Source: Syncephalis fuscata S228 (Eukaryota; Fungi; Zoopagomycota). From it: a DNA stretch of 64,000 bases. The notes beneath the pieces are model-generated. The model saw nothing but the letters and a program-made list of their open reading frames with translations. It did not search any database and was not told the origin of the DNA. The position numbers and the translations under genes were made by a program. This document shows, piece after piece, positions 1-64,000 of this stretch; positions within the stretch are counted from its first letter, which is position 1; each line of letters opens with the position of its first letter. The stretch is taken from the NCBI GenBank assembly GCA_025786725.1, contig JAHLTZ010000027.1, positions 62,001 to 126,000 of the forward strand. Reading direction: 5' to 3'.

Positions 1-1132
1 TCACCATTGCTTTTACCAGCTTGTTCAGATCGTTCACATCGAATAGTAATGGTGCCTTCCGATGAAGATGGTGTGGGTGCAGTGGTAGAAGCTGTAGCCA
101 TAGATATATCACTGTTATCTGTTGGCACAGTCGTTGTTTCATCTGAAACAGTCTCCATGGCCATTTGTGAAGATGGTGACGACATTAAAGATGGTGTGGC
201 AGTTGTGGTCATTGGCCGTTCAGGCGTAGGTGAGCTTGGCGGGTCCCTCGACAACGGAGCATTTGAGGATTCTTTGGCAGCAACTGCACGCCGCGCCTCA
301 TCCGGTGAAAGTACCCGATAAAAGTGGTAAGAAATGGTATAAAGTTCCTCAGGTACTGTCAAATCATCTTGACATAAATCCGTCAAATCTATACCGACAT
401 CTTTTGTGCCCCAACTTTGGGCGAGTGTAAGAATTCGATCTTGGCTAATAGTAAAATTATGTCGATAAGAGCGTTGTGTGCTAATACGTTGTGCTTGTCG
501 TAAAGCCACCCATAAACAAGCTTCTAACACAGTTTCATCATTGGTGTTAAGCAGTGCATTAAGATACTATAATAATAAATATAAATATAATAATAAATAT
601 AATAATAAATATAATTAGTTTCAATAATGATTATTATGATTTATTATCGTCATCCATGGATGATCGACTCGCCTATTGCTTACCTCATAGGAATTGTAAA
701 TGTTACGATTTGTACAATTCTCAACCAACAAACGAGAGAATCTTAGAATGCCTACAATAAGGCGCTTTTCATCCAATGTAAATGATTGAGATTGCAGTGC
801 TTTATCAAGATTATACTGCTTTACAATACGTTCTAAAATAGTATCAAATCGGTCAAGAACGACTACCCAATGGAACATATCTCCACGAGGCAGTGTCCAA
901 CTCGTCAGTCCTTCTAGCCGGCTGGTTAGATCGGGCTCTGACAATTCATGTAGTTGCGCGATCACGGCCGCAATAGATGCCACCTAATAAAAGTATGGGC
1001 CAGTGTTAACATTGACTTGTGATTCTGTACAATGTCGTCATCGGTCCGAATATAATATTCGTAGACTCATCTCATCACTATCAAACTTACCGGAGGCGCT
1101 AACCGCCGCGGAGCAGCCTTGGCTACCTTCAT
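1..1132 (-). CDS. TOM1: HECT E3 ubiquitin ligase TOM1/HUWE1, 5' portion (runs off the window)
   Basis: Exon 1 1091-1132 (MKVAKAAPRRLAPP, GTAAGT donor) and exon 2 ~684-983 encoding WTLPRGDMFHWVVVLDRFDTILE...ILRFSRLLVENCTNRNIYNSYE, the characteristic HUWE1/Tom1 N-terminal (DUF908) motif. A third exon starts near 566 and continues past base 1. Confidence 0.88.
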
Positions 1133-1536
1133 AGCGTCGTCGACAACACGACCTACTCTGCTTTGCGTTGAATACTATATTCAAACGTATACTAGGAAAT
1201 CGATCGCACTTGTATGAGAAACAAACGAGCGACAATGATGCTAAGCTGTACAATGGATAGAACGCGTGTGTTTATAGATCGTACACTCCAATACAGTTAT
1301 TCAATAGTGTTCTGACAGTAATAGTGGTGATGTATGTCCTAGTTACAATAAAGAAGAGATGTGGTGTGATTTTCTGTAAAGTGGACGAAAAGATAAAGAT
1401 GTTCTGTGTGTTTGTGCGTGTGTGTGAATGAATAAATGTGATTAAATATTTGTAAGTGGGGCGAATCAATCTAATTAATACATAATTATATTATTAACAG
1501 TGAAAATAGTAATACCAATTATGATGACTATACAGT

Positions 1537-2216
1537 AGGAGAATTTCAAAAATACACCGTATTTAAAATTTATCTTACCAAAATACACAATTTTGAAGAA
1601 AATAAAATACTATTAATAACAGATGGCTTTAACTTATAACAATAACTCAAATTAACATATTTATAACAAAAGTCGCAATTGTGTAAATACTGATAATAAG
1701 CTAAGTGGACTGGATTATAAAGTCATTTAGCCTATTATTTGAGAAACAGTATTATGTATTTATAATACTGTTAAAGCTTTACTAAAGTTACAAAGCTAAA
1801 AATCCCTGATGGAAAAAATGTTAATTAAAATAAATGCAACGGATTTTAATTTAAACTTTGTTTATTTACATAATTTAGTTCATTATATTAATAGTAACAG
1901 TAGTACCAATCTTATTTTATTTGTTAAAAGTCTTTTAGCAATATACTTGTGGTAAATGCAACTCAAGAAATACAATACAAAAACATATTCTGTAAAAATT
2001 AGCATTAATAATATTGAAACAGACGTTTTTATTGAAAAGTAAATACAAGCTACTAATGAAACAGCTATCACGAAAAGAAAGCGTGTCATTAAAGAGTGTT
2101 CAAACTGTAATGAACGTCATTATATGAAAACGAAATGCAGTTACAAAAATGATCTAAGTAATAGATATTTATTAAAATTTAAAAATAAAAAACGGTGTAT
2201 TTTTAAGAATTCTCCT
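1537..2216. mobile_element. Internally deleted DNA transposon / MITE with ~24-bp terminal inverted repeats
   Basis: Left end AGGAGAATTTCAAAAATACACCGT (1537-1560) and right end ACGGTGTATTTTTAAGAATTCTCCT (2192-2216) are near-perfect inverted repeats. The interior (+ strand ~2067-2150) encodes KRKRVIKECSNCNERHYMKTKC, a CxxC-H-C knuckle like a transposase C-terminus. No target-site duplication is visible. Confidence 0.65.
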
Positions 2217-2264
2217 TTTATTTAACTTTATCTAATTATTTAACTATTGACTACTAACAAAGGA

Positions 2265-4222
2265 ATGTCGTTGTCTGGACTATTAGTATTACGTAACGGG
2301 AGGGGGCGGTGGGCGGTTGGTATGACTAGTCGTCATTGCTATAAAGTAATGCGTCAATTAACTATTTATAATATAAAGCAACAACAACAGCAATTAAAAA
2401 TAGCTCAGTTTCATACTAGCAGTAGTTATAACTATCAGCATCGATATAAATCGATAAGAAAGTCAGTGGCAAACAATAATTCTGAACGAGAACAACCAAC
2501 GACATCTACTCGTTATCCTACAAAAGCGATAGCTACAGATTTTAAGGTAAATAAACAGCATCATTTAGACATTTTAGCCAACTAATTAATTCTATAACTG
2601 TTAATTCTATCGCTACTATTACTCTTCTATTAGACACTTGGTGTGCCAACTCGTTTACAGACGGCATTAAAAGAAGAGTTTGGTATAGAAACGCCCACAG
2701 CTGTACAACAGCAATTAATACCAGCAGTTATATCGCCATATGAAGATGTATTAATACGCGCCGAAACAGGTAGTGGGAAAAGTTTTGCCATGTTACTCGC
2801 CCTCCTTAGCCGGCGTGACTCACCACTTGCCTTCCAAGCAGCAATAGACGGCGACCGCGACAACACCACCAAGCGTTATAACGAGGGCAAGAATAAGCAA
2901 AATATAAAAGCGATCCATCTTTTTGCCGTTCCAAGTCGTGAATTAGCCGGCCAACTTATGGACTGGACACAGCGACTAGTAGAGAAAACACTAAAGAAAC
3001 ACTGGGATCCACGTGCATTTGACTCACTTGTCCAATTAGCCATTCCAAATGCTGATAAAAAGGATATACCTATGGCTAATGTAGATATTAAGGATGGTAT
3101 CAATAATAATGATAACCCCACTACAACTACGTTATCGTCGATCACCACACCACCAATAGATCTTTCATTACCATGGCTACTCATTGGTACACCTGCATGT
3201 TTACATGAACGATTGGCGTCTTTTTTAGCTCACAAATCAAATGATAAAGCAGTAATGCAAGTAAAAACATTTATTCTTGATGAAGTTGACCATTTACTTC
3301 GATTACCACGAAAATATGCACCATTACGTGAACAAATGAACCGACAACGTCATCCTAAACCAGGTGAACTATTGGCCCGTGCTGTATTTGACATTTCAAC
3401 CAGTAATACAGCTAATCAACCAGCTAAACCACAGCTTATTGCTTGCTCCGCTACAATGAATAGAGCAATTCGCCATTATTTCAAAATAAATGGCTGGACA
3501 TTGACGACAACAAGACTTATTGACACTTCGCCGTCAATATCAAAAGCATTAATATCGGAAACAACAGCATTACCAATGTCAACAACATCAACGAAAGAGC
3601 AGGGAATGCAAGGTGGTGGGATTGCATTTCCTAAACAATTAAAACATTATTGTCTATTAGTTAACAAAGCAACAATTCGTAATTTGCCAGACTCAAAAAA
3701 TGACTACGAACAATTAAAAATACCAAATACATCAGCAGCATTAGAAAATAACACTGATGATCAAATACTTGAAGCAGTATTAACAGCATCAGAGCTTGAC
3801 GGTGCCGGTACAGTTTTGGTATTTATTCCATCGACAGCAAGTGTGGCGGCAGTTGTTAAACGGCTACGCGACTTTGGTGCACCAGCTGAGCCATTAACAA
3901 CAGCCGTGCTAACTAATGAACATCGATCGGCTTCTTCTTCTTCTTCTAATACTACAGATACTACTAATACACCACTACGCTTACTTGTTACTACAGAAGC
4001 AATGGGTCGTGGACTTGATTTACCCGCCATGACTCATGTGTTCATTCTTGGTGTACCATCAAGTTCTGCTGCTTATCTTCATATGGCTGGTCGTACAGCT
4101 CGTATGGGACGCCTGGTGTTGCTATTACGCTATTGCCAGATACAAGAAATAGTATTGCACGTATGCATAATATGGCACAACTTATTCAGCTTGAATGGAC
4201 CTCATTCTCGCATGTTGAATAG
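2265..4222 (+). CDS. DEAD-box RNA helicase, probably mitochondrial
   Basis: ATG 2265 with a basic presequence-like N-terminus; intron 2547-2633. Motifs: Q (PTAVQ), I (AETGSGKS), Ia (VPSRELA), II (DEVD), III (SAT), V (GRGLD), VI (HMAGRTARMG). A 1-nt deletion near 4112 hides the natural C-terminus RPGVAITLLPD...HVE* (stop at 4220-4222). Confidence 0.88.
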
Positions 4223-4240
4223 ATTTGAAGTTAATAAATT

Positions 4241-5191
4241 TGAGTTTTATAATTATTATATCATCACATTTATTGTTTTATTTTGATGGTTAAATGACTG
4301 TATTTAGTAATATATAATCTATTGAACATGATGATGGATGGTGAGTGACATCAGTCATCAAATACTCATTATTATAGATTTATTATCTAGTATGCATATA
4401 TCATTACATTATGTGTTATTACTATTTATATCCGTTACTTTGTTTGATTGGCATTAAAATCATAACTAATTGACATGATCTAGTTTATTTATAAATAATC
4501 TTAATAAAACATAACTCTGTTCATATTCATATTATTTGTTATACCAATATAACTCAGTGAACAAACTAAGTGCGATATGTCAATTTTATTAATAAAATAG
4601 TTGGAGCCACACCGACAACGACTATAGACAGCGTATAGCCAATATACAATAAGATGCTAAACATTATAATGAATACGCAATATTGAGCGAGATTAGCAAT
4701 GTTAAAGTTATTGAGCATATATGCATAAGCAGATGACCGACATTAGTCGACATTTGCTAATAATAAAGCTAGAACAAAAATAAAAGTAGCATTGGATAGC
4801 AAAAGGCTAAGTGAGTATAGAATGATATATAGAATGATAAATGTATGGTAAGAAAGCATATAAAACGATGTTAAAGTTATAGTGCATATAGCGCAATGAG
4901 TGGAATGAGTGGAATCTATTGCTGCATATAAACAATAAAATGAGTCTAATATATTGTATAATGTTATATAGTAGTATAGAATAGAATGGGAATGATATAG
5001 GTGAATAAAGGATATATATATATATACTGAATATATGCATACTGGATAACGAATCTATGATGACGAGTATTTGATGACTGATGTCACTCACCACCCATCA
5101 TCATGTTCAATAGATTGGGCGTTATTAAATATTAGTCATTTGTCCCCAAAAAAGCAATAAGTGTGATGATGTGATGATTAAATAAAACTCA
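4241..5191. repeat. Long imperfect inverted repeat (~160-bp arms, ~620-bp spacer), foldback/MITE-like
   Basis: 4241-4403 matches the reverse complement of 5028-5191 (shared core CTATTGAACATGATGATGGRTGGTGAGTGACATCAGTCATCAAATACTC). A partial direct copy of the right arm lies at ~5203-5272. Confidence 0.85.
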
Positions 5192-6095
5192 CCACTTGTC
5201 CCCATGTTCAATAGATTGAATGTGTAGTTCAACTACGCGAATGTTATTAAATTTAGTCATTTGGCACCAAATTACATTAATTTATTAATAATGTAATAGA
5301 CACAACAGGGCTAAGACAGTTAGTTAAATAAATCAACAAACTCACTATTACTGATCCATTCAATATAGTCATTATTAATAATAATGCACAACACTAGTTA
5401 GTTTACATGTATCATTCAGATGTATTGGTTATATCAATATTTTTATGGTGTTATAATAGTATTCACATAATAATAATGTTGTTGAATTGCTTCTACAACA
5501 TATAATGGGAATAAAGTTAAATAGCTAATGAGAAAAGCGAAAGAGAATAGCCAGAACATGCATAAACACACTTGGAGAATAACACAGAATGAAAAGAGAT
5601 AAAAATGCTGGCACAAACCAATTCATTGACGGCAAAGAAGCGACCACCTATGTAAAAAGACGTGTGGCCAAACTCCAATACGGCAAACGAGACGTGATTA
5701 AAAAGCATGTATATAAGAATAGAGCGTGTAAAACGGCGTTCATAGACGCACACCAAAACAAAGATGTGGGCACAGCCGTAAGCAGCGATAAGAATTAAGC
5801 TGCAATAAAATGCGAATAATGATATCAAAAACAGCAATAGGCGAGAGGGAGGGAAGAGAGAAGATAGAAGAGGAGATAGAAAAGAGAGAAAGTATGTATA
5901 TGCATATACGTATGCGTATACAACAACATACAGCAACACAACTATCTACCTACGTACAGTTGATCTATGTTCTTATAGCTACTTGCTTCTCTATAGGCAA
6001 ACAAGTAGAAGAAAGTGTGTGTGTGCATGCGTGTATGATGCATGTATAGCCATGTATATATGCATCCACGGCCAATATTAAACGACAAGTGTCGT

Positions 6096-9000
6096 TTAGA
6101 TGATATCGGCGAATGGCTGGAACGACATCTGGCGCGGCGATGGTTCGGCGCTGCCATAGTGCATCAAGTCATCCTGGTCACGTTGATGACGACGCGGTGG
6201 GAAGTTCAAGCGACGTGGACTTGGTAACTCGTTGATCGACTCGTTACTGGAGCTGGTCAAGCGAGTGGTGACACGTGGATTGGGCATTGGGAATGGCTCC
6301 TCAAGACCGCGGAGTGGGCCATAGCTGTAAAAGATCTTTGGACGATAGGTGGCGTCCTTCTCCATGACACTCGAGTTACGGAACTTGTCAATCAAGCTCT
6401 GCTTGCCTTGGATGTTGGCATAGGAAACGCGGCAAATCTTGTCAGAGTTGAAGCGGTTCCAGCGACGGCCAACGTGGTGCATCGCAAAGCTGATGACTGA
6501 ACGAGGGTCGATGAAGTTAATAAAAGCATATCCGACATTACAATGGTTGCGGAAGTCCATGCGTAAATACAAGAAGTCGTATTGACCTCGGTGAGTTTCA
6601 TTGATGGTATCAATGAGCATCTTCTGGGTATATTTGTTAGGAATATTACGGATCATGAAAGTAGTACGTAAATCAAGACCACGGGCAATGTGCCATAGAC
6701 ACAACTCGTTGCCAGAAGGGATTGGGCCATCGCGGCCAAAGCCTTTAGGCATGGGTAGATTCAAGTTGGGCTGCACGTTTGATTGACGCATTGGATCTGG
6801 CGTTGGATTGTTAGCGGCAGCGGCAGCAGCTTTGGCAGCAGCATTGAAGTAAACTTCAGTGAAGGCGGATAGCTGGTCTTGGTTCATATTGCCTTGGTCG
6901 TTGCTATTAGGAGACGTGACGTTATTGGAGGTGGCGCTTGCGCTCGTGCTAATGTTATTGTTGCTAGTATTGTTGTTGCTAAAGAATTGCGGTGGCTGCC
7001 AGTTGAATTTATTTGGCGACAATGGACTGACGGGGCTGTTGGCGTTATCGGTGGCGTAGGAAGAAGTGCGAGAGAGGGCGGACAGAGGCGTCTGTGGGCT
7101 AGTTGGGGAAGTAGGTTGCTGAAGTGGATAGGGCCATTCAGCTAGATAATAAATCACCCTCAAGCGGCTTCCCTATAAATCAAAAGAAAATTGGATGTAG
7201 CACAATTTAAAACAACATGTGGTAAAGGACAGAATAGAAGGGAACAACACACGTGTTGATAGTAAGCGAGGCAATGAGGCGAAAACATTAGTCAAGGGTC
7301 GTAATACAATAGGGAAAACATTTTGCTTACCTGAAACGTTGAGCCATCGAGAAATTCCTTGGCAGCAGCAGCACCGCGAACGTCGAAATATTCAGCAACA
7401 ATGACCGATTGATTGCCACGTTCCCGTAGCATAACCTCACACATGAAACGGACATGACCAAAAGATGCCAGCAAAACCTATAAAAGTCAAAACAGCAAAA
7501 GATAAGAACGAGGCCTTTGCCCATATCGAGAATATATGCCTACCTGGAGACGATGCAAGTCATCGTTGCGCTCGTAGCCAGAAACGCAAATGATACCGTT
7601 ATTATCGCTCATGTTGATGATGTTGTTGTTGTTATTATTATTATAACTAGACTGTAAAAAAAGGCAAAAGATTAAAGACAAGCGGGAAAAAGATCACAAG
7701 GACGAAAACTGATGGCGCACTAGAAAACAAAGCTGTAAGAAGTAATAGGCAAAAAGACGCAAGGTGTAAGGGCGTAGAAACAACAAGTAGTAGGTAGTGT
7801 ACTAGTGGTGGTAATAGTGGTAATAGTAGTAGTAGTAGTAGTAAGTAAGTAACGGTAGTAGTGGCAATAGTATTGAATGTAGTAAGTAACGAACAAGTAA
7901 GTAAGTAGCGACACGTAGAGAATGTAGGTAAAAGCACAGACTTGGATTGAAGTGCTTCGCTTTGGCAAGATATTGCTAGGCATATATAGCAAATGAATAG
8001 CATCTAGACCATACAATACCAAAGTTCATCCTTAGCACAGCCTGATACACGCGCCTGCTTGTGAACCGGTAGGTTGTAACAGTGTGGCAGCAACGGCGCT
8101 GTAGCCACAGCGGCTAGGCAAGTCTGCATGTCATGCGGTCCGCGTGAGAGGGCGGCCTTGCCTTCACACGCGCGCCACGCAATCAATCAAAAAATGGAAA
8201 TGTCCATGTGTTCAAATGTACGCGCGGTGGTACAAAATAAAATCAGTCCACTGTGAAATGAATCGCATGTTACTATAGCACTATTGTAACAACAATGGTG
8301 GTCACTTGGCTAACGAAAAAGGAACGGGGCAGACTGAGAATAAAGATGGTAGCGCAAATGGAGGATGAGGAAAGGCCAGTGACCAAGTGCAATGTGCGTG
8401 CAAGCATCTGCGTGCTTTGGCATGCATCTGCTTGGACTGTGACTACTATTCAGCAATAAGTAGCAATATTACACCCCGCATGGTGGCGGTTACCACTATT
8501 ACTACTACACTATTACCATTATTGTTGTTATGGTGATTATGATCATTATTTTTGTTATAATCAATACACCGTACAAAAGCCCGCTAAAAACAATAAAGAA
8601 AAGAACAAAGGCCAGTACTATGACTTACCTTGCCCAGTGAAACAGCGATAGGTGATTCGGCTGCTTGGACACCGTTTGGTGTAAATTGTATTGAATTTTT
8701 CTGGCCATATGCAGTATCACTTGTCAATGAATTGGTCGGTGACGCATGATTATCGCCACCGCCGCAATCATAACACTGAATACTGCTGTGGCCATTATTA
8801 TTATCAGCAATATCAATAAACGCACTATTCACAGGAGTTGGTGAAAAATTAAGATTGCTCATGGCTATGATAGTATCGTCCACATGTAGTGCCTAAATTG
8901 GAAGCGTGACACAGAACATGAGCATGGACCCTACGCTAAATGCCATATAATAGTGGCAACAACGGCGATAATGGTCTGAATCAAAACCATAGTAGAATAC

Positions 9001-9467
9001 TAACCGCATGATCGATCCACGAGCAGTAATAGGACAGGTTGCTGTGGACGAGCAGGCTTTCATCGACACAAGATGAATTTAGATTCGGGTGCTCGTCGCT
9101 TGAAAATTGAGTGCCCGTCCAACAGGCACGGTTGCTTGTCGCATCAAAGTTGGGCAAGGTGTGTGGCTGTACGCATACAATCGTTAGTATGGCGTGACAC
9201 AGCGAGCCCGGAATAGAAATTGACCCGCCTTGAACGTCTACAACGTGCCAGTCACAGCGACATGTCATTGACACTTACTTGGTTTGACGTCATGCTGGCT
9301 TGTAAAGGCCAGACATGGTTGGCGACGGCGCTAATAACAGGCACCGATGCACCTGGCCAGCATTGTTTTTCCATGTCACCGATTGTGGCACTGCTGCCGC
9401 TGCCATTGCTGTCGATGTTGGTCGGCAGTAGAGCAAAGGGACGCTGAAAAGAACCGGTCGATGCCAT
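6096..9467 (-). CDS. mei2: Mei2-like RRM RNA-binding protein (C-terminal RRM_2 domain)
   Basis: Exons 9279-9467, 8629-8892, 7544-7651, 7331-7477 and 6096-7172 splice in frame at GT-AG sites. The C-terminal domain DLRTTFMIRNIPNKYTQKML...YDFLYLRMDFRNHCNVGYAFINF...WNRFNSDKICRVSYANIQGK...KFRNSSVM is the Mei2/AML RRM3 signature. An upstream RRM remnant reads VAEYFDVRGA. Confidence 0.85.
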
Positions 9468-10436
9468 AGCGTATAGATGTAGTTAGTGTCGGTGCAGTTA
9501 GATACCATGTGCTCAAGTATCAACGAGCTTAGATGGATAGAAGGAGCGGAAATAAAGTGCATAGACTTGGAAAACTAGTAATTTTATTTGCTATATGCAC
9601 CTTGCGAATATACTGACGACATTCACTTTACACCAATGGCTTATTCGTTGGCTATAGTCTACTTACGACGCAGATAGGTTATACAAAAATTGTTGTTCAC
9701 ATGTCCTTGTGCATTATTTGTTCGGCGGTAAGCCTGCATATGTGATTATGCAACACAAAGGCGGCTTTAGATTGTTGTACATTGTATTTGGCAAATACAG
9801 TGCAAAATGACCAACAATCAAATTGCCGTCATTAATTATTCTCAATGAAATAGCGCTGCCTTAGAGGCTAAAAGCTATTGTAAATGTCAAATTGGTTCAA
9901 ACGGCCTTGACTAGAGTACCTCATTGGTAGTTGTTTTTTATCTACTTTACTTTTTAGCATTACAAATACTAGTTGATGCAAGTACGGCTTAATGTTTGAA
10001 CTATTAATAATTCTTTAAACAAAAAAATGATAAACACATGAAAACTGACAGGTTTTTTGTTGTTACTTTTTTGCTTGCGTACGATTGCCCCAAAAGAAAT
10101 GCGTGGATGGCTTGTATCGCTGCAGCTGCCATCTAATCAGCCACTGAGTACTGATGGATAGGCTTGTTGTGCAGCTGACTGTTCAAGTCGGATACAGGTT
10201 ATGTTTTAACTAACTAATCGTTATTATTGGTTATAATTTATTGGTACTTTGTCAAGGCAATACTAATTAATAATAGATTAAAAGCAAAATTGCTAAACAT
10301 CACAATGATTTAATGGAGCAAATAGTTATGGCAACTCATTAACATATTATTTATCTGCGATCAACAAAGACAAACAAAATATAATATTATAATACGTTTA
10401 ATACTTTAGAATCAAAGGAATAAACAGTTTATTCAA

Positions 10437-11647
10437 CTAATCGATAGTGCCATTAATATGCTCAAGAATAGTTTGACAATACTGTTTAAACTCTTGTAGG
10501 CTAATATCATGCCCACAGCCTTTGAATACTCTTAATGGAGCACAAGTCACTTTTGAAATATATTCAGCGTTGAAAGGTAGAATCAATTGATCCACATCAC
10601 CAGTACAAACTAGCGTGTTGATTTTACTTTTCCGAATTATATGTAGCTGCTTTTTTGTGATACGCCCAGTGCTAGCGGCGTGAAATTGTCCTCTGACTCC
10701 TTCCATAAGTCTTTCTTGTTGGGCTGGACTTTGTTTCGGCAGGCTCTATTATTGCAATAATAATGTTATTAAATATATATTGCCATTGTAAAAATCAACG
10801 TACAGCTTTTATTAAAGCATAGTTTGTCATTTCTGACTTGTTTTTTGATGGTTCACTCAACCATTTCTAAATAAACAGTATTAAAACATAGTAGCTTGCA
10901 TGATTGCTTACCTCTGGAAATACTAGGAAAATCATTCTTTCAAAAAACTCGTCAAAGCACAATCCCACTGCTTCTTTCAAGCGATTTAGCGATGGCTTGT
11001 TCTAATTATCAAAAATATCATTAAAGCAGTGGTAGTATTGGTATAATTAAATATCAGTGGTCATGACTTACTAGTGGATCGCCAGGATTTGCAAAAGTGC
11101 TTGTCAGGCACAAGCTTGAAAAGTATGCTGGATGCAAGCTAGCCAACTCTTGTGCAATATAGCCGCCTAGACTGACGCCAAAAAGATGGACATTTGATTT
11201 CCATCCCAAATGGTCCAGCAGTTCTGCAGTATCATTGGCCAGATCTACAACGCTAAATTGCCATTAGTGCAGTCATAATCTAGTTGTACGATATTGCAAG
11301 TTACGTATGAGGCTGGGTGGAAATATCTTTGGGGTATTGGTTAACAAAGCTGTCATAGTCTCATAAATAGAATCACCTGAATCGCCCATGCCGCGATTAT
11401 CAAAAATGCATGCCTGGCAATCATGCCGCGCTAGGAATAGTGCTTGAGGGCGCCATGCTATACGTGTGCTGCCAAGGCCTGGTTGACTCATTAATATTTG
11501 TGCGCTGTGTCATAGATATATAACAATATACTTGCCACAAATAAAAAGTACACGACGATTACCAGTGCCATGAATCTCATAGAAAATATTCAAAGGTTGC
11601 GATAATCTTCCAGCGCCAACTTGAAGCACACGAGCATTGTTTAGCAT
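10437..11647 (-). CDS. Alpha/beta-fold hydrolase
   Basis: Multi-exon gene: FYEIHGTG...FICGLG (oxyanion), FDNRGMGDS, nucleophile elbow HLFGVSLGG, acid GDVD and catalytic His in GCGHD. The first intron has a GC donor at 11534-11535. Confidence 0.85.
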
Positions 11648-13023
11648 ATTTAAAATTCAGGTAGAATAGATGACAGCTGTGCAACACAATCAAACTAAAC
11701 ACTAGAGCAGATACGATTCAAACAAAACAATTTACAGACAGTATGTTGGCAAGAGAAATGAGAATGAGAATATAATGCTACTTTAAAGCAGTTTTCATAC
11801 TAAGTAATTGCTTAGCAGTTAATTAAGCGCAATATTTCACACGACTATATTGCTCCGGTGTAGCTATACTCAAATAATGCATCGTTTAGCACTATTATGT
11901 TGCGATATTATTTTGTTGTCATTTTGCCAGCACTGTACAAGGAAATCAGCTTTTTAGTAATTTCACCTGCCATATGAGCAATAAGATAGCTAGTATTGTG
12001 CACAAACATTGTAAATATTCATCATAAATAATTTAAGGCGACAGAAACAATAATAAATATTCAATATGAATACAAGGTAAGTTGAATACTCAGTTATTTA
12101 CAGTAAAAAACAAATATTTACGACGACAATTATAGTGCTTTAAAACTATAATAATAACAATTTCATCTAAAAACACAATATTTATTTGTTTTGATAAGCC
12201 AAGTTCTTTAATGTGATAATGTTGTTTTAACAAATACCAACTATTGCTGTTATGTAAAGATCATGCGATAAGGCAAAATGATGCTCAGAATTGTAATGTC
12301 TTTATTGCTGGAAAAAGCACACTGGTTCTGTATCCGTTTTCTAACTGCATACCAAATACTAGCTAATCCACTTCTACGATTTCTAACGTATAAAAATCAC
12401 ATAATTTATAATGATCATATTTGGTAATGCAAACATCAAACATTCAACTCGAATAGCCTATTGAATTATCAGAATTGCTACAATCAAGATTACTGCGACG
12501 ATTAGCTTGTAGTAGCTGTACCTTGACTGAAATGCAGCTCCATATTCTATTAGCATATACTTTGTTAAAAATATATTACTTTGATTACACTACCAATACG
12601 TTTTCTCTATTCTCTTATCGCTTAATCATCATTTATAATATCCAATATTCAAAGCTGCAATAATATAGTTTTGGCATTGATACGAATGACGCGACTATGA
12701 CAATCATCTAAATCATGTTCACTGCAAATATATTAAATTACAGTTTCAAATATAATAAATTTAACAATAGTTTGTTTTTAGTCGTATTCTATTTTAACTT
12801 TTAGATTTAGAAATAAGTGATAAATAACCTATTTTGCCATTGACAATCTGACTAGCTTATTAATTATAATTTACACATAAAACATTAAATTAAATATGTA
12901 TTTGGTCTATATAATTACAGCACTAGCAAGAATGGTTGCTTTACAAGCTAAATAATCAAATGTTAAATACAGCAGTAACTATCTTTATTTATTATTTACA
13001 TTTAAAAGACATGCGCCAATTGA

Positions 13024-14896
13024 CTATCCATGCTGATGTTCAACGCTTAAATGCTTTTTTGCAAATTCACGAGTCGATTGCCAGTATGTTGAGATCCCTT
13101 CTATAGCAGTACTACATTCAACAGTTGTCATTCCACCAAGTGGTTCTGTATCTTTGGTTCAGTTAATTGGTGGATGCGACCATTTTATATAAGAACAGAT
13201 AAGAATATAAGTGCACGCACCATATAGGCTGTATCAAGCGTAAAGTCTATTTTAAATACTTCATTTGGTTCTTGAGGCATTACAATCTTGCCATATTTAA
13301 GATAAAAGATTGGAAATAGTATATGTGTGAAAAGAGCTACTAAAGTAATACATGCCATCTAATTTAGTATGTTAGTATCATAATTTAGCACATTGAATAT
13401 TTTACCAGTATAAATCTACGGCGGCCATCTGGATGATTTCTAAGTTTGTAGGAAATGAATCCAAACCATGACACTATTAATGGAATTTAGTCAAAACTAA
13501 ATACCTCAATTTGCGCATTAACTTACCAAATCCGCAGAATATTGCAATAGCAAGCCATGATATCGAAATCGCATATACCCAGAAATCATATCTTTTTGTA
13601 ACTTTGAAATATCATAATCTCCACTTATATTACTAGTCATTTTGATCCTAATATTCGTAAAATGTTTACTGTGGTATCAATAATAGTAATAAGCCAAACA
13701 GGTATTATCGCTTTTTTTGAAAATAGCTTTTTGCCAATAATGGACCTATAAATCAAACATTAAACACTATATAACCAACTTAACGATAACATACCAATGC
13801 AAAAGTATTATATCAAAAGGTATTCCTGATAAAAGCGTGTAAACATTAAAAAGAATTGGTGCTACATATGCATTGTGTAGAGCAGTCAGATGTATAAGGA
13901 AAACTAGTATATAATCATTAGTTGTATATTTTAAAATAGATTGAATCTACTTACAAATACAGTATATAATACTGATAACAAATGCGATCAAAAGCAGATT
14001 CCGTTTCAACAGCTTAAATCTTGCCAACATTATAGTACGAGTACATGCATACAACAAAACACCCAACACCTGTAGCAATACAGTTAGAATTATACACGTG
14101 TTTAATTATATTACTTACTATGGCAAAATATGTCCATTTGTAGGCAATATATGTGTGTGAAAAGAATATCTCATTCCATGGATTGGGTTCTACTAACAGT
14201 TTAGTATTGATATAGCAGGCATTTTATATAATTCACCTTGTTCAGCAGTATAATGAAAGTTTGTATAGTTTTTAGATATTTCCCATGGTATATTATAATC
14301 GAATGTTTTCATTACTACTGTTCTAATTGAGCTTGATACTGAAAATCTATTCTGTAACTTATCAAAATAATACGCAACACAATTGTGACCTAAATAAAAA
14401 TGTGGTGGCCGATATGAGGATAGAATAAGGAGCTTGACTGGTGGAAGTCCCATACGTGATGATTGCTGAATCAATCCATTTGCTGCTTGATTGATCTAAA
14501 TACAGTTAGCACATGTCTATCTATTATAATATAAACACTTACTCGCTCTTCGGTTTACAGTAACTCAGTAAACGATAATAATAACCTATGACTAGTGCAA
14601 AGTCAGGATATTTAGATGCATTATTAATAATATTTTGAATTGCTAGGTCGGAAGCATTAACTGGCGGAAAAGAGCATTTTATGCTTGGTTCTGTATATAT
14701 AGGGTATGTCCAGACAACTACAATCCCTTCATAATATCGTGCTGAGACTCGGGATGAAGGTATAGATCAGTTAAGTGATAAGATACTAGCTCTTTGGTAC
14801 CATTGAAAAGAGTGATTTTTGCACGAATATAGTTGATTGTATTGATATACAAATAAATAACAATAACACCAATTGTTGGTATTTTGAAAATAACAT
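13024..14896 (-). CDS. Signal peptide + ectodomain + 7TM receptor-like protein, tandem copy 1 (several frameshifts; possible pseudogene)
   Basis: Paralog of the genes at 16012-17882 and 18905-20756 with matching intron positions. Small deletions at ~14837 and ~13150-13190 relative to copy 2. Confidence 0.65.
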
Positions 14897-16011
14897 GCTG
14901 AAATTCAGAATAGAAAGTAACAAGGCTATATCCTCAGTGGATTTGAAGTGTATTATTATATAGTAAATAGCCATATAGCTTCATGCAAAGTCGCAAGCAT
15001 ATACAAACTAGCTTTGTGGCACAGGTCTTTTATATTGGTCTTCATACAATATCGAAAATTGGTAGCTAGTAGTTTATATGTAACATATGTTATTGTATGC
15101 AAATAGTGTACACTTGGAATGCATATTCGCCTACATAAGCTACATAGAATAGCATTCTAAATGTAAATGTATATCGCTTTTGTCGTATATTTAATAAATG
15201 CATTGGTTTAGAATAGCCAGAATTTAAATATTATTATAAGCCTTATTAAAACAATATAATGGATTTAAAACATTTTGCACCATCTATAGACTTGCATGGA
15301 AAGTGTTTAGCATTATGATGGTACCAATTGTGCATGCAGCTTGCGTTGTTTTTTTGTTCTGAAATTATGCCTAACTTACATTCCATTATCGCACTTTTAC
15401 AAATTTGCTCACGAGAACATAGTCAAAAACCTATTGACACTGGTAGTTAGCGAATAGTTCTGTAAACAAGCCAACAACTGGCCTGTCTGAGCGCAGAAAC
15501 GGATTCATAAATAGTATTTAATACCATTGTAGCAGATGAAAAAGTGGTAATAGCAAATAAATGATGCTTTAGATGCCATTTGGATACAGCGTCCATCAAT
15601 AAAAACCCATATTGATTTGGATGTGCCTGTGCTAATTAACCAACAATCTTGTAAATCAGCTTTCATTTCTTATTCGTCCCAGAAGTGATGTAGCTGCCGC
15701 ATTAATGCTAACCAGTCAAGCCCTATTTAGTTTAAATGTACTAGCGCAGTTATACTTACATTCAAATCAAAAATATCCCGTTTGTCTGGTCTTGTATTTG
15801 GCTGTGCTTTGTAGATTTATTAATGAGTAGTAAATAGGTTATTTAAGATTGATAGACTGGCTAACTTGTTAACTATAATCTATTTTTGTTATATTCACAA
15901 TACTATCAACAACCATTCTGGATAAACCGAGTAATCAAATACAGCAAAAACTATTTATTTTTTATTAGCTATTTAAAAAACATAAGTCGGCTGATTATTT
16001 ATAATAGTACG

Positions 16012-17882
16012 TTAACGATTAATTATTCTTGTAAGTTTACGAGTCAACTGCCAACGTATTGGGGCATCCTCTACTTTTGAATCGTATCCAACAGTTGTCA
16101 TTCCACCAAGTGGTTCTCGTATCTTTGGCTCAGTTAATTCCGGTGAATGTGGCCATTTTATACCAAGAACAGATAAGAATATGAGTGCACGCACCATATA
16201 GGCTGTATCAAGCGTAAAGTCTATTTTAAATACTTCATCAGGTGTTAAAGTATGGGAACCTTTGAAATATTTGATATAATAAATTGGAAATAGTATATAT
16301 GTAAAAATGGCTAGTACAGTAAGACATGCCAACTAGTGCGATAGGTAAGTATTACAAATCAATAAAATAAAGCTAGTAGATATTTTACCTGTATAAACTT
16401 GCGATGACCATCAGGATGTTTCTAAGCTTATAAGCTATAAATCCAAGCCATAACACTATCAATAATGTTAGTTTAAACTAAATGGTTTAGTTTATGTTAA
16501 CTTACAAAGTGCACATAATGTTACGATAGTAACCCATGGTAGAACAATACATCTAATTATATCAAAGATAGCGTAGAATAATGATGTTTTAGCATTAGTT
16601 TTGTTCCAATAAATGAGTCCTATTGAGTCTACAATTCGTAAAATGTTTACTGTGGTATCAATAAAAGTAATAATCCAAACAGGTATCATTGCTTTTTTTG
16701 AAAATAGCTTTTTGCCAATAATGGACCTATAAATCAAACATTAAACACTATATAACCAACTTAACGATAACATACCAATGCAAAAGTATTATATCAAAAG
16801 GTATTCCTGATAAAAGCGTGTAAACATTAAAAAGAATTGGTGCTACATATGCATTGTGTAGAGCAGTCAGATGTATAAGGAAAACTAGTATATAATCATT
16901 AGTTGTATATTCTAAAATAGATTAAATCTACTTACAAATACAGTATATAATACTGATAACAAATGCGATCAAAAGCAGATTCCGTTTCAACAGCTTAAAT
17001 CTTGCCAACATTATAGTACGAGTACATGCATACAACAAAACACCCAACACCTGTAGCAATACAGTTAGAATTATACACGTGTTTAATTATATTACTTACT
17101 ATGGCAAAATATGTCCATTTGTAGGCAATATATGTGTGTGAAAAGAATATCTCATTCCATGGATTGGGTTCTACTAACAGTTTAGTATTGATATAGCAGG
17201 CATTTTATATAATTCACCTTGTTCAGCAGTATAACGGAAGGCTGCGTAGTCACTTTTTATCACATTACTTGGGAAACTTGTTAAATCCACTGTTGATGTT
17301 TTTATTGAGTTTAGTCCCGCAAATCCTTGTGTTATATCTGTGAAATAACCCATAACATAATCGTAATCGAAAATAAAAATGATTGGTTTATCTAACAATA
17401 AAATAAAGAGCTTGATTTGTGGAAATCCTGCGTGTGATAATTGCCGAATTAATTCTTCTATTGCTTGACTAAACTAAACTACAGTTAATATATATATATA
17501 TATATGCTATAGCAGAGGCACTTACTTGTTTATTATTTGTGCATACATAGCCTAAATAATATGCGTTGTCTATGATTAACGCAAAATCTGGATATTTAGA
17601 TGCACTTTTAGCAATATTTTGAATTGCTGGGTCGGAAGCATTAACTGACGGAAAAAAGCATTTTGTGCTTCGTTTTTCATATCCAGGAAAGCTCCATACA
17701 AGTGCAATCCCTTCATAATGATTGTGCTGAGACGCAGGATGAAGGTATAGATCAGTTAAAGGATAAGATACTAGCTCTTTGGTACCATTGAAAAGAGTGA
17801 TTTTTGCACGAACATAGTTGATTTGTATTAATATACAAATAAATGACAATAACACCAATTGTTGGTATTTTGAAAATAACAT
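16012..17882 (-). CDS. Signal peptide + ectodomain + 7TM (GPCR-like) protein, tandem copy 2
   Basis: Spliced product: signal MLFSKYQQLVLLSFICILIQINYVRA, a ~180-aa ectodomain, juxtamembrane EQEPNPWNEIFFS, then seven hydrophobic segments ending in FTLDTAYMVRALIFLSVLGIKWP and a polar tail. One 1-nt deletion at ~16420. Confidence 0.75.
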
Positions 17883-18904
17883 GTTGAAATTCAGAATAGA
17901 AAGTAACAAGGCTATATCCTCAGTGGATTTGAAGTGTATTATTATATAGTAAATAGCCATATAGCTTCATGCAAAGTCGCAAGCACATACAAACTAGCTT
18001 TGTGGTACAGGCCTTTTAAATTGATGTGCAGTCAATATCAAAGAATTAATAGCTAATAATTGGTGAATAATGGTAAATAAAATTTATTTATAGATATATG
18101 TTGGCTGTTCAAAGTATAATATGGGTAGACATATGCTATGATATTCATGTTATTCCAACTCCCACGAATTCACGTGGTGATACCAATTTTTCATGGGACT
18201 TGAATTGTTTCTTTGTTCTTGAAACACATGCATAATTCTATATTTCCATTGCTATAATTATTCGGTTTTAATGGTAAAAGCACGATCAAAATTTACTAAC
18301 ACCCATGTTCATCAAACATTGCCAAGAACAAATCAAAGGCTGACCTGTTTAAATGCAAAATCGGATCCAGCAAAAGTAATTCAAAGGTTAAAGCAGTATC
18401 ATTAGGCCTTTGAGTGATGTTATTCATATGAACGAAAGAAATGAAAACAAGATAGAAATCGTTTGAATATCATTTAAATGAAATGTCTATTAGTAAAAAA
18501 TTGTTTATATAGTTAATTGAATATGCGTATATTAATGAGCCAAGCCTTTGTGAGTTGATTTTCATCCTTATACATCTCAACATTGACGTGAATAACACAT
18601 CAATTCCTAACATTTGAATCATATTTAGTTTAATATGATGGTGCATTTTTAAGTATAAGCAATTTAGAAATTGTTTTTTGTCTAGCTTTATATTTAATTT
18701 TACTTTCTAGATTTATTAATGAATGGTAAATGGACTATTGCGCTTACAATAATATCAGCAATTACCGATTTATAAGCTAAATAATTAAACATTAAATACA
18801 GAAATTGCTAATTGAATACGGCAATAGCTATTTCCTATTTAAATTCAAAAAACATGTCAATTAACTATTTACGAGGATACTTGGTGCTTAATTACATTTT
18901 AATT

Positions 18905-20756
18905 TCACAGGCTAATTTTTGTATTGGCGCTTTCCTTTGTATTTGTGTCACATCCAATAGTAGTCATTCCACCAAGTGGTTCTCGTATTGCTGGCTCACT
19001 TAAATTTGGCGAATATGGCCATTTTATACCAAGAACTGATAGAAATACGCATGCACGGATCACATAGGCTGTATAAACATAAAGTCTGATTTAAACACTT
19101 GATCAGGTGCTGGTCCATTTAATACTGGCGGGTAAAAGATATAACGAAACGGGAATACTAGATACGTGAAAAGGGCTATGACAGTAAGGCATGCCAGCTA
19201 GTGTAGAATATAAGTACTATAATCTAGCACACTAAATATATCAGAGATTTTACCTGTGTAAATTTACGATGGCCATCAGGATGTTTCCTAAGCTTATAAG
19301 ATATGAATCCGAACCATAGCACTATCAAATGGCAGTTAGCTTAAATTACTTTTAGTTAGTTTATGTTGACTTACAAAATGCACAGGATGTTGCAATAGCA
19401 ATCCATGATAGCGCACTATACACAGAGCCATCGAAAAAAGCGTTGAATAATGATAAAATAATTGTTTTTTCACCCCAGTAAATGCCTGTTATCAAGCCTA
19501 CAAGCCTTAGAATGTTTACTATAACATCAATGATGATAATAAGCCAAAAAGGAATTATCATTATTATTGAAGATACTTTTTTGCCAATAAATGATTAAAA
19601 ACCAAATGTTAAATATTATACTATCGATGTCTATTAATCGCATACCAATGCAAAAGTATTATATCAAAGGGTGTTCCTGCTAAAAAAACGTAAAATCTTA
19701 AAAATATTAAGGATAAATATGTTTTTCCTAAAGCAGCCAAATGTATAAGGAAAACTAGTATATAATCATAAGTTGTATATTTTAGAATATATTGGATTTA
19801 CTTACAAATGCAGTATACAAAACCGGTAACGAATGCAATCAAAAGCAGATTTTGCTTCAGTATCTTTAATCTTGTCAGTCTTATAATACGAGCACATGTA
19901 TACAACAAGACACCCAATACCTATAGCAACACAATAAGAATGCTATATCTGTTTGACTTTACTGCTCACCAAGGTAAAATATGTCCATTTGTAAGCGATA
20001 TATGTGTGCGAGAATAATAGCTCATTCCATGGGTCAGGTTCTATTAATAGTTTAATATTGATATGATGGCAGTTTTAAATGGTTTACCTATTTCAGCAGT
20101 ATAGCGGAGGGCTGTGTAGCCGTTAACATTTGCCATATCTTTTGGAAAGTTATACTCCTCCACCACTGATGTTGTTATTGGGTCTGATTCCACAAACCCA
20201 TTTACCGTATCGGAAAAGATGCTTATAATATAATCGTAACCTAAATCAAAAAATGGTGACCAATATGAAAATAGAATAAACAGCTTGACTGGTGGAAATC
20301 CTGCGCGCAATAATTGCCGCATCAATTCATCTATTGCTTGACTGATCTAAATTGCAGTTATTGTATATATTTATTTTATACCATAATAAAATACTTACCT
20401 GTTCTGTGGTATCACACTTAGCAGAAAAAGAGTATTCATAGTCTGAGATTAATGCAAAATCTGGATAGCTAGATGCAATTTCAGCAATATTTTGGATCGT
20501 TGGATCGGAGGCATTAACCAGCGGGAAAGAGCATTTTGTGTTTGATTCTGTATAATTAAGGAAATTTGATACAAGTGCAGTGCCATTATAAGGACGCCGA
20601 TGAGCTCCGGATAAAGAAATGCATCGGTTAATTTATAAGATATTTGGTCGCTGGTGCCATTAAAAAGAGTGAGTTTTGCACAAACATAGTTGATTTGTAT
20701 TAATATACAAGTAAATAGCAATAACACCAATTGTTGGTATTTTGAAAAAAAAACAT
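18905..20756 (-). CDS. Signal peptide + ectodomain + 7TM receptor-like protein, tandem copy 3
   Basis: Same exon layout (EPDPWNELLFS; RACVFLSVLGIKWP; EPLGGMTT). Apparent frameshifts in the poly-T after the ATG and near 20600. Confidence 0.7.
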
Positions 20757-21580
20757 GTTAGAATTAAAACAGAAAGGGATGGGGTTACATTTTAAATGGA
20801 CTATACTTTATTATTATATAGTAAGTAGTCGTATAGCTTCGTATAATGTCACATGCAAGTATAACTGGTTTTGTGGTATAGGCCTTTTACATTAGTGTGC
20901 AGGCAATATTAGAGAACTAGTAGCTAGCAATCTTGTAGATAAGTAATTTACAATGATGTTTATTTATAAGTATTTACAACATAAGCTGTTACAAGCATAT
21001 AAATATTATTATACCTGAAACATTAGTTAAAAGGCCAGTAGTTTTTAGAATGTATATGGATATGCATAAGCTGTAAATTACATGAAACAACATTCCAAAT
21101 GTGAATGTATACTGTTTTTATCATAATAAAGACATTGGTTTACAACATTCAAAGAATTGATTTTATTATTATTACCGCAGTATAGTAAATTTAGCAATAC
21201 TGTTACAGCATCTACAAAACCATATTAAAAAATCAACATTATGGTGGCAATATGTATGCAAGCAGCCTAAAATGTCTTTTTATTTTGAAGTGTACGTGTA
21301 ATTATAATGTTTAGATGAAAACATTGTCATAGTTACTAATATTTTAGATTGTATTGGCTACTCCGCTTGTTAATAATAAATAATACAATAATTTATTTGT
21401 AAATAATAGGAAATAGAATGTAATGAATGTGTAATAATAATACATCATTAGCTAACTACTTCAAAAGCTATTTATTATGACTACTAGTTAAATTGATACT
21501 CAGTAAACATGGCGTGGTAGTTAGTATTAACCAGCTTAATTATTAATTACTTGATAATATTCCTCAAAAAGGCTGTTCAT

Positions 21581-22818
21581 TTAGCGGGCGGCTATCTTCG
21601 CCTTCTCCGGTACAACCATAGATAGTTGTTCCTCGGCAATTGACGTTGCCGATATGGACAATGTTGCCTCAAATAAAGATTGGAACGTATTAAGCACGTC
21701 TGATGCCTCAGACCAGTAAACGATATTGGCCTGTATCGATACAGCATCAGGACCGGAAAGAATACGATGTAAAGCACGGTTTCGCCGTGGCATGTAAATA
21801 TCTTGACTAGAGATCGCATAGCAATTAATTAAGTGATCAATAAACAGCCTCATCTGCTACATCAACGTAATTATAAAAACTTACCTTCTTAACTCGCAAC
21901 CAGGACAAAAATCATTCTGTCCATCGCCAAGATAGATGACACGATCGTAATTGCCACGTAGGCGTTGCATCACCTTTCCTTTGCAAATATTAATGGTACA
22001 ACTTGATGTTACTCAATGACTGCTGATGGCGACAACGGCTGTGTATCATCTTCCGTTGGATCACTGCTCTTTGGTCGGCGTCGTTGCACCGTGCGTTCAC
22101 ACCCGTGTGACTCATGGGCCGACACATAACGCTGTAGCGATAATCGACCATCCGACGTCCATTGCGACTCATTGGTAATGACTTGAGCAAAGAGTTTATC
22201 AAGTCCATGAGCACGTAACATTCCCAAATCGCCGTAGTATTTGCATCGCTAATAATCATCAGTTCCGTCTCGCCTGATTGATGGGCCAATTGCAAGGCTG
22301 CCTTCATGGCTGGATGCAGCGGTAATCTTCTAAATACCTGTTCTATTTGATCCCTCGTTTTACCAGATTGATGCAACTCTGTATAAATGCGATCCTATAT
22401 AATTTAATCATCATTATAACTAGTATTAATATTGGATTTTATTTAATTCTTATATCCATAATTTTTAAAGGCATTCCCCCTTTTACTTTTATATATTGTG
22501 CAAATGACTTACCATCAAGTCTGTCCATTGCATTGATGAGAAATAGTTGGCGCGAAAGTCGGCCAGTATATGAGGTGGCAATAGTTCGAATATAGAACGA
22601 TCACTAATAGTAGCATAGCAATAGACGGTTAGCTTATCGGTTATAGTTCCACTAGCTTTTTTATAGTATTAATTACCTATCGGCGTCAATCACCGTCCTG
22701 TATACGCATATATATATATATAATAAATATAATATATAGCTTATGATAAATGGTGTATTCTATTTGGTCGCAGTACTTGAACATACCAGTCAAAGTCCAA
22801 TGCAACAAGAGTACGCAT
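21581..22818 (-). CDS. HAD-family phosphatase, PHOSPHO1/PHOSPHO2-like (pyridoxal-phosphate / phosphoethanolamine phosphatase)
   Basis: Spliced MRTLVALDFDWTVIDADSD (motif I), MQWTDLM, IISDANT (motif II), NICKG (motif III), VIYLGDGQNDFCP (motif IV). Two apparent 1-nt deletions (~22223, ~22012). Confidence 0.85.
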
Positions 22819-23168
22819 GTTTAATTAATTCAATGACTATTTTCAAAAAATAGTATAGTTCACCAAAATCAAAAAGTGGAAATAAAGTAAAAACCAACTG
22901 TTGTGAGTGAATGAGTGAGTGAGTGTGGATGTGTAGATATGAGGCTACTGGCTTTACTCCAGTCTTTTATATTCCAATGTTATTGTGATGAAGATAGATG
23001 GAACTGATGTGAAAATCAGTTCATCAATTGATAAGCCTTTCCCCCCAAACATCGTCATAGTGAAACGACTCGAATATTCCAAGTAGGAGATAAGATAAGT
23101 GGCTACCAATAGAATTGGCTACTGACATGCTATTTATAAACATAGATGATGATTTATTAATATAGTAA

Positions 23169-23955
23169 TTAGATGTCACGAAGTTGGTTATGGATACGGG
23201 TTATTTCCAGTTCCAACTCGTCAAGGCTTGTTTGTAACGTTGATACATCCTCAAACTTGCGATGCTCATTGGCCTCGAGTAAATAGGCTGCTACCCGTTC
23301 CCGCTGTTCTCGAAGTACATGGAGCGTTTCACGCAATGTAACAGCAGTTGGTTTGTCAAAGGTGCCCGTGGGAGAAGGTGTCGAGTTTGGTGGTGATGAT
23401 TTAGCTGGTCCTTTCTCACCATGGCTGGTCCGCAACGATTCGTCAGCTGTTGCTGCCTTTGACGATGAAGCTATGGAGGTTGATGGCGATACTTTTGTGG
23501 CAATGTCTGGAGTTTGTGACGATAAGGAAGAAAGCGATACAGTTGAGGCAGGACGTAGAAGTTTGGGTAGAAGCGAGAGTGACAGCATATTTTGTTGTAA
23601 AAATAGCTGGCAGGCTCGTCCAATGGCCGCTTGTAATCTCATTTCTGTCTCGGTATTTGTGGGTAGTCGAGCAATTTGTTTGCTAATTAAATAAAATTAA
23701 ATAAATGTTACAATATATCAGTATTGCTTACCTAACAAGATCATACTGTGCAAAGCTGTCCATCAGCTGTTTACGTATTTGACTGGCTTTTTGAAAGTCA
23801 TGATATGGCTGTCTTGCTGTATTCTCTTCTTGTCTAATAATACTATTAGTATACCGATAATCATATTTACTAATTACTTACTTTAACAATTGTGCCAATT
23901 GATTAAATTGCGGCAATAAATCATGGATGGTGGAACGATGTACCAATAAAGACTA

Positions 23956-23986
<31 letters not shown>

Positions 23987-26047
23987 GTTTAGTCTATTAT
24001 TTTAGTTACTTTTATTTCTAATTACCTCATATAAATCCATAAGTCTGGCCGGCCTTCCCTGGCCTAGCCGTTTTTCTCGTCGTCTAATATTTATTAGCTA
24101 TTGTTGACACTGGAATATCTGCCCATATCTCTACCTGATAACCGTGCGATTACACTCAATACAAAGACGTATTTCACCTACGGAAAATGGATCATCTACT
24201 GGTCCATCAAGATCGCCTAAATCACCGTTACTATTAGATTAAAATAAATAAACAAATTATATGTTCATTACCATTTGCCGTTAAAGTATGAACATCAGAG
24301 CAGTGTGATTGGCCACATACAACACGGCCACATAATCGACAATGATGCTTTCTATTAACTAATGCTTTAAATACATCACTGTATAAATTATACATTTGTT
24401 GTATTAATACTAATTTATATAGTTGCTTTTGGAACAGTATATAACGTACCCGCATAGTGGACAATGATCTACAGCGGCATCATCTTCCCATGTTACAATC
24501 GTTTGATCGATGGCTAGTCCAATAATTAATGTCAAAATTAATTAATATACCAACAAATTCACTTACTTTTTCGAACTTGTTGTTGCGGTTTGATTCGTTG
24601 CATTACTGCGCCCACAACGCTTGATGGATCGGCGTAAGCTTGTGCTAACTACAAATAACTTTTGTTTAATTTAACTACCATTAGTTAACTTTTGTTTACC
24701 TTTTCTAATCTTTTCTCCAATCGATTAGCCTCAAGGTTTGTTCGCACTGACATCTCTTGCCGCATAACAAGAAATGTAGCCGTCTTGGATCGTATTAAAC
24801 CTATAGTATAGCATGCTATTGTTATTATTAATATTACATATATTGCTATGCTTACCTTGTCGGTCATGTGCTCCTTGGTAGACGTTAAAACACGCTTCAC
24901 ATACTCGACACCATCGGCCTCGTTTTGGATCATGCCGTGCCTTCTCATTCAACTTCAATGCGCACATGCAATGAATATGACAGAAAAGTTTACCACAGCT
25001 AATTAGATCAATTGTTATATAAATTACAATATAATTACGATTAGTTAATTCACTTATAAACATGGTCTGTTATTACCTGCGGCAGTGCTCTTTACCCGTA
25101 AGCATAGTAAGTGCTCCGCGCTGTTTAGCACATCCTGGTGCATTACATGTAGCACCGTCTGTAACAGGTTGCCAATGTGCCCGCATAATCCAATTCTCTT
25201 CATCCTGATCTATTACATCCCCTGACTGTATTTGCTGCTGGAGTGCTAATTGAGGTGGATCCGATAATGAATACAGATGGCTCAACAGCGATCCATCGCT
25301 TTGTCGTGCTTGTTGCTGTCCACCAGTGTTGGCACTATTAATGGCTCGTGCTGCCAATTGAGTTAACTTATTCTTGGCCGGTTCAAACTTTTTTTGGGCT
25401 TGTTTAAACCATCCCATAACAGCTTGAGCAGGATCAAAGTCCTCGTCATCTTCATCATCATCAACTTCATCTTCTAAAAATGGGCTAACTTCTCTATCAT
25501 CGTCACCATTGACACTGCCCCACAGCCAAGACGATGCACCTGTTGATTGATTACCTCTGTTTAACAGTGCACTGCCTGATAAACTTTTTCTATGCGAAGG
25601 GCCACTTTGACGTGGTGGTAAGATGGGTGGTCGTCTTGTTGTCGACGCCGTAGATTGCACGGTGGCTGTAACTTTACCCGGCGACTTAGTCGATGAATTG
25701 AATGGCGTCTCAGGGTGAGCTACATCCAAATGATTGTTAAGTGCCATAAGCGTCTCGGCTATTTGCCCACATATAGGACATGCCAGTACAGGTGAACTGG
25801 TATTTGAATCAGCTAGATTGCTATTATTGCTATTGTTGGCCATTAATGTAGCATTTGCATTGAATGCGGAATAGATGGTTTGTGGCGGTGTATGTACAGG
25901 TGGCGCAATTGTAGCCTCATTGCTAGTATCTGGTAAAACAAGACCATTAATTTCAGCAAACGCTGTTACTGTCGAACTGGCACGTTGACGCGTTGCCATC
26001 ATAATTGGCTGTGTAGGTTGATGTTGGCTTAAATATGTTGTTGTTGC

Positions 26048-26082
<35 letters not shown>

Positions 26083-26613
26083 ACGAGGTGAAGGTGGTGT
26101 AGAAGGTACTGACTGAACTGGATCAGGCCCTTCACTAGTATATATAGTCGGCTCTCTTTCTTCAGTAAAACTATTGCTAATGCTGTGTTTTTGAGACTGA
26201 TGTTGATGAACACGCGAATCGGGTGTAGCACTTGCAGATCTTGCTTTCATACCAGGGCCGCCTTTCCCCATAAAACTATCGACGGACTTATTTGATAACG
26301 GCTGTGTAGACGATTGAGAATAGGAGCGTTGCCATGGTGGTATAATTTTATTGTTACTACTAGCGCTAGTGGACGCTGACCCATCAGATATAAAGGTCCC
26401 ACTAGCTCTATCAGCTGTGGCACTGTTCAGGCTAGTAATGTTGGATAGTGGAGTGAACTTGGCATGGCCTGGAGTGTCAGCAGCTGAAAATACCACTTGT
26501 GGTGTATTCATCGTATTCAACTGGTCCTGGTGGTCATCATACGATACAAGTTGTGGCTGTGTCGGCTCGGTCCAGCCTTGTCTATCTCTTCCGGGTAGAC
26601 TGGACATACTCAT
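23169..26613 (-). CDS. PEP7: Vac1/Pep7/Rabenosyn-5 FYVE-domain endosomal tethering factor
   Basis: C2H2 finger (CPICGQ...HLDVAH), FYVE 1 (WQPV...KEHCRR/CGKLFC...RVCEAC), FYVE 2 (WEDD...RKHHCRLCGRVVC) and a C-terminal Rabenosyn Rab-binding helix (LREQRERVAAYLLEANEHRKFEDVSTLQTSLDEL). The two 5' ORFs join across a 1-nt deletion at ~26034 after a poly-Q tract. Confidence 0.85.
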
Positions 26614-27259
26614 TCAATAAAAATACTGGCGATATTGATATATATAAAAACACTTGATGACTACTTAAATTGGAGAAAAACAAGAATTAAACAAATAGAA
26701 TCGCTGTAACAGTGCTATTGCGTAAACAAGAGAATAATAAAGTGAGCAAAAAAACACTTGCCCCTTCAATGTTTTTTAAAGGAAAAGTATAAAACACAAA
26801 CCAAAATGGAACTACAGCAATAAGCACTTCATGTGATATAAAGAATAGAATAGTAGAACGCCAAGAAGCAGAGAATGTACAGCAGAGAAAGATAGCAAGA
26901 TTTATATTGGGGTACCGACGACAGACGAGGACTGTTTACTAGAAACTGTGATAGTAATAAAAGTCTATATAAAAAACATTAATAATATTAAATGATTAAT
27001 AAATTGCCTATAAAAATAAATTGGCTTTATTTATTCAATAAAATATATGCTAATTTAGCATTACTAAGTATAAATGTATTTACGGTTGATGGTAAGCAAC
27101 CTAATTTACTATAAAAAAGAAAAATTATTACGATGAATTATTACGTTATAGTAAAATAAAGATTATAATTATATAAATGTGTAAAAATATTTATTTAAAA
27201 GTATTAAACGGAAGAAGAATTGAATGAGTTGTATTGAAATATTTGGGAATGGCAATAAT

Positions 27260-29395
27260 CTAAGTAGCAGCTTCGATTTTAAGCCGTTTAGCACTACCAC
27301 TTCTTTCAGGTTTTCGCGTAGACTTCAACAAATTTCGTAGCTTATTTAGCTTAACAACTGAAAGGCTACGTGTTTGGCCTTTAAGACCAAAATAGGAAAC
27401 GCTTAAGGTTTGTCCTGGTACTATTTTTCCATTAGCATTAATCAGATCGAGTTGAATGTATCCAGAGTAAACCCAATTCTCAATAAAAGGCACATTTTCT
27501 GGTGGTGTAATATCAATACTTAGTGTAGTAGATGCTTGGGCTGGCACAGTGATTGCTTTGCTAAATTTAACACTGGCCGGTGCATCACGATGTTCTGGCG
27601 GGTAAATGGGCTGGCCTCGAGCATCATATCCTCGGACAGTTGCCGCAGGTAAATGTGAAACTCGGTAAACTTTGACTGTGGAACCAAAATTACTGATTTC
27701 CAATCTCTTGTTAATGGTCGCAGCTACACCTGTAGGATATTCGCCAAGGAGTAGCATCGATGGGTTAACGCGTGTTGTCTCGGCAATGGCCCGTTGAATA
27801 TTGAATAGTCCCGAGCCTTGTTGGGCCACCGAACTAATAAGCGGCGAAAAGGGTGATCGTACAGGCTTGGATGTAGTTTGAAGTAGAGATCGAAGAGCAT
27901 GAATATCTTTTTGAACGCCGTGTTTTTCGAAATAAAGAGCTACGGCAGCGGCCATATAAGGAGCAGCAAATGAAGTACCACTTATATGATTGAATGTGGC
28001 AATTTTTTTACCATTCATAGTAGTACTTAATAATGGCGAGCTAGGTGCAGTAATGTCTGCATTGCTTGTAAGCCATGGTGTAGGACCCCAAGCAGCACGT
28101 GTATCTCCGTAGAATTCATCGGCTGTAGGTTCAACGCCAAATTGATTTAATAGATTAAGTTCAACTTTGGGCTTGCGATCCAACATCTGTCTAATATATT
28201 GAATATTTGGTATGGCCAGTTCAAAAAATGGCACTGAACAAGAAAAAGTGTCATAAATTTGACCATACTGAGCAGCCGATGCAATAACACCAAGAGCATT
28301 AGCTTGCTTAGCCTTTTGGATTAGCTGATCAATTTTGCAACTATTTGAGGGCGATACAACATAGCTGCCCATTACGTTATTTGTAATATCGCATGAAGCC
28401 ATTGCCTTTTCGTCAGTTAGAGATGTAGCCAGAGTAGCATAGATTTTTCGCCGATTGCTTTGTGGCATAGGACAAACAATATTATACGGGATACGAAGCG
28501 CTTTAGGATCGCCAGTAATTGAAAACCAATACGATGAAGGATCGGGCATCTCAGCTCCTGATACCGAAATAACGGAAGGTGCTATACCAGGTGCACGTGC
28601 CTGCCACATCGATTGCTCAACAAGGTTGCCAGCGGATACAATAACCGTTAAGCCTTTTATAGCAGCAGATTGAGCATAGACTACCGGCATGGTTACTGAT
28701 TCATGAGTATTGATGGACATTGATAGAAGCACAATATGCATTCCATCATCTGCGGCAACATCTAGGGCTAGTTTTATTAGACCTTCGTTTGCTGCAGACT
28801 CATCACAGCCTGCTATGCGATATGCGCCAAGTGTAGCTTTAGGAGCAATACCCACAAATGTATTTGTTTGGGCACCGATGATGCCCGCTACTTTAGTACC
28901 GTGACCATAACAATCCATTGGATCACCTCGATCCTTTCGGCTATGAATATCGGCTATAGAACGACCGTAAAGATTCATGCCAACAGCAACTCGACACTCT
29001 TTGCCAAAACAGCCACCAAGAGCTGGATGCAAGTAATCGATACCGCTATCAATTATACCAATGTTAATACCTTGACCAGTTAATTTTGCTTCTTTTGCCG
29101 CCTTTATTCCAGTAGCCTCGTATCCAGTTACTGGTTTAACAAGTCTTTTATTATTGTTTATTTTTACCATGGGATCCAAATTTTTTATAACACTGAGTTC
29201 AAAAGTCGAATCGCTATTTGTTTTGAGACGTCGTACAAGTTTAACGTAATCTAATGATGCCTGAGCCGTTTGATTGCTACTTGAATTTAACTTAGCAATA
29301 GAATCAGGTGACAAAGGTAGTGCATCAACATAAATCGTAGTATACTTTGTGCTAGCAGCCAGCAGCAAAGTAGCATAGAGTAGTACAAGTCGCAT
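27260..29395 (-). CDS. Secreted subtilisin-like S8 serine protease (Vpr-type, with PA-like insert and Fn3-like C-terminal domain)
   Basis: Intronless ORF with a signal peptide (MRLVLLYATLLLAAS), Asp (IIDSGIDYLHPALGG), His (GHGTKVAG), oxyanion Asn (SAGN), Ser (SGTSFAAP), SVAQQGSG and a C-terminal YSGYI motif. Confidence 0.92.
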   Translation of the reverse strand: MRLVLLYATLLLAASTKYTTIYVDALPLSPDSIAKLNSSSNQTAQASLDYVKLVRRLKTNSDSTFELSVIKNLDPMVKINNNKRLVKPVTGYEATGIKAAKEAKLTGQGINIGIIDSGIDYLHPALGGCFGKECRVAVGMNLYGRSIADIHSRKDRGDPMDCYGHGTKVAGIIGAQTNTFVGIAPKATLGAYRIAGCDESAANEGLIKLALDVAADDGMHIVLLSMSINTHESVTMPVVYAQSAAIKGLTVIVSAGNLVEQSMWQARAPGIAPSVISVSGAEMPDPSSYWFSITGDPKALRIPYNIVCPMPQSNRRKIYATLATSLTDEKAMASCDITNNVMGSYVVSPSNSCKIDQLIQKAKQANALGVIASAAQYGQIYDTFSCSVPFFELAIPNIQYIRQMLDRKPKVELNLLNQFGVEPTADEFYGDTRAAWGPTPWLTSNADITAPSSPLLSTTMNGKKIATFNHISGTSFAAPYMAAAVALYFEKHGVQKDIHALRSLLQTTSKPVRSPFSPLISSVAQQGSGLFNIQRAIAETTRVNPSMLLLGEYPTGVAATINKRLEISNFGSTVKVYRVSHLPAATVRGYDARGQPIYPPEHRDAPASVKFSKAITVPAQASTTLSIDITPPENVPFIENWVYSGYIQLDLINANGKIVPGQTLSVSYFGLKGQTRSLSVVKLNKLRNLLKSTRKPERSGSAKRLKIEAAT

Positions 29396-30086
29396 TGTCA
29401 ACAGCAATAGTAAAGTTTTCTAAGATTTCTATACGATGAATAAAAGAAATAAATGAATAGCAAATAACTTACATGTAAAAACAAACCATTCTTATATATT
29501 ACAAATTTATTAGCACATGAGTAACTGAAACAAAATTAAAACGCTGAATCTTTCCAAATTTGTAGTTGGCAAATAAAACAAAAATTGGTGTACCCAAATA
29601 GAGAATGACACTATACTAAATACAGTAATACCTCAATGTGAATGGATATAATAGGATGATGTTGGATTGTTTATTGATAACATCTAAACGTAATTTTGAA
29701 ACAACTTTTTACAACACCGCTAAGCGTAACATTTACTATTTGCGGTATAACGTTATTACGATTATTGTTTTGATATTAGTGTAATTTTGTCAAATAATTA
29801 CAACTAATGATTATCTACTATTTAATATGTAGTATTGGCACAAGGATGATTTACCAATATGTTACAATTATTATAGATAGGTTATTGAACATTTGTTATT
29901 AAATGATGTTTTACGACACCTACATAAAACGTTTAATCACATCATTTATTATTTTTTCTCTCTCTCTCTTTCTTTCTCTTTATTTAATAATAGTAGTTTA
30001 TTCATTTCCGTTATTAAGTGACAATATGTTAATTCACTATTACGTGGTCTATTATTATTGCAACTCTACTATTATTACATAACATG

Positions 30087-31328
30087 TTATGTCATCAATT
30101 TTGGACGTAGTGCTTCAGCAATGGATACATAACTATGTGCTTCTAAGCTATCTGGACGAGCAACCACTATTGGACGTCCTTGGTCGGATAATTCACAAAT
30201 ATCAGCATTTAATGGAATTTCCCCGAGTAGAGGCAACTTCATTCGATCTGCCAATCGACGTACTCCTTCTGTGCCAAAAATGTGTGTTTTAGTAGAACAG
30301 CAAGGACAGTTAAAATAGCTCATATTTTGAATCATGCCTAATATCTAATTCATCGTCATTAGACAATTAATCATTGGTTCATGCTTGTAATTACCGGTAC
30401 ATGCACTTTCTCAAACATTGCTACACCTTTTTTAGCATCCGCTAATGCCACATCTTGCGGAGTAGAAATGATAATTGCCCCTGTATATTGTTATAGTAGT
30501 AATTAGCATTGGCTATAGTTTTTACATGTCCGTCTACTTACCTTTTAGATTGGCTGTTGACTCACCGTCAGCTGGGTATCACCAGTGCCTGGCGGCATAT
30601 CAATGACTAGCACGTCTAGTTCGCCCCAATCTACTTGATGTAACAATTGCTGGAGCGCTTTCATAACCTACAAGTACTTAGTACAAGTGGATTTGACGTA
30701 GACATCTATATATCTCGATACTTACCATTAGACCACGCCATACTACAGGTGCTTCTTCATCAATAAGCAAACCCATGGACATGCACTTGACACCATAATT
30801 GACCATGGGTATCAATAATTCACCTAAATACACATTTTAAGTATATCAATTAAATACTGTGATAGTTTAAGCACCTTCAGCATCAGCTTTCCCTGATAGA
30901 TTCATTAATCGTGGAATAGATGGACCGAATAAATCAGCATCTAAAATGCCTACCCGACATTTCTGTGATGCCAATGCCAGTGCCAAATTAACTACCATGA
31001 TAGTCAGTATCATTATTGTTGTTGTTGTTATTACTAAAGCCTATCGCTATACTTAATTCACTTACCGGTAGCGGTTGATTTACCAACACCGCCTTTACCC
31101 GAAGCAACTGCAATCACTGATTTAACTTTACTAAGCGTAGAAATACGTGGTGGTCCAGCCGGTGGCTTCATAAAACTGGCCAATGACCTATCCTATCCAT
31201 TGGTTATAAACACCTATTTAGTATTTCAGCAACAGTAACCATTCTCTTCCAGGTCTTACGCTATAGGAACGAATAGACTGGCTATTAAATAAACGCCTTG
31301 TCCATAGTCTACTTATAGCTACTGACAT
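30087..31328 (-). CDS. IND1: Mitochondrial Fe-S assembly P-loop NTPase Ind1/NUBPL (Mrp/NBP35 family)
   Basis: Presequence-like exon 1, [62 protein letters not shown]. Confidence 0.9.
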
Positions 31329-31503
31329 GATCAATCAATTGAATAAATATATCGCATATATACGTATAAATAGGTGAAAAAGGCGAGTGTATTATAAATA
31401 CAAGTGTTTATTGTTATTTACACTAATACAACTACTGCCACACCACTACACCACACTACCAACAGTCATCTTTACATCTTGTTTCTTTATCGTTCACATC
31501 AGT
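31329..31503. promoter_or_regulatory. Compact bidirectional promoter region (IND1 / KIC1-like)
   Basis: Divergent ATGs only 175 bp apart; TATAAATA at ~31365 and ~31393. Confidence 0.55.
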
Positions 31504-34500
31504 ATGCCATTTGCCAGTTCACACTACATTAAAGAGGAATTGGTGGGGCAGGGTGCCTATGGAGAAGTATATAAATGGTAAGTAATCTATTCATATACAT
31601 ATATACGCATATATATTAGAGATGCGCGGCTATCATCATAACGATAATAGCGCTTATGACACTTCAGTACCTGAACTAATAAACATTCAATACTAGTCGA
31701 GAACGCAAAACGCAGAAAGCAGTGGCCATAAAGATTATTGATTTGGAAGCCGATGAAGACGTGTCAGATATTCAACGAGAAATTAATCTACTGTCACAGT
31801 TAAAGAACGCCGAATCAGGCAATATATCACGATATCATGGCAGTTTCCTTGAAGGTTCCAAACTATGGATTGTCATGGATTTGGCCGAGGGTGGCAGTAT
31901 TCGCACATTGGTCAGTATTCTAATAGGCTTTTATAAATATAATGTATCAAATAAGCCATTTTTACTAATTGACTGTTGTACATCAATATATCTATCTATC
32001 TATAGTTGGAGTCAGGCACTTTAGAAGAACGATATATTTCTGTCATTTCACATGAAGTAGTCGTTGCTCTTGCTTATTTGCATAGATCGGGTATTATTCA
32101 CCGTGATATAAAAGGTGATAAGAACAGTATCATAGTTATTATCAATATAATTAACATAATATAATATACAATATAATATATATATATATAATAGCGGCCA
32201 ATATTCTTATGACCGGTGATGGTCGAGTACAACTATGTGATTTCGGTGTAGCCCGTCAAGTAACAGCCAATTCACTGAAACGCTATTCATTTGTTGGTAC
32301 ACCTTATTGGATGGCCCCCGAAGTAATTCGACAAGAATCACAATATGGATTCAAGGTAACAATAATAACAACATATATATAATAATTTATATACTAATAA
32401 TACTATAATAATATAGGCTGATATTTGGTCCTATGGTATTACTGTCTATGAAATGTTTACGGGCAATCCACCCATGGCTGATAAAGATCAGCGCAGTGTT
32501 CTTAATCTTATTCCTAAAGTGAGACCAGCTGAACTGGAAGGTGCAGCCAGTGCCAATATGAAAGAATTCACTCGTATGTGTCTAGCCATGTTACCACACG
32601 AAGTAAGTAACAGCATGCGTAATTGTAACAACATTGATATTAATTGAATGTTGTATAAAAGAGAGCCAGTGCCGAGGATTTATTAAAAACTAAATTTGTC
32701 AAAAACATTCCTCGTGATTCAAAACGTCTTTTACTCGAACTTATAGAGCGACATGAACAATGGAAACGCAAAAATAAAGACACTACACAAGCACAAGATA
32801 CAAAGTAACCATATTAACTAATATATATTAATAGATACTAATAGTTATTGTAATAGAGCGGGAGAAAGTGGAGATGAAGGAAAAGATACAGAACAGTCAG
32901 ATGATGCTTGGGATTTCGATACTGCTGTAAGTAACACCAATCCAATATATATATATATAGTATAAATACTAATATAATTATATTGCAGTCATTGGCAAGT
33001 GAATCATTTGATGAGAAATCCACTGCAAATGTTGATGTAGAAGCAACACCACGCACCGGATTATTACAAGAAACGGCATCTTTAACACCTACAGGTAAAT
33101 ACAGTATAGCATATCTATCTATGATAACTAATCAGCTGATAGGTGGCAATACATTAATAGCTGGATCATCATATTATTAGGAGAACAATTTGGTGCTAAA
33201 ACCAATTTATTAACTGCTCGTAAACTACCAGCAGATCTTCATCCTCTACAAAGAATGTTTGCTGATTCAGATGAATCCGATAATTATACATTCAATCCAT
33301 CGACTATCCGAACACCAGTAACTATATCAAGTGTTAAATCACGCGATGATGGTCTATTACCACCAGTTACTGAAACAGCACTTACTGTTAAACCATCTGT
33401 GTTAGTATCTACAACTACAGCAGCAAATACAACGACAAGTACAATTACAAGTACTACAGCTACAGCTACAGCTACAGCTACAACAATAGCTACAACAACA
33501 ACAACTACTACTACTACCACTACTGCCACTACTGCCAATCATATAACGACGGATGTACCTATTACTACAATAACCCCAAGTATATCCACTAACAACGCTA
33601 TTCCCGCCCCTCCATCACCTAAAAAGATTACTGTAACACCTCCCACTACAGTAACTGTGATTACAGAGTCACCTTCCACTTCAATCAAGTCAATTAATGG
33701 ACATAATACACGGAATACACCCAAATTAACTGTTGAAACAACTATTCCCGTTGATTCAACAAGATCTAGAGCACAAACACTCTCACCTGATACGGCTAAT
33801 ATGATCATTCATAGAAAGCGATCAGGTAGTGATGCCGGTGCAATTACATTGGCGAGTAACAATAGTGGCCCTATTGGATCATTACGTAAAAATGATCCTC
33901 GTAAACATGAACGTGGTCTAAGGTAAGAGATAGATAGATAAATATAAATATAATAGATATATTAGTTGCATAATCACTTATAATTGTTAATAGCCATGAA
34001 CAAACAACAGCTGTTCAAACAGTAAGTTATAATACATTAATATTAAATGTGTTACTTATACCATTATTAGGCTATTCGACCCAAGTTAGTGATGCGTAGA
34101 GTTAAATCAGCCACTACATTACGTAAACAATCAAATGAAGAACAAGAAGCGGCCAAATTACAACAACAGCAACAACAACAACAACAACAACCATCACATC
34201 GACCCAATATGCCATTATCTATTCTTAAGCCAGATGCCCATAATCGTGGTCGTAGTTGGAGTGAACTTGGTACCGAACATTCACTATCCATTCTACCTGA
34301 TGTAAGTATATATTGTTAGTACTATTCTATTACTTATATACTATACTATACTATACTATACTATACTATAATATAGACTCCTGATCCTATTCGATCACGT
34401 ATGGGTAGTACTACACTTACTAAATCATCCATTCGTAATAATACAATGAATGGAGGTGAAACAGATCTATTAACACAGCAATTTATGGAAGCCACTGATG

Positions 34501-34562
34501 AATTATCCGAATTACTAGATCTATTAGAAACAAGATTGCGTAATTGTAAAGCTGATGTATAA
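31504..34562 (+). CDS. KIC1: STE20/GCK-family Ser/Thr kinase, Kic1/Nak1-like
   Basis: GQGAYGEVYK, VAIKIIDLEADEDVSDIQREINLLSQL, IHRDIKAANIL, LCDFGVA, FVGTPYWMAPE, DDAWDF, then a long Thr/Gln-rich tail over about 11 exons. Subfamily assignment is from motif recall. Confidence 0.8.
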
Positions 34563-34773
34563 TTAACTAGTTAGTAAAGACTAGATATTTATAATAACCA
34601 TAGATAGATAATCTATGGATAATAGATTGATAGATAATTAATAATTGATAGATAAATATGTTTGCATTACTTTTGTTATGAATGATATAAATAGTGAATA
34701 AATAATTTAGTTATTTGTTTTATATGTATTTATTTTAACTATTCATTCTAATATTAATATTATTAAATAATGA

Positions 34774-36039
34774 TTAGATAAAGGGAAGCATATCACGGAA
34801 ATAGGCCACCGTCTCTTCAATTCCTTGTTGTACTGAAAAGCGTGGTTGCCATCCTAATTGATCACCTGCTAGTTTAATATTGGGACGGCGTCGTTGTGGA
34901 TCATCCTCAGTGGGCGACAGTATCTTAATTTCTACATCTTTATTGACTTGAGCCTGGATTATTTCGGCAAATTCTTTAATCGTATATTCATCTGGATTAC
35001 CGAGATTAACTGGATCTGTATAGTTATTATTCATCAATAGAATAAGACCGTCCACTAGATCATGTACATATTGGAAGGAGCGGGTTTGTGCACCATTACC
35101 ATAAATAGTTAATGGTTCACCTCGAAGGGCTTGTACAATAAAATTACTAACAACTCTACCGTCAAAGGCATTCATGCGAGGACCGAATGTATTAAATATA
35201 CGGGCCACTCTGACGTCAACACCGTCATAACTGGCATAAGCATATGTAAGAGATTCAGCCACTCGTTTGCCTTCATCATAACAAGCACGAGGCCCAATTG
35301 GATTGACATTGCCCCAGTAAGTCTCCTTCTGTGGGTGTTCTAATGGATCACCATAGACCTCCGATGTGGAGGTAAGTAGGAAACGGGCATGGTTACGTTT
35401 GGCCAATCCAAGCATATTATGAGTGCCATACATACTCGTCTTAATGGTCTTGACTGGATTCTTTTGATAATGAGGCGGTGAAGCCGGACACGCCAGATGA
35501 TAGACTTGATCAATCTCCAAAGTAATTGGATCGATGACATCATGATTAAGCCATTCAAAGTTGGGATGGCCCATCCAGTGTTGTATGTTAAGACGGTTAC
35601 CAGTATACAAGTTATCCATAACAATGACTTGATGTCCCATAAGCATTAGACGATCCACCAAATGGGATCCAACAAAGCCGGCACCTCCTGTAACGAGAAT
35701 ACGTAACTTCTCCGTTGATTTAAGCATCTTTACCGGTGGATAGTCTTGAGCCTTTAATTTGTAAATAAGTGTATTATCTTGTTCGTTTAATTGACCATGA
35801 AGTGGTGCAGGTTGTAGATAGAGTGGTTGTAGAACATTGAGCGGTACAGCAGATCCAATAGAGGCATGGCCTACTGAAGTTACCGCATCACTTTTCTTGC
35901 TAGCATAGTTGCTGTTACGGGTTGTGGCACTTGACAGTAATGGATCTGATAGATAAACAATAGATGCAATTATCCATAAAACAGAACCCAATGCCAGTGT
36001 CATAGTAATAACTAATGCCGTCCTTTTAATACCTGGCAT
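34774..36039 (-). CDS. UXS1: UDP-glucuronate decarboxylase (UDP-xylose synthase) with N-terminal type II membrane anchor
   Basis: Intronless ORF: [58 protein letters not shown] hydrophobic segment lies near the N-terminus. Confidence 0.95.
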
Positions 36040-36277
36040 AAGCAATATAGACTATAAAATAGACAGATAGATAGATAGATAGATAGACGGAGAAAGAAAC
36101 AAACGTATTTGGGTGAAAAACACGAAAATACATTCTATTTGTGCGTATTTATGAATTTAAAAGACATCAACTATTATATTTATTAATAGAACACGTACTA
36201 TTATTGATATTACTTATTTCTTTACCTTTTGTTATTACTATACGTTGATTGATTGTTGAATTACACTAACTATTGGT
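36040..36277. promoter_or_regulatory. Compact bidirectional promoter region (UXS1 / ARP5) with (GATA)n microsatellite
   Basis: Divergent ATGs 238 bp apart; (GATA)n at ~36066-36086. Confidence 0.5.
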
Positions 36278-39200
36278 ATGCAACAGAAGGTATTTGATAT
36301 AAAGACTGAAACAGATGCGCTATTGCGACAGTTATATACGCGCAATGCCTACAGTTCTAGTTCTAGTTCTGGCTCTACTACTGTATCAGGAGGACCTGGT
36401 CAAGCGATCATTATAGATTACGGTAACCGTCTATTATTGAATTACAAACAATTGTATATTTATATTCTATTATAATATATAGGTTCTTATGAATGTAAAG
36501 CAGGCTGGTCAGGAGAAACAAATCCTCAAAGTAAGATAGTATATCAATAGTATAGTGTTATACTAATAACAACAACATTAATAACAACCACTATATTAAT
36601 ATAGCTTGTTTTCCTACTGTTATTGCTAAATATCGTGATCGTCGATTGTCACCCAAGAATCTTATTCTAGTTGGTGCTGATGTAGCAGCTCATCCACAAA
36701 CACGCCCCATTGCTCGTAGTCCATTTGATGATGGCATTGTTTGTAATTCTGAGTATATGGCAAGTATTAATAATAGTAATAGGAATTAGTATATCTAACT
36801 ATTAGATGATAGGAATTGACGCTGGATAATATATTCTTGAAACTCGGTGTTACAGGTCATCATCATGTTGATCATCCATTATTGTTAACAGAACCGATCT
36901 GTACACCAAGTGGTAGTCGTAAAAGTAACTATCGCTATTACTATGACTATTATTGCTGTTATATTAACTTATTTTAATAGTTATGTCCGAATTGGCATTT
37001 GAATGTTATGGCGTGCCTTCTGTTTCCTATGGGATTGATGCCATGTTTAGTTATTATCAAAATGGTCATTCAATGAAGAAGGATGGTATTATATGTTCTA
37101 TGGGACATGCAGCAACTCATATCCTACCCATTGTTGGTGGTCGTGGTCTATTTAATTCGTGTAAACGGTAGGATACAATAATTGGATTAAATGGGTTATT
37201 AATAGCGACTAGACTATCATTTGGAGGAAGAGATGCGGAGGATTTTATGTTAAAGTTGATGCAATCTAAATATCCTACATTTCCTAGTAGAATGTCTTCA
37301 TTCCAAGCACGGGTAAGTATTGGAGGTTCTGTAATGATAGATGAGCAATATTAATATGTATATAGTCACTCGTCTATAATCATACTTATGTTAGTGATGA
37401 TTATCAGTAGAGGAGCGTAAATATGCCGATGAGACCACATTCCACGAATTGAATCATACAATACAATTCCCATATACAAGTGTTAAGGTATGAATAGATT
37501 AAATATAATATATGATATGTAAATATCAAATGTATATTAATGTATATTAATTGTATACTATAGGCAGCAGAAGAAAAGACTGAAGAGGAATTGGCAGCGG
37601 CTACTGAAAGAAGACGTGCTCATTTAGTGCGTCTACAAGAATTGGCTGCCAAATCACGTCAAGAAAAGGTAATAGTATAAATAATCTAGATAAGTATGTA
37701 ATATAACTTATTATTATTAGAATGAAGCAAGAGAATTGGAATTACAAAGACTTCAAAATATTCGAGAAACCTGTTATGGACTAGATGATGATGACTTGGA
37801 AGTATGTTATTATACATACATACACACATATATATATATATTAAATATTAAATATTAATTTAATGAATATTATTAGGCATTATTGGCAGATAATCAATTT
37901 GATACTATAGATGATTTGGATATAGCAATTAATACAATGGATCAAGCAGTAAAACGAGCATTGGCCCGTAAAGGTGATGGATCCAATACTGAGGTATTAA
38001 TAAATAATGTTTATTATTTAATACAATTAACTGATTAATTAATTAATGTATGGATGTAATAGACAGCGTCTATGGCAACATTACCACCTGAATTCCCCCT
38101 TCTAGATATTCCTACTGATCAGTTAACGGAAGAGGAAAAGAAAGAACAAAAGAAACAACGATTAATGAAAGCCAATTATGATGCACGAGAGCGTTTAAGA
38201 CGACAAAAGGAAGAAGATGCCCAGCGCAAGGTAATAGATGATGGTCTATAATCTATAGCCAGTATAACTGAATGAATAAATTTAATATAGGCAGATCGCT
38301 TACGTCAAGAAGAGGAACATCGAGAGACTGATTTGGATGGATGGTTAGACAGTTTGAGAACCCGTTGGCAGGTAAATAACACATTAGATGAATTGCTATC
38401 TATTAGCTAATTGTATTAATGTTATCAATATTCAATTACTAGTCTATGTGGGATAAAGCTGAAGAGGTTAGAAAGGAGAAGGAACAGTTAGGCGATCGTC
38501 GTAGTCAAGCATCACGTAAACGTATGCAAGTTATCGCTGAACTGGCCAGTGAGAATACAAAACGACACGTCGTAAGACAAAAGGTAAGTGGATTATTACG
38601 AATTAAAATATCAATATTAACTAGACTTTTTTAGATGATTTTGGTATGAATGATGAGGATTGGAATGTTTATCACGATATTGTAAGTATTATTTTGATGG
38701 TTTATTGATTACTTTTAACCTTGTTTGAATAGAGTAAAGAGGAGGAACCAGAAGATGAAGAGGATCAAGAAGAGTTGGAATTACTTGAATCGTTTTTGAC
38801 AGAACACGATCCCAACTTTTTGGATCATCATAAGAATAAGCAGACGTGGAGTGATAAATCACCATTATTACGTCGGTTCTTTTGGGCAGATGCACAAGAT
38901 GGCAGTACGGAACGTGCGCATCAACTTCAATTGAACGTGGAGCGAATTCGAGTACCTGAAGTATTCTTCCAACCAAGTATTATGGGCATTGATCAAGCGG
39001 GTATTGGTGAACTATTAGAGGATTTATTTAGGACGCATAGTAATGCATCCTCCCTATTTGAGGTAATTAAAACATAAGAATTGGTATATCTATTTATACT
39101 CATGGTTATGGTTATGGCTGTTGTTGTTGTTGTTGTAGACGGTGTTTTTGACCGGTGGTATGGCTCAGTTGCCTAATCTTAGTCGTCGATTACAAACGAC

Positions 39201-39408
39201 ACTTACGGGTTTATTGCCAGTTGGTACATCGCATCAAGTACAGTTAGCTGCTGATCCTATACTGGATGCATGGCGTGGAGCAGCTCAATGGGTACGCACT
39301 GATCCTACGGCATTTGCCCAAGCCAGTATTAGTCGGGCCCAATACGATGAATGTGGTAGTGACTATTTGATTACTTCGCCTTTTAGTAATCCTTATTTTG
39401 CATCTTAA
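36278..39408 (+). CDS. ARP5: Actin-related protein 5 (INO80 complex)
   Basis: IIDYGS...AGW, MSELAFECYGVPSVSYGID, KYPTFP, a charged coiled-coil insertion, DDFGMNDEDWNVY, LNVERIRVPEVFFQP, DPILDAWRGA. About 15 exons, one GC donor (36760) and an apparent 1-nt deletion at ~37408. Confidence 0.9.
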
Positions 39409-39867
39409 ACGTACTATTAAAATAATAAATAATTAATTTTGCAATTTATCAATGTTAATTTAGTTTTTATTTTATTATTTGTTATTTGAATAAAATATTG
39501 TTATGGTCACATCAGTATATAGTATAGGTTTTTCTGCTAGCTTGTTTTTTAATTAATATTCATTAATTTTGAATGTGAATTAAGCAGACATAAAAATATA
39601 AATCGATTGTATACAATTGAAATGAAACCACATGTTTATTACTACAAGCTTGCATAATTGAATAAACACAACTAAATGCAGTATTGTTGGTAATACAATA
39701 CAATTATTGGTTATAAATGGATAAACCGGAACATTGGCTAGAACTTAATATGAGAGTAGACTATGTGGCAATTGTCAAATGATCTTGTTTCTCGCCGAAT
39801 ACATATCTAAAGTATATTAAGCTAAAAGCTTAATTATTTGCCAATGTTGCTGTCTTGAGAGCATTGA

Positions 39868-39999
39868 TTATGAAGGACGAGTAAAAGTACGATGAACAGG
39901 AGGAGCACGACGAGCTAGGACTGGACTGGCATCCACCATAGATGTGGTGGCCACAAGAGCCACAAGGACGGTGCAGACGGCGGCAATGGAAAGCTTCAT
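39868..39999 (-). CDS. Small secreted peptide precursor, 43 aa, intronless (not in ORF track)
   Basis: MKLSIAAVCTVLVALVATTSMVDA-SPVLARR-APPVHRTFTRPS*: hydrophobic signal ending VDA|SP, a short pro-piece, a dibasic RR site and a 12-aa tail. It is a GC-rich island in AT-rich DNA, with a TATA-like TTTAAATA at ~40131-40138 and a paralog at 43186-43279. Confidence 0.8.
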   Translation of the reverse strand: MKLSIAAVCTVLVALVATTSMVDASPVLARRAPPVHRTFTRPS

Positions 40000-40170
40000 A
40001 TTGGTATTGATTGGTAAAAAATAAGTAGAAACAGCAATAGAGCTTGTTTAGTAGATAGTAGATAGTAGTGAGTATTTAAGAAGTAGAGTGTAATGATGAT
40101 ATCGCAGTTAGTTGTGTACATTTTGCGGGCTATTTAAACCTATTGTTGTGCTAAGATACCAATATTGTAA

Positions 40171-40285
40171 CATGTATGTTATGGTCTGGCCATATGCACC
40201 ATGTTTGCTATAGTCTAGACTATATGCATCATATTTTTATGGTCTAGACTATATGTAACACATCTGCTATGATTTGGCCCATAAC
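40171..40285. repeat. Four degenerate ~29-bp tandem units with palindromic core TAGTCTAGACTA, upstream of the peptide gene
   Basis: catgtatgttatggtctggccatatgcac / catgtttgctatagtctagactatatgcat / catatttttatggtctagactatatgtaa / cacatctgctatgatttggcccata. Confidence 0.7.
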
Positions 40286-42712
40286 TCCTGTGCTATACAA
40301 AAGGCGAGATTTACTTATTGCATGCACAAGTTCACTTTTCATATCCAATGACTTTATAAGCCCTTTGCTGTACCAATTGCATCTATTATAGTGTAGTAAA
40401 GGGCATAGGCCTAATGCTGCTTCTATTTTCTGCTTCTCGGTCTAGTAGATCTTATCCCTTAATTCTTTAATCTAAGTTCCTTTTGCATTTTACTTGCTAC
40501 TTTTTATTTTCTTCATTTCAAGTCTCAGGCCTATGTTGGCAGATTAGCATCCTGCATTGCGCATCTGTAAAAATACTCATTTTATTCTTCTAACTGATAC
40601 ATATGTTTATCTGTTGATTTAAATTTGTTCTTAATTATTTAAAAACATATTATTATTGGAATGTAAACCTTTCTATCAAAAGGAACTGGCAGGTCTAGCT
40701 TGTTGGTTTTTTTAAATTTTCTTTTATCTTAAAGTTGTTTTATTTCGCAATTCATTCAATTTCAGGCCTTTGCTCATATTGAGGTAGAGTGGTTGGTTAG
40801 AAACCTTTTCTTCTCTATTCTTCCTTTCCTCACTGCCCTTAGTGGCATATTATTCGTTTCAATGTTTATTATTGCCTTATGATGAAAACATAAAAATAAA
40901 ACTTTCTATTAATAGATAATAATACTAGTTTATTGTTTCTATTTATTTGCTTGACAATTATTCGCATAGTGATTAAACTGCTACGGCCCATATTGTTTTA
41001 CACCAAGTAGTAACAATATTGATGCACAAATAGATTTAATAGCCTAGTTTACTATAATCAATATGGTTTATTATAAGTTTACACACCGAGATGGCTAAGA
41101 AATCAAGGCAGACTTCACCGGAACAACAATACTGTTGCTACCTTAATATTATAGATAGGGTTTTGTAAGAATGCGAATAAGAAACACACCGAGTGATTGA
41201 ATGGTCTATTAAAATCGCATATGATTGGTCGCAAAAATAATATATATATATCATATATCAATATTAATTACCAATAACAGGCAGCTATTAAAATGCTACA
41301 ACTGGTAACTACTTATTATTTGTAAGTATATGAGCTGATAAACTGCGTTAATGATGAAATATTACAAAACATTCAAGTTCTATTATTAGTCATTTTACTA
41401 TAAAATGATAGTTTTATTCAATATCAATAAAAAGATAATCGGCGTTTGATCACATATTATTTCTGTTTAGTATCCTACAAGTTATTCAGCTTATTATTTC
41501 TATTTTGTATATATTATTGAAATAATGATACGATCATATGGAAGCATAACAATAATAGCTAACTTATCCGTTTTATCTGAAAAATACTAAGTAGTCAGTA
41601 TATAAAATTTTCTTCTTCTAGTTGCAAATTAAAGCTTTAAAAGATCTTTGTCATTACTAATAGATTGTAATCAATAAAGCATAGAATAATATAAACTCTA
41701 AAAGTGAGCAAATGAAAGTTTATGAATACTAACAGTAAAACTATAGTTTACATGATAGCAAGATGGACATATTTGATGGAGATTTACAATAAATAAAGCT
41801 AGAAATAAACAACTAGCTTTATTAATAGCGTATAATCAGTAGATCATAGAACGATATAGAGTAAAATGAATATACGATAAACACCTGATGTATAACTGAA
41901 ATAGATGAAGAAATAATGATATTATATACGTAGAAAAGCTATGAGTAAACTAATTATTACCAAGTAAAAATTATTAAGCTGCCATAGGATAGCAATATTT
42001 TTATGTAACTTTTACTGCTTAGTTACAATGCTTTTATAAAGAAAAACCTTCAGCAACACATTGTAACAATGATAATTGGTTGTTTATTATTGTGTCGTAA
42101 ACACCAACGATTCCATTATACCATGTCCACTAGCATCAACGATTCTGTTTTTAACTTGTTTATACTTGGTTATAACACTCAGATAGCTATAAAAGCACTT
42201 ATAATTATTTTATAATAAGCAATATGCATCATTCTTATACATTACGCTTTGCTCAATATTCATGTGATAATGAACTTTATTTAGTATAATCGCTCATACC
42301 AACTAATTATTGACTTGGTACATATTATTACAATAATAATAATAATAATAATAACAGTAGTGTCAATATATCTTAATAACTGATGTGGCACACTTGTATA
42401 AGTTTAGTGTAATATGCTAGTTAAATTTTGCTAATTGCTAAATACAAAGCAAACATGAACAAAGATATAGCGATTTAATTATATACAATTAAAATAAAAC
42501 CATATGTTTATTACTACAAGCTTGCATAATTGAATAAACACAACTAAATGCAGTATTGTTGGTAATACAATACAGTTATTGGTTAAAACCTAATATGGAA
42601 ATAGACTAAGTAACAATTATCAACTGATCTTGTTTCGTGCCAAATATATATTTAAAGTATATTAAGCTAAAAGCTTAATTATCTGCCAATGTTGTTATCA
42701 TAGACGCATTGC

Positions 42713-43279
42713 TTATTCTATATTTGTAAAGCATACATGCCGTATAATTAATGTCTATGTTATGTTATATAATGCTACTTACGTCCTATTAATACAAATT
42801 ATCAAACACACAAAGTGCGTGATATATGTTTAGTAAATAGTTGATAAATATACAATAGCACTTACTGGCTATTAATAAAAATTATTGAATACACGCACTA
42901 TATGGCATATGCTTAATGAATGGCTAATAATTATACAATGCAACTTACTACCTATTAATACAAGTTATTTAACCAACGCACTGTACGCATATGGTTAGTG
43001 CACAGTTGGTGAATATACAATGACACTTACCAGCTATTAATACAGTTATTAGATGCACACAAAAGCAACACATAATTAATACATAGATGTTGATATACAA
43101 TACACCTTACGCTTTAATAACGTTAATTTGTTATGGAAATAATATTCAATTAATTGGGTAACTAGTTATTGCAACTACAGCATACCACGACGGACTATAA
43201 CTGGACTGGCACCCACCATGGATGTGGTGGTTACAAAAGCCACGATGGTGGTGCAGAAGACGGCAATAGAAAGCTTTAT
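42713..43279 (-). CDS. Micro-exon secreted-peptide gene (paralog of 39868-39999; start codon reads ATA, so possibly a pseudogene)
   Basis: Exon 1 43186-43279 = (I)KLSIAVFCTTIVAFVTTTSMVGASPVIVRR+G with donor GTATGC. Micro-exons: C (43111), CTG (43031-43033), GTA (42949-42951), CCA (42866-42868), GAC (42783-42785). The last exon starts at 42717 (AA TAA) and its stop aligns with the paralog's stop and 3' UTR. Confidence 0.7.
42770..43125 (-). repeat. Tandem array of ~80-83-bp intron + micro-exon units
   Basis: Minus-strand junction motif TATTAATAG-NNN-GTAAGT recurs with exons at 42783, 42866, 42949 and 43031, plus a degenerate unit at 43111 (periods 83, 83, 82, 80). Branch-point-like TACTAAA (~42829-42835) and CACTAAC (~42994-43000) sit at the same offset. 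Confidence 0.88.
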
Positions 43280-43465
43280 GTTGATATTGATTTGTTAAAA
43301 CAAACAAGCAGAACCAACAAGAGAGTGTAGTTGGCAGGGAGTAGATAGTGGTGATTATTTGACATAAAGTAGAATTTGTTGATAATACTACTAGCTAGCT
43401 GTGTGTATTTTGCCAGCTATTTAAGTCTATGTTCATTCCGAAATATAAAGAATGTATCCTATGGA

Positions 43466-43586
43466 TTACGTCACTGGAATGTTATGTAATTAATAAAGCA
43501 TGTACATATTAATAGAGCAATGATGTAATAGTATGCAGCGTGGCTGTTTGCTTTAAAATTGTTCAGCGTCCACGTCAATGACGTGG
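43466..43586. promoter_or_regulatory. Cluster of bZIP (CRE/ATF-type) sites
   Basis: TTACGTCA at 43466-43473 and the perfect palindrome CCACGTCA-A-TGACGTGG at 43570-43586, upstream of the micro-exon gene's TATA-like box. Confidence 0.45.
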
Positions 43587-44251
43587 CAATAACGAGAATC
43601 TAGTGCATGCGTGGTAGAAATTCACATATCAATCCTACTGCAGTGTTATGCAGTTTGATAATACAGCACAAACTAAATCTATGACTGGTGCTTTAGAAAT
43701 AGAAATACACTACTGTGCCTTTGCCTTTATTTTACTAAATATCTTAATTCTCAATATCTGTATGTATGTCAAATAGTGTGGTACACCAGTGCAAAGACAG
43801 TATTAATAAATCAAATCCTATTTTCTTTACATATATTAGCTGTTGTGAATAAACTAGCTATATTTCCTTAAACCATGAAAATATATTAACTAGTTTGCAT
43901 ATGTATTAATAATAATAATAATGTATTAAAGCGACGTCCATTATTTTAAATAAATGGAATGTTGTTAGTATGTATTTATAGCTGAATATGTAGAGTAATG
44001 AAATAAAAGTGTATACAGTATGTTGATAGATTGGGCAATACATGCAATAGCAACACTGCTAATAGAATCAAAAGAATGTATTATTGAGCACACGATTTAT
44101 ACTGGCCTACGTCATCACGTGTACTCATCACATGGACATTGTTATGCTCAAACCATTCATTACTTTGCTACTGCGTTTTTACCGCCTTTCTACTGTTGTG
44201 TCCAACATTTACTACTACAATTACTTTACTTCGCTATTGAACAGAACTGCA

Positions 44252-44889
44252 ATGACAGAACAGGACATACGAGCTGTTTCTATCGACACCTTCTTCTCGG
44301 CTATTCAAGCCGGCGATACAGACGCAGTACGAGCATTACTAGCCACCGACCGCTCGCTTAGTGCCCGTCGTCATCGATATCAAGGCGCCGTCTACCACAA
44401 AGACCATGCACTTGATGCCTACAAGTTTCTTGGTGCTTATATCGGCGCGGTAACGGGATTACAGCTTGCTTTACTTTCGCAGCATGAGATTGTAGCCAAG
44501 GATATTCTTACTGTTACATTTAATCAAGGTAAGTTTTATATAATGATGACGATGTCTGTTGAAACACCACTAACACTAGTAATAATAACGATTAACTAAT
44601 TAATTGACTAGACATCGATTTGACATTTGGCGTAAGTGGCTACATAAAGTTGTGCTAGTTAGTACGTATGATTAAACTATAGTTACAGGATGGCAATACG
44701 GCACTCCACTTGGCCGTGTTTCTCGGTCTTCATGATATTGTTACTCTGCTGGTTGAACGAGGAGCCAATACATTGATCAAAAATGGTAAAGGGTTTACAC
44801 CGGTCGATGTGTCAGATAGACCAGATGTTGTAGCATTACTACGACCATCCGCTGAAGATAGTGCTTCAGAAATTGTTACAACTGTATAA
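44252..44889 (+). CDS. Small ankyrin-repeat protein
   Basis: Exons 44252-44528, 44612-44631 and 44689-44889; GDGNTALHLAVFLGLHDIVTLLVERGANTLIKNGKGFTPVD is a canonical ankyrin repeat. Confidence 0.85.
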
Positions 44890-45165
44890 ATAAAGAGTAA
44901 GATATTGTCTACGTCAATTGCCATTAATGATACTTGTTATCATTCTTATTTTGTTAAATTCTATAATTTTGCTAGCAAATTAACCCATTTACACTGGTAG
45001 AATGAATAAATATGTATAAATAAACACCATATTTAAAAATATATGCTTAGTTTGAGTTTAAATTGAATATATAATATATAATATATAGATATTAATAAAG
45101 TAGCAATATTTTATTCTTGCTTCTTGTTTACATGTTATTGTAATAGTATTAGTACTAATAGTATT

Positions 45166-47205
45166 TTAATGATTTGCAGATGACTCAGGTGTTGGTGTAC
45201 GCCGTATACCAGCTATACGAGAAAATCGTTCTTTAAATCCACCTATAAATCATGTTAGTTATCTTCGCTCATCGTTAACCAAGCCAATGACTGACCTGAT
45301 GATGCAGCCTTGCGTCTACGGGCTGTTTCATTCTCTTTACGCTTTTGTGCCTGATTGACAAGTACTTCAATCGACTTGTTTAGTAGTTCTGCATCAATTA
45401 ACGCTTGTTCACGGGCATCCAATATACGATGCAATTCTAAAACAGCACTTTTCTCCAATTTGCTCAACTCTTCACGTATTTCAATAAGAGCCGGACCAGA
45501 TAATGATCGTAATGTATCTATATCCATTATTTACAATAAGCATCTATCTATTTAGGAGTATTAGTAAACACGCTACCTGGATGCATTCCTACTAATTGTT
45601 GAGCACGCGCTTCATTAAATTGGGTGGCAGCTGAACCAGACAGTCCTATACTATCAAATGTTCTAGCACCATCGATGCCACTCGATGAAGATGTCTTTGA
45701 TTTACGCGCATTCCTTGCATTATAACCGCTACCAGTGGATAAAGATGGCTTCTTAAGTGGCACTGCTGTAATCGTAGTCGATCTAAGCTGCGACAAAGCA
45801 GGGGATACCGACCGGGAAAGATTTGTAGGCGTATCTTCAATGCCACTATCACTTAAACCAAGACTTGTTAAAAACTGGCCACGTGTATCTGATCGACGCC
45901 ATTGGAATACTTGAGATTCATCCCAAGGCGCTATCAGCTCATCCCACGGCATATCCACCGATTGCATTAAACTACAATTAAATTTGGTTAAATAAAAACA
46001 TTATACAAATGGTATATGATCTTACCTATCAAAAGTATCGGTTATTTGCATATTCAAAGCGACATTATCCGCATCATCCGCATCATCCGTTGGCACCGAT
46101 CGAGTAAATGATAAATAATCCGCCAAATGATCCGATAGTTCATCTAGTGTAGCTTTTGTAATATCTATCCATGACTAATAATAATTTATTAATACACTCA
46201 ATCTAATCTATTTATACCTACCATTGGCTGAGAAGTAATTGTTGTTGATGTTGGTATATTATCGTTTGAAACAACTGACGATGAACAGTCTGTCATTGTT
46301 ATGGGTGCAAATGCCGATTCATCTGTTGCTTCATTTAAACTCGAGAAACCATCTTGATCTTCAAAATCTCCAAAATCCCCAAAGTCTCCAAACTCATCTT
46401 CTTCATCTTTATTATTATTTCCATTTACTTCATTTGATGTATTAGTTGTTATTTTACTTGTAGCAAAGTCTCCAAAATCGCCAAAATTGCCAAAATCATC
46501 TTCACCGTTATTTTCATTAACCTTTTCTTCTATTTCCTCTGTTTCTTGTTCTACTTTTATTTCTCGCTGCTGTTCAACTTCTTCTTCTTCTTCTTCTACT
46601 ACTTCTATTTCTTGTTCTTTTTCCTTCTCAATACTATCCATAGCATTTATAATACTTTGTTCATTAGTTTCATTGGATTGCCCAATATTTACTGTCTCTG
46701 TCAATGTTTCTGTTACATCTAATGGCTCATTCAATATATCATTTCGATCATGTTGTTCATCAATACGATCAACTAGTTTTAACGTTGAACTGTCCACTAT
46801 TGTCTCATCTATTGGTGACGTTTGTAAATCAACTAAAACTGTACTAGTTAAATTAGATTCACTCTCCAGTACTTGTTCATTTGCTGTATCTTTTGCTATT
46901 TCGTTTGACACATCATCTTCACTTGTTGCTATCATCGAATCTTGTAATAATGATGGTGTTGTTTCTTGTGTCGGTGACATTGAAGCCAAATAATCTCCTA
47001 GTTGATCCAACTTTTGTAAAATAGCTACTTTTGCTTCTGCTTTCTCTTTAGGCGACAACGGTCTACTACTAGTGCTGCGGAAACTACGAATACTACTTGT
47101 GGTACTATTGCCTGCCGACATTGCATGGCTAGTTGGTGGTGGTGGTGGTGGTGTTGTTGGCTGCTCACCATCGTCTGTTGTCAAATCAAGTAGTAAATTG
47201 GACAT
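45166..47205 (-). CDS. Acidic clathrin-adaptor accessory protein, aftiphilin/DUF5102-like
   Basis: Tandem DFGxF motifs (DDFGNFGDFGDF; DEFGDFGDFGDF), typical gamma-adaptin-ear ligands, followed by FQWRRSDTRGQFLTSLG and a C-terminal coiled coil. About five exons. Confidence 0.6.
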
Positions 47206-47871
47206 TGTACAAACTAAACGCGTATTCACTTCTGCGTCCACTAATACTGACTACTGCTACTATTATGATGATGATAAGAGACTGGTAATAGTCTGTATAG
47301 TAATGCAAGCACTCAGCTATTATAAAGATGACTTGTTGGCCTATCCAACTATCTAATAGGGACAATAGCCGTTGTCAAGTGCGTGGTGTGCTAGAATGTC
47401 AGTGTGGATGGTTAAAATGGATGGGAATTATTAAGGATAGTAACATGTTTATATTAATATTCATATTAATGGTCATGATCATTTGATTAATAACAAGTCC
47501 GTTGATACTCTTTAAAAAACTAATAGCGACCCTCTTCATCCTTTACTATTTGCAGTTTCTTTTTACCTAAATCACTACACATCTACGTATTTGTGTGTGG
47601 GTTTGCGTACGTGCGTGTGCGTGTGCAAGGAAGAAAGCAGTAAAGAATTTACACACGTATCAGCAAACGAGCGAGCAAGTAAGTAGCGAGTGAGCGAGTG
47701 CACGTCACGTCCAACGCTGTCTCTATTGCTGCTTGCTCATTGATTAGAATTATTATTGGTAAGACTAGTGTAAGATCCAAAAGTTAAAATTGTTTATTCA
47801 ACAGTCGTTGTCTAGGCTTATTAGATAGGAGGAGGGCAGATTTTCTATTTCATATAAGCGTGGTCATCAAT

Positions 47872-49194
47872 ATGAATGTAAGTCGCTGTGGTTGTTATTA
47901 TTGTGGCACATTCAGTTGTTAATAAAGTATTTTACACTATAGACCAACGCTCCCAGTTCAGAGGCACGGCGTTTAACCGAATTTCTCGATGATTGTCTAT
48001 CTTTTGGTTGTTTAAAGGTGATTATCTTAAAATCTTATAATGTATTTATGATAACCATATCACTTAATGTTCACTATGAAGGGATTTCGGCATTTTGAGT
48101 TGTATTTGCGTGGCCGGGAAGAGCTACTTGTACGTATTTATCATGAAGTCGGTTCACGATCGCCACTGCCCACTTCGCTTAGTCTGGCTCGCGGACAGTA
48201 AGTTGTTGGCGTTGTTATATTAGTCTGTCAGCAATAGTAATACGCCTAATTATTTAATTTGCATTTAGAAATCGGGCGTATCTTACGAGTCGAACGCAAC
48301 GAACGTAAGTCAATTGCGTTGATAAAGCTGTTTATTTACGTCAATTTAGTATTGCTTCAACACCTCCAGATACACCCGTACCACCATTAAGTCCACTGGA
48401 TAGAGATTTGGCCAAAGTAACAAATCATATAGATAAAAATAATACCAATGACTAACGACTTTTAGGATACGGCTCGTACAGTGTTTCTAATTGCCGCCTA
48501 TGCTCGTTATAAATGTCCATACGTTTGGGTGGGTAATAGATACAATTACTAATATGTTTTTATTTATTTATAATTTATTTATAAATAATTTACAGCTTCG
48601 TTCGAATCAGGATCGATTGTTGGAAACACAAGACTCGGATCCGACAATATCTTCGGATGCGCCTATCCGGCTAGACTCCGTAACTAATTGGCGTCATCGC
48701 GGTACTATTAGCTCTATAACAGCTGTTTGACATTAAGTCACTAATGTGTATTTTGTTGGTGTAGATATTCAGCTGGTTGATATTATAGCTGAAATTACGC
48801 AACAAACGCTTGATCCACCACCAGAAAATCCATTTGCTGTTGACCATTCGTTTTTTGAGTCTCAGCCACTTGAAGAAAGTATGTTGTTGACAGGAGCCAT
48901 GGTTGATTTTCTACAGCGTCTGTGTCTTCGTAAATATTCTTACACCGAACAAGGCAAGTTATAGATTTGCATAAAATTAATACAATGCTGAGTATAAATG
49001 CCATGGGACTATTTATATTAATAACAACAATAATTATAGTGCTCGAAGATTTGAGAAAATTGCAGAAACGGCATTTTCGCGATTTTGACGAAGTCTTGTC
49101 TGTACAAAGCCAGCCATTGCCCAATTCGGATGCCATTGGCGACTCAAGTGCTGTGACTAGTGCTCAGTCTGATTTTCGAGGCAGTGATTATTAG
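47872..49194 (+). CDS. Conserved-looking protein of unknown function
   Basis: About eight short exons (first is ATGAAT, 6 nt) splice to ...FLDDCLSFGCLKGFRHFELYLRGREEL...VFLIAAYARYKCPYVWLRS...PPENPFAVDHSFF...; one GC donor at 48954. Confidence 0.7.
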
Positions 49195-49394
49195 ATGAAC
49201 TACTATTGATATGGTACATCAATAATGCAGTTTCAATTTGAGATATCTATTTTCTATTCAATATATAAAAATAAAGCGGCGTTATAATTGCGTGTGTTTA
49301 TGAAGTATAGCAATTGTTCTATTAATGATAGATATTTAACAAATAGCGCTTTTCATACTTTATTAATTTATCTGTTTAGAAGAGATAAAGCAAG

Positions 49395-50775
49395 TTATAC
49401 TGATGCATTGGTACCATGTTGTTCTACGATGGAGGATGACGATTGCTGCTGTTGATTTCGTCTCATTTCTATTGCTGTTTTATACGCCGGACTAATGGGC
49501 GATTGCAATGGATCTAATGGCTGATAAGCTACACCGTCAATCTTATAAACATGTTAATATTGCGTCATTATTTCAGTCTATATACTACTTACATCAAGTG
49601 GATAAGTACGGTCGGCATCCCATCCAGCCAGGTCACCACAAGCTAGAAAAGGAACAATCTCTCTTTCTTGCCCCGTCATTGGATGGTCGACACCTATAAT
49701 GATGGTTAGATAGTAGCATTATAATTACCAATGCATACCATAATGCAGATCTAACATTGGATGAATCATTGAGGGAACATAATCACTTGGTGGCCGATAA
49801 TCCTCACAGACAATAAACGCCTCTATTTACACATATTCATTAGAGTTTAGTTTCAATACAATACTATCGCTTACCAATACTTGAATTACGAGAACTGCGC
49901 GGTTTACTACAAGTTACTTTGCGGAAGAATATGCTTAGCTGTGCATTCAATAATGTCATATCTTTGCCACGAAATATTTTTGCCACAAATGTGCCGCCTT
50001 GACGTAGAACATGCGTAGTAATGTTAAGTGCCTAGGTAGTTGCTAATAAATATTTGTATATCCATTGCCATTACAGTACTTACCGCAAGAAGCAACTGAG
50101 CTTGTATATATTCGTCCATATCATGTAATCCAGTAACTGCCAGTAAATACGCTGTTTAGTATTTAGTCCATTCATCATTTAATATTAGCCTACCATCAGG
50201 TGCACCATCACAAACAACTAGATCGGCATGTTCGCCTTCAAAATAGCTAATTACCTGTTCTGCAGTTGATTTCTTTGTAATGTCTCCTTGGATTTGAATT
50301 ACACCAGGAATGGGTGCCTAATTAACCACATCCATTAATTATGGTATATAAGCTATTGTATTAAATAAATACCATAGGCTGGAGGTCAATGGCTACAATC
50401 TTTGGCTCTTCTTTTGGATGTCCAGCAGTGTTTGCTTCCTCGCTATTTAATGTAGCCGCAAATAGTTGTATACACACGTAAGCAAATTAATGAAATGTTA
50501 TTAAACTGCATCAGTTTCCTTACTATAGGCGTTTACTCATACTTGTGACCAACTGCCAGGTGCAGCGCACAGATCAACTACACGACTTACACCTATTCAT
50601 TAGTAATGAGCAGTTATAGTTAGGTGCGGTAATTTGTTCCAGTTGCGAAAATACCTGAAAATAAATCATATTCTTCGTCAATTTGTAGCAATTTAAACGC
50701 ACTACGAGCCCGCCAGCCTTGTTCCTTGGCCAATCGGTAGTAGATGTCGCGCTTGTCCTTGGATGTACGTCCCAT
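49395..50775 (-). CDS. TRM7: tRNA (cytidine32/guanosine34-2'-O)-methyltransferase Trm7/FTSJ1
   Basis: [83 protein letters not shown] region. Confidence 0.95.
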
Positions 50776-51061
50776 AGTTGGCTGGCACGAATAGTATAAA
50801 ATGTGAGTAAATTGGCAATGTACTTGATTTTATTTTTTTATAGTAAAATCATTTGCAATATCCATCATTTCCTTTTCCAGATAATGAAAATTATGATACA
50901 TTACAGTTATTACAATGGCTACATTGTTGTTATGCCATATGATTTGACCATTAAAGTCCGTATATGATACAAAAACGACGAATTCTAAATAAAAGCAATA
51001 CAGGTGTTACTACCTATTTAAAGTTAAAATATTTTTATTTAAATCTATGCAATCCAAGTGT

Positions 51062-52274
51062 CTAATTTCTGTCTTGGTATTCAGGAAGACGGTCACTAAT
51101 ATATAGTGGAGGTTCGCTGTCGTCCATGTGATAGTTTGGAAGTTGCTCTGGTCGTCTATTAGCTTGTCCAGAGGCATTTGGTGTATTATGGCCCAACTCA
51201 GTCTGTACCTCTTTTATAGTATTTTGATTCAAACCATAGTACTGTGCATGTTGATTTCTTATATCCTCAGAAAATGAAGCAAGCTTTTGCATAAGAATGT
51301 TGTTGGTAATCTCGATTTGGCGCATTGTCTTATGATTTACAAATTCAAGAAAACTTTCTTCGTGATTTCCAGTACTTTTGGCTGGTTTTAGCAATATTGC
51401 GCGCTTGAAGTCTTTAATTAAAAACTTTGGCGGAGCGTCATTCGCATCAAAGTTGATGCAGACATCTATAAAGCAAGCGTTATAATCAAAATAGAGCAAA
51501 TATATAAATAACCTACTTTCTGGGTCGTATCGGCTATAGACCCAACCGATTGTCCGTAAGGCGTATATAGCTTAATAATGAAAAGTTAGAAATAATAACA
51601 AACAATAGAAATAAATACCTTGAGTAAATTGGCTTAGTAAACCAGGCTGACTTCTATCATAAAAGCCATCTTTATTTATGGCGTTTTCTAAGTTCATTAT
51701 TTGTAATCGCATCTATTTGAAATGATATAGCAACGTCCTTGTGGATATTCAAACCTATGGATCGGATGTGTAAGGTATTTATATCCAGTGGCCGTATTTT
51801 CCAGCTTTTTTTGATATCTCATCAATGCCTGTTTAACGGTTAGCGATTAGTTAATATCTAGCAGCATTATTAGTTAATACCTTTAGCACTAAAAGTTCTT
51901 TATTCATGTATATAGCTTCATCATTGCCACAAACGAGAGAAATGTCTTGAAGCTGATTTGCACCTGATCCAGAACTAGTTCGATATTGACCTTTTGCATA
52001 TGACACGCCATCATTATCAACGCTAATGATATTTGAAACAATAAGTGTTTTCTGATTAAAAACACCGGGTCTGTTTAAAGGCTGTCCAAGAAAGTTCTCT
52101 TTTTGTTACAATTAAAGTTTAAAACGTGAGTATGTATTACAATTGTATATACATACCTGGACCAGATTTTGATTGATTTATCTCGCTGCTGCTACTGCCG
52201 GAAGCTTCCATGGCCAATGACATGGCTGGCGCTAGAATAGCCACCACTACGCCAACTTTAATACCAAAAATCAT
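51062..52274 (-). CDS. Secreted kinase-fold protein, probable pseudokinase
   Basis: Signal peptide MIFGIKVGVVVAILAPAMSLA and RPGVFNQKTLIV. Catalytic-loop equivalent AIYALRTIGWVYSRYDPENVCI lacks the HRD Asp and the DFG equivalent is DFK. Five exons; 1-nt deletion at ~51700. Confidence 0.6.
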
Positions 52275-52756
52275 GATGGTTTTGAGTAAACGTAGCTTGC
52301 GTTAAAACAGTGTAAGAATCTTTGATGTAGGTTGTTATAAGAAGGATGGAATATATCGAGACTGGTTTGTGTAAATAAACGCTGTTTATATGGTTATTGC
52401 CAAATGCTAAATTTCATCGGTTATTGAAAAATAATTGTAATTATCGCTTAATTCAGCTATTGCTCGTGTTGTAATGAGCCAAGTCTGGCCCTCTCCATTT
52501 ATAGCATATTCATTAATCTAATTGTTTGCATTGCCATTAGTGTCTAAAAAACACGTGATATTGTTTGATATAGACTGATTTATTTGAACCAAACAATAAT
52601 ACGTTTTATATTTGCATGGCATCAATCTAAGCAGAATTTTTGAATTGCAAATAAATAGACAGCTATAGATTGTAAATGGTATTTTTAATATTTTATTTTT
52701 ATTTTAACTTAAGCTTAGATAACTCAGTATTTTATAGACAAAATAGATCGTTGAGT

Positions 52757-53942
52757 ATGAAGATTAACCAGCTTTTTTATACGGTCAGTTCTATCATTTC
52801 CCTGTATCTTCCAACGATACAAGCTTTTGGTGCTGATTTAAAAGGTATGTTAATTTTTTGTATCACAAAAACTTACAATTATTTGATATTAGAGTGCGAC
52901 AATATCAATGGTCTAGCAAGTGCGCCAAAAGACGTGCCAGGGGTTTTAAATCAACCGAATCTTTTAATTAAAACATGGCTACAATGTGAAGCAGAAATAA
53001 GCATAGCTGTTGCAAGCTGGGGTCCTACGAAGCAAAAAACATTTTAAAATGTAGTGAACACGATTATTCCGAAAAGGAATCGGCAGTTCTACAAGTAATT
53101 TGTGCATACTATTATTTTAAATACAGCACTAATTTAATGCGATTATAGCGGATTTTAAATCACGACCAATCGGCGGATGAATCAGACATTTTAAATGGCA
53201 AGCACATTTTGCGACCATTGCAAATATTTGAAGTCAAAAATGGTATTTGCATTGTTTTCCCGTATATCGAAGGGGTAACTTTAAGGGAGTTTTACAAGGA
53301 TAAAAGCTGGGAAACTAAGCTCTATTACTTGCCGCAAATACTTCGCCAGGTATTTCAAGGTAATAATGTTTAGAAATATAGATACACACTATAGCTGAAT
53401 TATATAGGTTTATCGTACTTGCACAATATAAAGATTATTCATAATGATCCAAGAAAAAACAGTAAGTTTTTGCGTATGAAATTAAGTATGCTTAGCTGTG
53501 TGTAGATATTATAATTCAATCGCTGCCTCATTCTACCAAAATAAACGTAATGCTCATCGATTACGACATTAGCAAATTACTACCTTTAAAAGAGCCAACA
53601 AAACAACAGGATATAAATCAGCAACTAGTATTATTTGCTAAAGATACACGAGATTTTGCAATATCTATGTATGAAGTTGTAACCGGAGTAAATTTCAACG
53701 CTAACGCTTATCGTGTGGCTTATGATAAATACATAAATAAGAAGCAAACTCATTCTTTTATTGATTCTGCGTTGGTGCCGAACTTTCCCACACTTAAAAA
53801 TGCAAAATTGGCCAAAATACTTGTCGCCTTCCTGAATTACATAGATATGTTCGTCACCCAAACACCGGATGTTTGGCCGACCCCGGCCGAGTATTTGACT
53901 CGTACGTGGCCAACAACACATTTGATAAATGTTTTGCTTTAA
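52757..53942 (+). CDS. Secreted atypical protein kinase
   Basis: Signal-like MKINQLFYTVSSIISLYLPTIQA, VPGVLNQPNLLI, ILKC (Lys), EKE (alphaC Glu), VFPYIEGVTL hinge, GLSYLHNIKIIHNDPRKN catalytic loop, LIDYD. Five exons; 1-nt deletion in the poly-A at ~53035. Confidence 0.75.
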
Positions 53943-54104
53943 TTTTAAACAGATCAAATAAAGTGTTTTAAAATAGACAATGTAAATAACAATTAAATTT
54001 ACACAAAGTTTATTTCATATACTGTTTACTCACTTAGTATAATAGTGTATTTTGTTCATTTCAGTTCTTTACTTTCAAAATAAGCTATTACAATTACAAG
54101 CACT

Positions 54105-57131
<3,027 letters not shown>

Positions 57132-57164
57132 TCAATAACATGGATACGTGAAAAACATTTATTA

Positions 57165-60100
57165 CTAAAAATAAAGACTAGCTGCAAATACAATATCTCT
57201 TTTAATAAGCACAGCAGCCTCTTCCATCTTGTTATAAAGTGTCGAATCACCGATAATACGTGCGGCATTACGTACTTCACGACAAGTTTCATCGAGACGA
57301 GTAATACAACGTACAATTGAACCTATATAAATAATAGCCATAACAGTCAATGATTAATAATACAAATCATAATTACTATAAGAGTTATCATTACCTTCTT
57401 GAATATCGGTCAGCTCCGTAATTTGTTTAAATGGCTATTAATTAATTAATTAATAAAAGTAATTAGTAGTTCATTTATCATTATTTACTATTTTCTCTTC
57501 TCTTTTACTACTTACCATGCCTCGTGCCCATTCGTAAACAACTTCGGCCAAAGTGAATTTAAATAGATGCAGATAGTCATCGGGGCTGACTGGTAGGCCA
57601 CATTGAGCCTGTGCTTCAGCCACACGTTCAGCCACCTTCATAATTTTAGCACGACCTTGTTCGAGTCGTGTCGTTAGTTGAGGTGGCGAATCACTTTTCT
57701 CGTGAAAAATAAAACCCGATAATAACGCCACAATTTCCGCCGGTTCATCGTCGGCAAATGCATTTTCCAGAATTAATTCAGTAAGTACAAGTTCATCAGC
57801 CGAATTAATCTATTGATAGTGTTAATAAATATCATTTATAATTCATCATTACCAACCTCACAAGCTACACGTCCTTTTAATTGAACGGTGGCATGTTCAT
57901 CAACATACGACAGTATTTTAAGCACTTGTACTCTTTGTTCATAATCCGGCAACAATTCTAGATTCTGATCTGAAATTGTTCGTTGTAACTCGGCAATCTT
58001 TGTTTGCAGTACACGTTCACCGTGTACACTGGCATACTAATGAATAGCATATCAATTAGCAATATGCACTAATTAAATTCATTACTAATACTTACATGGG
58101 CATCAAGATCGGGACATTTACAACACTGAAAGGTGATGAGTTGTCGCATTAATCGATGTTTCTCTTGAAGCTTTTCTTGAAAATCAAGCTCTCTTAACTT
58201 TGACCAATCATTCTCTTCTAGATTCTTTTCTACTCACAAGTTCGATCAATATTTGACTAGTGGCAATAATTGTAAATAGTTCAATCACTTACCCGCCATC
58301 GTTTCCTCAGCAAAACGTGTTAATAATTGTACTACACGTGTTGATTCAGCATCACCTCGTTTACTCATAATAAGATCAACGTCCAACTAGCATTATAATG
58401 AATACAGTAGCCCACACTACTATTATTGCTAATATTACCTTAATAATTTGCTTTGTAATAAATCCAATGTCTGTAAAAGATACGCTTTGAACAGCACCTT
58501 CTGCCTCTGCAGGATCTGGTACAAATAAACTTGTTACCGGTACTGGTGCAAATCCATCTTCAGATCTCTCTAACATTTCCGCATTAACATTATATACAAT
58601 TGCAATATGTAATGAATCTATTCTGTACCTTGTTGTTGACCAGCTAATCGCTCTTTACTTGTCAGTATTAGGCACCAATAAGCACGTGAACGAGTTGATT
58701 TTGTCGTTAACACTGATGGTTCAGTTATTTGACCTGCACCGCTTGTCTTAAGTATAACTGCTGGGGCATTTCTATGTTGCTATATCATGCAGATATCAAT
58801 AATAGTATTCATTGATATTAGTATACTACCTACACTATTATTAATCAGTACAATTCTGCCTGCGGACAATGCTTTTGTACCCGCGGGAGAGAATACAATT
58901 CTTTCTTGAAGAGCATAGCCCAAGGTAATAACTCGACTTGAAATATCGTAGTATTCATAGATATCCTTTAAACAAATTGTACAATCCAATTTGGATAAAG
59001 CATGCAAATCTTTTTCACTCTATATAGTATAATACATATACTAGTTAGATTATAGTGATTCGTCTATTGTAGATCCACTTACTTGGGCAAATAATCGCTG
59101 TTGTTCTGGTAATTCACGTTGACTAGCATTTTCCGAAAAACTATACTTGATCATTTCCTCGACTTTTAACGCTTCAACACGTAACAAGTTCAATATCATG
59201 TTATAGGTAAGTCGGAATTGACTCTCTAATTTCATCGGTGTACCGAGAATCATCTGATTTAATGTAACCGTCTAATCAGTATATAATATTAATTACTATT
59301 TGTTACTTGATACAACTAATACAACCAATACTTACTTCAGGAATATCGAGTCCTGTAGCAATAATTACTTTGCCCGTCTTGTCAAGACCACGCCGACCTG
59401 CTCGACCGGACATTTGTGTATATTCACCTATAGTATATTAATTAGCAATAGTTGACTGTATTCATCGTTGTATCATAACTTGCCTGGTAATAGGTCTCGG
59501 AAGGATTTACCATCGTGTTTACGTATACCGGAAAATACCACAGTTCTGGCTGGCATATTAACTCCCTAGTTGCACATTAGTAAAATAGTCAAATTATCAT
59601 CTAATATACTAGTATTACCATAGCAAATGTTTCAGTTGCAAATAATACTTTAACTAATCCACGAGCAAATAGAATTTCTACAATCTATTTAATCAATACA
59701 CATGATTTATTAATTGTTCTTACAGTATATATATATAAACATATTACATACCTCTTTAATAATTGGTAATAAACCACCATGATGTACAGCAATACCGCGT
59801 GACATCAATTCTCGCATTCTTAATACTTGTGGCAATTCTTTATCGGATCCTAATCATTACCTGTTAGACGTATTAATTTATACGAATAACTATTATTTAC
59901 CTCGTAGTCGCATTGTACTTCTCTCAATAAAAACGTGAATTTCACTCTTTTCAGTGGCTGTACATAAATCTAGATTTGTAAGAGCACCGGCATATTCTTC
60001 ACATTTCCGTTTAGAAAACGTAAACACTACTGCTGGCAGTAACTTTTTCTTATTTAGAAATCCTACTAAATGTATCCAAGTATTTCTATCCTATTATAAT

Positions 60101-62644
60101 GTACATCTATTAATGCATATTATTGCAATTAACAGTTTATTATATTACCTGTTTCTCGACTGTGCCTCGATGTTGACGCATAATTGTAGTTGAACCACCG
60201 CGGCCACCACCTCGATTTGCAGTTGATTGGTTACCTTTCATTAGTAAGCCTTTACTTGCATCATTGGCATTCTTCCATCTATACATATATACATATATAA
60301 TATTTATCAATATTGGTATTTAGTTTCATGCATATTAAAAGTTACCCTTGAGAAATAAAGTTTCGCTTCTCATCTACAATTCGATGAATATCATTACCGG
60401 CCCATATAAAGTGTTCTAGAGGTACAGGTCGCTTTAATGTACTAATTACATATATATCCTGCTTCTTTGTTCGACTATTCATTCATATTAATACAGGATT
60501 GGACAACAAACAGTACAATTATGCATATTACCCGACCCAATCGGCAAATTCACGTGTATTTGGCACTGTTGCTGATAAAAGAATAAGTGTAACATGGGCC
60601 GGCAACATAATAATAACCTCTTCCCATACAACACCTCTCTACCATCAATACACTCTATTAATTAATCAACCTATATATAAATATACCAGATGACCCACCT
60701 CAAGATCATTAACATAATGAACTTCATCAAAAATAACAAATTCAACATCTCGAATAAGATCAGCACCACGATATAACATCGATCGTAGAATCTCGGTAGT
60801 CATAATAAGACAGGAGGCTTCTGGTTGAATTTGTACATCACCGGTAAGAATGCCCACATCGTCAAAAGTAGCACGGAAATCACGAAACTTTTGATTTGAT
60901 AGGGCTTTAATTGGTGATGTATAAATAGCTCTAATAGTGAATAATACGTGTTATTATATATCTATATATCTGTATAGTGTTTAGTATTTAGTATTTAGTA
61001 TATTACCGTGTCATATGTCGTGCAGCCAAAGCAATGGCATACTCAGCCACCACTGTTTTACCAGCTGATGTATGTGCTGCAACAAACACCGATTCTCCTT
61101 TCTCCAAATGATAAACAGCTTGTTTTTGAAATGTATCCAACTCAAACGAGAACTAATAAATAAAGTAAATATATATAAATGTTTATATATCCATATTACA
61201 ATTAATTACTTACATCACGAGCCAATTCAGGCACGACATCATTAAAATCAATAGGAACAGCATGGGCATTAACAATATGGGCCCAATCTTTTTTACCAGT
61301 TATCGTACGTTTAGTTGGTAATGTTACATTTAATGGCTATTATAATTATATAGTTATTATATAATATAATTACTATTTAATTAACACTTACTTTACTGGG
61401 CAACATATCATCCAATAGCTGTTCAACTTTATCTTTATCCTCTTTATTATTATAAATGTCATTAATATAAATATAAATATCATTATAATGATTAACTTAC
61501 TAGTTATTTCTGTTTTCTCTTCTATTATTTCATTCTCGTTATTCTCCTTCACTATTTCTTCTTCTTCTTTCTCTTGTAAATTAATTTCAAATTCGGTAAT
61601 GTCATCCGAGAATAAATCATCCATACTAAAGCCTTTTTTTTCTTTTATTTCCATTGGATTTAATAGATCCGTTGATGATATGTCAGTTGACTCTTTCTCA
61701 GTTATATTTGTTGCATCAATGACTACTCCATCTACATATAATATAGATTGTATTAATAATAAATCTACTTATTATAATATACTTACCTGTAAGTATTAAA
61801 CCGCGTGACAGTCCTGGCATTATAGTTTCAAGTCCAGTTATTTCAGTATCTACAACAATATTAATGCTCTATTCATATATCCATCTAATTACTAGTTATA
61901 CCATGTTTTGAACCCATAGCAAATACATGAAGCATTTCTTGTGCCACATTATCAACTGCTCGTTTTAATACACTTGATTCAATACCGCCTAATTAAATGT
62001 CATTATTAATAATAATGATACACTTACTATGGTTATATTTACCTGGTGTAAATGGATAATGACGTGTACTGCCTCGTACAAACTCGGATGGTGGTGCTGG
62101 ATCACGTTGAAATGATGTTGAGTTCTGGGCAGTTAATCCATCTTCAGTTGATGAACGGGCCTAAATAATAGTAATATATTAATGAGCAATTGTTATTAGT
62201 ATATATTAAACTATGTTATTTATAATGATGTACCTCAGTATATCCAATAACACGGCCCTCAACCGGGTCACGTTCCCATATTAGATTAGCACTACGTCGA
62301 CCAAGAGGTAGCTGGACAAGTTCATCGATATTCACTGGTCGTTCTATTTGACTATAATATATTGTTATTTTTACATATTAAAGATTATTATTAATAGACA
62401 TGTACTTACATTTGTGCCTCTTTTAACCAGTCTCCGGTTAATGTAGGTTTAGGTAGTAGGAATTCATGTTCCAACTGTTCTAATACTGCTTGGAGTGGTG
62501 TCGGTTCAGTTGCAACGAATTGCGCTGCCAAATCGTGCAATAGTTTATCTATATCATATATTATTATACATAAATATATCTACGTTTAGTCGTTCTAAAG
62601 TCGGCTTAAATTCATATAGAAATACCTGGGTCGGTTTCTGTCAT
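57165..62644 (-). CDS. SKI2: Ski2 DExH RNA helicase (cytoplasmic exosome cofactor)
   Basis: N-terminal [18 protein letters not shown] (Ski2_N), [52 protein letters not shown], and C-terminal [13 protein letters not shown]. More than 20 introns, one with a GC donor (59482-59483). Confidence 0.93.
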
Positions 62645-63139
62645 TGTGAATCAGAGCAATGTTGAAGAGTTAAACAGTAAAACAATAAAGTAGTATGTAA
62701 TTAATATAATTAATTAAATTTATTTTATTAAAGTTGAATTAAACAGTTAGATAAAGTAAGTGTTTGTTTAATTAAACAGTTATGTTATTAATTAACAGGC
62801 TAATAAATAAAGATTATTTGAATCAACTCAAATTTATTGTTTACATTGAAATGATGAACGCGCACATCAAGCAAAATACAAAATAGACATGGACCTTCTA
62901 TTACTATTTCTCTCGGATGGTCCAAGAAATGGAAATAGCAACAATAATAATAGTCATTATAGAATAAAGAAGAGAATGGAAAAGGGCCCTCCTAATTATA
63001 ATATACGTGCCCTTACTTAAATAAATGAAGAAAAATGATGGAAGAGTAATAACAAAAAGAGGAGGGAATAAGTAAGTGGTCGTAGCATAATAGTGTAAAG
63101 GATAGCCACGTTATCAATAATCTATCTGAATTGTATAAC

Positions 63140-63953
63140 TTAAATAAATTCCATTTGTCCACTAGGACTGTTAGGAGAGGTTGGCATAACAGACGATGGT
63201 ATACGTCGAATGCCTGAAGATGCTGGATTACGAATTGACCGATTACCACCAATTCTTGAAGGAGCTGTATTGGCATGGCCATTGCTGTAAATGCCACCTG
63301 GTGATCGAAGTCCTGTACCTGATTGAGGCGACAATGGCATGCCCGATAGTTCATTCGATAATCGGTGTTGATGCTGTTGATAATTGGCAGATTTACGCAA
63401 TGAAGGTGTGGAAGAGCACTGCCTTGGGGTGTGTTAGATCCAGTGGATGGCTGTCGACTGACCGATGTAGTACTGCGTCGAAGTGTACGTGGACCTGAAA
63501 GGCCTGGTGAACGAAGTCCGCCTGCACCTATACCAGTGGGCGTTGTATCCATATTTGCATTTGAAATACGTTTAGTTGATGTGGCATTAGGGCCCAAACT
63601 ATTGCTATTGGCATTCATAGAGGGACAATACCTTCTTGGGATATACGACGAATTCGGGATGGAGCATTGCTGCCGACTGATGGTTCGCGTGACATAACTA
63701 GCGAATTACGTTGACTTGATTGACCTGACATCGTTGATGAGCTGAATGATGCACCTGAGGCCCGTCTACTATGTGTACTTAGTCGACGAGTGGCCGCCGG
63801 TTCACCGGTATACTCAGCAGAAAGTCTGCGTAAAGCAGCAGTCGCTGCATTGGTTCCCGGTGCATCCGATGTGCCAGCTCGAGGACGGGCTACAGAGCGT
63901 GGTATCGTTGAAGTGTTACCCGTTGATGGTTGTCGTACATGTCGAGTAGCCAT
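63140..63953 (-). CDS. Low-complexity Ser/Arg/Pro-rich protein of unknown function
   Basis: Three overlapping ORFs (63615-63953, 63013-63618, 63140-63400) join into one S/R/P-rich frame if single C bases are restored at ~63623 and ~63412. It could also be a terminal exon of a gene extending beyond the window. Confidence 0.5.
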
Positions 63954-64000
63954 AGCTGTTGGACAGGCTCTCTTTCAACCTCAGTTGTTTTGCGTCGTAG

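Follow-up and report, generated by a model that had tools for sequence, protein, structure and literature searches.

A family of putative secreted-peptide genes in the mycoparasite Syncephalis fuscata whose mature parts appear to be encoded by tandem arrays of three-nucleotide exons

The window considered here is a 64,000-nucleotide stretch of DNA from Syncephalis fuscata S228 (contig JAHLTZ010000027.1, positions 62,001–126,000). S. fuscata is placed as a zoopagalean fungus and lives as a parasite of other fungi; people, animals and crops are not its hosts. The minus strand of the window carries a signal-peptide exon followed by a short tandem array, in which introns are separated by single triplets, and also an intronless paralog of this gene. 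The features are:

43280..43430, minus strand: 5′ flank with the TATA-like TTAAATAG near 43424, homologous to flanks of the paralog and other members
43186..43279, minus strand: exon 1, 94 nt (31 codons plus G), with signal peptide, dibasic RR and one G
43034..43185, minus strand: first intron, 152 nt at present, containing the decayed first unit
43109..43116, minus strand: decayed unit, triplet AGC at 43113-43111, donor GTAAGG, without a YAG acceptor
43031..43033, minus strand: 3-nt exon CTG (motif scan)
42949..42951, minus strand: 3-nt exon GTA (motif scan)
42866..42868, minus strand: 3-nt exon CCA (motif scan)
42783..42785, minus strand: 3-nt exon GAC (motif scan)
42786..43030, minus strand: three homologous introns, 79–80 nt each (sequence comparison)
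42718..42782, minus strand: last intron, 65 nt, final TAG acceptor at 42720-42718
42713..42717, minus strand: last coding exon, two bases (AA) plus TAA, the stop at 42715-42713
42490..42712, minus strand: 3′ UTR/flank, with 87% identity to the same region behind the paralog
39868..39999, minus strand: intronless paralog, intact ATG, 43 aa (homology to the window array gene)

The first-pass annotation of this DNA described a signal exon ending SPVIVRR-G before a GTATGC donor, an array of five units, and a final AG followed by AA and a TAA in line with the stop of the intronless paralog. The exon is confirmed on the minus strand (43279-43186), with its donor at 43185, and so is the ending; the 3′ flanks align too. 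Four of the five units (CTG, GTA, CCA and GAC) are intact, but what had been read as a ‘lone C’ is better read as the AGC unit, whose TAG acceptor is lost. A branch-like CTRAY motif, also part of that description, lies ~44 nt before the AG in two of the four window units, and this is the commonest position family-wide. The intact units match TAATAG-NNN-GTAAGT with a period of 82–83 bp; dinucleotide shuffles yield a mean of 0.08 and a maximum of 1 such match versus the four present. Tandem Repeats Finder also reports an 83-bp unit. The three homologous introns are 72–74% identical to one another, and 63–70% identical to units of other family genes.

The window array gene and its intronless paralog share both flanks as well as exon 1 and the position of the stop, and the mature part of the paralog consists of 12 residues behind RR. 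The GenBank annotation shows no gene at either copy. A 29-bp tandem repeat of ~3 copies is found at 40171-40255, just upstream of the promoter region of the paralog. The ankyrin open reading frame that adjoins the locus matches a protein of Syncephalis fuscata at 100% identity. It and the ARP5-like gene flank the locus and are 4.7 kb apart in the window, versus ~200 bp in Thamnocephalis, where the interval between the two genes contains no array. Elsewhere in the window, positions 27260-29407 (minus strand) form one long open reading frame, which on its motifs alone would encode a secreted subtilisin-like protease.

The window copy is probably a young pseudogene that sits beside an intact intronless sister. 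Its start codon is ATA, as in the badly decayed array copy at locus L109, and there is no upstream in-frame ATG. The first acceptor is lost, which leaves only four working units. The signal exon matches 21 of 31 consensus residues, the lowest value in the family (23–28 in other members), and departs from the family at three of 13 invariant residues (M1, V8 and D23). When the triplets are compared with the peptide of the window's own paralog by local alignment and exon shuffles, no significant match is found. Retention of four units and both terminal splice sites, together with an open frame that stops in line with the paralog, is what might be expected of a functional gene for a very short peptide, with a non-AUG start, an assembly error or an allele accounting for the ATA; given the defects listed, this is unlikely. 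Since the copy is probably decaying, its five-residue product may never be made.

Relatives were sought with the natural paralog as query, and then with an alignment of natural proteins; nine loci were then examined. A word-indexed search with the paralog gave no homologues, but an exhaustive search recovered them. An exact look-up of three open reading frames from the window gave no match. There are 15 relatives, all from S. fuscata, plus one cluster member, and the homologue searches found no member outside this species (six of six and 15 of 15 homologues were S. fuscata). Nor did any family member come up from transcript assemblies, the queries being exon 1, intronless genes and deposited proteins. 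The first-pass annotation staked its reading on there being a relative with an intact ATG and the same array, and five were found. They have the same signal exon and an ~81-bp unit repeated 17–40 times, with 29 internal exons at L110, 40 at L111, 17 at L112, 30 at L116 and 35 at L117. The nine loci also contain five intronless genes (at L109, L113 and L115, and two at L114). The two intronless genes at L114 (8958-9217 and 10230-10490) are 1.2 kb apart and have 3′ flanks that are 99% identical, but their mature peptides are very different. A seventh array gene, heavily decayed and with an ATA start, is located at L109:1890-2893 (minus strand) and served as a control for splice-site decay.

The exon lists of six scored arrays were curated by hand. 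Internal exons are 3 nt long in 147 of 155 cases, and the others measure 6, 6, 9, 12, 15, 21 and 33 nt, with one of 2 nt. Thus the mature coding sequence lies entirely in exons of 33 nt or less. All but one (154 of 155) are multiples of three, and these are all in phase 1. The single 2-nt exon, at L111:9806, is in a G homopolymer and may represent an assembly error or a true frameshift. Array introns are 54–86 nt in length, save those in which an insertion or a lost unit is contained. The acceptor is either TAG or CAG, the donor GTAAGT occurs 119 times, and one consensus extends across 134 aligned introns, with the commonest CTRAY motif ~45 nt upstream of the acceptor. In every array gene exon 1 stops one base into a codon. 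The last coding exon consists of two bases plus TAA in all arrays except L110, and this ending is common to the window gene, L111, L112, L116, L117 and the intronless copies. An exon therefore completes one codon with two bases and opens the following codon with its third; the mature part is encoded one triplet per exon, as the first-pass annotation claimed, but in phase 1 and not as whole codons. It should be pointed out that blemishes exist: L110 is without the usual last acceptor, L111 has the 2-nt exon, and L116 has one unit without AG. The ATG-intact arrays at L112 and L117 are flawless.

By inspection, a hydrophobic leader of 24 residues is kept in all members. The family precursors have RR at residues 30–31, which is probably a Kex2 cleavage site, and L112 and L116 have a second dibasic site, KR. 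Pfam, PDB sequence and fold searches with the family peptides gave no match, and a single-sequence model of the intronless protein P0022 is helical but of low confidence (pLDDT 59). From the lifestyle of the fungus and the architecture of the precursors, the most likely targets of the peptides are the fungal host or microbes that compete with the parasite. The explanation favored here as a whole, in which we place considerable confidence, is that of a family lineage-specific to Syncephalis fuscata that encodes a hypervariable, often cysteine-rich peptide after the signal and RR.

Several types of evidence bear on how the triplets are used. Phase-1 readings were computed from genomic DNA, with the 2-nt exon read as X and the ATA start left unchanged. 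In genomic order, the exon junctions create a single stop, right at the end of L111, whereas exon-order shuffles give 7.1 (P=0.0015), and the readings contain 16 Cys codons versus 6.6 when shuffled. The L110 reading is collinear with the intronless gene at L109 (z 11.9) over C-K-C-x-D-x-D-G-x-C-T-S-C. That of L117 matches the intronless L114a/P0022 over 36 columns (z 17.8) and the intronless L113 with z 10.0. None of 2000 exon shuffles reached the collinearity scores of L110 and L117. Where array and intronless genes have identical residues, 13 of 50 are specified by different synonymous codons. In L109 relative to L110, and in L113 and L114a relative to L117, every intron has been lost precisely and the exon content is still collinear. 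The second dibasic KR of L112 and L116 is spelled across exon junctions. When only the similarity of flanks was used to locate units, the two splice dinucleotides were found retained at 34 of 35 positions in L117 and at 27 of 29 in L110, where the introns are only 65% alike, versus one of 10 in the decayed array.

Models deposited in GenBank provide a further, indirect line of evidence. Protein P0015 is compatible with exactly one canonical splice structure, and this contains two 3-nt exons. The partial protein P0009 has no possible canonical splice structure. Its simplest structure uses the predicted 9- and 33-nt exons followed by a non-canonical intron, and it stops at a donor; the non-canonical intron ends 6 nt before the true AG, which is the length of the two intervening triplets. 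The P0009 model looks like a transcript forced onto the genome, although the origin of the GenBank models (RNA-based or ab initio) is not stated. All six deposited models (P0009, P0010, P0011, P0015, P0017 and P0018) disagree with the inferred structure through read-through into introns, truncation or a spurious intron.

On the basis of the stop depletion, the collinear paralogs, the KR spelled across junctions, the retained splice sites and the P0015 and P0009 models, splicing of the triplets completely and in genomic order is well supported, at the level of sequence comparison. The main product would be an mRNA spliced in full. The mature peptide would be read from tandem units of a ~78-nt intron and a 3-nt exon in phase 1, closed by the exon of two nucleotides plus TAA. 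The predicted precursor consists of signal peptide, RR, sometimes a short pro-piece with a KR end, and the hypervariable peptide. Introns of this length could be defined individually, and their removal probably proceeds 5′ to 3′, each triplet joining the growing upstream exon.

Two other readings of the arrays have to be weighed. The arrays are known here from genomic DNA, and the window copy has no ATG and no gene called by GenBank, as might be the case if the arrays were non-coding satellites, or if the whole array were one intron and the triplets incidental. Yet peptide homology that is collinear with intronless paralogs, fewer stops and more cysteines than in shuffled order, and splice sites kept unlike those of the decayed control make this highly improbable. 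More serious is the proposal that arrays are kept because skipped subsets of triplets yield peptide variants from each gene. The first-pass annotation suggested this by analogy with the schistosome micro-exon genes (MEGs), which operate in this way (PMC4015677, PMC4350168). With 154 of 155 exons symmetric the frame survives any skip, ~95% of skip junctions are free of stops, and in a gene with 35 exons slight leakiness would make variants unavoidable. However, skips that make stops are not depleted: they amount to 122 of 2209 pairs (5.5%), and to seven of 143 single skips (4.9%), versus a random expectation of ~4.8%. The full in-order reading matches the paralogs, its cysteine spacing is that of the intronless genes, and the comparable captured intronless copies are near full length. 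Diversification by skipping is therefore rather unlikely as the reason for the arrays, and this part of the earlier claim is not supported so far, although skipping is compatible with full in-order splicing and could coexist with it as a second layer.

The history of the family was approached with a tree of flanks and signal exon (12 rows, unrooted and with no outgroup, the decayed L109 copy left out). Array and intronless genes are interleaved, with at least four changes between the two states on well-supported branches, and monophyly of the intronless copies is rejected. The window gene and its paralog form one sister pair (100/100), and L110 and L109 form another (100/100). Tree and collinearity together point to repeated intron loss through fully spliced mRNA. 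As for direction, L117 has two duplicated blocks of three units, in which the matching introns are reciprocal best matches (0.90, 0.80; 0.90, 0.92). Both blocks are present in intronless relatives, which suggests that the array form came first and favors later intron loss via spliced mRNA. A caveat is that conversion tracts with a constant offset could give the appearance of duplicated blocks. The intronless copies retain the 5′ flank of the family, and cDNA-templated conversion of a duplicate fits this better than plain retroposition.

Within arrays, neighboring units can be 100% identical, triplet included, as seen in L112 and L111, which likewise favors the array form as the earlier one. 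A different pattern, only partly accounted for, is found among pairs of L111 units whose flanks are 85% or more identical: triplet identity is random at each of the three positions (0.34, 0.25 and 0.23), and the boundary at the exon is sharp. Positive selection by itself does not explain this triplet diversity, as the synonymous position is equally divergent. The preferred reading of the L111 pattern is that conversion tracts are confined to introns and filtered by selection on the peptide. In the favored explanation the array evolves like a minisatellite: as identical neighbors and block duplications show, units or blocks are duplicated or deleted, and residues are gained or lost in frame. 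The introns are homogenised whereas the triplets remain different, probably through conversion limited to introns, and spliced mRNA would be copied back into DNA again and again to give intronless paralogs.

Random triplets within near-identical flanks, as in L111, are also expected if introns were copied into existing coding sequence, i.e. if the intronless genes are the older form and every codon was later followed by the insertion of a mobile introner-like intron. But 3-nt spacing and a single phase are required by unit duplication and not by insertion, and identical neighboring units and duplicated blocks bring their introns along. In addition, in the 213 kb of S. fuscata DNA scanned, the array unit was found only in arrays of the family; matches outside the known arrays comprise one more decayed family gene and three single stray matches. 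The flank tree would also call for separate invasions in three clades or more. Such an invasion is thus improbable, and duplication of units followed by repeated intron loss is preferred.

Some array introns contain a ~420-bp SINE-like element, found in four copies:

L111:7495-7944: ~420-bp element in an array intron
L111:9080-9562: ~420-bp element in an array intron
L112:11233-11648: ~420-bp element in an array intron
L116:10726-11225: ~420-bp element in an array intron

The copies are 79–86% identical and have a T-rich end, and the one in L116 has a 16-nt target duplication. By eye, a Pol III box-like head can be seen on the other strand. The insertion point is ~10–25 nt past the donor of array units, and no copy was found outside array introns in 213 kb of S. 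fuscata DNA; perhaps the element is targeted to the array unit. The presence of these copies in introns, the T-rich end and the target duplication suggest that reverse-transcribed elements reach array loci. A 901-nt intron at L111:6175-7075 has a different, longer insertion, which starts with the same T-rich end. ARAGORN and Rfam searches of the intron insertions gave no match.

A pattern scan of metagenomes returned 105 stretches; contigs were selected by motif, such that the counts reflect array purity and not frequency. Most of these were set aside because their triplet does not vary, the stretches being CRISPR-like or simple repeats. In three sets the triplets do vary, and the introns of these sets look unrelated to those of Syncephalis:

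L010, L047, L054, L084 and 18 other WNFZ/WNGA/WNGF/Ga0137367 contigs: 3-nt exon arrays with a ~98-bp period
L039:6072-7190, also L026 and L092: ascomycete-like signal-peptide gene with a phase-0 triplet array, 72-bp period
L066:900-3185, minus strand: eukaryotic contig with a phase-0 triplet array, 70-bp period

The 22 contigs of the first set are AT-rich, have TPR and kinase open reading frames, and in our judgement are probably from Glomeromycotina-like (arbuscular mycorrhizal) fungi. They contain 243 strand-specific 3-nt units versus at most five of any other length. The arrays adjoin the kinase and TPR frames, and their phase-1 reading is N/D/Y-rich; in L010 the last unit enters the kinase frame in phase 1. 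Reverse-transcriptase-like remnants are found alongside the array in L026 and L092. The L066 array runs on into older, diverged introns that are still separated by 3-nt exons.

Unrelated arrays of putative 3-nt exons have thus turned up in contigs of at least three other eukaryotes. This raises the tentative possibility that the triplet-per-exon array is a recurring, overlooked eukaryotic way to build and rapidly rewrite interaction proteins residue by residue. It would have arisen independently in Syncephalis (secreted peptides, phase 1), in a Glomeromycotina-like fungus (also phase 1, beside kinase and TPR genes), in an ascomycete (secreted, phase 0) and in one more eukaryote. If so, unit duplication and intron-limited conversion would edit genes codon by codon and cause no frameshifts. 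Leaky skipping may contribute further variants, and successful versions would be fixed as intronless genes by reverse transcription. Standard annotation would miss such arrays.

The Syncephalis arrays are of interest in several respects. With dozens of 3-nt exons in succession, an entire coding region is at the lower limit of exon size and pushes that limit. Such arrays are a natural system in which to study the order of intron removal, and to ask if intron definition is enough by itself. Their intronless sisters can be looked at as fossil cDNAs in which mRNA-mediated intron loss is directly traceable. The family is missing or mis-modelled in GenBank, and other secreted peptides and protein tails of this class may be unannotated. 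As products of a mycoparasite, the mature peptides are new candidates for a role in host interaction or as antimicrobials.

Among known systems, the schistosome MEGs come closest in plan. They are secreted, multi-copy and fast-evolving, with a signal-peptide exon and small symmetric exons (PMC4015677, PMC4350168, PMC10526429). Their exons are mostly 15 bp in length (range 6–81, given as 3–81 in the abstract), there are 10–20 per gene with introns of 0.1–5 kb, and variation arises by exon skipping (PMC10526429). The Syncephalis family too has a parasite's signal exon and symmetric micro-exons that make up the mature part. However, 95% of its exons are 3 nt, a gene can have as many as 40 of them, and homologous tandem copies of ~78 nt serve as introns. 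In addition, the evidence in Syncephalis favors full in-order splicing, and intronless copies recur there. No homology to flatworm MEG families was found, all homologues detected being from S. fuscata. MEGs are reported only from flatworms, and the likeness is therefore one of convergence.

Fungal introner-like elements and stwintrons also involve many near-identical short introns and very tight splice-site spacing. The Syncephalis copies differ in being restricted to one family and in being consecutive and not nested; the free phase and spacing of introners is absent, the arrays being fixed at phase 1 and 3-nt spacing. A conserved signal and dibasic site with a variable mature peptide are properties shared with the KEX2-processed fungal peptide precursors (KEPs) and with small cysteine-rich peptides, and even numbers of cysteines in L110, L111 and L117 are as in small cysteine-rich secreted peptides. 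KEPs repeat peptide cores inside one reading frame (PMC9769878); the Syncephalis repeat is the intron, and the peptide, as seen in the array readings, is single and non-repetitive.

No description of triplet-per-exon arrays or of the Syncephalis family was found in the searchable literature, which leaves most subscription journals outside its reach. Isolated microexons are known from fungi, as in P450 genes and in Coprinopsis cinerea, where long reads reveal 27 exons of 3 nt in 26 genes (PMC12230235). The likeness is that fungal spliceosomes cope with internal exons of 1–3 nt. The difference is one of scale, with about one such exon per gene in those cases but dozens in succession in Syncephalis, where they encompass the whole mature peptide. 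Single 3-nt exons are thus already established in fungi, and the Syncephalis arrays represent a new and extreme form.

Follow-up and report, generated by a model that had tools for sequence, protein, structure and literature searches.

Can a gene carry a chain of exons of only three nucleotides each, and if so, does the variety of its peptides come from splicing or from change in the genome? The question is raised by a locus on the minus strand of a 64,000-nt stretch of the Syncephalis fuscata S228 assembly (contig JAHLTZ010000027.1; hereafter the window), where a first-pass annotation had recognized four such exons and proposed that, as any pattern of skipping keeps the frame and creates no stop, alternative splicing could generate a peptide library from a single gene.

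A micro-exon gene and its intronless neighbour

The micro-exons belong to one recognizable gene, copy A, and all coordinates given for it are on the minus strand. The pattern TATTAATAG-NNN-GTAAGT has exactly four matches on that strand of the window (42777-42794, 42860-42877, 42943-42960, and 43025-43042) and none in 100 shuffles. The enclosed exons are, in reading order, CTG (43031-43033), GTA (42949-42951), CCA (42866-42868), and GAC (42783-42785), separated by repeat introns of 79 nt (42952-43030), 80 nt (42869-42948), and 80 nt (42786-42865) that are 67-73% mutually alike. As had been claimed, they are real, symmetric phase-1 exons in a gene for a predicted secreted peptide. Exon 1 (43186-43279; 94 nt) begins with ATA, encodes a signal-peptide-like leader and a pro-piece ending in Arg-Arg, and finishes in phase 1 with a G before GTATGC, the donor of intron 1 (43114-43185); this intron has homologs in first position in all the array genes described below, and its 3' end is AA, not AG. 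A TATA-like box (TTAAATAG; 43417-43424), found in 10 of the 14 family copies examined, lies 144 nt upstream of the start. After the array, a last intron of 65 nt (42718-42782), homologous to the repeat unit in its 5' half, leads to the last exon (42507-42717), which opens at 42717 with AA-TAA: two coding nucleotides, the stop codon (42715-42713), a family-conserved 3' UTR, and AATAAA (42512-42507). This stop aligns with that of an intronless paralog 3.3 kb away, which fixes the reading frame. The existing annotation calls no gene in the window between 39408 and 44132, and Tandem Repeats Finder reports the array as an 83-nt repeat.

The earlier count of four overlooked a fifth unit. GTAAGG at 43110 is the donor of a typical repeat intron of 77 nt (43034-43110), and the slot before it (43111-43113), the first of the array, is preceded by AA, as against AG at the homologous first slot of other arrays; with this defective acceptor the slot would be skipped, or would yield a 1-nt exon from an AG inside it. 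A frame that includes the 1-nt exon was rejected because it misses the stop common to copy B, as was reading the arrays in phase 0 or 2, which gives stops or no paralog match; an extra pair of shorter introns within each unit was likewise discarded, the cryptic AG/GTGCGT being present in just two copy A units. The start codon is ATA compared with ATG in 15 relatives, leader position 23 is Gly where 15 of 15 relatives have Asp, and the leader differs from all 15 at five further positions. Given the ATA start and the slot with a dead acceptor, copy A is probably a pseudogene, to judge from its sequence a short and decayed member of the family.

The intronless paralog, copy B (39868-39999, minus strand), is a 43-residue open reading frame with an ATG start and is the sister of copy A. 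At the position of the copy A array it has 33 nt, or 11 phase-1 triplets. The two copies are 82% identical over exon 1 and have in common the position of the stop, the TATA-like box (40130-40137 in copy B, minus strand, homologous to that of copy A), and the 3' region (39606-39867, minus strand; about 90% identical over the last 230 nt), in which the AATAAA of copy B (39640-39635) is followed by further sequence and not by a poly(A) tail. The ordered match of the copy A array to copy B is weak (9/12, P 0.03). A 29-nt tandem repeat of 2.9 copies (40171-40255) lies directly upstream of the copy B promoter.

The window itself is AT-rich, and the closest fungal relative found in the search for its UDP-glucuronate decarboxylase gene comes from Syncephalis plumigaleata (75%). 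It also contains an unrelated gene, hydrophobic at its N-terminus, that is repeated in tandem as three ~2-kb copies 72-82% alike (12965-20927; the ORF at 17469-17960 had no Pfam match) and a 715-residue subtilisin-like peptidase ORF (27260-29407, minus strand) that the annotation splits into three short genes.

A family of array genes and intronless genes in S. fuscata

An exhaustive search returned six related proteins and a profile search 15, all of them from S. fuscata and all with a common 31-residue leader; with copy B as query, a word search and Pfam gave no match. Across the database searches the queries were exon 1, intronless genes, and database proteins; joined exon chains served for the frame and shuffle statistics and for local comparison with proteins already identified. 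No family member outside S. fuscata was found in a metagenome scan or in protein searches, the latter being blind to unannotated arrays, and the syntenic site of S. plumigaleata holds unrelated genes, with no homolog within the 6.3 kb adjoining the actin-related gene. That site (L002, 1-6200) carries part of a Copia-like reverse transcriptase along with genes for apparently secreted products, one of them a kinase whose N-terminus is hydrophobic; this content suggests a site of fast turnover.

At least eight family genes are intronless: copy B and those at loci L003, L007, L008 (two), L009, L011, and L012. At least seven are array genes. Besides copy A, with its four intact slots, these are at L004 (27 three-nt exons, after exons of 9 and 33 nt), L005 (16), L006 (38), L010 (29), the second gene of L012 (at least 29, with the leader beyond the locus), and L009, a decayed array of about 20 slots that starts with ATA and was left out of all statistics. 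Counting five proteins known from database entries alone, the family has about 20 members. Across the six arrays parsed, 143 of 149 internal exons are 3 nt long, as counted in exon lists that were drawn up for one assembly by splice signal and spacing and in places extended by hand. Every array has a distinct first intron right behind the leader and normally a last exon of two coding bases plus TAA, and the introns are all in phase 1 and mostly of 70-86 nt, the ~78-nt introns of the units being homologous tandem repeats. The database models of these genes end after a few exons, or run into introns or insertions.

Inspection by eye shows a leader with a basic N-terminus, a hydrophobic core, and a V-D-A cleavage pattern, followed by the pro-piece ending in Arg-Arg. 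This prepro region with its basic cleavage site is conserved, and the mature part is hypervariable, which supports that side of the first-pass annotation. The mature part is often Cys-rich; there are several Cys frameworks as well as Cys-free members, and no single framework is invariant. In L005 and L010 a larger exon holds another Lys-Arg site, after which comes a peptide that lacks Cys; the chains of L006 and L012 encode peptides with the CxxxC pattern also seen in the intronless P0125 and P0128. At L008 (8752-11150), two intronless Cys-rich members stand in tandem duplication, and behind each lies the degenerate remnant of a leader (9496 and 10766).

Several arrays are damaged. Two start with ATA (43279-43277 of the window, minus strand, and L009 12373-12375, plus strand) and also have damaged acceptors; most simply, the two ATA starts are independent cases of G-to-A decay, and alternatively they may reflect non-AUG initiation or editing. 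Further damaged units are found in L004 (about 12480), L010 (about 10250), and L006 (11075 and 13806), where the lesions are GG or AA in place of the acceptor AG, and a 2-nt exon, read as X in L006, that lies in a G run and may be an assembly error. With two ATA starts, non-AG acceptors, a 2-nt exon, and insertions, some of the arrays may no longer be expressed.

Single units at L004 (11122), L006 (about 11330), and L012 (20101) have a GC donor. Many array units contain a branch-like word, CTAAT/TTAAY, ~43-45 nt upstream of the acceptor. This is an unusually long way from the 3' splice site, and the word might ease inclusion of the 3-nt exon.

Probable in-order reading and the source of peptide variety

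The evidence that the micro-exons are coding and are read in order begins with L004. Thirteen consecutive codons, each formed from two exons, spell CKCQDEDGNCTSC, and the corresponding stretch of the intronless P0121 and P0129 reads CKCRDDDGYCTSC; 33 of 39 nt are identical, level with the identity of their leaders (83-86%), and none of 50,000 shuffles of exon order reaches the score. This is our strongest result for coding exons and in-order reading, and it demonstrates, for the one group in which a strong match of array to intronless sequence is found, that the joined chain and the intronless paralogs are homologous. The architecture and frame of the arrays are also established. In the long arrays, no stop interrupts the all-in phase-1 frames before the last or next-to-last junction (joint P 0.0025 against shuffled exon order in four long arrays, three genes being cut at the terminal stop). 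The L012 array, found afterwards and so out of sample, gave P 0.25, for a combined joint P of about 6e-4; had the triplets been intron-like DNA, the probability of the open frames would be about 1e-5. Cys codons built across junctions are enriched in L004 (P 0.024) and L006 (P 0.008), and the GC content of the triplet exons is 50% versus 27% for the introns.

The intronless copies lack all introns precisely, several keep the TATA-like box, and they are related to intron-bearing copies. In a tree of flanks and leaders, unrooted and leaving aside the two last-found genes, a single clade of intronless copies is rejected (p-AU 0.006), with a minimum of four forced changes; instead, copy B pairs with copy A, P0121 and P0129 pair with L004, and P0125, P0126, and P0128 pair with L006. 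Together with the absence of a poly(A) tail from copy B, these features fit a full-length cDNA recombining with a resident copy, as has been inferred for plant microexon genes without introns (PMC8831610). Parsimony on the unrooted tree points to loss rather than gain of introns, and there are strong grounds for thinking that reverse transcripts of spliced, full-length mRNAs repeatedly recombined with family copies, and that the resulting intronless genes kept the promoter.

Reverse transcription is active in this genome, as judged from insertions with target-site duplications. A retroelement of ~400 nt, together with longer ones that have the same end, accounts for six insertions inside arrays, all antisense to the gene (L005 11250-11570; L006 10190-11000, 11505-11870, and 13100-13485; L009 12860-13690; L010 10746-11148). 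Target-site duplications are present where clear (16 nt in L010). By eye the element has a tRNA-promoter-like head and a tail of TAAAA repeats, and it had no match in ARAGORN or Rfam. In 276 kb, no copy was found outside the micro-exon arrays, and five of the six sit ~16 nt past a donor; the element is possibly a repeat-targeting SINE or LINE.

Gain and loss of units, also envisaged in the first-pass annotation, has evidently taken place by tandem duplication: there are 4-38 units per gene, with runs of identical exons (GAG x3, GCG x3) and two-unit and multi-unit block duplications. Recent duplicate units carry identical exons, and the closest introns are found within the same gene, not between genes. 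Within genes, exons have diverged by 64-72% versus 18-34% for introns, and 48 of the 64 possible triplets are in use. When units were paired by their upstream intron, exons mismatched at 60% of sites versus 13% in the downstream intron, which had been left out of the pairing. Units whose flanks differ by ~3% likewise have exons differing at 60% of sites, wobble positions included, near the value for unrelated pairs; these pairs were picked by flank similarity and are biased.

We consider it likely that the family consists of array genes with full inclusion of their exons, which evolve by duplication and fast exon divergence and are copied back as intronless genes. The repeat unit is one ~78-nt intron plus one 3-nt phase-1 exon, and the chain of units would encode the mature peptide after Arg-Arg, a presumptive Kex2-type site that would divide the prepeptide into signal peptide, pro-piece, and mature peptide. 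Since the triplet is in phase 1, every mature residue would be built across an exon junction, and because whole units duplicate, one event would add one residue in frame. The main mRNA very probably contains all exons in order, and there is a strong case that duplication or loss of units adds or removes single residues. It also appears very probable that the triplets diverge far faster than the introns through selection on the peptide combined with homogenisation of introns within a gene; homogenised introns are known from spidroin genes, and by analogy these two processes can explain the contrast between exons and introns (PMC9779670).

A further step, which we regard as possible but doubtful, would make the arrays a dedicated generator of diversity at codon resolution, in which introns isolate the triplets so that each can be inserted, deleted, or rewritten alone, and successful peptides become fixed as intronless genes. 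Such a generator would operate with a rate of change far above background and with some skipping possible as well. A related proposal, in our estimate unlikely, is that the introns serve as homology arms for targeted diversification, triplets being swapped by short-tract gene conversion or by an error-prone RNA-templated step. It would account for the 60% versus 13% mismatch in the unbiased pairing, for the same 60% beside flanks ~3% different in the biased pairs, and for the use of 48 triplets; however, homogenisation and selection acting on old exons give the same pattern without special machinery (compare spidroins; PMC9779670), recent duplicates have identical exons, introns are most alike within a gene, and no dedicated enzyme was identified.

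We assign a rather low probability to combinatorial splicing of the kind known from schistosome micro-exon genes (MEGs), in which each array would yield a library of skipped isoforms and the architecture would be kept for that reason. Tiny exons are easily skipped, all exons here are symmetric, so that the frame survives skipping, and single skips do almost no harm to copy A or to the Cys-free arrays (stops in 0 of 16 cases in L005 and in one in L010). It is also correct, as first reported, that all 16 inclusion patterns of the four copy A exons are free of stops; they give 16 distinct peptides, among them the five quoted as examples. The property itself is at chance level: four random triplets have it with P=0.22-0.32, or P 0.40-0.48 given an open full isoform, and P=0.31 at the family's own T frequency. 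Depletion of T at exon position 3, which had been suggested as a check, is contradicted by the arrays, in which 36 of 143 three-nt exons (25%) end in T versus 17% T at first codon positions of ordinary genes; T-ending exons are how Cys codons arise. Nor is there a sign of design for stop-free skipping, since single skips create stops in 6 of 117 and 1 of 27 cases (4.7 and 1.2 expected from shuffled exon order), and with random 50% inclusion 9-46% of the isoforms of long arrays would be truncated. With T not depleted and skip-made stops at chance, the sequences bear no mark of selection for skipping, and the Cys spacing and the match to intronless paralogs, which need consecutive exons to be read together in full, count against it. 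Skipping may occur, especially in the Cys-free arrays; the peptide variety appears to stem from change in the genome, not from stop-free exon skipping.

The reverse order of events, in which the ancestral peptide genes had no introns and a mobile intron then entered them at three-base intervals, is very improbable. The near-identity of introns within a gene beside unrelated exons would suit it, as would the match of the joined chain to intronless genes, but it offers no reason for insertion every 3 nt in phase 1; the GAG and GCG runs and block duplications attest duplication of whole units, and distinct first and last introns at the same positions in all arrays would mean that the same invasion took place no fewer than four or five times on the tree. 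Finally, a non-coding minisatellite with accidental splice-like words can be dismissed for practical purposes: although copy A is unannotated, lacks an ATG, and registers as an 83-nt repeat, the invariant AG/GT around GC-rich hypervariable triplets, the open frames, the motif held in common with intronless paralogs, and the constant placing of the array after a signal-peptide-like exon and before a conserved stop all speak against it.

Relation to known systems

With up to 38 mostly consecutive 3-nt exons, the array genes of S. fuscata are near the physical limit of exon size, and they offer a direct test system for how the spliceosome joins exons too small for recognition, with the intronless counterparts as natural controls. 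They also represent a route to new secreted peptides by one residue per step, and many repeated losses of all introns of a gene in one genome. The literature searched, with most subscription papers outside its scope, contained no description of the family or of chains of 3-nt exons, and no precedent for efficient inclusion of dozens of them in a row. Annotation missed or mis-modelled every one of the arrays examined in this mycoparasite peptide repertoire, a sign that other genomes could conceal comparable families.

Syncephalis hosts are mainly Mucorales, and S. fuscata belongs to the Zoopagales; members of the genus are obligate mycoparasites (PMC13188720). The leader, dibasic sites, Cys frameworks, fast turnover, and lifestyle together suggest that the peptides may be effectors, or antimicrobial peptides against host fungi or competing microbes, and some of them could serve as antifungal leads.

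Conotoxin-type precursors combine a conserved prepro region with a hypervariable, Cys-rich mature peptide. The S. fuscata precursors resemble them and mussel MgCRP-I in the conserved signal and pro region, the basic cleavage site, the hypervariable mature peptide with Cys frameworks, and the large number of copies, gained and lost; to our knowledge, mature peptides of the MgCRP-I or conotoxin type are not split into single-codon exons. Pfam and PDB sequence searches gave no homology to Cys-rich prepro peptide superfamilies. MgCRP-I is a superfamily of just this prepro-conserved, mature-hypervariable kind (PMC4558851).

The intronless members had no significant Pfam, PDB sequence, or fold match. 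The structure model of P0128 is a helical hairpin (pLDDT 88), for which a fold search gave no significant match (best E 4.3, none with E < 0.001). The alpha-hairpinins are CxxxC helix-loop-helix peptides, and the CxxxC pairs in P0125, P0128, and the L006 and L012 chains are like theirs, a resemblance only.

At the level of gene structure, plants have microexons of 1-3 nt in APC11 and VPS55 that are spliced, with intronless paralogs formed by loss mediated by reverse transcription (PMC8831610). Those are single conserved microexons in housekeeping genes, in contrast to chains of dozens encoding a variable peptide (PMC8831610). Spidroin genes share with the arrays a unit of one exon plus one intron, introns homogenised within a gene and diverging between genes, and alternating higher-order units; their exons, however, are large and homogenised along with the introns, whereas those of S. 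fuscata are of 3 nt and maximally divergent (PMC9779670).

The closest parallel in architecture is with the schistosome MEGs, reported only from flatworms, whose exons are mostly of 15 nt (6-81 nt), whose introns span 0.1-5 kb, and whose diversity comes from alternative splicing (PMC4350168, PMC10526429). Both belong to parasites, have a coding region made mostly of tiny symmetric exons, were overlooked by automatic annotation, and underwent lineage-specific expansion; MEG products are secreted and have a signal peptide, and those of S. fuscata, with their signal-peptide-like leader, are probably secreted too. In S. fuscata, however, the exons are of 3 nt, the introns are homologous tandem repeats of ~78 nt, intronless derivatives abound, and full inclusion is what the sequence statistics favour; the searches found nothing similar to MEGs in sequence, all matches being to S. 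fuscata. Given these differences in sequence, exon size, introns, and source of variation, the family is best seen not as a member of the MEGs but as a convergent, extreme variant of the micro-exon gene.
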